The notes under the pieces: model-generated
Seen by the model: only the letters and a program-made list of their open reading frames with translations
What the model was told of the DNA's origin: nothing
The model's database searches: none
Translations under genes and position numbers: made by a program
Source: a virus
Lineage: Duplodnaviria > Caudoviricetes
DNA length: 55,094 bases
Strand: one strand, 5' to 3'
IMG/VR virus record: IMGVR_UViG_3300044955_000042
Span: 1-55,094 of that record
Shown: piece after piece, positions 1-55,094 of the stretch
Numbering within the stretch: the stretch's first letter is position 1
How the letters are laid out: each line of letters begins with the position of its first letter

Positions 1-299
1 AGGGTGTAGTTGATGTCCAATATAAATATCTGGATGAAGCATTAACTCAGCCTTGGTTCCTCTACAAAGAACTCTTGGCTGAAGGTGTAGCACCTGAACA
101 AGCACGTATGGTCTTGCCTCAGTCCACGATGACCGAGTGGTACTGGTCAGGTTCACTGGATGCCTTTGCTGACATGTGCCGCCTTCGTTGCAAGGAAGAC
201 ACACAGTATGAGTCACGCCTTGTGGCTGACCAAGTGTCTACTATCATGCAAGACCTGTATCCTGTATCATGGTCTGCACTTATGGGAGAAACACAATGA
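1..299 (+). CDS. thyX: Flavin-dependent thymidylate synthase ThyX, 3' part (5' end outside window)
   Basis: Frame is open from base 3. It contains the ThyX C-terminal signature GVAPEQARMVLPQSTMTEWYWSGSL..F...C.LR. Confidence 0.9.
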   Translation, partial: GVVDVQYKYLDEALTQPWFLYKELLAEGVAPEQARMVLPQSTMTEWYWSGSLDAFADMCRLRCKEDTQYESRLVADQVSTIMQDLYPVSWSALMGETQ

Positions 300-433
300 C
301 TGAAGAACAGTATGACGAAGCAATGTACGAACTAGATGATATGTTTCTTGCTGGTGAGATAGATTATGCTGACTATATGGAATGGGTCAAAGACCTAAAC
401 GAGGAGTACAGAGAAGGAGAAACGAATGACTGA
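296..433 (+). CDS. Small acidic hypothetical protein, 45 aa (not in ORF track)
   Basis: ATG overlaps the thyX stop (ATGA), with GGAG upstream. MTEEQYDEAMYELDDMFLAGEIDYADYMEWVKDLNEEYREGETND. Its end overlaps the next start. Confidence 0.7.
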   Translation: MTEEQYDEAMYELDDMFLAGEIDYADYMEWVKDLNEEYREGETND

Positions 434-797
434 CCGTAAATTCACACCACCAACAGAGTTTCCCGCTGAGTATGTCGATGGGAATGGCAACAAAGCTGTC
501 ATCTTGGGGCGAGGGCCAAACAAATTGTTTCCGTTTATTGGTCATAACGCTGCTGGACATGCTCGATATTGGACTGCGAAAGGGGTGGACCCCACTGACG
601 ACACATGCCTCCACGACATCCCCAAGCGCATCACAACGTGGCACAATGTTTATCAGGACGCCACTTTAGGTTACAATAGTTTTACCAGCCGTGATCAAAC
701 TTTCCCACACAGCGTTGGCTTGAAGGGCATCTGCGTCTACCGCATTGAACGTGATGAGGATGGCGGCAACCCTGAGATATTCGTGGAGGAAGTGTGA
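426..797 (+). CDS. Hypothetical phage protein
   Basis: 123-aa ORF with AGGAG RBS, coupled to neighbours. Confidence 0.75.
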   Translation: MTDRKFTPPTEFPAEYVDGNGNKAVILGRGPNKLFPFIGHNAAGHARYWTAKGVDPTDDTCLHDIPKRITTWHNVYQDATLGYNSFTSRDQTFPHSVGLKGICVYRIERDEDGGNPEIFVEEV

Positions 798-1052
798 TGG
801 CTACGATCATGAAGAAACTAAAGCCTCGACGAGCGTGAGGACTGGGACGCACTAGAAGAGGTCACGGCAGAGCTTGAGCAGGCAGAGGCACGGATCGAGG
901 CGCTGGAGGGTAAGCTGGCGGAATTGCTTGTAGTGGTAAAACGTGCGGTGCGGCTGTCAATAGATCACAGTAATTTCAAACTGTATGCGATGGAGCCTCT
1001 GGAACGGGCAATAGCCGCCGCAGAACGCCTTACTAAAAGGACAAGACGATGA
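797..1052 (+). pseudogene. Frameshifted coiled-coil small gene (or sequencing indel)
   Basis: GGAGGA plus ATG at 797 stops at 838. The +1 frame from about 822 reads DEREDWDALEEVTAELEQAEARIEALEGKLAE..., resembling the two following paralogs. Confidence 0.55.
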
Positions 1053-1630
1053 CTAGCATTCAACGGTACGATGCGTGGCCCCAAGAGTGGCCGTTTGAAG
1101 CTGAGGATGGGGACTTGGTGACCTACGAAGATCACAGAAAAATTGTAGAGGAACTGGAAGCCAAGCTGGCGAAGGCGGTGGAGGCACTGCAATCCATTAC
1201 ATTTGAATGTGTTGGGGATAGTGGGAGGTGCGGTTCCCGTGCGGCCCTCGCAGAACTAAGCAGCACAATGAAAGGACAAGACGATGAGTAATGATCTAGT
1301 GGAGCGGCTATATGACCGACGTGTTTGCAGCCCCGCACAAAACTCTTGCCGTAATGATTGGGTGCTAGATCAAGCCGCAGCCCACATCGAGGAACTTGAG
1401 GCAGAGTTGAAATACTGGAGGAAGGATAGTGCGGATGCATGGGACAAGTGTGAGGAAAACAGACTTAAACTGGCGAAGGCGGTAGAGGCTTTGGGTGGCA
1501 TGGTGGGCTTGTTCTCAGGGTATAGCCTACTGCTGAAGGGTATGCACCTGAACATGGAGCTAGATAACGCACGAGCAGCCCTCGCAGACCTATCAAAGGA
1601 ACGTAGTGACGAGAAAGGACAAGACGATGA
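1036..1630 (+). repeat. Three exact 17-bp direct repeats AAAGGACAAGACGATGA at gene junctions
   Basis: Copies at 1036-1052, 1271-1287 and 1614-1630. Each contains the RBS and ATG of the next gene. Confidence 0.9.
1049..1291 (+). CDS. Hypothetical coiled-coil protein (ELEAKLAKAVEAL...RAALAEL...KGQDDE family)
   Basis: 80-aa ORF sharing its C-terminal segments with 1284..1634. Confidence 0.75.
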   Translation: MTSIQRYDAWPQEWPFEAEDGDLVTYEDHRKIVEELEAKLAKAVEALQSITFECVGDSGRCGSRAALAELSSTMKGQDDE

Positions 1631-1634
1631 GTGA
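1284..1634 (+). CDS. Hypothetical coiled-coil protein, partial paralog of 1049..1291
   Basis: Shares KLAKAVEAL, RAALA(D/E)L and terminal KGQDDE. Confidence 0.75.
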   Translation: MSNDLVERLYDRRVCSPAQNSCRNDWVLDQAAAHIEELEAELKYWRKDSADAWDKCEENRLKLAKAVEALGGMVGLFSGYSLLLKGMHLNMELDNARAALADLSKERSDEKGQDDE

Positions 1635-1854
1635 CTACTGGCACTACCAACTGATGTATCACAAGCGGGAAAACCCTGCCGCCTTTGAGGGTGATGGCTA
1701 CTATGCTATCCACGAGTACTACTCTCTAGAGGGAGGTGATACTTGGACAATCACCCCTGTAGAAATAACAGGAGAGGACATTGAAGACGTTAAGAAGTCT
1801 CTTCTACTTATGCTACATGCCATTGACAAACACGGAGTGAAAGACTATGCCTGA
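1627..1854 (+). CDS. Hypothetical phage protein (WHYQ...YAIHEYY type)
   Basis: Start placed at ATG 1627 inside the junction repeat. Same frame as track ORF 1606..1854. Confidence 0.75.
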   Translation: MSDYWHYQLMYHKRENPAAFEGDGYYAIHEYYSLEGGDTWTITPVEITGEDIEDVKKSLLLMLHAIDKHGVKDYA

Positions 1855-2023
1855 TATTAGTATGTGCAGCAGCACAACCTGCCCACTAAAACATAAGTGT
1901 TACCGTAACCCTGCTAGTGGTACTCAACCAAGCGAGTTTAGGCAAGCGTGGTTTGTTTCTTATGAAGGTTGGGGTGAAGATTGCAAGTATTACTGGCCAG
2001 TAAAGGAAAAACACAATGACTGA
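1847..2023 (+). CDS. Small Cys-rich protein, 58 aa, paralog of 51677..51862 (not in ORF track)
   Basis: MPDISMCSSTTCPLKHKCYRNPASGTQPSEFRQAWFVSYEGWGEDCKYYWPVKEKHND. GGAG upstream; overlaps both neighbours. Confidence 0.85.
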   Translation: MPDISMCSSTTCPLKHKCYRNPASGTQPSEFRQAWFVSYEGWGEDCKYYWPVKEKHND

Positions 2024-2309
2024 CTACAACGTAACCCGCAGTGCAGCTACTCAGGTCACAGACCGCTTTAGCCGTATGTTGCGTGACCTAGAGGATGACT
2101 TCGAAGAAGAGATCGTAGTGTGTAGCCTAATGAAGTATTACAACATGTGCTCAGTACCCGTTAAGGACGAGGGTGGGATGGACATGGGTGTAGATGAAGA
2201 CCTACTGTGGGCTATTGAACGTGTGCTGCAGGACTTCATGACTACATCTGACTTCAACGCATGGATGCTTACTGTCAAAGGTAAACGACCGAGTAAATGC
2301 GGAGATTAA
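2016..2309 (+). CDS. Hypothetical protein
   Basis: 97-aa ORF with AAGGA RBS. Confidence 0.7.
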   Translation: MTDYNVTRSAATQVTDRFSRMLRDLEDDFEEEIVVCSLMKYYNMCSVPVKDEGGMDMGVDEDLLWAIERVLQDFMTTSDFNAWMLTVKGKRPSKCGD

Positions 2310-2414
2310 CCCCTGTATTTACCGCAAATGGTAAGTAGAATGTAAGCTTCGTAAGACATATTCAGCCGTTACGACTTACACGCACTACAAACACGCAAAA
2401 GACGGAGAACAACT

Positions 2415-2651
2415 ATGGATGTTAAAAACGTAATGATGAGTGTACTACAATCGAACGCAGCAGTGGAGCTTATGGATAAAGTGGTAATAGCTGCACTCCA
2501 AAGCTCCCGTGATACGTGTACTGAGCTACGTGAGGAGCTAGACTTCAAAGTTGGCACAGGAAATGCTACGCCAGCTCAAATGAAGGACTGGGAAAGCCTT
2601 GTACAAGACATAGCAGCACTTAACCGTGTGATTGACTATCATGGAGGATGA
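2415..2651 (+). CDS. Hypothetical protein
   Basis: 78-aa ORF with GGAG RBS. Confidence 0.7.
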   Translation: MDVKNVMMSVLQSNAAVELMDKVVIAALQSSRDTCTELREELDFKVGTGNATPAQMKDWESLVQDIAALNRVIDYHGG

Positions 2652-2652
2652 T

Positions 2653-2859
2653 ATGACTGACGAAGTAGGATACATGCAGGTGACAAAGCTCACTGAACAT
2701 GAGGACGGTAGTGCTACCATAGAGTTTGACATGGATGACACCACAGCAGCACTAGCACAAGAGCTAGGGCTAAAGCTCCTGATCTACTGTGGGATTACTG
2801 GTACTAACTTAGACTATGTATTCGATAGCATCCTAGGAAGGGGATTAGACAATGAGTAA
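2653..2859 (+). CDS. Hypothetical protein (EHEDGSAT motif)
   Basis: GGAGGA at 2643-2648 favours ATG 2653 within track ORF 2632..2859. Confidence 0.7.
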   Translation: MTDEVGYMQVTKLTEHEDGSATIEFDMDDTTAALAQELGLKLLIYCGITGTNLDYVFDSILGRGLDNE

Positions 2860-3190
2860 TGTTAAGAAGTCTTTTGGCGGCATAAAATATGACAGCGGTA
2901 AGCCAAGGTATGACTTACTTCCGCCAGAACTTCTTGAAGAAGCCGCAAAGGTGTTGACCTTTGGTGCCCAAAAATATGAGCCCCGTAACTGGGAGGCTGG
3001 CATGGACTGGTCACGACCATTTGCGGCAATGATGCGACATCTGTGGTCATGGTGGAGGGGTCAAGACAAAGACCCAGAGACAGGATTCTCTCACCTAAGC
3101 CACGCAGTATGTTGTGTGGCATTTTTAATTGCCTACGAGAACAGGAGAATAGGAACAGATGACCGACACAAGATTACAGGTGATGACTAA
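2852..3190 (+). CDS. DUF5664-type dATP/dGTP diphosphohydrolase-domain protein
   Basis: Family pattern GIKYDSGKPRYDLLP...VLTFGAQKY..RNW..G......A.MRH...W..G...DPETG.SHL.HA. Confidence 0.8.
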   Translation: MSNVKKSFGGIKYDSGKPRYDLLPPELLEEAAKVLTFGAQKYEPRNWEAGMDWSRPFAAMMRHLWSWWRGQDKDPETGFSHLSHAVCCVAFLIAYENRRIGTDDRHKITGDD

Positions 3191-3305
3191 GGGTGAAGAA
3201 AATTTATTGCGGGAGGCCTTGAAGGTTTGTCCTGACGTATCTATTGTTGATGTAGTCCACCTAATCTTTCTCAGACAAGCTGAGTTAGAACAAGAGCCCG
3301 AATAA
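3183..3305 (+). CDS. Small hypothetical protein, 40 aa (not in ORF track)
   Basis: MTKGEENLLREALKVCPDVSIVDVVHLIFLRQAELEQEPE fills the gap between two genes. Confidence 0.45.
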   Translation: MTKGEENLLREALKVCPDVSIVDVVHLIFLRQAELEQEPE

Positions 3306-3315
3306 GGAATTAACT

Positions 3316-4908
3316 ATGAGCGACAACCCACACCTTGCCTGTCCATTTGTTGATTGTGGATCTTCGGATGCCTTCAACTGGAATGATGATGGGTACGGAC
3401 ACTGCCACTCTTGTAGCGAGTCTTATCCAAGCAAGGGCATGGGAGAGACATTTGACTGGGCCAAAAAGGAGTACCCACTGAAAACCATGATAAACCCAAA
3501 AACAGCAGAGATTACGGGCTTTACCTATAAGGGCATCCGTGGGCTTGATGAAGAGGTAGCAAAACTTTACGGCATCCAAGTTCAGATGTCTAATGGTGAG
3601 CCTATCCGTTATGCTTACAAATACCCACACACAGTAAAGTATCGAGACTACAACAACAAGGCTAACTCCTGGGTCAAAGATGTCGGTCTTGGGATGAAAC
3701 AATTCTTTGGTCCAAACTTTAACTCCGGCTCTTCTAAGCGGCTCTATATCACTGAGGGTGAGTTTGATGCAGCCTCACTGTTCCAGATCTTGGGACAGAC
3801 ATTCCCTGTGGTGTCGCTCCCCAGCGCATCTATCGGTGAGAAGTTTCTTAAGGCCAACCATGAGTATCTTGCAAACTTCCAAGAGCTTGTCTATGCAGGT
3901 GAGCTAGATGATGCAGGCAGGAAGGCAGCTGATAAGCTCTACGAGGTCTTCCCAGAGAAGTTCTACTATGTCCCAATGAACAAGTACAAGGATGCTAATG
4001 ACTTCCTTACAAACGGTGACAGTGAACTTCTCAAGTGGGCAGCACTCAAACCACAGCGGTACTCACCAGAGAACTTCTTCTGTAGTGATGAGGCTGTTGA
4101 GACTGCTATCACTCAGGAGAACCCATACGAGTATACACCAACTGGCCACGAAGAACTTGATAGCATGTGTCGTGGTCTTGTGAAGGGTGGAATCACATTC
4201 ATCAAAGCACCGCGTGGTACCGGTAAGACTGAGATCATCCGCTTCTTTGAGACTGCAATGCTTCGTACAGAAACTTGCCGTGTTGCCATGCTCCATATGG
4301 AAGAGATGAAGTCTACAACGTATCGTGCTATGGCCACCTATCAGCTTGGTGTGAATGTCCGTACTAAGGATGATGCGTCATGGAACGGTATCTCTGAAGA
4401 CGAGGTTGTCACAGCAGCTAAAGATGCTACCAAGGGTGAACGTACTATCATCTTCGAGATGATGGCACACGACGATCCTATGAAGCTCCTAGACTATGTA
4501 CGGTTGGCTTCTACAGTCTACGGTGCTGAGTATATCTTCATCGACCACGTTCAACGTCTAGCATACCTCTCAGATGCAGGTGTTGATGGTGCAACCTCAA
4601 CTCTAACCACACTAGGTTCAAGAATGGCACAGCTTGCCAAACAGCTGAACATTGGGGTGATCTTCATCTCACAGGTCAATGATGATGGACGTACCAAGTA
4701 TGCTGCTTCACTTGAAGAAGAGGCCATCATCTGCATCAAACTTGTACGAGATGTAGAAAGCGAAGATCAACTGTTGAGAAATACTACCGGTCTCTATGTT
4801 GATAAGAACAGACCATTCAGTAAGCTGGGTAAAGCTGGTGCTGTTTATTATGAGCCAGAAACAACACTCTTAGAAGAGACTACTTGGCCAGAGGGGCTTG
4901 CAGCATGA
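3316..4908 (+). CDS. T7 gp4-like DNA primase-helicase
   Basis: N-terminal Zn finger (CPFVDCGSSD...CHSC), TOPRIM (ITEGEFDA, ELDDAG, KDAND), Walker A APRGTGKT, IFIDH, KNR. Confidence 0.93.
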   Translation: MSDNPHLACPFVDCGSSDAFNWNDDGYGHCHSCSESYPSKGMGETFDWAKKEYPLKTMINPKTAEITGFTYKGIRGLDEEVAKLYGIQVQMSNGEPIRYAYKYPHTVKYRDYNNKANSWVKDVGLGMKQFFGPNFNSGSSKRLYITEGEFDAASLFQILGQTFPVVSLPSASIGEKFLKANHEYLANFQELVYAGELDDAGRKAADKLYEVFPEKFYYVPMNKYKDANDFLTNGDSELLKWAALKPQRYSPENFFCSDEAVETAITQENPYEYTPTGHEELDSMCRGLVKGGITFIKAPRGTGKTEIIRFFETAMLRTETCRVAMLHMEEMKSTTYRAMATYQLGVNVRTKDDASWNGISEDEVVTAAKDATKGERTIIFEMMAHDDPMKLLDYVRLASTVYGAEYIFIDHVQRLAYLSDAGVDGATSTLTTLGSRMAQLAKQLNIGVIFISQVNDDGRTKYAASLEEEAIICIKLVRDVESEDQLLRNTTGLYVDKNRPFSKLGKAGAVYYEPETTLLEETTWPEGLAA

Positions 4909-4927
4909 GTTAGACAGGTGCTATAAT
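4898..4927 (+). promoter_or_regulatory. Sigma70-like promoter upstream of DNA polymerase
   Basis: TTGCAG-N18-TATAAT with extended -10 TGn. Confidence 0.6.
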
Positions 4928-4951
4928 TAGCCATAACAAAAAGGAGACAGG

Positions 4952-6829
4952 ATGAAAGTATTTGATATTGAGGCGGATGGCCTACTAGATACGATCACAA
5001 AGATACACTGCGTCTCTTACTCTTCCGATGGCAAAAACTTCCACACTATCTATGACTATGATCATATGCGTAGGTTCTTCACTGAAGAGAAAGTACTCAT
5101 TGGTCACAACATCATACGTTATGATAACAGGGCTATACAGAAAGTTCTTGGGGTCAAGGTAAGTGCAAAGGTTTATGACACACTTGCAATGTCTTGGGTA
5201 TTTGCGCCTAGCAGGTCTCGTCATGGGCTTGACTCTTGGGGTGAGACACTTGGAGTGCAGAAACCAGAGATCGACAACTGGGAAAGTCTAAGCTTAGAGG
5301 AGTACACCCACAGGTGTGAAGAAGATGTTAAGATCAACTGGGGAGTCTGGCAAAACCTTATACGAAAAGCAAAGATGATCTACGACGATAAAAAAGATCT
5401 GGATAGGTTTCTTCAGTACCTTACCTTCAAGATGGAATCAGCCGCTAAGGCAGAGGATGCTGGGTGGAAGGTTGACCTAGATTTAGTAGAGAAGAGCATC
5501 GAGACCCTCACACAGCAACAGCTTGAGAAGGTCGAAGAGCTTAGACAGCACATGCCACTTAACAAGAAGTATACCACTAAGAGGTTCCCAAAGAACCCAC
5601 TCAAAAAAGATGGTACACTATCTGTTCAGGGTCAGAAGTGGAAAGAACTGCTTAAGTCTGAAAATAGACCAAGTAGCTACAAGGGTGATCTGAAGGTTCT
5701 TAAGGAGCTTGAACCAGCAAACCCTGGCTCATCTGATCAGGTAAAGAACTGGTTGTTTAGCCTTGGTTGGGTTCCATGCACATTCGACTATAAAAAGAAT
5801 GATGATGGTTCAGAGCGCGCAGTACCACAGGTCCGTAAAGATGGTGAGCTTACAGCATCAGTAAAGCTCCTCATAGAGGATAACCCAGGTGTTGCAACTC
5901 TTGATGGACTAACTGTTATTCAACACAGGTTAGCTATCTTCAAGGGTTTTAAAGAGTGTCAGGTTGATGGGTATCTCAGGGCTGAGGTCGATGGCCTTAC
6001 CAACACGTTGAGGTTCAAACACAAGAAACCTCTTGTCAATCTTCCGGGTGTTGATAAGCCTTGGGGTAAAGAGGTACGTGGTGCACTGACAGCCCCAGAA
6101 GGTTTCATACTTTGCGGTGCAGACATGGTATCCCTTGAGTCCACAACCAAGCGTCACTATCTGCACCCTTATGACCCAGACTATGTGGAGGAGATGTCAA
6201 CTCCAGGTTTTGATGAGCACCTTGACCTAGCGGTTAAAGCTGGTTACCTAGACCCTGATGACTACCGCTTCTACACAACTTCCGATGAGGATACTGTCAA
6301 TGACAAAGATCGTTACTACAAGATCCACAAGATCCGCAAGAAGTTCAAGCCGGTCAACTACTCCGCTATCTACGGGGTGGGAGTTAAGAAGCTCCACAGG
6401 GCCACTGGTATTGCAATGGGCGAGGCCAGCAAATTGCTTGAGGCTTACTGGGATCGCAACTGGGGTATCAAGAAGTTCTCTGAAGATGTCTTGAAGACAG
6501 TCAAGATGATCGGTGGGGAGATGTGGGTTAAGAACCCTGTTAGTGGCTTCTACCACTCTCTTCGTTATGAGAAGGATGCCTTCTCCACCATCAATCAGAG
6601 TACAGGCGTATACTGTTTTGACAACTGGCTTGCAGCATACCTCACTGTAAGACCTAACATTGTCGGACAGTTTCACGACGAATCAATTAACTGCATCAAG
6701 GAGGGTGATGAGACTCAGCATGAGCACACTTTGAGAAGAGCAATCCAAAAGGTCAACAACAAGCTTCGGCTAAACATTGACCTAGATATCGACGTAAAGT
6801 TTGGGTATCGGTACTCAGACATACATTAA
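4952..6829 (+). CDS. polA: Family A DNA polymerase with 3'-5' exonuclease
   Basis: Exo motifs FDIEAD, GHNIIRYD and CEEDV. Pol motifs GADMVSLE, RKKFKPVNYSAIYG and FHDE. Confidence 0.95.
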   Translation: MKVFDIEADGLLDTITKIHCVSYSSDGKNFHTIYDYDHMRRFFTEEKVLIGHNIIRYDNRAIQKVLGVKVSAKVYDTLAMSWVFAPSRSRHGLDSWGETLGVQKPEIDNWESLSLEEYTHRCEEDVKINWGVWQNLIRKAKMIYDDKKDLDRFLQYLTFKMESAAKAEDAGWKVDLDLVEKSIETLTQQQLEKVEELRQHMPLNKKYTTKRFPKNPLKKDGTLSVQGQKWKELLKSENRPSSYKGDLKVLKELEPANPGSSDQVKNWLFSLGWVPCTFDYKKNDDGSERAVPQVRKDGELTASVKLLIEDNPGVATLDGLTVIQHRLAIFKGFKECQVDGYLRAEVDGLTNTLRFKHKKPLVNLPGVDKPWGKEVRGALTAPEGFILCGADMVSLESTTKRHYLHPYDPDYVEEMSTPGFDEHLDLAVKAGYLDPDDYRFYTTSDEDTVNDKDRYYKIHKIRKKFKPVNYSAIYGVGVKKLHRATGIAMGEASKLLEAYWDRNWGIKKFSEDVLKTVKMIGGEMWVKNPVSGFYHSLRYEKDAFSTINQSTGVYCFDNWLAAYLTVRPNIVGQFHDESINCIKEGDETQHEHTLRRAIQKVNNKLRLNIDLDIDVKFGYRYSDIH

Positions 6830-6832
6830 CTA

Positions 6833-6862
6833 TTGACCCCCACTTTCAATACATGCTAAAAT
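6833..6862 (+). promoter_or_regulatory. Sigma70-like promoter upstream of SSB
   Basis: TTGACC-N18-TAAAAT with TGn extension, intergenic. Confidence 0.6.
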
Positions 6863-6890
6863 TACTTCACAGCAACAGAGGATACACACA

Positions 6891-7457
6891 ATGGCAAGTG
6901 ACATCAAAAACGTATACGTAGAGCTCGACGGCATCATCGAATGGGCCAAGCTCTTTGAACACAACCGAGACCAGAAAGGTTACAACGATGCGTATGTAGA
7001 TACCAACGGACGTACAACAGTCAACTTCATCCTTGATGATGACAACATGGCAAAGCTTAAGAAGACTGGATCACTTAAGCGGGGGAAACCAGACCCGGAA
7101 GGCCGAGGTACCTCAGTTAAGTTTGACCGTAAGTGGGAGACAGGACGTGAGTGGGACAGTGGTGCACCTGCAGTCTACCGTGTAGATGGTAACCCATGGA
7201 ACCACGAAGTAGATGGTGAGATTGGTAACGGCTCTATCGGACGTATCCAGCTCGTTGTTACTTACTTCCCATCGGTCAAGACCTTCTCCACACGAATTGA
7301 GAAAGTTAAGATCCTGGAGCATGTACCTTACGAAGGTCCAACAGACCCCTTCAAGGTAGATGAGAGTGGTAAGGCACCTGCACCACAGAAGGCAGCAACA
7401 CCTACAACGACTCCACCACCAATGGAAGAAGACCTGAGCGACGAGATCCCATTCTAA
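6891..7457 (+). CDS. Single-stranded DNA-binding protein (T7 gp2.5-like)
   Basis: IGNGS motif, Pro/Thr linker, acidic tail EEDLSDEIPF; follows PolA. Confidence 0.8.
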   Translation: MASDIKNVYVELDGIIEWAKLFEHNRDQKGYNDAYVDTNGRTTVNFILDDDNMAKLKKTGSLKRGKPDPEGRGTSVKFDRKWETGREWDSGAPAVYRVDGNPWNHEVDGEIGNGSIGRIQLVVTYFPSVKTFSTRIEKVKILEHVPYEGPTDPFKVDESGKAPAPQKAATPTTTPPPMEEDLSDEIPF

Positions 7458-7466
7458 GGAGCCCAC

Positions 7467-8321
7467 ATGGCCAAGACTATTGACACACTCATTAACGACA
7501 TGAATAACGTGATACTTGGCCTTGGTGGTTGGGATAGTGCTATCACGAGGTATCTTGCAGAAAGCATCTCTGAAGTTGCAGAGAACAGGTTTTCAAAACC
7601 GCAAGAACCTCGTGGCTATCTCAGTCTGTCAGCTCTTGGCGATCCTTGTGAGCGTAGTTTGTGGTATAAAGTAAACATGTCTGACAAGGGGGAACCACTC
7701 TCAGCAGAGTCACTTGGGACATTCTTTTATGGAGACCTCTTGGAGGCTTTCATAATCGCTGTCGTAAAGGCCTCTGGCCACAAGGTAGAGGGTGAGCAGG
7801 ATAGGCTCGATGTTCATGGCATCAAAGGTCACCGAGATGTCATCATTGATGGCGTGACTGTTGACGTTAAGTCTGCATCATCATACGGGTTTGAGAAGTT
7901 TGCAAAGGGGTCTCTTAGAGAAGATGACCCTTTTGGTTATATAAGCCAGCTATCTTCTTACGTCTATGCAGGTAAAGATGACCCCAAGGTTACGGATAAA
8001 AAACGTGGGGCATTCCTTGCAGTAAAGAAAGACCGCTTCAAGCTTGCTTTGGATATGTATGACTTCTCTAAAGAGCTTGAGACCAAGGAGAAAGAGATTG
8101 AACAAAAGAAGGCTCTCGTAGCTGGTGACATACCAGAGGATCGCCTAGCACCTGTACCACAGAGTAAGACAAGCCCAAACATGAAGCTTAATACAAAGTG
8201 TGGTTACTGCCAATTCCGCAAGATCTGTTGGCCAGAGGTTAGAACTTTCATCTACTCTTCTGGACCACTATTTCTTGCAGAGGTTAAGAAAGAGCCAAAC
8301 GTACCGGAGTTAGTCGAATGA
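7467..8321 (+). CDS. Cas4-like PD-(D/E)XK exonuclease
   Basis: S.LG.PC..SLWY, GHRD...DVKS, Y..QL..Y, C-terminal CGYC.....C. Confidence 0.85.
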   Translation: MAKTIDTLINDMNNVILGLGGWDSAITRYLAESISEVAENRFSKPQEPRGYLSLSALGDPCERSLWYKVNMSDKGEPLSAESLGTFFYGDLLEAFIIAVVKASGHKVEGEQDRLDVHGIKGHRDVIIDGVTVDVKSASSYGFEKFAKGSLREDDPFGYISQLSSYVYAGKDDPKVTDKKRGAFLAVKKDRFKLALDMYDFSKELETKEKEIEQKKALVAGDIPEDRLAPVPQSKTSPNMKLNTKCGYCQFRKICWPEVRTFIYSSGPLFLAEVKKEPNVPELVE

Positions 8322-8674
8322 GTAGGGCAAGGTCAGCCAAACAAAAGGGTAGACTTGGGCAGCAAGAGATCAGGGACATGTTCTATGAACTCTTTCCCCA
8401 GCTTGAACAAGGGGATATCAAGTCAGCAATTATGGGTGAGGGTGGTGCAGATATACAACTCTCACCCGCTGCACATAAACTCATGCCAATATCTGTGGAG
8501 GTTAAACGGAGAAAGTCTGGCATGAAGACTCAGTATGACTGGCTTGATCAAGCAAGGTCACACACAAACGATCCACCAGTTGTCTTCTTTCGTGCAGATA
8601 GATCAGACTGGTTGGTTATAACTCCGGTAGAGCACTACCTAGAACTTCTGAAAGGTTGGAAAGATGTGGAATAG
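8318..8674 (+). CDS. Holliday junction resolvase-like endonuclease (Hjc-type)
   Basis: SAKQKGR, GADI, SVEVKRR, W..QA, PVVFFR.DR..W. Confidence 0.75.
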   Translation: MSRARSAKQKGRLGQQEIRDMFYELFPQLEQGDIKSAIMGEGGADIQLSPAAHKLMPISVEVKRRKSGMKTQYDWLDQARSHTNDPPVVFFRADRSDWLVITPVEHYLELLKGWKDVE

Positions 8675-8969
8675 GTTAGTGAACTTATTTAGACCAAGAC
8701 GGAGGCAGTCATACGAAAATAATGAGCAATATGTTCTTGTGTGGGCAGTGCTAGATGGGCCAATTCAAGATGGTTTAAGTGTCTGGACACTAATAGTTAA
8801 GGTTTCTATTGAGGGTGAGTTAATTATCACAGAGCTACACTTCTCAAATTTTGAAGACGCAAACAACTTCTCAAACCTGGTTATGACTTCTGAAAAAGCA
8901 ATTAGCCTCAGTATTCCATCTGACTTAGATATAGCAGAAAGCGAAAGAGTATGTCAAAAACAGCAGTAA
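8664..8969 (+). CDS. Hypothetical protein
   Basis: 101-aa ORF overlapping both neighbours. Confidence 0.65.
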   Translation: MWNRLVNLFRPRRRQSYENNEQYVLVWAVLDGPIQDGLSVWTLIVKVSIEGELIITELHFSNFEDANNFSNLVMTSEKAISLSIPSDLDIAESERVCQKQQ

Positions 8970-9724
8970 TTCTTACCTGTGCCCATGCTGACCCCAGTGT
9001 AGGCAATGATCGGTTTAGTTGGCTTGGAGAGTTTCTCTTTGACCTCAAACCAGACTACGTTGTAGACCTTGGTGATGGGGCCGATATGAGGTCTCTCAAC
9101 ACTTATGATACACGATACCCACAAGCAATTGTGTCTCAGTCTTATGAAAAAGATATTGACTCCTACAATGATGCGCAAGAAAGGATGCGTTGGAAGTTTA
9201 AGAGCAACAAAAAGAAACGTCCATTTTGGATTGGCTTTGAGGGCAACCATGAAAACCGTATTAAGAAAGCTATCGCAAACGACCCAAGAATTGAAGGTGA
9301 TCGTGTGGGCATTTCTTTCAAACATCTTCAGACCTCGCACTGGTTTGATGAATATCACGAGTATGAAAATTCTGCCCCCTCCATCGCTGATTACGATGGT
9401 GTTAGTTACGCTCACTACTTTAGCTCTGGTAATTATGGGACAGCTACTTCTGGTACTCACCATGCTTATTCCCTCCTTCAGAATCGGAACCACTCTAGCA
9501 CTTGTGGTCACTCTCATAAGCGGAGTCTCTATTTTAAAGACGGTGCACACCCACGCGGGATTATTGGTCTCGTTGCTGGCTGTTTCAAAGGCCACGAAGA
9601 AAGCTGGGCTGGACAAGCAAACCACGAGTGGTGGAAAGGGATCGTAGTTAAACGTCAAATTGAAAACGGTATCTATGAACCTGAGTTTATCTCACTTGCA
9701 ACATTGGAGCGTATGTATGGCTGA
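8951..9724 (+). CDS. Calcineurin-like metallophosphoesterase
   Basis: DLGDGAD, EGNHE, YAHY, GHSH. Motif I reads CAH instead of DxH. Confidence 0.85.
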   Translation: MSKTAVILTCAHADPSVGNDRFSWLGEFLFDLKPDYVVDLGDGADMRSLNTYDTRYPQAIVSQSYEKDIDSYNDAQERMRWKFKSNKKKRPFWIGFEGNHENRIKKAIANDPRIEGDRVGISFKHLQTSHWFDEYHEYENSAPSIADYDGVSYAHYFSSGNYGTATSGTHHAYSLLQNRNHSSTCGHSHKRSLYFKDGAHPRGIIGLVAGCFKGHEESWAGQANHEWWKGIVVKRQIENGIYEPEFISLATLERMYG

Positions 9725-9890
9725 GCCAAGAGAACTTTCACAGACACACCTAAATACTTTTGTCACAGGCATTCAAAAAGGCTACCCAGTCACCTATGTA
9801 GAGGGTGCAAACATCTTAGCAGTAGATGATCCAGCCTTGGGTTATATTACCTTGCAGCTACTTGATAAAATCGTTGACACAAAAGAATGA
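9717..9890 (+). CDS. Small hypothetical protein
   Basis: GGAG then ATG 9717 (MAEPRELSQ...), within track ORF 9660..9890. Confidence 0.55.
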   Translation: MAEPRELSQTHLNTFVTGIQKGYPVTYVEGANILAVDDPALGYITLQLLDKIVDTKE

Positions 9891-9902
9891 AGAGGTATAA
9901 CT
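9874..9902 (+). promoter_or_regulatory. TTGACA-N16-TATAACT promoter
   Basis: Same pattern recurs at three other intergenic sites. Confidence 0.6.
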
Positions 9903-9903
9903 A

Positions 9904-10086
9904 ATGCCCCGTTTCTTGAAAGAATATACAGTGAACATGGTCATCTATGTTGAGCCAGATGCACCATTTCTTGAACTTGAGAATAACGAAAATGTAGACG
10001 TTATTGGGGACATGCTTAAAGGTTTAATCTATGATCTTGATGACATGACTATAAAAGAAATTGAAGTTGAGTACACCGGAGAGTGA
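9904..10086 (+). CDS. Small acidic hypothetical protein
   Basis: 60-aa ORF between promoter and mazG; start uncertain. Confidence 0.6.
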   Translation: MPRFLKEYTVNMVIYVEPDAPFLELENNENVDVIGDMLKGLIYDLDDMTIKEIEVEYTGE

Positions 10087-10113
10087 CTTATCAAATAAAT
10101 AAAGGGGATATCA

Positions 10114-10449
10114 ATGCTGAGTGGTGAAGACTTGTACAACTTAGATTACTACAACAAGTGGGTTGAGGATAAGATTCTAACAGAGGGTCATGAAAGGCTT
10201 GTAGAGAATACACTAGGCCTTGTAGGTGAGGCAGGTGAAGTAGCAGAAAAGATAAAGAAGCTCATTCGAGATAGCTCAAGGTTCACAGAAGAAGATATTG
10301 CCAAAGAGTTGGGAGACGTAATCTTCTACACAACTGCCCTTGGTAACATCTATGGACACTCTCTTGAGTCAATCATTAAGTTGAACATGGATAAACTGAA
10401 TGGGCGACAGGCCCGTGGAACACTAAAAGGATCAGGCGATGACAGGTAA
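10114..10449 (+). CDS. mazG: MazG-like nucleotide pyrophosphohydrolase
   Basis: LGLVGEAGEVAEKIKK, KELGDV.FY, N..KL..R..RG.L.GSGD.R. Confidence 0.9.
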   Translation: MLSGEDLYNLDYYNKWVEDKILTEGHERLVENTLGLVGEAGEVAEKIKKLIRDSSRFTEEDIAKELGDVIFYTTALGNIYGHSLESIIKLNMDKLNGRQARGTLKGSGDDR

Positions 10450-12457
10450 CTATCAAAAAGTATCGACACGTGCAGAGGTAGTGACACGGCGTACCTACAA
10501 CCGCCCTCTCAATGATGAGGGTACAGTGTTTGAGACATGGGAGCAGACAGTAGACCGTGTGATTGGACACCAGCGCTGGCTCTGGGAACGTCAACAACGT
10601 GCGGAGCTTAGCGAGAAACAGTCCGCAGAACTTGCGGAGCTTAGACAGCTTATGATTGACCGCAAGGCCACTACATCAGGACGTACACTGTGGCTCGGTG
10701 GTACAGACGTAGCTAAGACACGTGAGGCATCACAGTTCAACTGTAGCTTCGGTAACGTAGAGACGGTACATGATGTTGTTGATGCTCAGCACTTGCTACT
10801 GCAAGGTTGTGGTGTTGGCTTCTATCCAGCTGTGGGTATCCTTAGTGGCTTCACTTCACCTGTTGAAGTACAGGTAGTACGCTCTGAGAAGCAGAAGGGT
10901 GACCCCAAGGGTGCAGAAGATAATGTAGAGGCTTTCTACCAAGAAGATGGCAAGACAGTCTGGGAGGTTGTTGTTGGAGACTCTGCAGCTGCTTGGGCCA
11001 AATCCTTTGGCAAGCTAGTAGCTATGAAAAAGCGTGTAGATATTGTGCGTCTAAACTACCGTGAGATCCGGGCTGCTGGTATGCGCTTGAAAGGCTATGG
11101 TTGGATTAGTTCTGGTGACGCAGACCTCTCAGTATCACAGACAGCTATCTGTGGTATCCTCAATGATCGTGCAGGTCAGCTACTACGACACATGGATATC
11201 CTTGACCTATTGAACCACATGGGTACTGTGTTGTCGTCACGCCGTAGCGCAGAGATCGCTGTACTACCTGTGACTAACCCAGAGGTTGATGCCTTCATCT
11301 CGGCTAAAAAAGATTTCTGGCTGCATGGTAATGAGCACCGTCAGCAGTCTAACAATTCAATCATGTTCGACACAAAGCCCACCAAGTGGGAGCTGTCTTA
11401 CATCTTTGACAAGATTGTAGAAGCGGGTGGTTCAGAACCAGGATTCATCAATGCTGAGTCTGCTCGTAAACGTGCTCCATGGTTCAAGGGTGTTAACCCA
11501 TGTGCTGAAATCCTTCTGGGTAACAAGTCTTTCTGTAACCTCGTAGAGGTGGATTGGGGTAAGTTCCTTGGTGATCAAGAGGCTCTTGAACATGCTATCT
11601 GGCTTGCTGCCAGAGCTAACTACCGTCAGACTTGTGTGAACCTTGACGATGGTATCCTGCAACGTTCATGGCATGAGCTGAACGAGTTCCTACGCCTGTG
11701 CGGTGTTGGTGGTACAGGTATCGTTAAGTATGTCGACTACTATCAGGGTCGAAACAATGTACCGGTAATGCTTCAGTCACTTCGGTCTATGGCACGTAGG
11801 GGTGCTGACTCTATGGCTGACGAGCTTGGTACTCCAAGGGCTAAGGCAGTCACCACAGTTAAACCCTCTGGTACCTTGTCAAAGATTATGGACACTACAG
11901 AGGGTGTACACAAACCACTCGGTAAGTATCTCATCAACAACATCACGTTCTCCAAGGATGATCCTACTGTTGGTCTACTTGAGGAAGCAGGGTACAAGGT
12001 GTTCGACAAGCCGTTTGAACCTTCAAGCAAGCTCGTAGCTATGCCTGTGTGCTATGATGATGTCGTCTTTGATAAAGTAGAAACATCTCGTGGTGTTGTA
12101 GAAGTTAACCTTGAGTCAGCAGTAGACCAGCTTGAGCGTTACAAACTGTTGATGGATAACTATGTAGATCACAACTGTTCTGTCACTATTAGCTATGATC
12201 CTTCTGAGATACCTGCTATAATTGACTGGATCTTAGCAAACTGGGACACATACGTAGGTGTTTCATTCATCTATCGTAATGACCCAACAAAGACAGCGGA
12301 GGATTTAGGTTACCCCTATCTACCACAGGAAGTCATCACGGAGGAAGCATATGTGGCTTATACGTCACAGTTGAAACCTCTTGATCTTTCTGGCCTTACA
12401 TCAGACGATGATTTGGTAGATGAAGCTTGTGCAACTGGTGCTTGTCCTATTCGGTAA
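10439..12457 (+). CDS. nrdJ: Class II (adenosylcobalamin-dependent) ribonucleotide reductase
   Basis: RRTYNR, SGRTLW, FNC, GCGVG, RRSAEI, NPCAEILL, TVKPSGT, C-terminal CATGACP. No small subunit gene nearby. Confidence 0.92.
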   Translation: MTGNYQKVSTRAEVVTRRTYNRPLNDEGTVFETWEQTVDRVIGHQRWLWERQQRAELSEKQSAELAELRQLMIDRKATTSGRTLWLGGTDVAKTREASQFNCSFGNVETVHDVVDAQHLLLQGCGVGFYPAVGILSGFTSPVEVQVVRSEKQKGDPKGAEDNVEAFYQEDGKTVWEVVVGDSAAAWAKSFGKLVAMKKRVDIVRLNYREIRAAGMRLKGYGWISSGDADLSVSQTAICGILNDRAGQLLRHMDILDLLNHMGTVLSSRRSAEIAVLPVTNPEVDAFISAKKDFWLHGNEHRQQSNNSIMFDTKPTKWELSYIFDKIVEAGGSEPGFINAESARKRAPWFKGVNPCAEILLGNKSFCNLVEVDWGKFLGDQEALEHAIWLAARANYRQTCVNLDDGILQRSWHELNEFLRLCGVGGTGIVKYVDYYQGRNNVPVMLQSLRSMARRGADSMADELGTPRAKAVTTVKPSGTLSKIMDTTEGVHKPLGKYLINNITFSKDDPTVGLLEEAGYKVFDKPFEPSSKLVAMPVCYDDVVFDKVETSRGVVEVNLESAVDQLERYKLLMDNYVDHNCSVTISYDPSEIPAIIDWILANWDTYVGVSFIYRNDPTKTAEDLGYPYLPQEVITEEAYVAYTSQLKPLDLSGLTSDDDLVDEACATGACPIR

Positions 12458-12476
12458 GGGGCCGATACGTAACCTT

Positions 12477-12557
12477 ATGACCGAACGTCACTGTACTGGT
12501 CTTGTCACCTGTATACACCTCGGTCGTCTGACCCTGAGCATAGTTTAAAACTGCTCA
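12477..12557 (+). ncRNA. Putative structured RNA element between nrdJ and glutaredoxin
   Basis: ATGACCGA/TCGGTCGT closes an interrupted hairpin (12477-12527). TGAGCA/TGCTCA stem (12535-12557) with a possible GAC/GTT pseudoknot. Confidence 0.45.
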
Positions 12558-12579
12558 CCTTAACACAGAAAGGATAGAC

Positions 12580-12798
12580 ATGCAGAAGTATGTAATGTTA
12601 ACTCAGGACAACTGTAAGTACTGTACGGCAGCGCTGGGGTTACTTCAGGGTTATGGGCATGAGGTTGAAGTCTACGATGTGAAGAACGAGAGTGTTGCAT
12701 CACTTGTACGACTAGACACAGTACCACAACTGTACGGCCCTGATGAAGAGTTCATCGGTGGATACATGGAACTTATCGACCACTTAGCAAAGGCTTAA
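12580..12798 (+). CDS. Glutaredoxin
   Basis: CKYC active site, TVPQ, FIGGY; next to RNR. Confidence 0.9.
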   Translation: MQKYVMLTQDNCKYCTAALGLLQGYGHEVEVYDVKNESVASLVRLDTVPQLYGPDEEFIGGYMELIDHLAKA

Positions 12799-12802
12799 AA
12801 TA

Positions 12803-13501
12803 ATGGTCCAACAACCCAAGAAGCTAAAGACACGGCGAACAAGAACCAAGCACGATGAGGGTAAGCAGCGTCTGGAGTTAATCCCACGCAACGACAATCA
12901 AGAAAGATACATTAAGGCCCTAAACACATCTGATCAGGTTATCGTGTTTGGTCCAGCAGGTACTGGTAAGACTTATGTTGTATCTACCTATGCAGCAGAT
13001 GCCTTCAAGATGAAAGAAATCGACAAGATTGTCATTACCAGACCTCATGTTGCTGTTGGAAGAGATGTAGGTTATCTTCCAGGTACACTAGAAGAGAAGT
13101 CTGCTCCTTGGGCTCTGCCAGTACTTGATGTCATTGAGAAGCATCTTGGGAAGGGTGTAGTAGAGACAGCACTTAAGAGTAAGAACATTGAGGTTGCACC
13201 TCTTGCGCTTATGAGGGGTAGATCTTTTGAAAAGTGTTTTGTTATCTGTGACGAAACACAGAACATCACCATCCAAGAACTTAAGATGCTTGTCACACGT
13301 ATCGGCTCTGGGTCTAAGCTAGTGCTAAACGGTGACATTCAACAGAGCGACCTTAAAGAGGCTGACGGGTTATCAAAGATTGTGCACCTAGCAAAGAAGC
13401 ACCAACTCCCAATACCTATTATTGAATTTGGCGTAGGTGATATTGTCAGATCAGATATCTGCCGTCAGTGGATCACAACCTTTATGAAGGAGGGACTATG
13501 A
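12803..13501 (+). CDS. phoH: PhoH-like ATPase
   Basis: GPAGTGKT, ITRP, GYLPG, MRGRSF, DETQN, TRIG, GDIQQSD, IVRS. Confidence 0.95.
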   Translation: MVQQPKKLKTRRTRTKHDEGKQRLELIPRNDNQERYIKALNTSDQVIVFGPAGTGKTYVVSTYAADAFKMKEIDKIVITRPHVAVGRDVGYLPGTLEEKSAPWALPVLDVIEKHLGKGVVETALKSKNIEVAPLALMRGRSFEKCFVICDETQNITIQELKMLVTRIGSGSKLVLNGDIQQSDLKEADGLSKIVHLAKKHQLPIPIIEFGVGDIVRSDICRQWITTFMKEGL

Positions 13502-13692
13502 TGTTTGTAGGGATCATATTAGCCTGTAATCTTATGACTAATGAGTGTTCTACTTTGTCTTCACCAAACACATTTAACGATAAAGCTACATGCAATATTA
13601 TTGCCGGAGCTTTCAGAGAGCAACTTATTGATACCTTACCAAAATATGCACTTGTCATGTTTAAGTGTGTAGAATTTCCAAAGCCAGCCTAA
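13498..13692 (+). CDS. Small hypothetical protein with hydrophobic N-terminus and 4 Cys
   Basis: GGAGG then ATG 13498, overlapping the phoH stop. Confidence 0.65.
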   Translation: MMFVGIILACNLMTNECSTLSSPNTFNDKATCNIIAGAFREQLIDTLPKYALVMFKCVEFPKPA

Positions 13693-13895
13693 TGTCAGAC
13701 AGCTACGATGGTGTTGACCCCTTTGATATCTGTATGAGCGCACTTGCTCAAGGACTTGTTACAGATATCTCAGACGAAGACTTTTGGATAGCTTGCAACA
13801 TTGCACAAAGTGCAGTTGAGTTTGACGTAGCAGTCTCAGCCTCGTGTGACTTAAAAGAATTGGTGCAACTGCACTACAACAAAGGAAATAAGTGA
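13692..13895 (+). CDS. Small hypothetical protein
   Basis: TAATG coupling at 13690-13694; within track ORF 13665..13895. Confidence 0.6.
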   Translation: MSDSYDGVDPFDICMSALAQGLVTDISDEDFWIACNIAQSAVEFDVAVSASCDLKELVQLHYNKGNK

Positions 13896-14068
13896 TGTTT
13901 TTTGAAGCAATGGTAGTCTTTAATCTTGCGGTTTTGTTCTTTTTGTACTATACTTTTGGTGCAATGGGTGAATATCTTGACGAGTTGGGCGAATCAATAA
14001 ACAACCTCTGGGATGTAATAGAGGAACAGGAAAAACAAAATGAGCGGCAGATCAACAAAGAGGGTTAA
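13895..14068 (+). CDS. Small membrane protein, 57 aa (not in ORF track)
   Basis: TGATG coupling and AAGGA RBS. MFFEAMVVFNLAVLFFLYYTFGAMGEYLDELGESINNLWDVIEEQEKQNERQINKEG. Confidence 0.6.
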   Translation: MFFEAMVVFNLAVLFFLYYTFGAMGEYLDELGESINNLWDVIEEQEKQNERQINKEG

Positions 14069-14297
14069 AAACTCCACAGAAGCCACCATGAAGAAGCTTG
14101 AAGAGGAAGCTAAGAACTTTAGCAAGAAGTCTTCAAGAACTGTTACTCCAGATACAGAAAAGCCCCTGACTGGTAGGCAGCACCTTGCAGGATTGATCCT
14201 ATCAGGGTTGCTGGCTAGAAGCCAAGGGCTAGTCAATACTGGAGATCTCAGGCGGGAAGCATATGAGTGGGCAGACCTTATGCTAGAGTACGAATAG
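14040..14297 (+). CDS. Hypothetical protein (R...AG..LSGLLA...AY..AD.ML family)
   Basis: 85-aa last gene of the plus-strand block. Confidence 0.7.
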   Translation: MSGRSTKRVKNSTEATMKKLEEEAKNFSKKSSRTVTPDTEKPLTGRQHLAGLILSGLLARSQGLVNTGDLRREAYEWADLMLEYE

Positions 14298-14320
14298 AAT
14301 ACTTTCCCGTCTTAAACTTT

Positions 14321-14350
14321 GGGGTCACCTTCGGGTGGCCCCTTTTTCTT
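14321..14350 (+). terminator. Rho-independent terminator at the convergence of the two modules
   Basis: GGGGTCACC-TTCG-GGTGGCCCC followed by TTTTTCTTT; UUCG tetraloop. Confidence 0.9.
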
Positions 14351-14353
14351 TGT

Positions 14354-17300
14354 TTATTTTCTTGCTTGGCCTTCCATGCTTGTAAGCTGATCACCCCAAC
14401 GAAGGATTTGTTGCATCTTACCAAGTCTCTCTTCTACTGTTTCTGAGTCATCAATGTACTCATCAGCAGTTTGATCAGTTACACCGCCCCACTGCATAAC
14501 TGCATCTAGGCTTGCATAGCTCGAAGATTTAATCTTGTAATTATTCACAATAAATCCAGCAGCAGCTCTTGGGGCTTTTCTTGCAAAGTCATTGAAGCTT
14601 TTCTCTACACTATCTTCAATACCATTCTTGAAGCGAGAGATAAACTTCTCAAGCTCTACCTTGCGCAACTCTGGTGGAAGATCCTCATAGCCACGACCAC
14701 CAAGAAACTCTTTATTCTGCGACCACTCCTCAAAGGCTGGAGAGATTGATTTTGACATCAGCTCACGGACTGCAATATCTACATTTGGATTCTTTACTGT
14801 TGCTGACCCAAGAACCATGAATGGTTGTATGCCAAGCCGTACCATCTCACGTTCTATTGCGTTTCTCTTTGGTCGTGTATCAATACCAGTGATCTGGCTC
14901 ATCAGTGGGTTTACTTTTTGTACCGGCTCTGAACTAAAGCCATTGTACAAAGGTACGTCAGTCTTACCATTAAAGCTAGATGCAAACTGCAACCACTCAA
15001 AGTCTGGAAGGAAGCGGAGAGCTCTCTGTACAAGTTGTGTCTGACCAAGCTCTTGTGGACCAAGCTCATTTGCACCCATCTGCAAGTTTCTTGTATAGGG
15101 TGATGGCGTTGAGCTTGGATTAAACTGACCTTGGATATCTCTGACTGTTGCAGCAGGCATTGTTAGTGTTGCAGCCACATCACCCAACCACTTTGAGGCA
15201 CGTTCATTTAGCTGTCCATCTTCCACAGATGCCACCAATGGTTCAATAACACTGTTGCTATAACCGTAGGCATTTAGGCCTGCCAAAACCTTAAGGGCTT
15301 CAGCACCAGTGTCCTTAATACCAGCAAGAGGGGGTTCACCCTTCAACTGTCTTGCAATCATATCACCAATAAACAAGTGTGCCATGTATGGACCACCAGC
15401 ACGGCTCCAATCCATAACATCTCCAGACTCTGGATCAATTGATTCTCGGTATGTTGTAGCCGGGTCTGCGTAGTAGCGAGCACCTACAGCCCCAACCAAC
15501 ATCATTGTACCAGTAAGACCCTTTGCAATCTTCTCGTTGCTAGAGACCATAAGGCTTTTGCTAGTTTGCCCTGACGCCTTCTCCCAAAGACCTTGTGCAA
15601 GACCTGTTGGAAGGTGTCGGTGCATGTACTCCATCTGGTTAGCAACATATCTTGGGAAGGGCATACCGCCAAGACCAGATACAACAAACGGTAGGTTTTT
15701 GTTTGCGTTGATTACTGTTTTTGCAGTTTTGCCAAACCAATCTTCAGCACCCTCATAGCCATATTGGTAAGAGAAGCTAAGTGCCTGAGCTCTTGCTTTC
15801 TCAACCATCTCTTGTGGAAGTGCATCAAGACCAGCACTCTTCATAAGAAAACTGTCGAGAGATTTCGCAGCAACCTCGTCACCAGAGTCTCTGATCTGTC
15901 TCTGAAGAGATGCGTACAACACAGCCTCTTTGAACTGTGTATCAACTACGTTGTTGAGGGTGTTAAAAGCTCTTGCAGTTCTGGCCAAAACAGAGTTTGT
16001 ACCTGTCTCGGTTTCAATACGCGATACATCGTAGAACATTTTTGCCATTGGAGACTCGGGGTCAAGTTCTGCAAGGATGCGAAGAACATGAGCTTCTTCC
16101 TTACCCCAAGTAAGACCCTTAACCACATCAAGCGTACCGCTAAGAGGGTTTCTACCCTCAATGATATTAGTGAAGAGTCTATCTGAAGCATCTGTCGCAA
16201 TTCTGCCAACAGAGCTCCCCACGTTAGCTGCAGTAGTTGCAAGCTGAGTTGTCATCATACCAATACGGAATGAGTCAGCCTCTCGCAACATGGACACAAC
16301 ATCACCGGAGTTTAAACTACGTGCCATATCCTTGAGGGCTTCATCGGCAGGCGAGGTAATACCCTGCTTTGCAAAATCATCCAAGTTGCCTAAGAATGTG
16401 CCAATATCTTTTTTAGCTTTTTCAGCTGAGAGCTTTGCTTGAGACTCTGAAAGACCTTTCTTGATCTGACTTGCAATGTTCAAAGTTCTACCAGCCTCTG
16501 ACATGTCAGTCAGGAACATAAGAGAGAACTCACCTTTTGTAAGGCCATAATCTTTCCTCAGTGCCTGCAGCCCAGAAGAGTCTATCTTACCCTCAGCTAA
16601 CGCATCCGAAACCTTCTGAGAGATACGAACATCATCTGAAAGATTAAACCCAAGTTTCTCACTTAGATCAAGTGTAGCAGCTGAGACTTTACGAAGGGAA
16701 TCAGAGGTAAACCTTGCGGTGACTGGTTCACTACCAGTGCCATCAAACACCTTTGCTGCTACGTCTTTACCAAGCTCAACCATCTCCTCGTCAAGGGGTT
16801 TTTTAAACTTAGCAACAGTACCTGACTCACGCTTCTGTAGGAGGTCTACAAGGTTGGTCATACGTGTTTGTAGGGCTTGGTACTCTTTACTCTTAGGTGT
16901 GCCCTTAGCGGCCTTCTTTGCGGCGTCTAGGGCCTCTTTAGCCTTCTTTGCAGCAAGCACATCAGAGTTCTTCATCCGTGCACCCTGACCTGCCAGGATG
17001 TCGATTGCTTGGTTCTGCTTTTTTATTGACTGAGTACGAGCAAAAGCACCCAGACCCCCACCGAGAGCGCCTGAGATAGCTGCAGCAGCTGCAACCTTAC
17101 CCATGTTCTTTTCGTACCCTTCAATAGCGTCCTCTCGGATGCCCTCACGAAGGTACTCTGTACCACCCTCTATGCTACCCTCGATAGCAGCACCACGTAC
17201 AGCACCCTTAACAGCAGCTGCCTTAAGGCCCTCTTTAACGGCTTCTGTAGCAACCTTATCCCTTACAAAACCTTTTGCGGTTTGTTTGGTCAGGCCTTCG

Positions 17301-17833
17301 GTGATGACACCTTTTACAGATGCACTCTTCATTGCCGACTTTGCAACTTCCTTACTAACAAGACCTGATAGCATTTTTCTTACAGAGAGTTGACCGGCCT
17401 TCTTAGCACCAGCAGCTGCAACCTTACTCACAGGTCCACCAAAGCCAGCTGTCACAACAGTAGCAACGGTAGACGGAGATGTAGCAATGGCTTGGAAATA
17501 ATCAGATGCACCATCAAGCACACCTGTGCCAGCACCCTCAGAGTTATCCCATGCGGTAATCAGACGCCCAAAAGACTCAAGACTTTCTTGGTCTTTGTCC
17601 TTGGCGTTCTTTACATACCAGAGGTCTTTAGCAACGGTTGTCTCGTTACTCTCCTGCCAACGCATGTGGTCAATAAATTTATCAGCTAGACCCTCTGGAC
17701 CCATCTCTTTGATATCGTCCATTGAATACTTATAGCGGGAGCCAGTGAAGAAGTTGATGAGGTCTTTCTGCATGTCTGCATCGTTGACTAGACTGTTGAA
17801 CTTCTTCCCCTCTGCCTTCTCAAAGTAGCTCAT
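14354..17833 (-). CDS. Large internal virion (ejection) protein
   Basis: 1159 aa, Ala/Gly-rich amphipathic N-half, last gene of the morphogenesis block as for T7 gp16-like genes (positional inference). Confidence 0.65.
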   Translation of the reverse strand: MSYFEKAEGKKFNSLVNDADMQKDLINFFTGSRYKYSMDDIKEMGPEGLADKFIDHMRWQESNETTVAKDLWYVKNAKDKDQESLESFGRLITAWDNSEGAGTGVLDGASDYFQAIATSPSTVATVVTAGFGGPVSKVAAAGAKKAGQLSVRKMLSGLVSKEVAKSAMKSASVKGVITEGLTKQTAKGFVRDKVATEAVKEGLKAAAVKGAVRGAAIEGSIEGGTEYLREGIREDAIEGYEKNMGKVAAAAAISGALGGGLGAFARTQSIKKQNQAIDILAGQGARMKNSDVLAAKKAKEALDAAKKAAKGTPKSKEYQALQTRMTNLVDLLQKRESGTVAKFKKPLDEEMVELGKDVAAKVFDGTGSEPVTARFTSDSLRKVSAATLDLSEKLGFNLSDDVRISQKVSDALAEGKIDSSGLQALRKDYGLTKGEFSLMFLTDMSEAGRTLNIASQIKKGLSESQAKLSAEKAKKDIGTFLGNLDDFAKQGITSPADEALKDMARSLNSGDVVSMLREADSFRIGMMTTQLATTAANVGSSVGRIATDASDRLFTNIIEGRNPLSGTLDVVKGLTWGKEEAHVLRILAELDPESPMAKMFYDVSRIETETGTNSVLARTARAFNTLNNVVDTQFKEAVLYASLQRQIRDSGDEVAAKSLDSFLMKSAGLDALPQEMVEKARAQALSFSYQYGYEGAEDWFGKTAKTVINANKNLPFVVSGLGGMPFPRYVANQMEYMHRHLPTGLAQGLWEKASGQTSKSLMVSSNEKIAKGLTGTMMLVGAVGARYYADPATTYRESIDPESGDVMDWSRAGGPYMAHLFIGDMIARQLKGEPPLAGIKDTGAEALKVLAGLNAYGYSNSVIEPLVASVEDGQLNERASKWLGDVAATLTMPAATVRDIQGQFNPSSTPSPYTRNLQMGANELGPQELGQTQLVQRALRFLPDFEWLQFASSFNGKTDVPLYNGFSSEPVQKVNPLMSQITGIDTRPKRNAIEREMVRLGIQPFMVLGSATVKNPNVDIAVRELMSKSISPAFEEWSQNKEFLGGRGYEDLPPELRKVELEKFISRFKNGIEDSVEKSFNDFARKAPRAAAGFIVNNYKIKSSSYASLDAVMQWGGVTDQTADEYIDDSETVEERLGKMQQILRWGDQLTSMEGQARK

Positions 17834-18816
17834 CTAAAACCTCTGTTATTTGTACTTTCAAGGACACCTGGCTGGAAGGTATTTCCGGGAAGGACTTCTT
17901 CTTCCTCCTCTTCTGGAATTGAACCTGGAATACCCGTCATCTGTGGGATTGCGGCCTGAAGGTCTGTTGGTGTAGCTGCAGTTTCGTCGGCTGGTGTACC
18001 TGTTGGTCCAAGATCATACTTATCAGAAAGTCCACTTTCCCAAGCCTCAATTACCATACCCTCAGCCCTTGATGTACCGTACTTATACTGGTTTTCTTCC
18101 AACATAAGCTTAACATCATTCTGAACCCTTGCAAGAACTGGGCCATCAATATCAGGTGCCTCAACAAAATATTTACCATCCGAACCAATACGGAGCTTAG
18201 CCTTATCACCCAAGAGGTTTGATGTTAGTGTGGCAGCAGTTTTAGAGAGTCCCTCAGCAGAGTAGGTCTCTGGCTTACCGAGATCAGGCGTCATACCACT
18301 ATAGGTTGAACCACCAGAAGTTGGCAGATCAAAGTCCATAAATTCTTCATACGAGAGATAACCATCTGCAAGCACCTCACTGAGGAACTCATCCTGTGTA
18401 CCAATATCTGCAGAAGAGTACATAGAACCCTTCTTCAACAACTCTGTACCAAGAGCTTTTTGGTTTGGATCTTCAGATGTAAGGAGTGTGTTGATCTGGT
18501 CACCCACACGAGCTACAATAGCGTTAGCCCAGCCCTTATCAGCCTCTGTACCTTTGTACTGTGAAACCACCTCAGCAAGTGATCCCATATTCTCTAGGAC
18601 TGTTGCTGTCTCTTCCCCAAAAAGGTTCACACCCTTACGGTATACAGCAGCACTTGCTTTTGCTGCAGCTTTGGCTTGAGACCTACGTTCCATAAGAACT
18701 GGCAAAAGACGTTCTGTAATACGGTCTTTACGCTCTTGCTCCATAAGCTCACGCTTGAACTTACGATCTTCTTTTTCTTTAATGTACTCTGCCGCACCGG
18801 CCCATGACCAACCCAT
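17830..18816 (-). CDS. Putative internal virion protein
   Basis: 328 aa, coupled to neighbours in the ejection-protein block. Confidence 0.6.
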   Translation of the reverse strand: MGWSWAGAAEYIKEKEDRKFKRELMEQERKDRITERLLPVLMERRSQAKAAAKASAAVYRKGVNLFGEETATVLENMGSLAEVVSQYKGTEADKGWANAIVARVGDQINTLLTSEDPNQKALGTELLKKGSMYSSADIGTQDEFLSEVLADGYLSYEEFMDFDLPTSGGSTYSGMTPDLGKPETYSAEGLSKTAATLTSNLLGDKAKLRIGSDGKYFVEAPDIDGPVLARVQNDVKLMLEENQYKYGTSRAEGMVIEAWESGLSDKYDLGPTGTPADETAATPTDLQAAIPQMTGIPGSIPEEEEEEVLPGNTFQPGVLESTNNRGFR

Positions 18817-19388
18817 TATACAGCTCTCCTGCTCATAAGACCCTTACTAGGCACTTCTTGTGGTTGTGGCATGTCCATATCAGCTGGAGCCTCTTCACCA
18901 CCTTCAAAGTCAGTGACCTCTGCGTCAGCTTCCTCTGTCGTCATTTCACCTTCTTCAGGTACATCCACATCTGGAATATCAATACCAGACTCTTTCAACA
19001 TCTTCTGTGCCCTTTGACGAACCATCTCTTTACGTGCTTCATCAGTTGAGCCATCATCAATACCCTCATCATATTCAACACCAAGAGAGTCAGCAGTCTT
19101 TTTAATAAACTCGTGAATAGCAGGTGCAACAATCAGGCTAACATCAATTGAGTGAATACCGTTTGCAACAGCTGCACGAACGATACCAGTGGTGACGGTC
19201 TTAATTGTGAGGCCAGCAACCTCAACAAGGTGAAGTACAGCCTCCATCTTGTCTGGGTCCATAAGGCGTCCAAGGTGCATATCAAGCGCCTCTCTTGGGT
19301 CAGTCACACTGGGTGGGTTCTCCCACGGAGCATTCTTAGGCTTCTGTGTAAGTGACATGCCCGGGATAGGGCCAGTAAAGTTATTCAT
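18816..19388 (-). CDS. Conserved virion-module protein
   Basis: PIPGMSLT..PKNAPWENPP, G.HSIDV motifs; ends KGLMSRRAV. Confidence 0.7.
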   Translation of the reverse strand: MNNFTGPIPGMSLTQKPKNAPWENPPSVTDPREALDMHLGRLMDPDKMEAVLHLVEVAGLTIKTVTTGIVRAAVANGIHSIDVSLIVAPAIHEFIKKTADSLGVEYDEGIDDGSTDEARKEMVRQRAQKMLKESGIDIPDVDVPEEGEMTTEEADAEVTDFEGGEEAPADMDMPQPQEVPSKGLMSRRAV

Positions 19389-19391
19389 CTT

Positions 19392-20150
19392 TTAGTACTC
19401 CATATAGCCCGAAGCTTTAATCAACCTGCTACCCATGTGAGGTGTTCCTGGTCTAAGGAAGCTATCAGAGATAAACCTTGTGGCTTCTTCCAAGTCTTCA
19501 ATCTCCCTCAACCCAGCAAGTGTGTTGATACCCATTGATTGAATCTCTGAGTCTTTCTCTGTAAGTTCTTTTTTCAAGTAACCCCAGTTAGCTTCATAAG
19601 AAGATGGATCAAGACCGTTCTCAGCAGCCCAAGCTTCAAACATCTTACGACGAGGGCCTGTCCACTGTGCAAACCCATAACCACCACGAGAGCCCGCTAC
19701 CGTAGGGTTAATCTCTTGCATAAACTTAAAACCACCTGTTTCGTGAGCCAAGTTACCAACAAATGCTGCAGCCTGCTCTTTTGTAAGGCCAAGCTCCCCC
19801 TGTAAGTCTTCCATGAGACGGACACCAATTTCAGCGTTCTCTAGTGCATCACCACGACTAACTGGCTTAAGTACCTCTTCACTCTCTGAACCGGGTCTTG
19901 CTAGTGGTCTCAAGCTTTTCTCTGGAGCAAGGGATGACTCTGCCTCTACTGTATCAAGGTAGTCTCCAATATCTGAGAAGAGACTGTCTACAGATAGGAC
20001 TCCATAAGACATGGGCTCAATCATTTCACCAACATCACCAGATTCTGGTCTACGTCTAGAGGCTAGGCCAGAGGCTTTTGAAACCTCTGCCTGGTCCCTG
20101 ATCTCATCTGCCAAGCTTCTGGCTTTTGTATAACCTGCTGTATAATCCAT
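19392..20150 (-). CDS. Virion-associated lysozyme (phage tail lysozyme family)
   Basis: AAAFVGNLAHETGG, GYGFAQWTGPRR, FLRPG in the C-terminal domain. Confidence 0.85.
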   Translation of the reverse strand: MDYTAGYTKARSLADEIRDQAEVSKASGLASRRRPESGDVGEMIEPMSYGVLSVDSLFSDIGDYLDTVEAESSLAPEKSLRPLARPGSESEEVLKPVSRGDALENAEIGVRLMEDLQGELGLTKEQAAAFVGNLAHETGGFKFMQEINPTVAGSRGGYGFAQWTGPRRKMFEAWAAENGLDPSSYEANWGYLKKELTEKDSEIQSMGINTLAGLREIEDLEEATRFISDSFLRPGTPHMGSRLIKASGYMEY

Positions 20151-20164
20151 ACTATATTATCCTA

Positions 20165-23100
20165 TTAGAACCAATCACCACCGAAGATTTTATCAGTGGC
20201 CCAAAGGTACATTTGTGTTTTACCAGAGTCTTCTTGAGAATCAAGTTGCATTTGAACTGAGTCCAAACTCAGTTCCCCAAGAAGTAGGTCGACATTTCTA
20301 TTAGCAGCATTTTCACCAGCAGAGAATGCGAAGGCCATAATATCACGCTCACGCTGCCACAGATCGTCAAGAGCTTTAGCAGTCATAGCATTAGCCGTAG
20401 CTGCCTCTTCTCTGTTAGCATCGTTCTGTGCCTCTGTGTCTGTAAGTGTGATTGTCTGACGCCACTTAGCATTTGCCTGTGCAATAATCAAACCATTAGT
20501 TGCGTTAAACTGATCTCTTGCAGACTCCAACTGTGTATTAAACCGCTCATTTGCGTTCTCTTCACCAGAGTTAAACTGAGCCATAGCATTTGATTGGTCC
20601 GCATTGAAGCGAGCAATGTTAGCCTCAAGATCAGCAAAGAACTGAGTTACTTGGTTCTCACTGGCAGCATTAAACTGTTCAGCAGCATTCTCAGCAGCTT
20701 GATCAGACAACATAGAGTTAATGATTGACTGACTTGCAAAGATAGATGCCTGCTGTTCATTACTCAAGTTTGTCAGATCCATTTGAAGAAGGTTCTGAGC
20801 GTTCTGCACTTGAGCTTGCTGACGGTTGTTCAGGTTCGTCATGTCCAGGTTAGACATAGCAGCTGCATCAGACAACAGTTTGGCAGAGCTTGAGTTAAGG
20901 TTTGCAAGGTCTACTGACTGTGCAAGCTTAGAGTTTTCAATGGCTCTTTGCTGGTCTGCAGTGAAGTTGATGTTTGCAACCTCACCAATACGTGCTGCAT
21001 TGAGTGTACCCGTTTGCTGTGCATTTGTCAACTCTTGACCACGCATAGCAGCATCAATTTGAGCGTTAGCCAAAGCAGTCTGCTGACGATTTGACAGGTT
21101 TGCCATATCAACATTAACAGTGTTTGTCATGTTAAATAGTCTGGTTTGCTGTTCGTTACTTAGCTCTAGGCCACGCTCTTGTATCAGATTAGATGTGTTG
21201 AAGATTGCAGTTTGTTGTTGGTTGTCAAGAACCTTACCTTCCATAGCAGCCTTTATGTTTGCATCTTGCATAAGTGCTTGCTGTGCGTTTGTAAGATTGA
21301 GGTTGTTGACCTCTGCATATCTAGATGCATTGAGAACAGCTGCCTGCTGTTGATTATCCAAAACCTTACCCTGAAGGCTTGCACGTAGTTGAGCGTTTGC
21401 AAGTGCTGTCTGTGACTCTGTTGAGAGGTTTGCGAGATCAACCTGAAGGTTCTCTGCGCTCCTTTGCAAAAGTACTTGCTGTTCATTAGATAGGTTAATA
21501 TCGTTTACTGTCGCAATACGTGAAGCGTTAAACAGGGATGTCTGCTGAGTAATATCCATAACCTTACCTTCCATGGCAAGGCGGGCAGAAGCATCTTGTA
21601 AGATTGCTTGTTGTTTTGCATTGGCAGTAAACTCAGCTGCTTGGAAGGCCTGAGTAGACTCAAGCATTGCCATCTGTTGGTCGTTTGTAAGTTCTTGACC
21701 ACGAAGAGATGCCTGTACCTGCAGGTTCGCAAGTGCAGTTTGTTGAGACGCATCAAGGTTAGTGAGATCAACTTGTAAGTTTTGTGCACTTCTCTGCAGG
21801 AGAGTCTGTTGTTCATTGTTCAAGTTAAGGTTGTTCAACTCAGCATAGCGTGAAGCATTTGCCATTGCTGTCTGAGTATACACATCCAAAACTTGACCCT
21901 GAAGAGCTGCCTTCATTTGAGCATTTGCAAGCACAACAGCTTGTTGGTTGCTAAGGTTTTGTGATTGAAGTGCAAAAGCATTTGAGCTGTTTTGAAGTGC
22001 TACCTGTTGCTCATTGCTAAGGTTAGCCAAGTCCATGTTTTGCTGTGCAGCTGCATTAGAAAGCGCTACTTGCTGACGGTTATCGAGGTTGGTCAGCTCC
22101 ATCTGCATGAACATTTGTGCATCAGCCTGTGCAATAGGCATAGCAGCCTCCATAGAGGCCTGTACAATAGCAGCTCCAGCCATAGAGGAGGCACCTAGCC
22201 CACGTGCACCCATAGCAGCATTAGCGGCTCTCATAGCCCCTGCAGCCCATGCTGGTGTGCCATCATTAAACTGCTCCATCAACTTGGTCATCTGACCTGA
22301 AATGGTGGCAGAAACTGGTACAGAACCTTGCTCAGCTATTGCAAGTGAAGCTTGGCTTAAGGTACCATTTACAGCTTGTGCGACAGAAGCATTATTGAGG
22401 GCTTCCATTGTTGCAGCAGTTGCTTCAATTGCTTCTGCAACTTTTGTGATATCTTTTGCATCAACTAACTCGTTTGCACCAACAGTACCTTGGGCAGCAG
22501 TTACAGTGCTTTCAAAAGAAGATTGAGCAGCCTCTGCAGTTGGAATATCCCCAACCTTTGCAGCGTCTTGGATTACAGTTTCATTTAGTGTGGCTGACTC
22601 TGTTGGTGGAAGGTTATAGGACGTTTGGGCATCTACAAGCTCACCACTCTCAACTGAACCTTCAGCTGATGTAAGTTTGTTTTCGTATTCAGTCTTCACA
22701 ACACCAGCTTGTTCAGGGCTAAGGCCCACACCTTGACCGTCAACAAGTTCATTTGTGTTTACTGTACCAGAAACTGTACCTGTTTGCACATCGGCATAGT
22801 CTACAACAGCTTCAGCGCCTGGTGTTGGTGTAGCAAACTTAGCTGCAACAACCTCACCGGGTTGACCTGTAGTCTGTGCAATAGCCTGTGGTAGTGGGAT
22901 ACCCTGATTGGCGAGTGTGGCGGCTTCAGCAAGTTGATCAGGTGTAACTTGAAGATCACCAGTGTCCAGTACTTGTCTAATTTCTTCGATCTGTGGTGCA
23001 GTGAGACCAAGCTGTGCAAGCTCTTCTGTATTCATGGTCTGAGGGGTTACAAGTTGTGTCACCTCACCGGTAGCTGCCTCAGTACCCTCTGCTTGAGCAC

Positions 23101-23710
23101 GAACACCGTCTATAGACTTTGTTGCATCATAGGTGGTGGCAGTCATAGCCTCTGGGCCAGCTGCAGTAGCTGTTGTATCAACAGTTGTGGTATCAGCCTC
23201 CCTGACTTGATCTACGTTACCTGTACCTGCAGCAATTAGTTGTTCTGGTGTTGCAGCACCAACTTTATCCACTGTAGCTGCTTCAACCATAGATGTAGGA
23301 TCACCAAAGATCTTACCCACTGTTTCGCCACCGGTCGGTACATTTTCAATACCAAACTGTGTTCTAGCAACGTTTAGGTCAGACTGTGCTTTTTGATAAG
23401 CCTCTTCTGCGCTTGCAAGAGATTCCTGTGCAGAAGCGTTATCTGGAGATGCTTCTGCAAGACGTGTGGCGTCTACTCTAGCTTTAGTAGCATCTGATAG
23501 TGCAGTCTTTGCATCTTCTAAGTTTGTGAAACTTACATCACCACCTGGAGCCATGCCAGTACGTTTTTGCATAACACGAGAGAACTTACCCATTTTGGCA
23601 GCAGCCCCTGGGTTAGAAGCAATAAAGGCTTCCATCATTTTAGAATCAGCAGGGCCATCATAACCCATCTTGCTGAGAAGGTTTTGTTGCTGTGTTGGGG
23701 TAAAATTCAT
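20165..23710 (-). CDS. Internal virion protein with Gln/Asn/Ala helical repeats
   Basis: 1181 aa with many ~22-residue NLxNxQQxxLxN repeats in the C-terminal half. Confidence 0.75.
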   Translation of the reverse strand: MNFTPTQQQNLLSKMGYDGPADSKMMEAFIASNPGAAAKMGKFSRVMQKRTGMAPGGDVSFTNLEDAKTALSDATKARVDATRLAEASPDNASAQESLASAEEAYQKAQSDLNVARTQFGIENVPTGGETVGKIFGDPTSMVEAATVDKVGAATPEQLIAAGTGNVDQVREADTTTVDTTATAAGPEAMTATTYDATKSIDGVRAQAEGTEAATGEVTQLVTPQTMNTEELAQLGLTAPQIEEIRQVLDTGDLQVTPDQLAEAATLANQGIPLPQAIAQTTGQPGEVVAAKFATPTPGAEAVVDYADVQTGTVSGTVNTNELVDGQGVGLSPEQAGVVKTEYENKLTSAEGSVESGELVDAQTSYNLPPTESATLNETVIQDAAKVGDIPTAEAAQSSFESTVTAAQGTVGANELVDAKDITKVAEAIEATAATMEALNNASVAQAVNGTLSQASLAIAEQGSVPVSATISGQMTKLMEQFNDGTPAWAAGAMRAANAAMGARGLGASSMAGAAIVQASMEAAMPIAQADAQMFMQMELTNLDNRQQVALSNAAAQQNMDLANLSNEQQVALQNSSNAFALQSQNLSNQQAVVLANAQMKAALQGQVLDVYTQTAMANASRYAELNNLNLNNEQQTLLQRSAQNLQVDLTNLDASQQTALANLQVQASLRGQELTNDQQMAMLESTQAFQAAEFTANAKQQAILQDASARLAMEGKVMDITQQTSLFNASRIATVNDINLSNEQQVLLQRSAENLQVDLANLSTESQTALANAQLRASLQGKVLDNQQQAAVLNASRYAEVNNLNLTNAQQALMQDANIKAAMEGKVLDNQQQTAIFNTSNLIQERGLELSNEQQTRLFNMTNTVNVDMANLSNRQQTALANAQIDAAMRGQELTNAQQTGTLNAARIGEVANINFTADQQRAIENSKLAQSVDLANLNSSSAKLLSDAAAMSNLDMTNLNNRQQAQVQNAQNLLQMDLTNLSNEQQASIFASQSIINSMLSDQAAENAAEQFNAASENQVTQFFADLEANIARFNADQSNAMAQFNSGEENANERFNTQLESARDQFNATNGLIIAQANAKWRQTITLTDTEAQNDANREEAATANAMTAKALDDLWQRERDIMAFAFSAGENAANRNVDLLLGELSLDSVQMQLDSQEDSGKTQMYLWATDKIFGGDWF

Positions 23711-23756
23711 GTAGTACTACTCCAGAGATATTCTTGACTGTATCGGGGTTAGGGTA

Positions 23757-23786
23757 AGTTATATAGAAAACCACCCTATTTGTCAA
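23757..23786 (-). promoter_or_regulatory. TTGACA-N17-TATAACT promoter for the ejection-protein genes
   Basis: Reverse complement reads TTGACA aatagggtggttttcta TATAACT. Confidence 0.75.
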
Positions 23787-23796
23787 GCAAAGATGG

Positions 23797-23868
23797 TCAG
23801 GGCTTTGTGGGACACGCGACAGAATAAGGAAAGCCAGTCTGGTCAGTTATATCACGAAGTGCCTGACG
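23797..23868 (-). pseudogene. 3' remnant of a tail-fibre assembly chaperone gene
   Basis: Reads RQALRDITDQTGFPYSVACPTKP*, the typical YRQALRDI...GFP...WPxKP C-terminus with W to C. The cognate 5' part is absent. Confidence 0.75.
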
Positions 23869-23965
23869 GCGATCCCGCAACAATAGAAACCCCAGAGAGT
23901 TCGTAGACGATAATCGCCCCATCATTACTCAGAGGAGCAGAGGCGAGGGGCGAAAATCCAAGCAT
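23852..23965 (-). pseudogene. Truncated 5' fragment of a tail-associated gene
   Basis: MLGFSPLASAPLSNDGAIIVYELSGVSIVAGSPSGTS* with GGAG RBS. The N-terminus resembles marine phage tail proteins; it stops after 37 aa at the junction with the chaperone remnant. Confidence 0.6.
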
Positions 23966-23972
23966 TGTTTAT

Positions 23973-24218
23973 TTACTCCGTGAGAGTAGTATTACCAGCA
24001 GTAATCGCGTCATTAAGAGGCGTCATGTCCTCATTTGTCCAAAACGTTGCGTTTACCATGCCTTCTAGGTGCGACACGTTGCGCTGTAGCACCGTCTCGT
24101 CATCCGCATAAGCATCGGGGTCTGCAATAACCGCGTTAATCAAGTTCACACTATCCATGCAAGCGGAGTAGTGTTGTGCGATTTCTTCCGCCGTAGGCGT
24201 GTATACGTCATCGGTCAT
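23973..24218 (-). CDS. Tail fibre accessory protein
   Basis: EEIAQHYSACMDSVNLIN...RNV.HLE.M...FWT.EDMT pattern downstream of the fibre. Confidence 0.7.
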   Translation of the reverse strand: MTDDVYTPTAEEIAQHYSACMDSVNLINAVIADPDAYADDETVLQRNVSHLEGMVNATFWTNEDMTPLNDAITAGNTTLTE

Positions 24219-24442
24219 TATTCTGCCTCCTCTTCAGGCTTTGGGTTTTCAAGCGCATCTACAAGACGCTGCGCAATGGCCTCACGGCCCATCATAAGTT
24301 GGTCCATGTTAAACTGGGTGTTCCCAATTTTGCGGTCCAAATCTTGCACATGGTTGAGCAAAATCTTTTGCTCATCTGTCATAGCGTCAACGTCATATTC
24401 TTTTTCGTTAACTGTAATGACGTTTGTTTTTTTCTCGGTCAT
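24218..24442 (-). CDS. Small coiled-coil tail-associated protein
   Basis: 74 aa, coupled between fibre and accessory gene. Confidence 0.7.
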   Translation of the reverse strand: MTEKKTNVITVNEKEYDVDAMTDEQKILLNHVQDLDRKIGNTQFNMDQLMMGREAIAQRLVDALENPKPEEEAE

Positions 24443-24443
24443 A

Positions 24444-26669
24444 TTAGTCTCCTGTGTTTAATTGAGCTTCTAGCTCGGTTACTTTAGCAGACAACTCTTG
24501 GATCGCCTTAACTAAAACTGGTACTAGCTTGCCGTAAGCAGCTTCAAGTTTCTCTGGGTTTTCATCAAAGACAAGGCCCGGAATTGTGACACCTGTGTCT
24601 TCTTGAGTTTGTTGTAAGTCTTGCGCAATAAAGCCTGTGTCAGGTATACCAACTTTACCACCATCACGCATGTTCCATGTAAATGAAACTGGATCAAGAC
24701 GTTCAACAAAGTCTAACCCTGCCTGTAGTGGTGCCACATCTGTTTTATCACGAGCATCTGAAATAGCCGTAATAGATGTAACCTGACAGCGGAGTGTAGC
24801 AATAGAAGAGTTACCAAGAGTAATCTCGTTATTTGCGGTGTTAGAAGATGCATTTGCAGAATAGCCAAGCAGACTGTTATTAGTTCCTGTAACAGCTTGT
24901 CCTGTTTGATAACCAACAAAAGTGTTGTTTGACCCTGTACAAATGCTACCAGACTCATAGCCAATTAACGTTTGACCATTCGCACCTGTAGAACTTCTAC
25001 CTGCATAATAACCCATATAAACGTTTTGTGAGCCGCCAACTTTTAAACCTCCTGCAAACGCACCTACTGCTGTGTTTCTATTATCTGTAGCAGAGGGTAA
25101 AACATTATAACCGACAGCCGTACTGTCATTGTCATTTGTGATTGCCCCAAGGCTAAAGCTACCAATAGCTACATTACGGATACCTGTCGTAATAGAAGAA
25201 CCAGCAGTTCTACCAAGAAGTACGTTATCACTAGCCGTAGTAACATTTGTCCCAGCATCTGCACCCATCGCTACATTGTATGACCCAGTAGTCAAAGCAT
25301 CTAAGGCATTGTATCCAATAGCATGGTTGTAGTCGCCAGTTGTAATACTATAAAGCGTTCTATTACCAATCGCTACGTTATACTCACGCACGTCTGTTGT
25401 AGTGACGCTGCTGCCAAACATCGCATCACGACCAATAGCAACACCGTAACGGTTACTAGCAGCGTTATACATAGCGTTAGGGCCAATAGAGGTGTTATAA
25501 AATGCACCACGAGGATTGTACATAGCGCTAGGGCCAACAGCAACGTTGTTATCGCCTGTACTTGCGGCCCCTCCACCAGCACTTGAACCGATGAAGACAG
25601 AGCTACTTGTTGTAGTGCCTGTTACATCAAGAGCTTCAACACCAATAACAATGTTCGAGCCATTGCTTAGATAAGCACCAGCAGACTTACCGATTGCAAT
25701 GTTGTTGCTTTGTGTCGTGACATTAAAGCCAGCGTTATAGCCTATAAACGTGTTGTATACACCAGTAGTCACATTTGCACCAGCATTTCTGCCTATACCT
25801 ATGTTGGAAGTTCCTGATGTTAAATCCTCTAAAGCGTCATAACCAATAGCTACGTTGTCATCACCAGATGCCGTAGTTGTTGTACCTATAGCATTATAAC
25901 CAATGGCTACGTTACGTTGGCCTGATGAAATACCCTGACCCGCTGCTCTACCAACACCAACGTTATTGTCTTCGTTTGTATAATACAACGCACGGTAACC
26001 AAGAGCTACGTTGAAGGATTTGGTGGTGGCTGTAAATAGGGCCTGCCTGCCGAAGGCAACGTTGTCTGTACCTGTAGTAATACTTAATCCTGCGCTTTTA
26101 CCAGCAGCAAAGTTATTAGCACCTGTAGTAAAATCTTTTAGTGCTTCGTAGCCTATGCCAATGTTATAATCACCAGTACCACCAGCAGTGCCACCCATAG
26201 CTCCACGATAGCCGATACCTACAGTGTAATCTGCTGTAGTTACGTTATACCCTGCTTGATAACCGACTGCGGTGTTGGAGGTTCCTGATGTTGTAGTAGC
26301 AAGAGCACCGAAGCCTACAGCGGTGTGATAATCACTTGTAGTTACAGTAGTTAATGCCGTGTATCCAACAGCAACGTTTTGACCACCGTTAGTAATAGCC
26401 CCACCAGCACTATAACCAAGCAATACGTTTTGGTCACCTGTCGTGATAGCTGTACCAGCACTTGTGCCTAAAGCAACGTTACGAATACCACTGCCAGCAG
26501 TAATACTGTCTAAAGCATTTGTACCTAAACCAAGGTTACCATCTGAGTCGTTAATACCATCGCTAAGTCCAGCGATATCTGAGGCACCACCTACAGAGGC
26601 ACCGTCTAGTGTAATAGAACCACTTGTAGCGGATATGTCATTAGTCTGATGGTTAATTGTAATTGCCAT
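24444..26669 (-). CDS. Tail fibre/spike with NxAxG repeats and C-terminal peptidase S74 intramolecular chaperone
   Basis: Many 14-residue NVAIG-type repeats. SDARDK cleavage motif, GFIAQD, LVKAIQEL coiled coil. Confidence 0.88.
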   Translation of the reverse strand: MAITINHQTNDISATSGSITLDGASVGGASDIAGLSDGINDSDGNLGLGTNALDSITAGSGIRNVALGTSAGTAITTGDQNVLLGYSAGGAITNGGQNVAVGYTALTTVTTSDYHTAVGFGALATTTSGTSNTAVGYQAGYNVTTADYTVGIGYRGAMGGTAGGTGDYNIGIGYEALKDFTTGANNFAAGKSAGLSITTGTDNVAFGRQALFTATTKSFNVALGYRALYYTNEDNNVGVGRAAGQGISSGQRNVAIGYNAIGTTTTASGDDNVAIGYDALEDLTSGTSNIGIGRNAGANVTTGVYNTFIGYNAGFNVTTQSNNIAIGKSAGAYLSNGSNIVIGVEALDVTGTTTSSSVFIGSSAGGGAASTGDNNVAVGPSAMYNPRGAFYNTSIGPNAMYNAASNRYGVAIGRDAMFGSSVTTTDVREYNVAIGNRTLYSITTGDYNHAIGYNALDALTTGSYNVAMGADAGTNVTTASDNVLLGRTAGSSITTGIRNVAIGSFSLGAITNDNDSTAVGYNVLPSATDNRNTAVGAFAGGLKVGGSQNVYMGYYAGRSSTGANGQTLIGYESGSICTGSNNTFVGYQTGQAVTGTNNSLLGYSANASSNTANNEITLGNSSIATLRCQVTSITAISDARDKTDVAPLQAGLDFVERLDPVSFTWNMRDGGKVGIPDTGFIAQDLQQTQEDTGVTIPGLVFDENPEKLEAAYGKLVPVLVKAIQELSAKVTELEAQLNTGD

Positions 26670-26695
26670 TGTGCGGAACCTCTAATTAAAACTTA

Positions 26696-27001
26696 TTATA
26701 CAGCAGTAGAACCAGCCATATCGTCCTGATCCATTACCCAAGCATAGCACTTGTCTAAGAAAGTTGAACCAGTCTTTGCTTCTACGTCAGTCAGATTTGC
26801 GTTGTAACGCTTAAAGTCTACCTCACGAGTGTCGTCAGTAGGTGTGCTTGTAGCATATGCTGACAAGTCAATCATTACTGAGAACTTAGGGTCACTGCCA
26901 CGCTGACGACTAACTGCCGCTGTGACAATACGATAGTAAGCGTTGTTGAAGGCGATACCGTACTGGCTATTGCCTTCGGCGATATTGTTTTGAATAGCCA
27001 T
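26696..27001 (-). CDS. Tail fibre accessory/adaptor protein
   Basis: 101 aa between two fibre genes; GGAG RBS. Confidence 0.7.
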   Translation of the reverse strand: MAIQNNIAEGNSQYGIAFNNAYYRIVTAAVSRQRGSDPKFSVMIDLSAYATSTPTDDTREVDFKRYNANLTDVEAKTGSTFLDKCYAWVMDQDDMAGSTAV

Positions 27002-27013
27002 TGGTTTCTCCTT

Positions 27014-30000
27014 TTAGCTACGAATTACTTCAGATGAGTGTATTGTTGCCACCCAAGAGATGTTTGTTGATGCTGCGCCTGTTACAAGGAATTGAACAGC
27101 ATCATTTGTTGTATCGGCTGCCATTGTAAACCCCCAACCAGGTGTATTATCAATTACTGTAATCGCTGAGTTAACAAGTGTTGCAGTTGTTACATTATGC
27201 ATAAGACCTTTTACTTCCCACGCTGCAACATTTGAGCTACCCGCTTGTTTAGCAACAATAGTACCATGAAACGCAACTGCGCCATTGCTTTGAACAACAA
27301 GTTGGTTGTCGCTCCCTGCAGTAAGCGTATCAGTTGACAGAGCCGTTTGTGTGGCATCCGTTGTGTTTTTAGCTAAAACAAGAAGCCCGTACTGTGCATC
27401 ACCTTTAGTTCCATTTAGAGATAAACCTCCAGTACCTCTAGCAAGACGGCCTTTTACACCGTGAGAATCAGCATAGTAACCAGAAACAAAAGAATAGTTT
27501 GAAGCTGCATCATTGTCTCTGTTAAAGGCAACGGCATACTGACCGCTAACTGTGTTGCTATCTCCATAAGCGTGTCCAATTAACCCACTAACGGTATTAC
27601 TAGAGCCTATCGCTACGCCACGCATTCCCGTAACGTTGTTGTCTTGGCCAATAGCAATAGAGGTTTGTGATCCTGATGATATATTAGATTTACCAATGGC
27701 TACAGCGTTAGGGTCATTTGCTATGTTTTGATACCCCATCGCAATACTGTTAGCACCAGATGCACCATAAGAAGTACTGTTATTTGTAATGTTTACAGCA
27801 AAACTATCCGTTCCTGATGCTCTTGAATCACCGATAGCTACGGCTCGTACAGCTAAAGCGTAAGCATCTGATCCTAGTGCTAAACTGTTTGTTCCTGTAG
27901 ATAGTGTTGTATCACCAATCGCAATAGAATCAGCAGAAGTAGCTTTTGCTAAATTACCTATTGCAACAGAACCTGCACCCGTAGCACCATAGCTTGAAGT
28001 ATTATCACCAATAGCTGCTGCAAAGCTATCAGTGCCAGAAGCGTAGGAGCCACCAAGAGCTACTGCACCACTACCTGCTGCAACAGAACCTGCAGTAGCT
28101 CCACTAGAGTTGTTACCAATAGCAGTTGCATAGTCAGCAGTTACGCTTGTGTTTCTACCAAAGGCTTGAGAACCAGCACCTGACACAGAGCTAGACGCAC
28201 CGATTGCTAGAGACGCAACACCAGAAGTAGAGGCTGATGGGCCTATCGCAATAGAGTAACTGCCAGTAGCAGTAGGGCGTGTCGTAGAAGCAGAGTTTCC
28301 ATTCTCTGACCAATAGCGACTAGACTTAGTAGAACTACTATACCAATCTGTACCATTAGATACTAGTTCAACACCTTCCCATGCATACAAAACACGAGTA
28401 GTGAGTGTTCCACCGTCAATCTTTTCAGTACCAGCAGGGTCAATAGTAACCACACCGTTACTTGTATTCCATATAGTAACAACGAATCCTGCACCTAAAG
28501 TAGCAGCAGATGTTAAGGAAACAGTAAAGGTTGCAGAAGCTACGTTAACATAAATAATCTTACCTAGATCGCTTGACGTAACAGTATACGCTGAACTTTT
28601 ACCATCTAGTGTAAGTGTAGGAGAGGCTGCATCAGCAAATGTAACATTACCAGAACCATCAGTGGTTAGCACCTGATCAGCAGTACCATCAGATGTAGGT
28701 AGGGTGTAGGCACTTGTTACACCCAAAGAAGTAGCTGTGACAGTGCCTGTGATATTTACATTACCTGTACCTGTAATGTTATTACTATTAAGGTCTAAGT
28801 TACCACCTAGCTGTGGTGTAGTGTCTTCTACTACGTTAGCTAAGAAACTACCTGCAGTAAATGTAGCTTGATCCCAAGAAGAACCATTCCACGCATACAG
28901 TTCGTTTGACGTTGTATCCCAATACAAAGCACCTGTTAGTAGTGCATCACCATCGTTGTCTACAGAAGGTGCAGAAGATTTAGCACCCAAGTAACGATCA
29001 TCAAAGCTGTCATACGAAGCTGCAGCAGCAGAAGCACTTGTAGCTGCATTCGTTGCAGAGGTAGCTGCGTTAGACTCTGATGTAGCAGCAGCAGCCGCAC
29101 TTGCTGCAGCACTTGTAGCTGAACCAAGGATGCTATCTACGTATGTTTTATTTGTAAGGTCTTCACCGTTAGTAGGAGTATAAGATGTAGTAACCTTATT
29201 AGAACCCATTGCAAGGGTACCTGTCATAGTACCGCCTGAAAGGTTTAACTTCAATGCATCTGCTGTATCAACGTATGTCTTAGTAGTTAAGTCACTTGTT
29301 GCGCTGGGTGTATACGTAGCAGTAATCTTGTTGGTACCCATGCTGATAGCACCTGTCATAGTACCGCCAGCTAAGTCCAGCTTTAACGCATCCTGTGTGT
29401 CTACGTAGCCTTTACGTGTAAGTGTGTCATCTGTTGCAGGAGTAGCAGTAGATGTAGCTTTATTAGCACCTAGCGTAATGTCGCCAGTCATAGTACCGCC
29501 AGACAAGTTAAGCTTTGTAGCGTCTGCTGTATCTACGTACGTCTTAGTTGCTGCATCTTGTGCTAGAGTAGGATCACCTAATCCTGTGATCTTGTTTGTA
29601 CCCATAGCAATAGCACCTGTCATGGTGCCTCCTGCTAACGGTAGCTTAGTTGCAATACTTGTTGTAATTGTTGTGCTGAAGTTAGGATCGTCACCCAGCG
29701 CTGCAGCTAGTTCATTCAAAGTATCAAGAGTACCTGGTGCACTATCTACTAGGTTAGAGATAGAAGTATCTACATATGACTTAACAGATTGCTGTGTAGG
29801 TACAAGTGTTGCACTGTTAGATACCATCGTATCTTCATCAACGAAGGCTGTGATAGAGATAGTACCATCAGACAAAGTACCGAAAGTTACATCACCTGTA
29901 AGATCGCCTGTAACGTTTCCAGTTACATTGCCCGTCACGTTACCTGTCAGGTTACCTGTAACATCACCAGTTACGCCACCTGTTAAATCTCCTGTGACAT

Positions 30001-30856
30001 TACCCGTAACATTGCCTGTAAGATTACCTGTTACGTTACCTGTGACATTCCCTGTAACGCTTCCAGTTAAATCACCTGTCACGTCTCCTGTAACGTTGCC
30101 TGTTAAGTTACCCGTAACATTACCTGTGACATCACCAGTAACATCACCCGTTAGGTTACCTGTCACATTACCTGTAACGTTACCGCTTACGTTACCTGTT
30201 AAACCACCGACAAAGCCTGTGTTTGCTGTAATAGTTGTACCTGTAATCGTAGATGCAGTTGTAGCACCAATAGTAGTACCATCGATAGTACCACCATCAA
30301 TATTAACAGTAGCAAAAGCACCTTGACCAGATGTAGTCAGAGTAGTAAACGTACCTGCAGCAGAACTAGAAGCACCAATAGTAGTGCCATCAATAGCACC
30401 TCCGTTGATGTCTACAGTAGCGAAAGTAGCTGTGCCTGTAACACCTAGTGTACCAGCAACAGTAGCATTCTCGTCTACCGTAAGTGTGTCTACCTTAGCT
30501 GTACCATCAAGGTACAGGTTCCGAAATTCTAGTGTGGTTGTTCCGAGATCTACGTCATTGTCAACAACTGGAACAATCACACCGTCTTGGATGTAGACTT
30601 GAGCAGCTGGGGCAGAAGAAACCTCAGAGTAAAATTCAATACGGTTTTGACCGTTATTTACTGAAACCTTATTGTTGCCATCAGTATCTGCAATGACAGG
30701 GATATAGGCACCTTCTGTTGAAGAGCCATCATGTTTGTGCCCAGTAGAAAATGCAAAAGCATCTCTAAGAGCGTTAAGCTCTGCGTTTACCGGTGCTGAT
30801 CTAACAACAGCGGTAGGTACGATATCTGCAGCAGATTGACGGGAATATCCGGCCAT
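27014..30856 (-). CDS. Main tail fibre protein
   Basis: N-terminal anchor (GH.HDG), VTGN repeats, AP..LDTL.ELA.ALGDD, KTYVD units, YDSFDDRYLG, YadA-like AIG repeats. Confidence 0.88.
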   Translation of the reverse strand: MAGYSRQSAADIVPTAVVRSAPVNAELNALRDAFAFSTGHKHDGSSTEGAYIPVIADTDGNNKVSVNNGQNRIEFYSEVSSAPAAQVYIQDGVIVPVVDNDVDLGTTTLEFRNLYLDGTAKVDTLTVDENATVAGTLGVTGTATFATVDINGGAIDGTTIGASSSAAGTFTTLTTSGQGAFATVNIDGGTIDGTTIGATTASTITGTTITANTGFVGGLTGNVSGNVTGNVTGNLTGDVTGDVTGNVTGNLTGNVTGDVTGDLTGSVTGNVTGNVTGNLTGNVTGNVTGDLTGGVTGDVTGNLTGNVTGNVTGNVTGDLTGDVTFGTLSDGTISITAFVDEDTMVSNSATLVPTQQSVKSYVDTSISNLVDSAPGTLDTLNELAAALGDDPNFSTTITTSIATKLPLAGGTMTGAIAMGTNKITGLGDPTLAQDAATKTYVDTADATKLNLSGGTMTGDITLGANKATSTATPATDDTLTRKGYVDTQDALKLDLAGGTMTGAISMGTNKITATYTPSATSDLTTKTYVDTADALKLNLSGGTMTGTLAMGSNKVTTSYTPTNGEDLTNKTYVDSILGSATSAAASAAAAATSESNAATSATNAATSASAAAASYDSFDDRYLGAKSSAPSVDNDGDALLTGALYWDTTSNELYAWNGSSWDQATFTAGSFLANVVEDTTPQLGGNLDLNSNNITGTGNVNITGTVTATSLGVTSAYTLPTSDGTADQVLTTDGSGNVTFADAASPTLTLDGKSSAYTVTSSDLGKIIYVNVASATFTVSLTSAATLGAGFVVTIWNTSNGVVTIDPAGTEKIDGGTLTTRVLYAWEGVELVSNGTDWYSSSTKSSRYWSENGNSASTTRPTATGSYSIAIGPSASTSGVASLAIGASSSVSGAGSQAFGRNTSVTADYATAIGNNSSGATAGSVAAGSGAVALGGSYASGTDSFAAAIGDNTSSYGATGAGSVAIGNLAKATSADSIAIGDTTLSTGTNSLALGSDAYALAVRAVAIGDSRASGTDSFAVNITNNSTSYGASGANSIAMGYQNIANDPNAVAIGKSNISSGSQTSIAIGQDNNVTGMRGVAIGSSNTVSGLIGHAYGDSNTVSGQYAVAFNRDNDAASNYSFVSGYYADSHGVKGRLARGTGGLSLNGTKGDAQYGLLVLAKNTTDATQTALSTDTLTAGSDNQLVVQSNGAVAFHGTIVAKQAGSSNVAAWEVKGLMHNVTTATLVNSAITVIDNTPGWGFTMAADTTNDAVQFLVTGAASTNISWVATIHSSEVIRS
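29890..30200 (-). repeat. 12-bp-period coding repeat, (V/L)TG(N/D)
   Basis: Tandem degenerate 12-mers such as GTTACCTGTAAC encoding more than 20 tetrapeptides. Confidence 0.9.
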
Positions 30857-30863
30857 AAATTAG

Positions 30864-32411
30864 TTACCTCCTGTCTGCAAGCGTATAAGAAATTACGATT
30901 GATTGGATTGTGTGGCTTGGTTGAGCTTCTGTTGTAACGTAAGTCAAGGAAATAGAATCTCCAGAGCCTTGCAGACTTGTTTTTCTAACTGGGCTTGGGT
31001 TACCATCAAAGATGTCTGTTGTGTCGTATGTGGCTAGACCCCAAAAAGCAGCTGCACCTTCTGTATTAAAAACGTAACCTGTTGGTGTTAGTGTATCACT
31101 GTTGCCATAATCAAACTCAACACCAATGTTGATAGATACTTGACCCTCTGACCTCATATAAGTATGGAGATCATAATAGATTTTTCTTAGGATGGGGTCA
31201 TCCATATAGATGTATGGGGTTTGGTAGAGAGAGAAAATTGGACTATCTTCAAAAGTGTTTCCAACTTCTTGCCTGTGCACCTTGCCGTTAGAGTCTCCGT
31301 GAATTACAAACTCCTCAGTACCGATATACCCAGAGTCTCCACAGGAAACTTCAACACCCACCAGCTGAGAAAACTCAAACCCAAGACCTGACTCACCAGA
31401 ACGACGAAGAGAGCCAATAAGGCCAAGAGCTTCAGCATTTGCAAAAAAGAGTCTAAACTGAGACTTCCTATTCAAGACCATCATTGTAATAGAGTCGAGG
31501 TTTTCGTTTTTGGAGTAAGCCTCAAAGATTGATTGAATGGGTTTTGTAAGTGTGCCCAACTCAAGGTCACCGATACGGTCAGTAGCACTTACAGGCCTAA
31601 TACCATCTGGGCTAAGGAAGATCAAATCACCGTTAAACTCTACCACAGCATCAGAGGAGATGCAACCAAGATTCTTTGTTACATCTGAAACCACAAAGTC
31701 AGCAATGCTTGTGCCAACCAATCGTTTAATATTGTTCACACCAAAGATATATAGTTGGTTACGGAAAGCCTTGATGGCCTTAACCTCAAAACCAACATTG
31801 ATAACGCCAGCACCACCTGCAGGTGTAAAGTCTGTCTCATTGAGTGGGGCTGAGAAGTAGACATTATTTGGTTCTGTAGAGTCACCAGACAAAAACAGGT
31901 GGCTAGAAAAGACCTCTGAGTACTTTGGATCTGAGGGTGCTTCACCACCAGTTAGCTGTACGTAAGATGTGCCATCCCATGTAGATGCAGGGTTGACACC
32001 ATCTGTAAGAATTATCTTTGGGACACCCCAGTTAATCTTAGTAAATCTAACTTTAGAAACACCAACCATTGTTGGGGAGCTAGAGAGAGTTGGGGTAACC
32101 CAAGCTTCTGTAGCATTGTCCCAGTAGTGGAGATAATCTGTACCAGATGCAGGTTTGCGACAGGCAAAGATACCATCGTTTACTTCGCTATACACAGCAA
32201 CACCAAGTACTGCAGTGTCAGCCTCTCCTGGAACTTCACCGTAGCTATTCTCATAGCCGCTTACACGACGGTACCCACCCTCAAGGGCAGGCTCATAGTT
32301 AATCATACGGATTGCAGATCCAGGGAGTGACGAACCTTGTGTGAGGTAATCTAGGTTATTTACCAAGCCACCCTGACAAGGTGCTGGAAAAGATCTAATG
32401 TTATCTGCCAC
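30864..32411 (-). CDS. Tail tubular protein B / nozzle
   Basis: 515 aa, beta-rich, GGL...N.EP...GGYRR start; located between adaptor and fibre. Confidence 0.75.
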   Translation of the reverse strand: MADNIRSFPAPCQGGLVNNLDYLTQGSSLPGSAIRMINYEPALEGGYRRVSGYENSYGEVPGEADTAVLGVAVYSEVNDGIFACRKPASGTDYLHYWDNATEAWVTPTLSSSPTMVGVSKVRFTKINWGVPKIILTDGVNPASTWDGTSYVQLTGGEAPSDPKYSEVFSSHLFLSGDSTEPNNVYFSAPLNETDFTPAGGAGVINVGFEVKAIKAFRNQLYIFGVNNIKRLVGTSIADFVVSDVTKNLGCISSDAVVEFNGDLIFLSPDGIRPVSATDRIGDLELGTLTKPIQSIFEAYSKNENLDSITMMVLNRKSQFRLFFANAEALGLIGSLRRSGESGLGFEFSQLVGVEVSCGDSGYIGTEEFVIHGDSNGKVHRQEVGNTFEDSPIFSLYQTPYIYMDDPILRKIYYDLHTYMRSEGQVSINIGVEFDYGNSDTLTPTGYVFNTEGAAAFWGLATYDTTDIFDGNPSPVRKTSLQGSGDSISLTYVTTEAQPSHTIQSIVISYTLADRR

Positions 32412-33100
32412 TAGCCTCTCCCTGCAATCACAGAACTTCTGAGGTGCACTGGATCATCCATGAGAACCCTACGCATGGCTTTAATGCCACTCTCAAAGTT
32501 CTGTTGGTGCATACCTGCACTTTGCTCATTAGACCTAAAGCGCATCATGAACATCATAGCGCCATCAACAATGGTATGGTTAAATCTACCGGGTATAACA
32601 CAGTGGTCATTAAAGAGTGTTAGCTCTTCTGGGAATGACCAATAGACGTACTCAATCTCGTAAGCCTCATCTGGGGTAGGGCTCACACCAAACTTTCTGT
32701 CAAAGGTCTGATAGACACGCTGTGTTGGCCCTACAAGGCCGTTATCATCTAATGCCCTGTATTGGTCAGTGTACTCTTCGTAGGTAATTACATCAAGCTT
32801 ACGTGGCTCGTTATCAATACCAGAAGTCTTCTTCAGGTAAAAGGTGTCAATATCTGAAGATGACCAATCAGCTGGGTAATCATACTCTCTTGTACCAGCA
32901 GTAAGAGCTTGTGTGTAAGTTGTTTTAAGGAAAGGCCACTCCTGGGCCTCCTGCAAGATTAGACGTATACTGTTGTTGATTGAACTCTTAGCAAGAGCCT
33001 GTACACCCCTCACTGTGTCAAAGCCATCACCAGCAGGGTCAAGTGTAACTTCATTCAACCTTGTAAGAAGGAGATTTGTTAGCGTTACGTAGTTCGACAT
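32411..33100 (-). CDS. Tail tubular protein A / adaptor
   Basis: N.LL.RLNEV, WPF, P.PD..Y.I.Y.Y, IP..F...IVDGA. Confidence 0.75.
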   Translation of the reverse strand: MSNYVTLTNLLLTRLNEVTLDPAGDGFDTVRGVQALAKSSINNSIRLILQEAQEWPFLKTTYTQALTAGTREYDYPADWSSSDIDTFYLKKTSGIDNEPRKLDVITYEEYTDQYRALDDNGLVGPTQRVYQTFDRKFGVSPTPDEAYEIEYVYWSFPEELTLFNDHCVIPGRFNHTIVDGAMMFMMRFRSNEQSAGMHQQNFESGIKAMRRVLMDDPVHLRSSVIAGRG

Positions 33101-33486
33101 TACATTCTCCGGGGTTCTATTTCTGTCTCTTTATGGAGTCTCTTTACTTCTTCAAAGGACTCGACAATAAGAGCTTCTATGTGCGTGTAGCCATTGTCTA
33201 CAGCAAACTTATATCTATTGTTTCCGATCAAGCATCTGTAGCCTTGATCTATCTCTGGTTGCACTGGACGTCTTTCAAACTTTCTTATATCAGAATTTTT
33301 GAAGACCTCTTCGGCACAAACAAGTAGGGGGTTTAACATACCTTTTAGGTTTAGAGAGGTATGAAGCTTTTTCTCAAAGGCTTTATCCTGAAGGTTGTCA
33401 TTCAGGGAGTATATCTCATCTAGTGCCAAGATGACTGTGTTATACTTTGTAGACGTACAAAAAAGTGTTTTACGATCTTTTGTCAT
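33100..33486 (-). CDS. ParB/Srx-like fold small protein
   Basis: SL..KGMLNPLLV, CLIGNNRY..A...GYTHI.ALIV. Confidence 0.6.
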   Translation of the reverse strand: MTKDRKTLFCTSTKYNTVILALDEIYSLNDNLQDKAFEKKLHTSLNLKGMLNPLLVCAEEVFKNSDIRKFERRPVQPEIDQGYRCLIGNNRYKFAVDNGYTHIEALIVESFEEVKRLHKETEIEPRRM

Positions 33487-33489
33487 AAA

Positions 33490-33525
33490 GTAGAATAGGG
33501 GGTACCCTAATTAAAGGATACCCCC
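33490..33525 (-). terminator. Hairpin/terminator after the major capsid gene
   Basis: GGGGGTATCCT-TTAATT-AGGGTACCCCC followed by a weak U-tract TATTCT. Confidence 0.7.
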
Positions 33526-33536
33526 AAGAACCAAGC

Positions 33537-34610
33537 TTACGCGAGGTTGTATTTTGCTGTTACCAGAGCTTCTGGACGCAGGATCTTACGACCGTAGAGG
33601 TGCATACCACGTACGATGTCTGCGAATGAGTCTGGGTCACGGTAGGTCTCTGTTTTAGAGATCTGCTCCGCAGTAGCAACTGCAGAATCGTGACCGGCAA
33701 CGATTGCGCCGTAGTTTGTGTTTTGGTTAGCAGTACCTGTAGTAGCTGCGCCAGTACCCACAACCGGAAGGTTGTTTGAAACATAAACACGGAAGCCGTT
33801 CCAGTTGTTGATAACCAGGCCGTTACGGAGACCACCTGAGTCACCGAAGTCAGCATTCAGGAAGCGGCTATCTTCATCAGACAGAACTTCGAGAAGTACT
33901 GGGTCAATAACGAGCCAGCGGCCAGACTTGTCAACATTTTGTTGGTCAAGAAGACGGCCCATACGGTTGATCATCATAACAGGTGAAACGTACTCTGTTG
34001 GAAGAGCAGTAGCGCCTGGGAGACGAGCAGCAACTGGGATCGCGTGATCGCCTGCAGCTGAAGTCGTGATGTTACCGAAGTCACCTTTTGTCAGCTTGTT
34101 GGCTGCAAGAAGTTCATCAGAACCTGCAGTTGTGTCAGCTTTAGTGCCGTTGACAACATCGTTCACAGTGTCAGCATTACCGTGGAGGGCAGACTGCTTG
34201 TAACCTGTCAGGTAACCAAGAACTTCTTGGTCGTGCTGGTCAGCCAAGCGGTATGCGGCACGGTTAGTTGCCATATCCATGAAGTTGACGTGTGAGTGAG
34301 CTTCTTCGATATCGTCGATTTTGAACGCGAAGTAGTTAGCGCGGTCAACAACGAGTGAGAAGTCATCGTCTGAAAGATCTTGAGCAGCAATCTGTGTACC
34401 ACGTGCATATGCAGATACAGAGATTTCTGGTTCTTTGATGATCTTTACTGTGTCGCCTTGGTTGGCGATCTCACCGAAGTAGTCAGAGTTGGTGATGTCA
34501 CCAGCTACTGTTGACTTACGGAAAGCGAGTTGTACTTTTTTGGAATAAATTACAGGTGAGAAGTTACCGTTTGGCAGGTTCCCATAACCCGAAACTGATG
34601 CAAAAGCCAT
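33537..34610 (-). CDS. Major capsid protein (HMO-2011-like / P22 coat-like family)
   Basis: GYGNLPNGNFSPVIYSK, ITN.DYFGEI...GDTV.I, RDPDSFADIVRG.HLYG.K.LRPEA. Confidence 0.92.
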   Translation of the reverse strand: MAFASVSGYGNLPNGNFSPVIYSKKVQLAFRKSTVAGDITNSDYFGEIANQGDTVKIIKEPEISVSAYARGTQIAAQDLSDDDFSLVVDRANYFAFKIDDIEEAHSHVNFMDMATNRAAYRLADQHDQEVLGYLTGYKQSALHGNADTVNDVVNGTKADTTAGSDELLAANKLTKGDFGNITTSAAGDHAIPVAARLPGATALPTEYVSPVMMINRMGRLLDQQNVDKSGRWLVIDPVLLEVLSDEDSRFLNADFGDSGGLRNGLVINNWNGFRVYVSNNLPVVGTGAATTGTANQNTNYGAIVAGHDSAVATAEQISKTETYRDPDSFADIVRGMHLYGRKILRPEALVTAKYNLA

Positions 34611-34649
34611 GTTTGAATCCTCCTATGATTATTTGGCTTCGTTTGATGG

Positions 34650-34825
34650 ACAAAGCTAAACATCTGCGTAAGAGGCTGATATTTTTCTAGGGTGCTTCAA
34701 TCTCTCAGTCGGCCAACCTCGAGATCTTAGGGCCTGTACTTTATCAGGTGAGTCTTGTTGTGTTTAGGCTTGTTTTAGTATCAGACTAACCAGAGGTATC
34801 CATTGGGGCTCTGGTTAATCTGACT
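34650..34825 (-). ncRNA. Structured 5' leader of the capsid mRNA
   Basis: 15-bp hairpin 34781-34823, plus nested pairings 34656-62/34761-67, 34676-80/34743-47 and 34700-04/34721-25. Confidence 0.6.
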
Positions 34826-34827
34826 TT

Positions 34828-34856
34828 AGTTATACTGAGTCCATTAAATAAGTCAA
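34828..34856 (-). promoter_or_regulatory. TTGACT-N16-TATAACT promoter for the capsid gene
   Basis: Intergenic, directly upstream of the structured leader. Confidence 0.7.
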
Positions 34857-34861
34857 GTGGT

Positions 34862-35785
34862 TTATCGAGCACCACCAGACAAATCGTAAACAAATTTACC
34901 GTTACGCTGAGACTCGAGAATTGCTGTCTCGTTAGCCTCGTACTCTTTTAGGGACATTTTAGCCACTTGGCTTTCAGTAAATGAACCCCGTGATTGGGCA
35001 GCATCCAAGCTTGTCTTAGAGCGTGTACCAACCATTCTTGCTGCACTCTTTGTACCAGACTTTCTGGCACTTGAGGTCATACCCTTATCAACCTTATACA
35101 GATCAATAACTCGAATAACAGATGCAGGATCATCAGAGTTTTCATACAGAGCATCTTGAACCCATTTAGGTTGTTCATCTGCCCAATCATGGAACTCGTT
35201 TGAATCTCGAAGTGTGTCAAAGTCTTCATGTGTAGATCGAATAGAATCTTCAGCTTTCTTAAGCCGGGCTTCTTCACTAATTTTATCAAGCTCTTTCAGG
35301 CGAGAGTCTGCTGTTGAAAACATCTCCTGAGCTTTTTTCTTTGCGATAGTCTCTACAATGGAGGCAACGTCAGGATACTTCTTTGACCACTCTGCAATAT
35401 CTTCATCAGACTTTGGTGGGAGAATGTTTGTAGAGGTCTTTTGATTTTTAACCTCGTTAAACTTATCTTCCCACTCCTTTTCTTTAGCCTGCATGTGACG
35501 ACGAAGATCACCATAACGCTTCTTAAAGGATTTTTCCTCTGGGCTTAGATCTTCTTCTTTTTCAACAACCTCAATTGGATCTGGATCTTTAGAAATCTCT
35601 TCTTCTTGAGGGGTATCCTGAACAACCTCTTCTTCGTCAGGCTCCTCTTCCCCCCGGGAGATGGCTTCAAGACGTGCAATCTCTTTTTCTTCAGCCTCAA
35701 TCTGTTGTTGTTTTTTATTGTGGTTATAGCCACGATCAACAAAACCAGCAGTCTTTGGTGTTTCAACTTTAGTCATAGTAGCCAT
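34862..35785 (-). CDS. Capsid scaffolding protein
   Basis: Acidic N-terminus, FKKRYGDLRRH, coiled coil, upstream of the capsid gene. Confidence 0.8.
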   Translation of the reverse strand: MATMTKVETPKTAGFVDRGYNHNKKQQQIEAEEKEIARLEAISRGEEEPDEEEVVQDTPQEEEISKDPDPIEVVEKEEDLSPEEKSFKKRYGDLRRHMQAKEKEWEDKFNEVKNQKTSTNILPPKSDEDIAEWSKKYPDVASIVETIAKKKAQEMFSTADSRLKELDKISEEARLKKAEDSIRSTHEDFDTLRDSNEFHDWADEQPKWVQDALYENSDDPASVIRVIDLYKVDKGMTSSARKSGTKSAARMVGTRSKTSLDAAQSRGSFTESQVAKMSLKEYEANETAILESQRNGKFVYDLSGGAR

Positions 35786-35851
35786 TTGTTTTCCTTTTAT
35801 ATGGGGTCGCTTAAAGCGAGTGGCCTGTTATTGTTTGACTTGGTTAAAGGG

Positions 35852-36070
35852 TTATTTTTTAGGGCGTCTTGCAGCAAGACCTTTTTTAGGTTTTTCTGCG
35901 GGCCTTGGTGCTGCAAGGCTATTCATCAGGGGTTTAAAAGTGTCTCCAAGAAGGGATGAAAAAAGCTGACCCTCTTCACTCATACGAAAAGCACGAACCT
36001 TTTCTTTATCTTCTTCTGGTAGACTTGCGTACCTCTCAGCCAAACCTTTTGTGTATTCTTCAAGATCCAT
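35852..36070 (-). CDS. Small hypothetical protein
   Basis: 72 aa, ends KKGLAARRPKK. Confidence 0.65.
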   Translation of the reverse strand: MDLEEYTKGLAERYASLPEEDKEKVRAFRMSEEGQLFSSLLGDTFKPLMNSLAAPRPAEKPKKGLAARRPKK

Positions 36071-39000
36071 TTACTTCTTCCTGTTTTGATTTACCAAGAG
36101 CCCTGCAGATTGGGTATCCAACAACCTGCAAAAATTTACCGAGCTTGTGTGGCTTGTAATCTTCTGGAGCCATTTGGTGGGCCATTTGTTGAGCCCAAGC
36201 TCTTGCGATAGGTGTGATAAACTCAAGAGCAATTTTTGAACCAAGGCTGTCACCCTGTATATACTGAGCAAAGGGTGTGGCCCATCGTTGATAGCCAAGA
36301 CGTAGTGCAGGGTCTTCTACACTAATACGCAGACCATATGCAGCATCAAGGGCATATATATCATCATCTAGTCTGCCCATTGCGTGTAGGGCGGTACAAA
36401 TAACAGTACCACCGTCACCACCTCCACCGTCACCACCGCCATAACCTGCTGTACCGTCTGGATTTGGTCCCTGGAAGCTTGGTGCAGGGGCACTCTCGTT
36501 ACCACCCTTAAAACTTGGTTGAGCTGGTGGGCCGGTAACTGCCGCAGATTCAGGACTGAACGAAGTCTCAAGACCTCTTGCATCATTAACCCCACCAGTA
36601 CCCAGACCCCCTTCAGAGGAGTAGCTCCCTGAATCTGCGTCATAGCTCATACCTGTAGGTGCAACTGCTTCCATAGCTTCATTAAAAGCGTCTACAGACT
36701 GAAAAGAGCTATTTGGGTCTGTTTCTGGGTTTGTAGCGTTAATCATCCCTGAGTCTACGGTTTCAAAACTAAAAAGTGCGTCCATAGCGGATTTTGTTTG
36801 GTTTTCTATTGAATTAATTGTCACAGACTTTGTAGACCCTTTAAGCCCATCTAACGCCTCATTGAGGGCTTCCTGAGCTTCCGTAACATCGTAACCAAGA
36901 GTTTCTGCAACAGCAATAGAAGCAGCTGCATCAGAGAGGGCATCCGCTGTACCAAGACCTTTACCTATATTAGTACCAATTCTTGCACCAAGCGGGCCAA
37001 GTCCAACCATACCAGCAAGTCCACCCAGCGTACCACCAATTTTACCAGCATTTGAAATTGTATCTGAAACACCACTTAGTGGGTCATTCACATCAATACC
37101 ACGTAGTCCCTGTCCAGATGTCGAGGAATTTGGATTGTTGTTATCAGGGTTGCCTGGACCTTCACCACCACCAGAGAAGCTACCGGTATTAACTCCAGTA
37201 CCTTGTGACTGTGTTGTCTCAGCGTTTTGTGCTTGTTCAAGTGCAGCTTTAGTTGCAGGAACAAAGTTCTTTGGGATAAAGCTGATAGGTTTACCGTTTA
37301 GAAACTGAAAAGTTCTTGTCTGACCTGTTGAAGTGTCAACATACTGACGGGCTTCAAAACCTCCGCTAGAGCCATAAGCACCCGCTGTGTTATATGCACC
37401 ACCAACTGAGTAAGGTGAAGTTGGAACATAACTTGTAGTCTGAAGCCCACCGTCAGAAAAACCTTTAACTACACCACCACTGGCCATGCCTTGTGGTTGA
37501 TCAGCAGCCATTGCTTCTGCAAGCATAGCTTCTTCTTCTGGTGTAAGGGCTTCGTCCTCTTCCAAAGGAATGCCATTGGTATCTACTGGTGTACCACCAA
37601 TACGTCCATCTGCTTCCATTTCCATCATATCAGACTTTGCTTCACCACGCAAGTCCTCAAAAAACTTCACACCAAAATATCTTACAACATCTGCTGGAAC
37701 CACATACTCACCCTCAGAAAGCTGTGCAGGTACATCGTCACGAACCTCAGAGGCCATTGAACCTGGTGGAATTTCATTACCTGTCACAGGCTCACGTTCC
37801 ATGCCGTCATCAGCAAGGCCACCTGCCTCAAAGAGGTTCATCTGTTTTTCCATAGTTTTTACTTCTCCACCCTCTGCATACTTTTGTTTTTTGGTTGTGT
37901 TCTTAGTGAGCCTAATATTAGCTGCTTTTTCTGGCATACTGACTAAAGAAGTACCATCTTCTTCTATTAATTTTTGAGGTATGACATCTACATAATCAAA
38001 ACTGTCTGGGTCGTTTTGTTGACCCCAACGTATTCCAGGGCCGTCCCCACCTTCACTAATAAGGCGAACAGGTATTGTGGTTTCACCCTGTTCTCTGAGA
38101 GCAATTGCACGGTGACGCCCATCGTGGCCTGTAACTTTGCCAGTTCCGTCTGCGTTATTCTTAAATGAGAGCGATGGCACCGAATCAAATGGCTTACCTT
38201 CGGAGACAAGCTTCCTGGTATTTTCTAGTTTTTCAGCACTAAGATCCTTTTTAGCAGCTTGAAGAAAATCCTCAATTGGCATATCCACAAGAATTTCTCT
38301 AGACTTATCATTTTGATTGGCTGCGACACGCAAGGCCTCTTCGTTAAAACGTGGAGGGTTTTTAATAGGCTTATCAGAGGGTTTTAATCTAACATTCCCA
38401 CCCAAAGAACCCACAGCATCGGGGTCGATCTCTACGCGCTTAGCTACATCAAAGACTTCTTTAGCACCCTTTTTAATAGCCTTAGCTGCAACGTCCCCAA
38501 GGCCAGGTATTAGTCCAATAAGAGTAGCACCTCCCAGAGCTCCAACTAAATAGTAGTTAGGCTCTTCCTTTTTAAGCTCCTCATATATGTCTTTAGCTGC
38601 CATAGCATCCCCAATAATAGGGGTCATTTCGGCAACAAAAGTCGCCAAATCTTTAAGCGTAACTTCCGTTAGTGGTTCATACTCAGATACAAGTTTGTCG
38701 GTATAATTTGACCACTCTTCTGGGGTTGCACCTAGTAAGGTGTCTGTCTGTTTATCTGCAGCAGTCTTACGTTCCATACCATCATCTGCAAGTCCACCCT
38801 CTGCAAACCCAATTTTATTTTTAAGTGTCTCAAACCAACTTGGCTTTCTTTGATATGAGCGTGGCGGTTCACCTTGCTCTTTTAAGAGGTCTTCTGCTGC
38901 AAGGGCTAAACCAACCGAACCTCTAAGACCGACACCAAGAAGTGTTTCAAGGCTGTGAACACCAATATTACTTAAGTCAGACGCTCTTGAACTTTTTAAA

Positions 39001-39644
39001 GCCTCTTGGAGTCTATCTCTGCCCTTTTCTACAGAGGGAGAAAAATCAGAGTCCGCATAACCAGACATATTTTCCCTAATACCATGAAGCTCTTTTGAAA
39101 GGTCATCAAACAACTCAGTAAAGGCTTCTTCTTTCTCGCCCCCCTTAGCCATTTTTTTAAGTAGATTGGTGGCGTCTACCCCATACTTTTTCTTAAAACC
39201 TTCAGGGTCTTTTTTGTAGTACTGCTCAAGTTTACCCACACCTTTGTGTGTGTATTCATGAGACCAAATTGGGGATTCAGCAAGGTTGGGTGTAAGAAAA
39301 ACATCCCCCGGAGATACTTTACCAACAAAATTAGAAAAATCTTTATTGCTTTTTAAGAGGTTATCTACGGACTCTTGTGTATTTGACTCGGGGATGTGTC
39401 CAGCAAATCCACCCTTACCACTAATAAGCTGATCTACTTTACCAGATTTTGGGTCATAGCCAAGTCTAGCAATTGGGTTCCAGGAAAGTTGGTCCTCGAG
39501 ACCTACTCTGAACTCTGTGTCACCAAAATCTTCAGAGGAGAGTCTTGCAGATTCTTCTTTAAACTCTCTTTCCTCTCTCTGTTTTAAAGCCTCTTCTCGA
39601 CTTTTTGGTCTTAGGGACTTTGAAACAATTGTTTTTCTAGCCAT
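36060..39644 (-). CDS. Multidomain head-module protein (zincin HExxH, PT-TG-like, ParB-like, LSEGEYVVPADVV core, VICT C-terminal domain)
   Basis: WSHEYTH; TPIIGD...GLIPGLGD; HDGRHRAIAL..QG...IPV; RDDVPAQLSEGEYVVPADVVRYFG; GGTVICTAL. Confidence 0.75.
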   Translation of the reverse strand: MARKTIVSKSLRPKSREEALKQREEREFKEESARLSSEDFGDTEFRVGLEDQLSWNPIARLGYDPKSGKVDQLISGKGGFAGHIPESNTQESVDNLLKSNKDFSNFVGKVSPGDVFLTPNLAESPIWSHEYTHKGVGKLEQYYKKDPEGFKKKYGVDATNLLKKMAKGGEKEEAFTELFDDLSKELHGIRENMSGYADSDFSPSVEKGRDRLQEALKSSRASDLSNIGVHSLETLLGVGLRGSVGLALAAEDLLKEQGEPPRSYQRKPSWFETLKNKIGFAEGGLADDGMERKTAADKQTDTLLGATPEEWSNYTDKLVSEYEPLTEVTLKDLATFVAEMTPIIGDAMAAKDIYEELKKEEPNYYLVGALGGATLIGLIPGLGDVAAKAIKKGAKEVFDVAKRVEIDPDAVGSLGGNVRLKPSDKPIKNPPRFNEEALRVAANQNDKSREILVDMPIEDFLQAAKKDLSAEKLENTRKLVSEGKPFDSVPSLSFKNNADGTGKVTGHDGRHRAIALREQGETTIPVRLISEGGDGPGIRWGQQNDPDSFDYVDVIPQKLIEEDGTSLVSMPEKAANIRLTKNTTKKQKYAEGGEVKTMEKQMNLFEAGGLADDGMEREPVTGNEIPPGSMASEVRDDVPAQLSEGEYVVPADVVRYFGVKFFEDLRGEAKSDMMEMEADGRIGGTPVDTNGIPLEEDEALTPEEEAMLAEAMAADQPQGMASGGVVKGFSDGGLQTTSYVPTSPYSVGGAYNTAGAYGSSGGFEARQYVDTSTGQTRTFQFLNGKPISFIPKNFVPATKAALEQAQNAETTQSQGTGVNTGSFSGGGEGPGNPDNNNPNSSTSGQGLRGIDVNDPLSGVSDTISNAGKIGGTLGGLAGMVGLGPLGARIGTNIGKGLGTADALSDAAASIAVAETLGYDVTEAQEALNEALDGLKGSTKSVTINSIENQTKSAMDALFSFETVDSGMINATNPETDPNSSFQSVDAFNEAMEAVAPTGMSYDADSGSYSSEGGLGTGGVNDARGLETSFSPESAAVTGPPAQPSFKGGNESAPAPSFQGPNPDGTAGYGGGDGGGGDGGTVICTALHAMGRLDDDIYALDAAYGLRISVEDPALRLGYQRWATPFAQYIQGDSLGSKIALEFITPIARAWAQQMAHQMAPEDYKPHKLGKFLQVVGYPICRALGKSKQEEVNGS

Positions 39645-39825
39645 TAACTTTCTCCCTAAGCATTTTTAGTCTTTTTAGGGCAGCAATCTCACCCTGTAGT
39701 CTGTAGACATCTGGCAGGTCAGTTACCTGTTCCAGTGCACGGTGCCGTTCTGACACCCTCTGGTCAAGTTCCTCCAGAAAATCTTTCCAGAGGACTTTAT
39801 CATTTACGAGTGGCTTCAGGTTCAT
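39637..39825 (-). CDS. Small conserved protein downstream of portal
   Basis: YRLQGEIAALKRL pattern, typical of portal-adjacent small genes. Confidence 0.7.
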   Translation of the reverse strand: MNLKPLVNDKVLWKDFLEELDQRVSERHRALEQVTDLPDVYRLQGEIAALKRLKMLREKVNG

Positions 39826-41930
39826 GCAGCTGCTCCACCGGTGTTACCTGAGAAGCCCTGTTCTCCCGGCTGAGGGGCTGTACCAGTACCTATGGTACCT
39901 CCACCTGCCCCAGTGGTGTCTTGGGCCTGTGCGCCTGCTGGAGGGCCTGCCTGAGCCCCCTGTGGGCCTGGGGTACCTGCTACCTGTCCTTGGACCATCT
40001 CTGGGGCTGGATTTTGCTCTTGGAACTTCTTGAGAATCTCTGCTTGAATAGCAGCATCAGACATAGAGTTGACAACCTTATCTGGATCAAGATCCATAGA
40101 CTTTGCAATCTCACGGATAATGTAGTCAGTGCGAGCAAATGGTGCAAGTGCAGGGTTCTGTACAACACCAAGGAATTGCATGAGGCGTTGACTACGTACC
40201 TCATTAGCCATCAGTGATTCTGTACCCTGAGCTTTAACTTCCAGATCACCAACAATCTGATCATCGAAATCAAACTGCATGTTGAAGTGGAAAAATGCTT
40301 TGCCAAGAGGGGAAAGAAGGTAGTCATCAATATTCTTGACGACAGAACGGATAGAGCCGTTAGCAGCGCTCATAAGCATTGAGATACCTGAAGCTGTACG
40401 CCCTACACCAGACACACCGGTTTGACCGTGTGCAAATGATGGGAAGCCTGTAGACTCGTCTGCAAGGACACGTGCCTTATCAAACAGCTGCATATTCTCG
40501 TTTGCTACGTTGGGGAACTTTGTACCAAAGATAGCTTGACCGGGAGCACCACCTTGGCGTCTAAAGACTTTACCGGGATAGACTGAGAGGTCTTGGCCTG
40601 GAACCAAGTTGGTCTCATCTACCTCAATGATCAGGTTGCCTGAGAGTGCAGCGTTATCCACTGCCATCCGCATAAACCCGTTCATCAGAGTTTGAGTGTC
40701 TTCCATGTTTTCTGCAAGACCAATGCCAAAGAAGCTGTATGGATTAACTTCGTAAGGTACGGCATAGTAGGGCAGGTATGATGGTGTGAACGGGTTAAGA
40801 ACAAGTCGCATTACTTGACCATTGCAGGTCCAGATATTAACGCTTACTTGCTCCAGATCACGCATGTCTTTTGGGATCTTAATGTCGTGATCTTCTAAGA
40901 GTTCAACATCAACGTAACCCCAGAACTCAAGAACTTCAAAGCGCTCTGCTTGCTCTCCGTTCTCGCCATCTTCCATTACCTGTTCCCACCACTCTTTGTC
41001 GTAGTTTTCACCATAACCAATAGCAGTATCAATAGCATTGCTGCGGAAGTGTGGTCTACGTTTAAGCCCACGCATTTGACTACGTGAAAGTTTGTGGCGC
41101 TCAATAACAAACTCGGAGTCATCCATATTTGCTGCGTCTGGATCTGGATAGAAGTTCCAAATAGAAACAGAAGAGGTCTTGGGTACAGTCTTTACTGTTG
41201 GTTCATAGTTACCCTCTTCATCCCAGCTTGGATATTCTTTATCGAGAGCAAATGGACCCTTCATAACACCAGTACCAAAAAGAGCACACTCAAAGGCTGC
41301 AGTACGTAGTTGCTTACGTGCATTAGACTCTTCAAGCTGATCGTGGATCTTTTTCTCCATCTTCTTTGCTGCAACTTGTGCAGGATGGAAGGTAACTTGT
41401 GTAGGTGATTGCGCTGGGCCCTCAACCAAACGGTCAGCTACTGGCTCAAGTTTTGCACCCATGCCACCAAGACGTTTACGGAGGTCAACCATTGTTTCAC
41501 CTGGACGCAACTCAGTCTCACCACTACCTGCAGCTTTGACAAGCTCTGGGTTTGTTTCAAGAGATACTGAGTCTGCAATACCCTCTGGCAGGGTGGTAGG
41601 GTCAATTGTGATCGGGAAGCGGTTTGCACCAAATAGGACATCAATGATTTGCCCATATGCAGCAAGAACTTTTGTTTTAGTTACTTTGACAAAGACCTGA
41701 GACTTCTCTGTGCTTGTGAACTGTACATCCGGACCGTAGATACCACGGTAGTTTCTGTAAGCTTTAATCCAACGCTCTTCATCTACAAGGCGAGAGTCTT
41801 TAGCTTTTTTAAACTTGTGCTGAACAAAACTCTCTACAGAACCTGAGTCCTTGTCGAAGCTTGCCGTTTCAGAGACATCTTCAAGAGCTTGTGAAAGCTC
41901 AGAGTCCATCATGTCCTCAAATTCGTCCAT
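39822..41930 (-). CDS. Portal protein
   Basis: 702 aa after TerL. A.KMEK.I.DQL.E, LFGTG..KGP, FYPDP, FFG.G, RTASG.SML. Confidence 0.9.
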   Translation of the reverse strand: MDEFEDMMDSELSQALEDVSETASFDKDSGSVESFVQHKFKKAKDSRLVDEERWIKAYRNYRGIYGPDVQFTSTEKSQVFVKVTKTKVLAAYGQIIDVLFGANRFPITIDPTTLPEGIADSVSLETNPELVKAAGSGETELRPGETMVDLRKRLGGMGAKLEPVADRLVEGPAQSPTQVTFHPAQVAAKKMEKKIHDQLEESNARKQLRTAAFECALFGTGVMKGPFALDKEYPSWDEEGNYEPTVKTVPKTSSVSIWNFYPDPDAANMDDSEFVIERHKLSRSQMRGLKRRPHFRSNAIDTAIGYGENYDKEWWEQVMEDGENGEQAERFEVLEFWGYVDVELLEDHDIKIPKDMRDLEQVSVNIWTCNGQVMRLVLNPFTPSYLPYYAVPYEVNPYSFFGIGLAENMEDTQTLMNGFMRMAVDNAALSGNLIIEVDETNLVPGQDLSVYPGKVFRRQGGAPGQAIFGTKFPNVANENMQLFDKARVLADESTGFPSFAHGQTGVSGVGRTASGISMLMSAANGSIRSVVKNIDDYLLSPLGKAFFHFNMQFDFDDQIVGDLEVKAQGTESLMANEVRSQRLMQFLGVVQNPALAPFARTDYIIREIAKSMDLDPDKVVNSMSDAAIQAEILKKFQEQNPAPEMVQGQVAGTPGPQGAQAGPPAGAQAQDTTGAGGGTIGTGTAPQPGEQGFSGNTGGAAA

Positions 41931-41942
41931 CAGTTTTTCCTT

Positions 41943-43400
41943 TTAGTATCCAAAAGTTGGGTCAGAAATTTGAAACCCAGATCTTCCGCCGGAAGAATCA
42001 AAATCAAATAAGTTGCTTCGGGGCCTTGTCATAACGCCATATCTTAGAGCGTCATAGAGGTGGTCTTCAGCTTTTGTGTCTACGTCTTCCGGGTTGTTTT
42101 TATCAAGTGGTAGTGAGGGAAGCTGTGCAATAATATTTCTGCAAGTGTCAAAGAAGACCAAACGTGGCTCTTCAGTAAATTCGTCGATCTGTAAACGTCT
42201 ATGCAGTTCGTTTTTACCAGCTACGCGAGATCCCCTACTTCTATCTGCAGGTCTCCACCTACAACCACGTACAATCATTTGCTCTGCAAGGCTTGGCCCT
42301 GTGTCACCTCTGTTGTGCCAGAGTGAGGAGTCAAGCACCCCATAACGCATCTTATCCCCTGCTTCGTGCTCAATCTCGTTGATTGTATCAGCAAGGTCAA
42401 CAGCTGTCATCTTGGAGACGTAAAGCTCCCTATAGACAATCAGTTGCTCAGAGGGGCTAACAGCAAACCATACAACACCTGTATAAGAACCATACCCATA
42501 GTCAGCAGCCCTAAATCGTGGCCAGTTGTTTGGTATGTCAAAGGGTTCAATAACGTGATCCCTATAAGTAAACTCTGGGAATGCTGCACCTTCATTCGTT
42601 GTCCAGTCACCCTCAAGAAGTTGTCTTCTTTGGTGCTCTGGTAGTGAGAGAAGGTTAGCCTCATACATACCATCTTCAGAAAGGTATGGGTTGTCAAAGA
42701 GTGTGGCTGGGATGAACCGCCTTTTAAAGAGTGGTTCACCTTCTTTAGCGTGTCCTTTTGGCCAAGTAATAGTTTCACCTGAATCGTAATCAGTGGCCCA
42801 AAAAGGTGTGTTGTGTGGTGCAGGGTCAATAAAGGTCTTTTTCACCCACATGTGACCAGCACCGCCAGGGTTTGTAGTAGCTCGTTGGTAGAGCTTAAGC
42901 CCACTGTCTCTTGAAGTACGGAGACGTGATCTCATATAGTTCCAGGCAAAAGGTGTTTGCCACTGTGTAAGTTCATCAAAGCCAATCCAGTTAAAGGCCT
43001 GACCCTGGTACCGTGTAACGTCATCGTCTCTGTCTAGGTAAGACATCCACAGTGTAGCACCCGAAGGGAACACCCAGGTCTTATCCCTTTCAAGAAACCT
43101 TGCCTCTGGAATAGCTTTTGGGTAAAGCTTTTTAGAGACTGAGATAAGTTCTCGAAGTTCCTCTGTACTACGACGAACAAGAAGCATGTTTGCATCTGGG
43201 TTGTTCACATAGCGGATAGGGTCAGCAACCATAGCGAAAGATTTACCACCACCAGCAGCACCACCGTAGAGAACTTCTTGCTCAGAAGACGAAAGAAAGT
43301 CTGTCTGTGGTCCTGGGTTAGGCTGAAAGATAATATTCTGAGCTTTTGCCGTATCAACCTTTGATGGTTTTATCGAGGCCGGAGTAGAGCTCATCATCAA
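41943..43400 (-). CDS. terL: Terminase large subunit
   Basis: PNPGPQ, YGGAAGGGKS, FDELTQ, TTNPGG, DYGY, EDH.YDALRY. Confidence 0.95.
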   Translation of the reverse strand: MMMSSTPASIKPSKVDTAKAQNIIFQPNPGPQTDFLSSSEQEVLYGGAAGGGKSFAMVADPIRYVNNPDANMLLVRRSTEELRELISVSKKLYPKAIPEARFLERDKTWVFPSGATLWMSYLDRDDDVTRYQGQAFNWIGFDELTQWQTPFAWNYMRSRLRTSRDSGLKLYQRATTNPGGAGHMWVKKTFIDPAPHNTPFWATDYDSGETITWPKGHAKEGEPLFKRRFIPATLFDNPYLSEDGMYEANLLSLPEHQRRQLLEGDWTTNEGAAFPEFTYRDHVIEPFDIPNNWPRFRAADYGYGSYTGVVWFAVSPSEQLIVYRELYVSKMTAVDLADTINEIEHEAGDKMRYGVLDSSLWHNRGDTGPSLAEQMIVRGCRWRPADRSRGSRVAGKNELHRRLQIDEFTEEPRLVFFDTCRNIIAQLPSLPLDKNNPEDVDTKAEDHLYDALRYGVMTRPRSNLFDFDSSGGRSGFQISDPTFGY

Positions 43401-43812
43401 TCTCTTCTTCTAGTGGATCTCTTAAACCAAGTCGAGACGCTTCAAGTTTTTTAGCTTTGTGGTACGCATCTCGAAACTTCTTGGCGAGTCTCTTTGCATC
43501 GACGTACTCTTTAACTTTGTATTGTTCTGCGTTTACACGCTTTTGCAAACCAACATGTGATATACTACGCCCTGATTTTGTACTTAGCCAAGCTGCTACG
43601 TCCCGTAGGCTGTAGCTCTTTAAGTGTTGCTTAGCTACTTCAAGAAGAATTAACTCGTGTTCAACCGGTAGTAGAACCTCATCATCATTTGGATCTCTTT
43701 TATAGCCAAATGGGACAACCCGTCCTATTCTAACAATTGGATAAAACTTATAACCTGTATCGTCTTTATCAGGGGCCGGAATCCGGAATAGTTCTGGTTT
43801 TTTATTACTCAT
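43354..43812 (-). CDS. DNA-binding protein of the packaging module
   Basis: VPFGY, SLRDVAAWL...GR.ISHVGL.KR helix-turn-helix-like segment. Confidence 0.65.
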   Translation of the reverse strand: MSNKKPELFRIPAPDKDDTGYKFYPIVRIGRVVPFGYKRDPNDDEVLLPVEHELILLEVAKQHLKSYSLRDVAAWLSTKSGRSISHVGLQKRVNAEQYKVKEYVDAKRLAKKFRDAYHKAKKLEASRLGLRDPLEEEIDDELYSGLDKTIKG

Positions 43813-44167
43813 CGCTCTTTGCTGGTAAAATAAACAGCGGGTTGGGGGCAGAAACTTCTACTTTCTCTTTTGGTTTAAAACCTGCACGGTCCAAAAGATC
43901 TTTTGCTGCCGTCATACGCTCCTTATTTCCCATCTCCGTGGGGTTAATAAGAACATCATACATTGTGTATGCAGCTTTTGCAGAGCTAATACCGATAAAC
44001 TCTTCAGTTTTCTCAGCAATGTGTTCACGCAGTACATTCACAATATCGGAAGTTGCAGTGTTTTCACTGTAACCAGCAAGCCGTTTAGCCTGCAAATAGT
44101 CTCCACCTGCCTCGGTAAAGAGTACATTCAAGAACTTCTGTTGTTTTTCGTTCAGGTTCTTAGCCAT
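43805..44167 (-). CDS. terS: Terminase small subunit
   Basis: LNEKQQKFL, A..LAGYS, AAKDLLDRAG, ILPAK. Confidence 0.8.
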   Translation of the reverse strand: MAKNLNEKQQKFLNVLFTEAGGDYLQAKRLAGYSENTATSDIVNVLREHIAEKTEEFIGISSAKAAYTMYDVLINPTEMGNKERMTAAKDLLDRAGFKPKEKVEVSAPNPLFILPAKSDE

Positions 44168-44177
44168 TCTGAATCCT

Positions 44178-44324
44178 TTAGTCTTCTCCGTAAACGATGT
44201 TATAAATATCGCCTCGATATAGACCTATATCTTTAAGTTGTTTGTCTGAGAGAGCACGTAGCTGCCAGTAAGCTGCACGTTTTGTTTGAATTTCAGAAAT
44301 TACGTCAAAAATCTTCTTAAGCAT
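44178..44324 (-). CDS. DUF1127 (YjiS-like) small protein, 48 aa (not in ORF track)
   Basis: MLKKIFDVISEIQTKRAAYWQLRALSDKQLKDIGLYRGDIYNIVYGED matches L..LSD..L.DIG..R.DI. Strong GGAGG RBS. Confidence 0.85.
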   Translation of the reverse strand: MLKKIFDVISEIQTKRAAYWQLRALSDKQLKDIGLYRGDIYNIVYGED

Positions 44325-44412
44325 TGTTACCTCCATGAACTTATGCTGGGGGTAGTTATACCTAATATAGTGTGTGGGAGTAGTGCTTATATTGCAACCC
44401 CGTTATGACCAA

Positions 44413-44775
44413 TTAGCCAACTGGCATAAAGGTTTCAACTACAGTGCACATAGCATCAATGTTTGGGGTTGAGTTACCTGAAGGGGTAATGTCAATTTCA
44501 TCACCCGGTTCAAGGACAAGTGTTGCCCCAGTAAGGAGGATAAACTCTCCGGCGGTCATATTCTTACCGCCAATAAGGCTGAAGCTGGTGGAGGCGCTAT
44601 GGTCATACCAAGTGCCACTTACTGTAGTGTTACCGTTAGCATTGACTACAAATAGCATCTCCACCTCAGCCCGGCAATTAGCTGGACAAGTGTACAAAAC
44701 TTCTGTTTGGTCCTCTGTTTCACAGGAAACACCAAAGCTTTGTCTACGTGCTGGTTTGCCGGGATTTGTCAGCAT
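44413..44775 (-). CDS. Beta-rich hypothetical (probably virion) protein
   Basis: LYTCPAN, LVLEPGD.I pattern. Confidence 0.7.
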   Translation of the reverse strand: MLTNPGKPARRQSFGVSCETEDQTEVLYTCPANCRAEVEMLFVVNANGNTTVSGTWYDHSASTSFSLIGGKNMTAGEFILLTGATLVLEPGDEIDITPSGNSTPNIDAMCTVVETFMPVG

Positions 44776-45095
44776 TACTTTTTAGCAACCTTTTTCTTGA
44801 TCTTTGCCACCCAAGCCTCATTGACCTCTGGTGTAGAAGGGTCATCAGATACAAACTCACCAGATTCTGTACGTGCTCGTACAACTTCAACCTCTGGATC
44901 TTTTACTGAAGGCTTCTTAGCAACTTTTTTAGGTTTAATGGGTGTTTTAAGGGCCTCCAGCACTGCTGGATCTTTACTCTCAACAGTACCATAAGGGTTT
45001 ACTGAGGCAATAACGTCACCTTTTGGCCCAGTGACTTTATTACTATACACCTTATAGCCGAGCTTTTCAAGTTCTTTTTTATGACTTTCAAACAT
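44775..45095 (-). CDS. Hypothetical protein
   Basis: RAR...G.F..DDP.TP..NEAW motif. Confidence 0.7.
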   Translation of the reverse strand: MFESHKKELEKLGYKVYSNKVTGPKGDVIASVNPYGTVESKDPAVLEALKTPIKPKKVAKKPSVKDPEVEVVRARTESGEFVSDDPSTPEVNEAWVAKIKKKVAKK

Positions 45096-45769
45096 TATTT
45101 AAAAAGACCTTTCTTACGGTGGTCTGTGTGACCTTTACGAGACTTGCTGACAAGACCGCCTTTAGCCATACCCGGAATAGAGGGGCCCTGTTTGCCAGGA
45201 ACAGAGTTCACACGTTTACGGCGAGCTCTCGCATCGTCTGTAGTGTCTACAGTTCTTTTGCTTGTCTTCTGAGACTCACGAGCTTTCTTCATAAACTCTT
45301 GTTTAGACAGGTTAGCAGGAAGACCATAAGCAAGCCTTTTAAGTGCGTTGTTGCCAGTGATGTCCAAGTACTCTTCCCAAGTAACACCGTTAAGCTTTAG
45401 CTTTGGGCCAGAGGGCGCATTGGTACGTCCTGAACGTGCATCATCTGTAGTGTCTACAGTGGACTTACGTTTTGTGCTTGGAGCATTGGTACGTGCTGAA
45501 CGTGCATCATCTGTGGTATCTACCATAGACTTTTTCTTTGCCGCAGGCTTTTTAGCAGCTGAAGATTTCTTTTTATTTTTCTTATCTTCGTCAGAGACTC
45601 TACGAGCACCCTTGAGTGAAGACTTCATACCTGGGCCTTGTACGCCAGCTTTACCATCGGCACCAATAAGGTCTCCAAGGAAGGTATCACCAAAGTTCTT
45701 CTTACCATCTTTGTTGATGTCTTTAAGCTTCTTTGAGTACAAGCCTTTTTTCTTTTTCTTCTCAGCCAT
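45095..45769 (-). CDS. Lys-rich protein with VDTTDDAR repeats
   Basis: D.NKDGK.NFGDT.LGD, three VDTTDDAR repeats, C-terminal GMAKGGLV. Confidence 0.7.
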   Translation of the reverse strand: MAEKKKKKGLYSKKLKDINKDGKKNFGDTFLGDLIGADGKAGVQGPGMKSSLKGARRVSDEDKKNKKKSSAAKKPAAKKKSMVDTTDDARSARTNAPSTKRKSTVDTTDDARSGRTNAPSGPKLKLNGVTWEEYLDITGNNALKRLAYGLPANLSKQEFMKKARESQKTSKRTVDTTDDARARRKRVNSVPGKQGPSIPGMAKGGLVSKSRKGHTDHRKKGLFK

Positions 45770-45936
45770 TATTTCTTCGCCTTACGGTTTGGTTTCATTG
45801 AGGCACCACAGTTCGCTTTAACCATGCCACCTTTTGCATAACCAGGTTTCTTCTTACCCATACCACCGGCCATATAGCCCATTGGTTTTTTAGTGTCCAT
45901 GGCCATTCCGCCACCCATATAACCTTGCTTTTTCAT
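45769..45936 (-). CDS. Small basic protein of GYxxGGM repeats, 55 aa (not in ORF track)
   Basis: MKKQGYMGGGMAMDTKKPMGYMAGGMGKKKPGYAKGGMVKANCGASMKPNRKAKK. TAATG coupling at both ends, GGAG RBS. Confidence 0.8.
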   Translation of the reverse strand: MKKQGYMGGGMAMDTKKPMGYMAGGMGKKKPGYAKGGMVKANCGASMKPNRKAKK

Positions 45937-46196
45937 TACTTGCTCCTATGTTTTGCAGTCTTTTTAGCAATCTTCTTAGGCTGACTTGAGAACTGTTCTC
46001 CCTTTTTTGTGTCAGCCCGCTTCTTAGCAGAAGTAGCAGCATACTCTTTGGGTGAGAGGGCTTCTCTTGCTTTCTTTGGAAGGTACCGTTCTCCGGTAGC
46101 TTTTGGACCTTGTGTGGAGGGTTTACCAGACTTGGTACCCCACTTCTCTTTAGTCCATTTGTCTAAAGATTTCTGAGAAGACTTTTTAGCACTCAT
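45936..46196 (-). CDS. Small basic protein (DUF5872-like, C-terminal half)
   Basis: SL.KWT.E.W.TKSG, ERYLP..A...LS..EYA.T..KKR. Confidence 0.7.
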   Translation of the reverse strand: MSAKKSSQKSLDKWTKEKWGTKSGKPSTQGPKATGERYLPKKAREALSPKEYAATSAKKRADTKKGEQFSSQPKKIAKKTAKHRSK

Positions 46197-46384
46197 TTGT
46201 AGCCACCGCCTTTAGCCTTGTACTCTTTAGCAAGCATTTGAGCCTTCCGTGCGGACCACTGCCCAGCCTTACCACCTTTAGTACCAGCCTTAATCTTTTC
46301 AAAGAGGTTCTTACGCATAGTAGGCTTTGTGTAGTTGCCTGCTTCGTTGACCTTCGATTTGGTTTTCTTTTTAGCTACAGGCAT
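46193..46384 (-). CDS. Small basic protein (DUF5872-like, N-terminal half)
   Basis: YTKP..R, KGG..GQWSARKAQ.LA.EY...GGGY. Confidence 0.7.
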   Translation of the reverse strand: MPVAKKKTKSKVNEAGNYTKPTMRKNLFEKIKAGTKGGKAGQWSARKAQMLAKEYKAKGGGYK

Positions 46385-46387
46385 GAA

Positions 46388-46873
46388 TCACCACTTAGCC
46401 TTATCAGAGACTGCTCTACACACTGCAATAAACTCATCCTGACTGTAAGATTGTTTCATCATGTTTACCTTAGACGTAACCCACTGTACGTTACCTTTAA
46501 TGTACCCCAAGGAACTGTCTATACGATCTAGTGAGGCGTTATTGTTGAGGCCCATTGCATCAAGGCTTTCCCCCGATAGTGCACACTCAAAGTCTTGCTC
46601 TATAAGCAAGTCCGCTAAGTCCTCAAAAGAAACGCTAAACTCAATCCCACGCGTCTCAGCACCTGTCTTATACTTATGTGCAAAAGAGGCTCGAAGAACA
46701 CCTTTGTAGTAACCCTTGTGGGCATTATTTTCAGGGTCGTTATTAGTACAAGCCTTGCAGCGCTTACCTAGCACTTTTGACTCGACTGCATAGTTCTTAC
46801 GCAGGTAGGTCTGCTGAACCCCGCACTGAGGGCAATCCTTAGCAAAACGTCCATTGTCTAATTCAGTCACCAT
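46388..46873 (-). CDS. Free-standing HNH-like (homing) endonuclease with Zn ribbon
   Basis: CPQC/CKAC, Q...CALSG, SLDRIDSSLGY..GNVQWV...VN.MK. Confidence 0.8.
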   Translation of the reverse strand: MVTELDNGRFAKDCPQCGVQQTYLRKNYAVESKVLGKRCKACTNNDPENNAHKGYYKGVLRASFAHKYKTGAETRGIEFSVSFEDLADLLIEQDFECALSGESLDAMGLNNNASLDRIDSSLGYIKGNVQWVTSKVNMMKQSYSQDEFIAVCRAVSDKAKW

Positions 46874-47163
46874 TTCGTACGGTCCGACCAGTAGGCAGCA
46901 CTCATCTTACCCTTAGCAATGTTCTTTGCGTGACGTGCCTTAAAGGATGCACGTTTCTTTTTCATCTTGTCAGATTCATTAACTTTAGGTTTACCAGCTG
47001 TGCTTGCACCCTGCTCTCCAAAACGGATAGTCTTGATCTTATCACCCTCTTTAGCGACAACGACGTGAGACTTCTTTGGATGATTGGGTGTGCGCTTTGG
47101 TTTATTAAAACCACTAACACCAGCTCGTTCAAGTCTTGAATCTTTTTTCTTTTTCTCGGCCAT
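46867..47163 (-). CDS. Small basic conserved phage protein
   Basis: KPKRTP.HPKKSH.V, IRFG.QG, R.SF.ARH, SAAYW. Confidence 0.75.
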   Translation of the reverse strand: MAEKKKKDSRLERAGVSGFNKPKRTPNHPKKSHVVVAKEGDKIKTIRFGEQGASTAGKPKVNESDKMKKKRASFKARHAKNIAKGKMSAAYWSDRTKW

Positions 47164-47423
47164 TACTTCTTACCAGCTTTTTTGTTTCTTGGGAAGGAAC
47201 GGTTTGCAGACTTTGACTTAACTGCTAGGTTTGACTTCTTGTTGTCTTTTGGATTACCGTTACGGTGATCAACATCTTTGCCGTCACCCTTTTTAACCTT
47301 ACCGGCTTTCATAAGCTTTGCACGTGCAGCGTTCCTAGAGGCTCTCTTCTTCTTTTGCTCTGGGCTTGCGTGGTACTTAGCCTCTTGCTTGTAGTTACGT
47401 TTATACCCGGGGCTTGAAGGCAT
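47163..47423 (-). CDS. Small HNH-like basic protein
   Basis: KRA.RN.AR, GDGKDVDH.NGNP.DN...NL.......NR. Confidence 0.7.
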   Translation of the reverse strand: MPSSPGYKRNYKQEAKYHASPEQKKKRASRNAARAKLMKAGKVKKGDGKDVDHRNGNPKDNKKSNLAVKSKSANRSFPRNKKAGKK

Positions 47424-47802
47424 TTATAATTCCTCTCATAATTTCTGCTGGAGATGGGATCAGGAATCCGCAGAGAACTCCAAACAGTAATATCAGCCAG
47501 ACAGGTACCTCATTGATCACAATAGTGCTGGGAGCGTCTGTGCTGACCTTAGAGGTAGTAACTGACTGGTCTATGGTATCTACCCTGCCCTGAGGTCTTA
47601 CACTCACTGTAGGGGCTATATTATTTGTCGTACCCAGAGTTTGGGTATTTGTCTTCCCCGCCTGTACGTTGGCCGCTACGTTCGGACCTCCCCCGGTGAG
47701 TAGACTTAGTGGACCCTTGCTGCAGCTTGGCATACTGATCAAAACCAAAAGCAGCAGCAGCAAAAGAGAAGATCGGCCACACAAGAACTTCAACAATCTC
47801 AA
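47401..47802 (-). CDS. Putative unimolecular spanin (lipoprotein with C-terminal TM helix)
   Basis: TTG start with GAGG RBS, Leu-rich signal ending MPSC, beta-rich middle, TM segment WLILLFGVLCGFLIPSP; in the lysis cluster. Confidence 0.6.
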   Translation of the reverse strand: MRLLKFLCGRSSLLLLLLLVLISMPSCSKGPLSLLTGGGPNVAANVQAGKTNTQTLGTTNNIAPTVSVRPQGRVDTIDQSVTTSKVSTDAPSTIVINEVPVWLILLFGVLCGFLIPSPAEIMRGIINAFKPRV

Positions 47803-47875
47803 TCCCTTTTACCTCTACAATGTAGACCAACCAGAGAAGTAGGATTACTGCCAACTCCCTCTTGAAGGTCTTCAT
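47621..47875 (-). CDS. Putative holin (two TM segments, basic tail)
   Basis: Two hydrophobic helices then a charged C-terminus; next to the endolysin. Confidence 0.55.
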   Translation of the reverse strand: MKTFKRELAVILLLWLVYIVEVKGIEIVEVLVWPIFSFAAAAFGFDQYAKLQQGSTKSTHRGRSERSGQRTGGEDKYPNSGYDK

Positions 47876-48138
47876 TTTTCTCTTGCCATACTGTCTAAGA
47901 TCATACGGATAGATTTTATATTCTCATCTATACGTCCAAGCGTAATTGCCTGACTCTGCACAACCTGCTCGAGGCCACTTGTACGTGTTTCAAGTCTTAG
48001 AAGCTCTTTTTGGTTAGAATCTACGTCATTACGTAGTGTTGCCACAAACCAAATCAATGCAATTGTTTGCATAATGATAGCTAAGATAAAAGTAATTGGG
48101 ACACTCTTTGACAAGTGCCACTGCGAGTCTTGGCTCAT
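47872..48138 (-). CDS. Membrane-anchored coiled-coil lysis-cluster protein
   Basis: WHLSKSVPIT, one TM helix, RIDENIK coiled coil. Confidence 0.65.
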   Translation of the reverse strand: MSQDSQWHLSKSVPITFILAIIMQTIALIWFVATLRNDVDSNQKELLRLETRTSGLEQVVQSQAITLGRIDENIKSIRMILDSMAREK

Positions 48139-48509
48139 TTTGGATATGTTCCCCAGCTAAGTTGAAAGTGGGGGCCGTCTGGGAAACTATTCCAGTCACC
48201 ACCCCATTCGATATCTACCCCAAGCTCTTTTGCAGATTCTTTCATTGCATCAGCAATAGGGTAAAAGTGATCCCAGTCCCAAGAGATAGGCCAAGGAGCA
48301 ATATCAACAGCATGACCAGTCAGATGACGAGAGTTCATTGTGGTACTCTTACCAGACTCTACAAGCTCTTTCTGACGATCAATTGATCTCAAACCTTCAA
48401 GAACTGTGAAGTCCTGTTCAGTGATCTCAATAGCTCTTTTAACGACAGAGACAAGATCAGGGTGAACCCCATTAAGTCTGCTCTGACTCTTCACCCCCAA
48501 TTGGTACAT
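48135..48509 (-). CDS. Endolysin, M15-family L-Ala-D-Glu peptidase
   Basis: L.GVHPDL, EGLRS..RQ, SRHLTGHAVD, WGGDW..F.DGPHFQL. Start placed at ATG 48509. Confidence 0.9.
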   Translation of the reverse strand: MYQLGVKSQSRLNGVHPDLVSVVKRAIEITEQDFTVLEGLRSIDRQKELVESGKSTTMNSRHLTGHAVDIAPWPISWDWDHFYPIADAMKESAKELGVDIEWGGDWNSFPDGPHFQLSWGTYPK

Positions 48510-48750
48510 CTTCCCAATCTCTTTTTCTCTGAGGTTCAAAAACATCTGAAGAAGATAACATACCTTCAAGGTACATACATCTCTCAATTCGATCTAGTGT
48601 CTCCCAATTCCCTGTCGCTTCGTAGTAAGCCCTACGAACGTAGAAGACATCAGACCTTGGAATATGTACTCTCCGTAGTCTGTTAGGGTCGCCACTGACA
48701 AGAGCTTTGTAGAACTCCTCAATGACATTATCACTAGAGTATACTTGCAT
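48472..48750 (-). CDS. Conserved hypothetical protein, first gene of the late block
   Basis: EEFY.AL, HIP.SDVFYVR motif. Confidence 0.7.
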   Translation of the reverse strand: MQVYSSDNVIEEFYKALVSGDPNRLRRVHIPRSDVFYVRRAYYEATGNWETLDRIERCMYLEGMLSSSDVFEPQRKRDWEDVPIGGEESEQT

Positions 48751-48753
48751 AGT

Positions 48754-48782
48754 AGTTATATGGAGTTAGTCATTGAAGTCAA
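48754..48782 (-). promoter_or_regulatory. TTGACT-N16-TATAACT promoter
   Basis: Directly upstream of 48750; same class as 9874, 23757 and 34828. Confidence 0.65.
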
Positions 48783-48994
48783 GCTCTTTACCTAAAGAGG
48801 ACGACAAAAACTCTTCTCCTCCTTTTTGGTTAGAGATCTAAAGATATTTTGGGATTTTGTGTACATACTTTAAGGTATTATTACCTATAATAGATATACT
48901 AATAAGAGATAATAAGACTCTAAGTTGTAAACCTATAAGTACTACCTTTAAGTATTACCTTTAAGGTAATAACCTCTAAGTATATACTTAAAGT

Positions 48995-49024
48995 ATTATA
49001 TACCGCGAACCAAAAGGATGTCAA
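48995..49024 (-). promoter_or_regulatory. Consensus sigma70 promoter facing the late block
   Basis: TTGACA-N18-TATAAT. Confidence 0.7.
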
Positions 49025-49718
49025 GAGGGAGATGAAAATAAATTATAACTTTATTCACCTCCTCTACCCCCTCTCTCAAAAGCTAGGAAAGAGCCCTAAA
49101 TCACCTTTTGATGGTATTAACATGAAGGTAGACCGCCCGCCAGGGCTTAGAATAGTCGTAGGAGGCTCTGTAAGGGGGTCTACAGCGTCATCTTGGGCTG
49201 TTTGGCTACTACCCCCGCCCAGAGCTATTAGAGGCCTTCTCAGCGGCTTAAAATGCTTAGTTGTAAAATGGGGTAATATAGTACCTAATGTTATAATATA
49301 ACACTATTTTAGCAATCTGTTAACTTTTGCTGCTTTACAAAAGTAAAAATTCCCCCCGCTGTCAGTGTGGGTATATATATAACGTACATCCCCCCCATGG
49401 CCCACGCCCACCCCTTGTTTATAAGGCTCAAATTGATTCTCGCATAGGTAGAAAAAGAATATTATTCTCTCCTATAGGTTGAATTTGAATGTGTTTCTAC
49501 CTTGGGTTGCAAACTTTTACAGAATACACGTTGGGGGGAGTGCAACCTATAGGGCATATACAATCCCAGAAACTCTCCCATAGGTTGCACCAACCATCAC
49601 TCGCCCAAAGGTTGAACCAAAACCCCCCTTGCAACCTATAAGTGAATCCCTCCCGATTCTCGTGTGGGTTGTGTTCAATAACGCTTTGCAACCTCACGTT
49701 GTAAAACTAAAAAAGCGT

Positions 49719-49757
49719 GAACGAATGGGGAACAAACTAGGGGAACAAACCGTGAAA
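49719..49757. promoter_or_regulatory. Alphaproteobacterial LexA boxes (GAAC-N7-GAAC)
   Basis: GAAC-gaatggg-GAAC at 49719-49733; GAAC-aaaccgt-GAAA at 49743-49757. Confidence 0.55.
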
Positions 49758-49832
49758 ACGCCGTAGGGGTCGAAATTAGCCTCTCTGGTGGCCACCTTGC
49801 GTTTTGAGGTGGTTCAGGTGCTGAAAAAAGAG

Positions 49833-49869
49833 GTTCCTATCCTGTTCCTATCTTGTTCTCTTTTCGTTC
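49833..49869. promoter_or_regulatory. Tandem LexA boxes: four GTTC in 11-bp phase
   Basis: GTTC at 49833, 49844, 49855 and 49866 form three overlapping GTTC-N7-GTTC sites. Confidence 0.65.
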
Positions 49870-50025
49870 TTGTCGTTCTCTTTTAGGTTGTGTTGCTGCT
49901 ATAGGTTCAACCCTAGGTTGCTCGCGGGTAGTTATATATACGCGCGCGTTTTCTATTTCTTTTAAAAGGGGGGTAACATTCCGAATGTTGAATGTGAAAA
50001 AAGATGAAAGAAAATTATTCAATAA

Positions 50026-50055
50026 AAACAATGGGTTAGCGGTAAGTCATTGAAA
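50026..50055. promoter_or_regulatory. Two inverted IHF-like sites
   Basis: AAACAA-TGGG-TTA (+, 50026-38) and TTTCAA-TGAC-TTA (-, 50043-55) versus consensus WATCAAnnnnTTR; both flanked by A/T tracts. Confidence 0.5.
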
Positions 50056-50074
50056 TCATTGAAGAAAAAAGGTG

Positions 50075-50103
50075 TTGCACCTGGTGTTTTGCCTTGATAG
50101 AAA
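50075..50103 (+). promoter_or_regulatory. Putative early sigma70 promoter
   Basis: TTGCAC-N17-TAGAAA preceded by an A-tract; the structured leader starts about 10 nt downstream. Confidence 0.5.
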
Positions 50104-50109
50104 CGTCTC

Positions 50110-50520
50110 AAGGTTTAGCGGATCACCGCAACGGCCTAGGGGGTTTCCCCCACGCTCTTTTGACCCAGACGCGGGGTTTATACGCGGAGCAGACAAAACC
50201 CTATGTAATAGGCGTTCGGATTTTCTTATGCGTGGTATAGGCCACAGCTTGCATAGGTTCGGCACAACATCTCTTTCAAGAATTGCTCGGCTTTTCTTGT
50301 TATTGGTAACGTGGAATACGCTTTCGGTTGACCGTGGCAACGGCTCAAGACCCCACACATACTAAGCGCGGCGAGCGCCCAAATTGGCACGGGCAAAGTG
50401 TATTGACACATGGACACACTCTCTATCCATATGCTGGGCCAACCCAGATAGATTATGTCTAATGGATAGGTGTGTGTTCCGTGTGTTAGTGTAGGGTGCA
50501 TCATGGTGGTGCATCTTAAC
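50110..50520 (+). ncRNA. Long structured early leader / putative ncRNA containing a boxA-like sequence
   Basis: Series of hairpins, CGCTCTTTTGAC at 50153-64, and a ~30-bp G-U-rich stem (50400-50491) capped by two hairpins. Confidence 0.6.
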
Positions 50521-50539
50521 CTGACACATGGAGAAAACT

Positions 50540-51064
50540 ATGTCTAATCTTTCAAGCCGTATCAAAAGACTACACACTCGTTCTAAGAATGCTGGACGCG
50601 ACTACGTTCTGTTATTCGTTGAATGTGTAGAGACTATGGAAGAAAACTGGACGCCATTGGCTGAGCTGATCAGTGGTGCCAACCCAAAAGACAGTGCGAC
50701 ACTTCGCAAAATGGCTGGCCACGTTCTGGCTGGTTGGAAGCTCTCAAAAGACACAAAGCACCGCACTGGCCTACGTTTCTCAAAAGAGACAGGTGCGACC
50801 TATAATAAAAACAGACTGGCTGAGCTCAAATCTTTGGCTGAGCAAGGCAATGTTCTTCAAGGCAAAGTGATTTCTGACCTCTTGCAAGGTGACAAAAAGC
50901 CTGACGTAAAGCCTGTATCGGCTGAGGATCTTGCCAAAGCCTATCTGACAAGCGTTCACAAAAAGCTGGACGCTGGGGCTATCTCTACCGCTGACGCCCT
51001 TCAAGCCCTTCGTATGGCCGCAAAAGCTCTTGAGGCAGAATTGACAGCTGAGTGCCCACACTGA
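50540..51064 (+). CDS. First early protein, hypothetical
   Basis: GGAG RBS favours ATG 50540; followed by a terminator. Confidence 0.75.
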   Translation: MSNLSSRIKRLHTRSKNAGRDYVLLFVECVETMEENWTPLAELISGANPKDSATLRKMAGHVLAGWKLSKDTKHRTGLRFSKETGATYNKNRLAELKSLAEQGNVLQGKVISDLLQGDKKPDVKPVSAEDLAKAYLTSVHKKLDAGAISTADALQALRMAAKALEAELTAECPH

Positions 51065-51081
51065 ATGGTGAAGTTTGACTG

Positions 51082-51113
51082 AGCCTCCCTGCACCAAACA
51101 GGGGGGCTTTTCT
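51082..51113 (+). terminator. Rho-independent terminator after the first early gene
   Basis: AGCCTCCCTG/CAGGGGGGCT stem followed by TTTCT. Confidence 0.75.
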
Positions 51114-51157
51114 AACCCCACCCCCTACTATCATGACACATGGCGAAAGGACACACT

Positions 51158-51412
51158 ATGAACACTTGGGCACACGTTAAATCTGACATGGCGCGGAGTC
51201 TCTTGGAAGGCCGCGTATTTGCCGACAAAATAAATCTTAGCATAGTTATTGACACAATGCTTAACGATCAAGCTGAGGACGCTGTAAACATGGACATACC
51301 TGAACGGGTTTTCTGGTCACGTGCTGATGCTTTGGACAGAGCACATGCGGCATACATGGTTGGTGACTTTGGCCTATGCATGAACCGTATCAAAACATTC
51401 TATCTCGTATAA
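51158..51412 (+). CDS. Early hypothetical protein
   Basis: AAGGA RBS favours ATG 51158. Confidence 0.7.
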   Translation: MNTWAHVKSDMARSLLEGRVFADKINLSIVIDTMLNDQAEDAVNMDIPERVFWSRADALDRAHAAYMVGDFGLCMNRIKTFYLV

Positions 51413-51434
51413 TATGACACTGGAAGGACACAAG

Positions 51435-51680
51435 ATGTTTCACGTTATTATCTCTGCACACAATGACGCTGTGCTACACTCCACACAATACCCCGTGAGA
51501 GACACATACACAGCCGCTCTGTGGGCAACTAGACAAGGCGAGGTAGGGTATGCCCTAAATGACACAGAGGAGTTCCTACGGGACGGACACGGCTTAGGCT
51601 GGTGTGAATACACAGGTGACCCAGTATTCGTGACATGCCACGAGGTTGAAACTAATATCTTTACATCAGAAGGAAAATGA
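51435..51680 (+). CDS. Early hypothetical protein
   Basis: AAGGA RBS favours ATG 51435. Confidence 0.7.
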   Translation: MFHVIISAHNDAVLHSTQYPVRDTYTAALWATRQGEVGYALNDTEEFLRDGHGLGWCEYTGDPVFVTCHEVETNIFTSEGK

Positions 51681-51862
51681 AGATGCCTGACATTTCTATG
51701 TGCTTTAGTGACACATGCAGCCTTATGGCTAACTGTTACCGAAACCCTGCTAGTGGGACAAAACCCTGTGAGTATCGACAGTCGTATTTTAAAGGTCTTG
51801 ACACAGAGGGTGAAGACTGCAAATACTACTGGCCACTGAGAAACACACAAGAAGGAAAATGA
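51677..51862 (+). CDS. Small Cys-rich early protein, paralog of 1847..2023
   Basis: MPDISMC...TC.....CYRNPASGT.P.E.RQ..F......GEDCKYYWP. Confidence 0.85.
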   Translation: MKMPDISMCFSDTCSLMANCYRNPASGTKPCEYRQSYFKGLDTEGEDCKYYWPLRNTQEGK

Positions 51863-52266
51863 AGATGAAAAACTATGTTATCTTTGCAGTCGACAATGAC
51901 AATGACCTACACACTGTGTCTAAGTTCTTGCGGCATGTTGACACACAGCGAGCACTTGGGAACATTAAAGGGACACTCAAACCCTGTATCGGATCTTACA
52001 AGGGACAGATGGAGAACAGCTACATCATGCGCCTTGATGATTTTGACCTTGTTGTATCTGGCTCTGGCTATGTAGACAACCAAGAGTCAATACTGTTGGT
52101 AGAAGAAGGACATCGTGGCGTCCTATATGGCACACTGTTGTTCAGCTCAATATCTATGAAAGATCAACCTCTGGGCATACTTCGGGCTGTCCCACCAGAG
52201 ATGGCTATGACACATGACGGTTGGACATACCGACCAGACCTTGACACATACTATGTCGTAGTATAA
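51859..52266 (+). CDS. Early hypothetical protein
   Basis: 135 aa with G.YKG..E.SY, QESIL and WTYRPD motifs. Confidence 0.75.
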   Translation: MKMKNYVIFAVDNDNDLHTVSKFLRHVDTQRALGNIKGTLKPCIGSYKGQMENSYIMRLDDFDLVVSGSGYVDNQESILLVEEGHRGVLYGTLLFSSISMKDQPLGILRAVPPEMAMTHDGWTYRPDLDTYYVVV

Positions 52267-52291
52267 CACAAACACACTTAGGAGAACTATT

Positions 52292-52450
52292 ATGCAACCT
52301 ATCGGACTATTTCACACACCAAAAGACATGGATGAGCTACAGACATGGCTCAAAGAAACTCGTGAGCCCTTGGCAACTGTTGCCGCAATGATGATGTATA
52401 ACCTGCTTGTGACAAACTACAGCCTCGAAGAGAAGGAGATTGAATCATGA
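52292..52450 (+). CDS. Small early protein, 52 aa (not in ORF track)
   Basis: AGGAG RBS. MQPIGLFHTPKDMDELQTWLKETREPLATVAAMMMYNLLVTNYSLEEKEIES; ATGA overlap with the next gene. Confidence 0.7.
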   Translation: MQPIGLFHTPKDMDELQTWLKETREPLATVAAMMMYNLLVTNYSLEEKEIES

Positions 52451-53916
52451 AACCCTACACAGTTTGTAAAGTTGGCTCTAAAGAATCAAATGCCTTTAGG
52501 AATTTCATCTTTCAAGATGAGAAGTATCTTATCTCAGAAAACCTCTACCCAAACTTGGCAAAATGCTGTTCAAATAGCACAAGCGTATCATACTACGAGG
52601 TTGATGAACTTAGCCCAGAACTTGAGGTTTACCTCCCACCAGAGAAGATAAAGTTTGGGACGTTTGAAGAGTATGCAGAGACACTTGCAGTCCAACATCA
52701 GGGAAAGTTCTTTGTAGCACCAAACGACTACCCAAAACTTTCCAAACTTTTGAGTGAACATTATATCAATGAAGCTGATGTACAGATCTTGAGGTCTCCA
52801 ACAGTACACAATCAAATCTGCAATCTTTATCAACCAATCTTTATCAAGGAGGACAGATCATCACTGTCTATCTACAAGACCGCAAAAGACTGGAAGCGTG
52901 GACGTAGGACAGTTATGAAGTTTGGTCGTGCAATACGGTGGATGATGCCAGAACTGTCTGATTTTACCATTGAGAGTATCTCTAAAGCCTATGTTGACCT
53001 GTATGCAGAGCGTGTGTATACACTCCATACAGGTGTGGCCAGAGAGGATTTTGCACACGCATACTCTGATAATCTGTCACGCTCTTATAACGCATCTACA
53101 TCAAGCTCTCGTAAAGCTCTGCATAACTCGTGTATGAGAGGTGTTGAGACAGACTCAGGTATTAGTCCAGCTGAGTGTTATGCCTCTGGTGACTTCCAGA
53201 TCACATGGCTTGAATGTGAGGAGGGTAAGATCGCCGGTCGTGTTGTTGTTCTTAAAGGCACAGAGGATTGTGACGCACAGGCCGGGCCTGTATATGGTGT
53301 CTGTGAGCAGTCACTAGACTTGCTAGAGGCTCACCTTGAGAGGATCGGTGCTTGTAGCTACAGTAACGGTGCAAGCTGGTCTGGCGCTAAACTACTCAAG
53401 CTTGAAGATTGCGGGGGTCTTATCGGGCCATACTCTGACATGGACGAATGTGCATCAACATCAAGCTGTGGTAAGTATCTAATCTTTGACTCACGAGGTG
53501 AGCACCTCCTCTCTAGCACAAGTGGCTACATTGAGGACGAGGGTACGGAGTACTGTGCTGACTGTGGTGACCGCTTCAACATGGAAGACGGAGAGGGTGG
53601 CTATATTGATGACCATGGGTGTGTTTGTGATAACTGTCTACAATATAACTACACTTATGTTGAAGACCTAGAACAGTATGTCCATGACGAAGATGTTATT
53701 CAGGTCCGTAGTCGTGCACTATCTAATACAATTACAGTCACAGTCAACTATAGTACAGACTACGACAGTTATGTATGTTGTGAGTGTGTGGGTGAGCTTT
53801 GGGAGTTTGATGACACTACTTACTCCGAGAGCCATAACGACTATGTACCAACACACATGATCGGTGACTTCCCAGAGATGTTTGCCGAAGAAGAAGAAAA
53901 GGAAGAAGCAGCTTAA
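52447..53916 (+). CDS. Early protein with SCM-motif domain and C-terminal CxxC repeats
   Basis: MKFGRAI, HNSCMRG, IAGRVVV, GPVYG, GPYSD, then YCADC, CVCDNC, CCEC. Confidence 0.75.
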   Translation: MKPYTVCKVGSKESNAFRNFIFQDEKYLISENLYPNLAKCCSNSTSVSYYEVDELSPELEVYLPPEKIKFGTFEEYAETLAVQHQGKFFVAPNDYPKLSKLLSEHYINEADVQILRSPTVHNQICNLYQPIFIKEDRSSLSIYKTAKDWKRGRRTVMKFGRAIRWMMPELSDFTIESISKAYVDLYAERVYTLHTGVAREDFAHAYSDNLSRSYNASTSSSRKALHNSCMRGVETDSGISPAECYASGDFQITWLECEEGKIAGRVVVLKGTEDCDAQAGPVYGVCEQSLDLLEAHLERIGACSYSNGASWSGAKLLKLEDCGGLIGPYSDMDECASTSSCGKYLIFDSRGEHLLSSTSGYIEDEGTEYCADCGDRFNMEDGEGGYIDDHGCVCDNCLQYNYTYVEDLEQYVHDEDVIQVRSRALSNTITVTVNYSTDYDSYVCCECVGELWEFDDTTYSESHNDYVPTHMIGDFPEMFAEEEEKEEAA

Positions 53917-54872
53917 TGGAACAATTAAAACAAATGTTACAATGGAAGAGACCTGGGCGAGATATCGCCACTGAGGTCTTTGCCAACACATATCTCCTAC
54001 CTGTATTTGGAGAACCTGATGTATTTGGAAACTATATCCTTACCATCAATAACAAAGACGGTAGCCACCCAAACCTATGCTTTACTGCACACTACGATAC
54101 AGTACATGCTGCTGGTGGCTTCCAAGAGCTCAAGATAGAGGGCGACACCATCAAGGCTGTGGACTCTGACTGTCTTGGTGCTGACTGTACTACAGGTATC
54201 TGGCTCTGTCTTGAGATGATCAATGCTGGCATACCAGCCGTCTATGTAATCCATGCAGAGGAAGAGTCAGGTTGTATAGGTAGTACAGAGCTCGTAGCCT
54301 CTGAGCCTGTCTGGATCAGCTGTGTAGATGCAGTTATCTCGTTTGACAGGTTCGGTACTACGTCTGTTATCACCCACCAGTGTGGTCAGAGGACTGCAAG
54401 CAATGCCTTCGCTAAGTCTTTTGCAGATGCTCTTGATATGCCCCAGCTAATAGCAGATGATGGTGGTATCTATACCGACTCTAACGAGTACGCAGGTGTT
54501 GTATCTGAGTGCACCAACATTAGTGTTGGCTACTATCATCAACACACATCAAAGGAGTATCAAGACCTGTCATTCCTTGAGTCTCTTAGGGACTCTCTTC
54601 TAAAGGCTGACTGGTCTAAGCTGGTGTTCAAGAGAGACCCAAAGGTTGTAGAGCTTGAGGACTACTCATACTTCGGTAGTAACGACAAGAGCTATGGAAG
54701 TTCTTATTCAATGTGGGAGTACGAGGATCTACTAGATCTTGTAATGTCTGCACCAGAAGAGCTTGCACAGTACCTAAACAAACAAGGTATAACAGCAGCA
54801 GAACTTGCTGAGGAGGCTGGCATCGACTCTTCCTCATACCTATCACGATACCTAGAAAGGGAAGTCCTATGA
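53916..54872 (+). CDS. M28/M20-like zinc peptidase
   Basis: TAHYDTV, LGADCTTG, AEEESGCIGS, ISFDR, YTDS, NISVGY..QHT..E. Confidence 0.85.
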   Translation: MEQLKQMLQWKRPGRDIATEVFANTYLLPVFGEPDVFGNYILTINNKDGSHPNLCFTAHYDTVHAAGGFQELKIEGDTIKAVDSDCLGADCTTGIWLCLEMINAGIPAVYVIHAEEESGCIGSTELVASEPVWISCVDAVISFDRFGTTSVITHQCGQRTASNAFAKSFADALDMPQLIADDGGIYTDSNEYAGVVSECTNISVGYYHQHTSKEYQDLSFLESLRDSLLKADWSKLVFKRDPKVVELEDYSYFGSNDKSYGSSYSMWEYEDLLDLVMSAPEELAQYLNKQGITAAELAEEAGIDSSSYLSRYLEREVL

Positions 54873-55090
54873 ATAGTAGCACTGCGTACCTTGCAGTGGT
54901 CTACCACAGTGACGGTAGAACCTCTGAGTTTGTAGATCAATATCAAGCTAATGTAGTCTCTGAAGCTTGCAATGCAGCCGAAGAGTACGAGGAGGTTCGT
55001 CTTTATGACATCATCTACGACTCTCTTGGTGAACCGCAAATTCAGGACTTGATTGCAGTTATCAATGCACCTATGAAAGATCAAGAATAG
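54869..55090 (+). CDS. Early hypothetical protein
   Basis: 73 aa, ATGA overlap with the peptidase. Confidence 0.65.
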   Translation: MNSSTAYLAVVYHSDGRTSEFVDQYQANVVSEACNAAEEYEEVRLYDIIYDSLGEPQIQDLIAVINAPMKDQE

Positions 55091-55094
55091 CATG

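Follow-up and report, generated by a model that had tools for sequence, protein, structure and literature searches.

Genomic setting of the leader

The window, i.e., the whole stretch of DNA analysed here, is a virus record of 55,094 bp that is complete or nearly so (99%). Its proteins identify a podophage of the same group as Pseudomonas PA11, Salinivibrio CW02, and Roseobacter CRP-6, and its DNA polymerase is 44% to 52% identical to the counterparts in these phages. Other recognisable genes encode a primase-helicase, a ribonucleotide reductase, a portal protein, and a terminase, while no RNA polymerase gene was found among the 20 window proteins scanned. Genes on the minus strand stop at 48587, and genes on the plus strand run from 50540 past the end of the record to approximately 13500. 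Between the two lies a 1.9-kb divergent non-coding region, and a structured leader forms its right edge, directly 5' of the first rightward gene. Iterons are present near the leader, at 49439–49930.

The first rightward gene, gp1 (50540..51064, plus strand), encodes a protein of 174 amino acids without known family. Its true start codon is the ATG at 50540 and not the one at 50528; all 8 homologues begin there, and the Shine-Dalgarno sequence (SD) is the GGAG at 50530–33. The preliminary description of this locus had proposed a leader of 420 nt, at 50110–50520; because gp1 starts at 50540, the leader extends beyond 50520, to 50539. A large protein collection contains 8 gp1 relatives with 60% to 93% identity, and no match was obtained by tblastn against cultured phages or in scans of viral contigs with gp1 alone and with a 489-aa protein alone. 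The AlphaFold model of gp1 has a pLDDT of 82.9. It gave no PDB match at E ≤ 0.001 (the best VIA Z, 5.7, is within the range called common) and no usable match in the ESM Atlas.

The terminator that had been noted after the first gene is real: a hairpin of 9 pairs (51083–91/51099–107) is followed by TTTTCT, giving an intrinsic-terminator-like element at 51083..51113 on the plus strand, 3' of gp1. The remark that no obvious promoter follows also stands, as scanning between the terminator and gene 2 gave no sigma-70-like promoter.

The leader is a structured plus-strand RNA with few relatives

The plus strand of the leader folds with −155.9 kcal/mol compared to −135.0 ± 5.9 kcal/mol for shuffled sequences (z = −3.56), and none of 100 shuffles is as good. 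For the minus strand, z is −1.84 and 3 of 100 shuffles are as good. The hairpins listed in the preliminary description are all present at the places given there, and almost all of them belong to the minimum-free-energy (MFE) fold. They include 2 small 5' hairpins within 50118..50151 (GCGG/CCGC, 50118–21/50126–29, and GGGGG/CCCCC, 50139–43/50147–51) and a nested hairpin at 50225–57 in which CTTATGC/GCATAGG encloses GTGGT/GCCAC.

Alignment of gp1 relatives brought in the loci L002, L003, and L004, with L005 and L009 representing the same or nearly the same phage as L002. A pattern derived from the most conserved hairpin retrieved L006 and L007 from a viral collection; L007, L008, and L010 are identical over the 592 nt compared. 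The motif set comprises 5 distinct sequences, i.e., the window, L002, L004, L006, and L007. A covariance model (R1) built from the window, L002, and L004 gave 74.6 bits for L007, and hence for the identical L008 and L010, and 58 bits for L006. No additional homologue was found with R1 in 92 further loci, which were collected by running 5 degenerate patterns for the segments P4, M, and D (see below) on viral contigs and species genomes, known motif holders being excluded. This viral and species scan, as well as a protein scan with the first genes of L006 and L010, gave no new motif member. L098 was rejected as a homologue on reading by eye, and 9 matches in one Clostridiales metagenome-assembled genome (MAG) plus one in a sister MAG turned out to be 13-nt tandem repeats. 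Among cultured phages, BLAST of 49000–52000 (near) and 49600–51200 (distant) returned no match, and a query with the 66-nt core, E being allowed up to 10, returned only 2 chance matches. The whole window has 0 matches in Rfam 15 at gathering scores, and for 49950–50600 at E up to 10, the best match is a microRNA model with 23.8 bits versus a gathering score of 100.

The motif occurs once per record in the 4 related records that were searched whole, and once in the window. In all 5 sequences, 9 to 16 nt separate the end of the element from the first gene's start codon.

Conservation is confined to the 3' third of the leader

Leader blocks are common to the window and the loci found through gp1, and they are strongest in the last approximately 140 nt. 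The demonstrable conservation is limited to the 3' third, at approximately 50400–50539; of the 420-nt leader first proposed, the structured character is upheld for the whole, and conservation for the 3' part only. A conserved structure upstream of 50386 was considered and rejected, being inconsistent across the 5 sequences.

One sequencing run contains contigs of further relatives, and a close relative from it keeps 50058–50166 and 50340–50620, with 192 unlike letters replacing 50167–50339. Across this variable middle of the leader, L002 and L004 show loose similarity only. It contains the nested hairpin at 50225–57 as well as a pseudoknot that had been suggested from CGCG/CGCG and GGGTTT/AAACCC. 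The latter is possible on paper, but it is not in the predicted fold, and the region is replaced in the close relative. At the 3' border of the variable part, the hairpin TTGACCGT/ACGGCTCAA (50328..50348) has the same stem in L002 and L004 only. Upstream, there are no differences within 50114–50166 in the X6 contig of the close relative, so that both 5' hairpins are identical there; they have no recognisable counterpart in the distant homologues. The weak GGGGG/CCCCC hairpin (50139–51) is the sole terminator-like site in the leader. A promoter candidate at 50075–50103 (TTGCAC-17-TAGAAA) was rejected, as its −10 region is altered in the close relative. Scanning of the plus strand upstream in all loci gave no sigma-70-like promoter, save a weak one inside the L002 leader.

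The boxA assigned earlier to CGCTCTTTTGAC (50153..50164) is not supported. Its core GCTCTTTTGAC, at 50154, mismatches the consensus GYTCTTTAANA at 3 of the 10 specified positions, and 149 other sites in the window have at most 2 mismatches. This consensus is gamma-proteobacterial and may differ in other taxa, as stated in the available part of PMC5725501, so that it may not be that of the host. The counterpart in L002 and L004, CGCTTTTTATAC, has a T at position 4, and MAFFT aligns it elsewhere than the window's site; the same part of that paper reports that a C4T/T6C double mutation inactivates boxA (PMC5725501). By eye, L006 and L007 have no boxA-like site.

Five helices and 2 mutually exclusive foldings

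The conserved unit, approximately 140 nt in length, comprises 5 helices and a three-way junction, all on the plus strand. It begins with segment U (TTGACACATGG, 50403..50413), a near-repeat of the downstream segment D. P1 (50412..50479) is a two-part stem (P1a, 50412–19/50472–79; P1b, 50421–30/50462–70) that closes the junction. Inside it are P2 (50434..50447, CUGGG-CCAA-CCCAG) and P3 (50449..50461, UAGAU-UAU-GUCUA). The junction strands are short and not invariant, and the CCAA loop of P2 is invariant in the 5 sequences. Segment M (CCGTGTGTTAG, 50479..50489) follows, and then P4 (UAGGGUGCAUCA-UGG-UGGUGCAUCUUA, 50492..50518), which is nearly invariant in all 5 sequences, carries an AUG in its loop (50503–05), and lies approximately 9 nt upstream of the SD. 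P4 is the last hairpin before the ribosome-binding site that had been reported with 9 pairs; it is present, with 12. Several of its pairs are G-U, and it therefore forms on the plus strand only. The element closes with segment D (CTGACACATG, 50521..50530), whose last base doubles as the SD's first G. Next comes GGAGAAAAC, and there is no U-run after the paired M/D and P4, indicating that the conserved part is not a transcription attenuator.

M (50479–89) is complementary to both U (50403–13) and D (50521–30) and is thus the pivot of 2 exclusive foldings. In conformer A, M pairs with U and lengthens P1 into an irregular hairpin of approximately 30 bp (approximately 28 pairs) capped by P2 and P3, P4 stands alone, and D and the SD are unpaired. 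This is the approximately 30-bp stem of the preliminary description, which we locate at 50403–30/50462–89, topped by the hairpins 50434–47 and 50449–61. In conformer B, M pairs with D beneath P4, giving a hairpin of approximately 22 bp (21 to 22 pairs) directly against the SD, and U is free. The minimum-energy fold is the M/D form. When each form is enforced, the 2 differ by 0.9 to 6.6 kcal/mol, with conformer B lower in 5 of 5 sequences. Folding of the single sequences, which is independent of the alignment, gives P2 and the M/D-P4 stack in all 5 and P1 and P3 in 4 of them, L006 being different.

Compensating mutations conserve the fold

For the alignment in conformer B, 92.7% of 234 cells pair, compared to 30% to 46% when partners are slid by 1 to 3 columns. 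Both sides change in 24 of the 47 pairs, and 0 of 500 shuffles reach any of the 5 measures; these counts come from 5 distinct sequences and an alignment fitted to the model's structure, towards which it leans. The changes are concentrated in P1, P2, and P3, where 21 of 26 pairs are altered on both sides (4 of 5 stem pairs in P2 and 3 of 4 modelled pairs in P3). The P2 stems illustrate this well, reading CUGGG/CCCAG, CGGGG/CCCCG, UGGGG/CCCCA, UCCAG/CUGGA, and ACUGG/CCAGU among the sequences. G-U versus A-C cells number 31:2 in conformer B and 7:1 in U/M. G-U cells in such excess (31:2) identify the plus-strand RNA as what folds. This fold, conserved via compensating mutations, is real. Not every variant is compensated, as 50423 C>A and 50472 G>T in the close relative each break a P1 pair near an internal loop.

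The alternative U/M pairing is present in 87.3% of 55 cells, compared to 24% to 47% for slid partners. Of its 11 pairs, 4 change on both sides, a count reached by 146 of 500 shuffles; as good a percentage paired is found in 9 of 500 and as good a covariation score in 17 of 500. Since the count of both-sided changes does not stand out, the support for U/M comes from the percentage paired and the slid controls. Changes in M are matched in both of its partners. The window has GTG in M and CAT in U and D; in L002 and L004, a G→T change in M is accompanied by T→A in each of U and D, and in L006, T→C at another position of M goes with A→G in each of these partners. Furthermore, 50481 G>A and 50487 T>C in the close relative convert G-U to Watson-Crick pairs in U/M and in M/D.

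A motif shared by 2 phage lineages

The L006 record is a complete 63-kb phage that has no match to the terminase or DNA polymerase of the window; direct BLASTP between the 2 terminases gives E = 0.004 over 173 residues. The first gene of L006 and L010 belongs to phrog_1448, and neither BLASTP nor profile comparison detects similarity to gp1 of the window, although the first gene after the element has 174 to 182 codons in both lineages. Early genes of phiKMV-like phages are related to phrog_1448 (255 cultured phage records), and an improved second model (R2) did not find the motif in the 5 phiKMV-like phages phikF77, Prado, Pagan, Draal01, and glasur. The motif is thus common to 2 lineages without detectable similarity in terminase, DNA polymerase, or adjacent protein.

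Between these lineages, identity in P1–P3 is 33% to 47%, yet 80% to 87% of the P1 cells still pair. Identity in M-P4-D is 71% to 85%, and 13 of the 21 pairs of the M/D-P4 helix never vary. To judge by such sequence comparisons, the RNA element is better conserved than anything around it. The near-invariance of P4 suggests a partner that recognises its sequence.

We regard the element as a structured, presumably cis-acting phage leader RNA that, apart from a possible unnamed catalogue entry, is so far undescribed. Of the preliminary reading, a structured and conserved RNA in the leader of the first early gene is supported; it is specific to its strand, with no family in the Rfam scan and with covariation supporting the pairing. 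A literature search for the motif led to general catalogues and to papers on put and boxA only. One catalogue derived from IMG/VR lists 8,495 candidate structured RNAs of 29 to 151 nt, unnamed and uncharacterised, among which, as in our case, are covarying motifs located no more than 25 nt 5' of phage genes, and it may contain this motif as an unnamed entry (PMC10690425).

A possible leader element of the gp1 messenger

The strand of the element, its occurrence once per record, and its constant spacing from the start codon together indicate that it acts in cis on the gp1 messenger. Moreover, in every one of the 5 sequences the core adjoins the SD and the start codon (9 to 16 nt), which argues for a role at the level of the messenger rather than, or besides, antitermination. 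Our preferred reading, possible though short of probable, is that the last approximately 140 nt are a conserved cis-acting post-transcriptional leader element that sets the stability and translation of gp1 via refolding from conformer A to conformer B or via processing. Since U, P1, and M are transcribed before D, the nascent RNA would first take form A, a long duplex of the kind cut by RNase III. It may later convert to the somewhat more stable form B, either by refolding or after processing, so that the gp1 message would begin at or close to a stable hairpin next to its ribosome-binding site. In this position, the hairpin would control both stability and translation for the first early protein. 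Both the conformer A stem and the conformer B stack reach the size of an RNase III site (at least 20 bp, mostly double-stranded).

Well-studied phages offer 2 comparisons. In phage lambda, the N leader contains nutL and then, ahead of the ribosome-binding site of N, a hairpin sensitive to RNase III, and the terminator tL1 follows N. The present locus is similar in having a first early leader of several hundred nt, a large hairpin directly 5' of the SD, and a terminator after the gene. Unlike in lambda, there is no recognisable boxB or N homologue here, and the boxA consensus is missed. N is a short disordered protein, whereas gp1 is predicted to fold, and the present hairpin keeps its sequence in lineages that differ in their first gene, while N and boxB of lambda co-vary. 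In phage T7, the early leader carries the R0.3 RNase III site before gene 0.3. The window phage, like T7 a podophage of the T7 supergroup, likewise has a long untranslated leader before the first early gene, an irregular hairpin of approximately 20 to 30 bp a few tens of nt before the start codon, and anti-restriction genes in the early block, in this case a SAM lyase homologue. The differences are the three-way junction and alternative pairing in our element, cleavage of which is only putative, and the lack of a series of sites between later early genes, our models finding a single copy.

Two considerations weaken the proposed cis-acting mechanism. First, the modelled accessibility of the SD–AUG region (−14 to +3) in conformers A and B is 0.40/0.38, 0.55/0.44, 0.64/0.72, 0.42/0.47, and 0.61/0.59 in the 5 sequences, so that neither form is consistently more open and simple masking of the SD is not supported. 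The M/D pairing overlaps the SD in the window and L002 only, and the SD of L006 lies 8 nt further on. Second, a hairpin that need merely exist leaves the invariance of the P4 stem unexplained.

Host-machine partners and other explanations

This invariance persists although GC content and first gene differ between the phages, and it is the chief argument for another reading, which we consider unlikely. In this reading, either RNA polymerase or the 30S subunit, as a universally conserved machine of the host, would dock onto P4 and M/D, and the element would be a protein-independent module exchanged among unrelated marine phages. Placed before the first gene, such a module could make the polymerase terminator-resistant, similar to put but with a new fold; alternatively, it could capture ribosomes for the first message after DNA entry. 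Phages without their own RNA polymerase need the host to express their first genes within minutes, and to our knowledge, few RNA devices for early host-driven expression have been described: nut, put, and the T7 RNase III sites. The locus adds a covarying RNA with built-in alternative pairing at the first early gene of seawater and estuarine phages. Should a host machine prove to be its partner, the element would amount to a small, transferable control device that gives access to early gene regulation in uncultured marine phages; should it serve solely for processing and stability, it would be a well-documented addition to a familiar class.

Of no greater likelihood, in our estimation, is a put-like or Nus-dependent processive antitermination RNA, with which the leader would ride host RNA polymerase through the terminator into the early operon. 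What keeps this possibility alive is the conservation of the terminator after gp1: of the 4 loci that reach that far, 3 (the window, L002, and L006) have a terminator-like hairpin after the first gene, and in the fourth, L010, there is a weak candidate picked by eye. The lack of a scanned sigma-70-like promoter before gene 2 would also fit, as would the much higher identity of P4 and M/D compared to P1–P3 next to unrelated proteins, which is what a universal target such as RNA polymerase predicts. As described in the available text of PMC9378689, the HK022 put RNAs are approximately 70 nt in length and have 2 adjacent stem-loops; they occur as 2 related copies, one per early operon, and act via the zinc-binding domain of the RNA polymerase beta' subunit. 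On the same partial text, put is cis-acting, lies downstream of early promoters and upstream of terminators, and needs no phage protein, as would be the case here, where terminators lie downstream in the window, L002, and L006 (PMC9378689); our element, too, is built from adjacent stem-loops. In contrast to put as described in PMC9378689, the present element is a single copy per record of approximately 140 nt, with a junction and 5 helices, at a fixed place beside the start codon, and a spacing of 9 to 16 nt is needless for an RNA that rides the polymerase. Finally, the boxA-like site misses the consensus and is not seen in L006 and L007.

A sensor similar to a riboswitch is quite unlikely. 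The P1-P2-P3 junction would bind a small molecule or host factor that favours U/M over M/D and thereby switches gp1 translation. The junction is closed by P1, with covarying stems and the invariant CCAA loop in P2, and the three-segment alternative pairing is linked to the ribosome-binding site, with 2 forms near in energy. In translational riboswitches and three-segment platforms, one segment likewise pairs exclusively with either an upstream mimic, here U, or a segment at the ribosome-binding site, here D, at similar energies. Unlike in these systems, there is no evident ligand pocket, masking of the SD is inconsistent, and a stem contains most of the conserved sequence. The strands of the junction vary and are short, the best-conserved part, the P4 stem, lies outside the putative aptamer, the modelled SD accessibility does not track the switch, and Rfam has no riboswitch match even at E up to 10.

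Still less probable is translation of a short upstream frame from the AUG in the P4 loop (50503) to a stop overlapping the gp1 start (ATGTCTAA), by which M/D and P4 would be unfolded and ribosomes coupled to gp1. The AUG is present in 4 of 5 sequences, where it begins a frame of 14 to 17 codons that ends at the gp1 start or, in L006 and L007, a few codons inside the gene; the peptides begin M-x-V-H-(P/L)-(N/S)-L-T-(H/Q), and an SD-like GGGUG lies 6 nt 5' of the AUG. However, the first 9 codons consist of pairing-constrained nucleotides, and these constraints suffice, so that the frame needs no extra explanation. L004 has AAG for AUG and a frame of more than 38 codons without stop, 2 silent changes (CTG>TTG and ACA>ACG) covary with M, so that the peptide is not required, and an open frame of 14 codons is not unlikely by chance. 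A protein encoded on the minus strand across P4 was rejected as well: although all 5 sequences have an open frame there, it is bounded and flanked differently among them.

Similarly improbable is an independent non-coding RNA, for example a decoy or anti-defence RNA processed out of the early transcript. It would account for the abundant structure, the conservation across lineages, and the long duplexes as possible processing sites, and it would be made first on infection if the leader is transcribed, but all 5 sequences have the element fused to a start codon and its ribosome-binding site, and it has no terminator of its own and resembles no known RNA family.

The 55 kb contain exact copies of TGACACATGG only at 50404, 50522, and 51134, the third of which, D' (51134..51143, plus strand), lies just 5' of the gene 2 SD. 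These direct repeats U, D, and D' with M as an inverted copy, TGACACA in 3 direct and one inverted copies, GGTGCATC twice and 13 bp apart, P4 readable as 2 direct repeats, and the nearby iterons could be taken for protein-binding repeats of an operator, origin, or promoter acting as DNA, which is the least probable reading given that P1–P3 pairing is kept at 33% to 47% identity with most pairs changed on both sides, that the G-U excess lets one strand only fold, that the start-codon distance is fixed, and that no sigma-70-like plus-strand promoter was scanned here. As a separate observation, the fold comparison of the gp1 model returned weak winged-helix matches.

Early region and the start of gene 2

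In L009 (record G004), a gp1-bearing relative that is the same or nearly the same phage as L002, the terminase is 95% identical to that of the window (41943-43400), whereas gp1, the first rightward gene (ATG at 50540), is only about 73-75% identical and the P1-P3 part of the leader 5' of it, comprising a stem and its two capping hairpins, about 68%. Either evolution is much more rapid in the early region than among the packaging genes, or the genomes are mosaic. Further downstream, the early gene at 51859-52266 has a Pfam match to S-adenosylmethionine lyases (PF23780, E 5.8e-8). Such an enzyme serves anti-restriction, as in T3, and its presence confirms that the region is the early block.

Between the terminator that follows gp1 (hairpin 51083-51113) and the Shine-Dalgarno sequence of gene 2, the window carries a third copy of TGACACATGG (within 51134-51160). 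The corresponding sites in two gp1-bearing relatives are TATCATGACACATG...GAAAGGA before gene 2 of L002 (3610-3643) and TGACGCAAG in L004 (1470-1485). The L004 site fits that phage's own M segment (M being leader positions 50479-89 in the window); the L002 copy is out of step with the M segment of L002. M might thus also reach the start region of the second gene, or the third-copy motif may have a separate reader.

A 14-codon frame (50503-50547) runs from the AUG in the loop of hairpin P4 (50492-50518) to a TAA that overlaps the gp1 start (overlap ATGTCTAA). Similar frames of 14-17 codons are present in L002 and in two second-lineage phages with the leader motif, L006 and L007; no frame of this kind is present in L004.

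Promoters, repeats and a shared hairpin

A promoter with a perfect (12/12) sigma-70 consensus, TTGACA-18-TATAAT, lies on the minus strand at 48995-49024 and is directed leftwards, towards the endolysin and the late gene arm; a 40-nt tandem and inverted repeat (48918-48998) adjoins it. The promoter scan found none comparable for the rightward early genes. At 49439-49930, upstream of the leader, a repeat of approximately 15 nt (core CTATAGGTTG / CAACCTATAG) occurs in at least 5 copies and in both orientations. L002 and L005 have a corresponding set at the same position, with a shifted core (CTTAGGGTTG / CAACCTAGG). The repeats resemble iterons, or operators to which a DNA-binding protein of the phage would attach.

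Other repeats were encountered elsewhere. In L010, which is identical to L007 over the 592 nt compared, an AT-rich 300-nt spacer 3' of the first gene (4040-4340) is dense in TTATTACA / TGTAATAA repeats. One Clostridiales MAG and a sister MAG (L065-L067, L070, L073, L075, L077, L078) contain a multi-copy element of 13-nt tandem units, GGGTG(C/T)AT(C/T)(A/G)TGC. Two 13-nt units of this kind can likewise be made out in P4, a likeness that is probably coincidental.

Finally, a small hairpin absent from L002 and L004, GCGC-GGCGA-GCGC (50366-50378), has a counterpart with a compensatory change in the L007 leader, GCAC-GGCGA-GUGC, and the window and L007 share its flanks, CCCCA..TAAGC and CCCAA..GC(A/T)CGGG.
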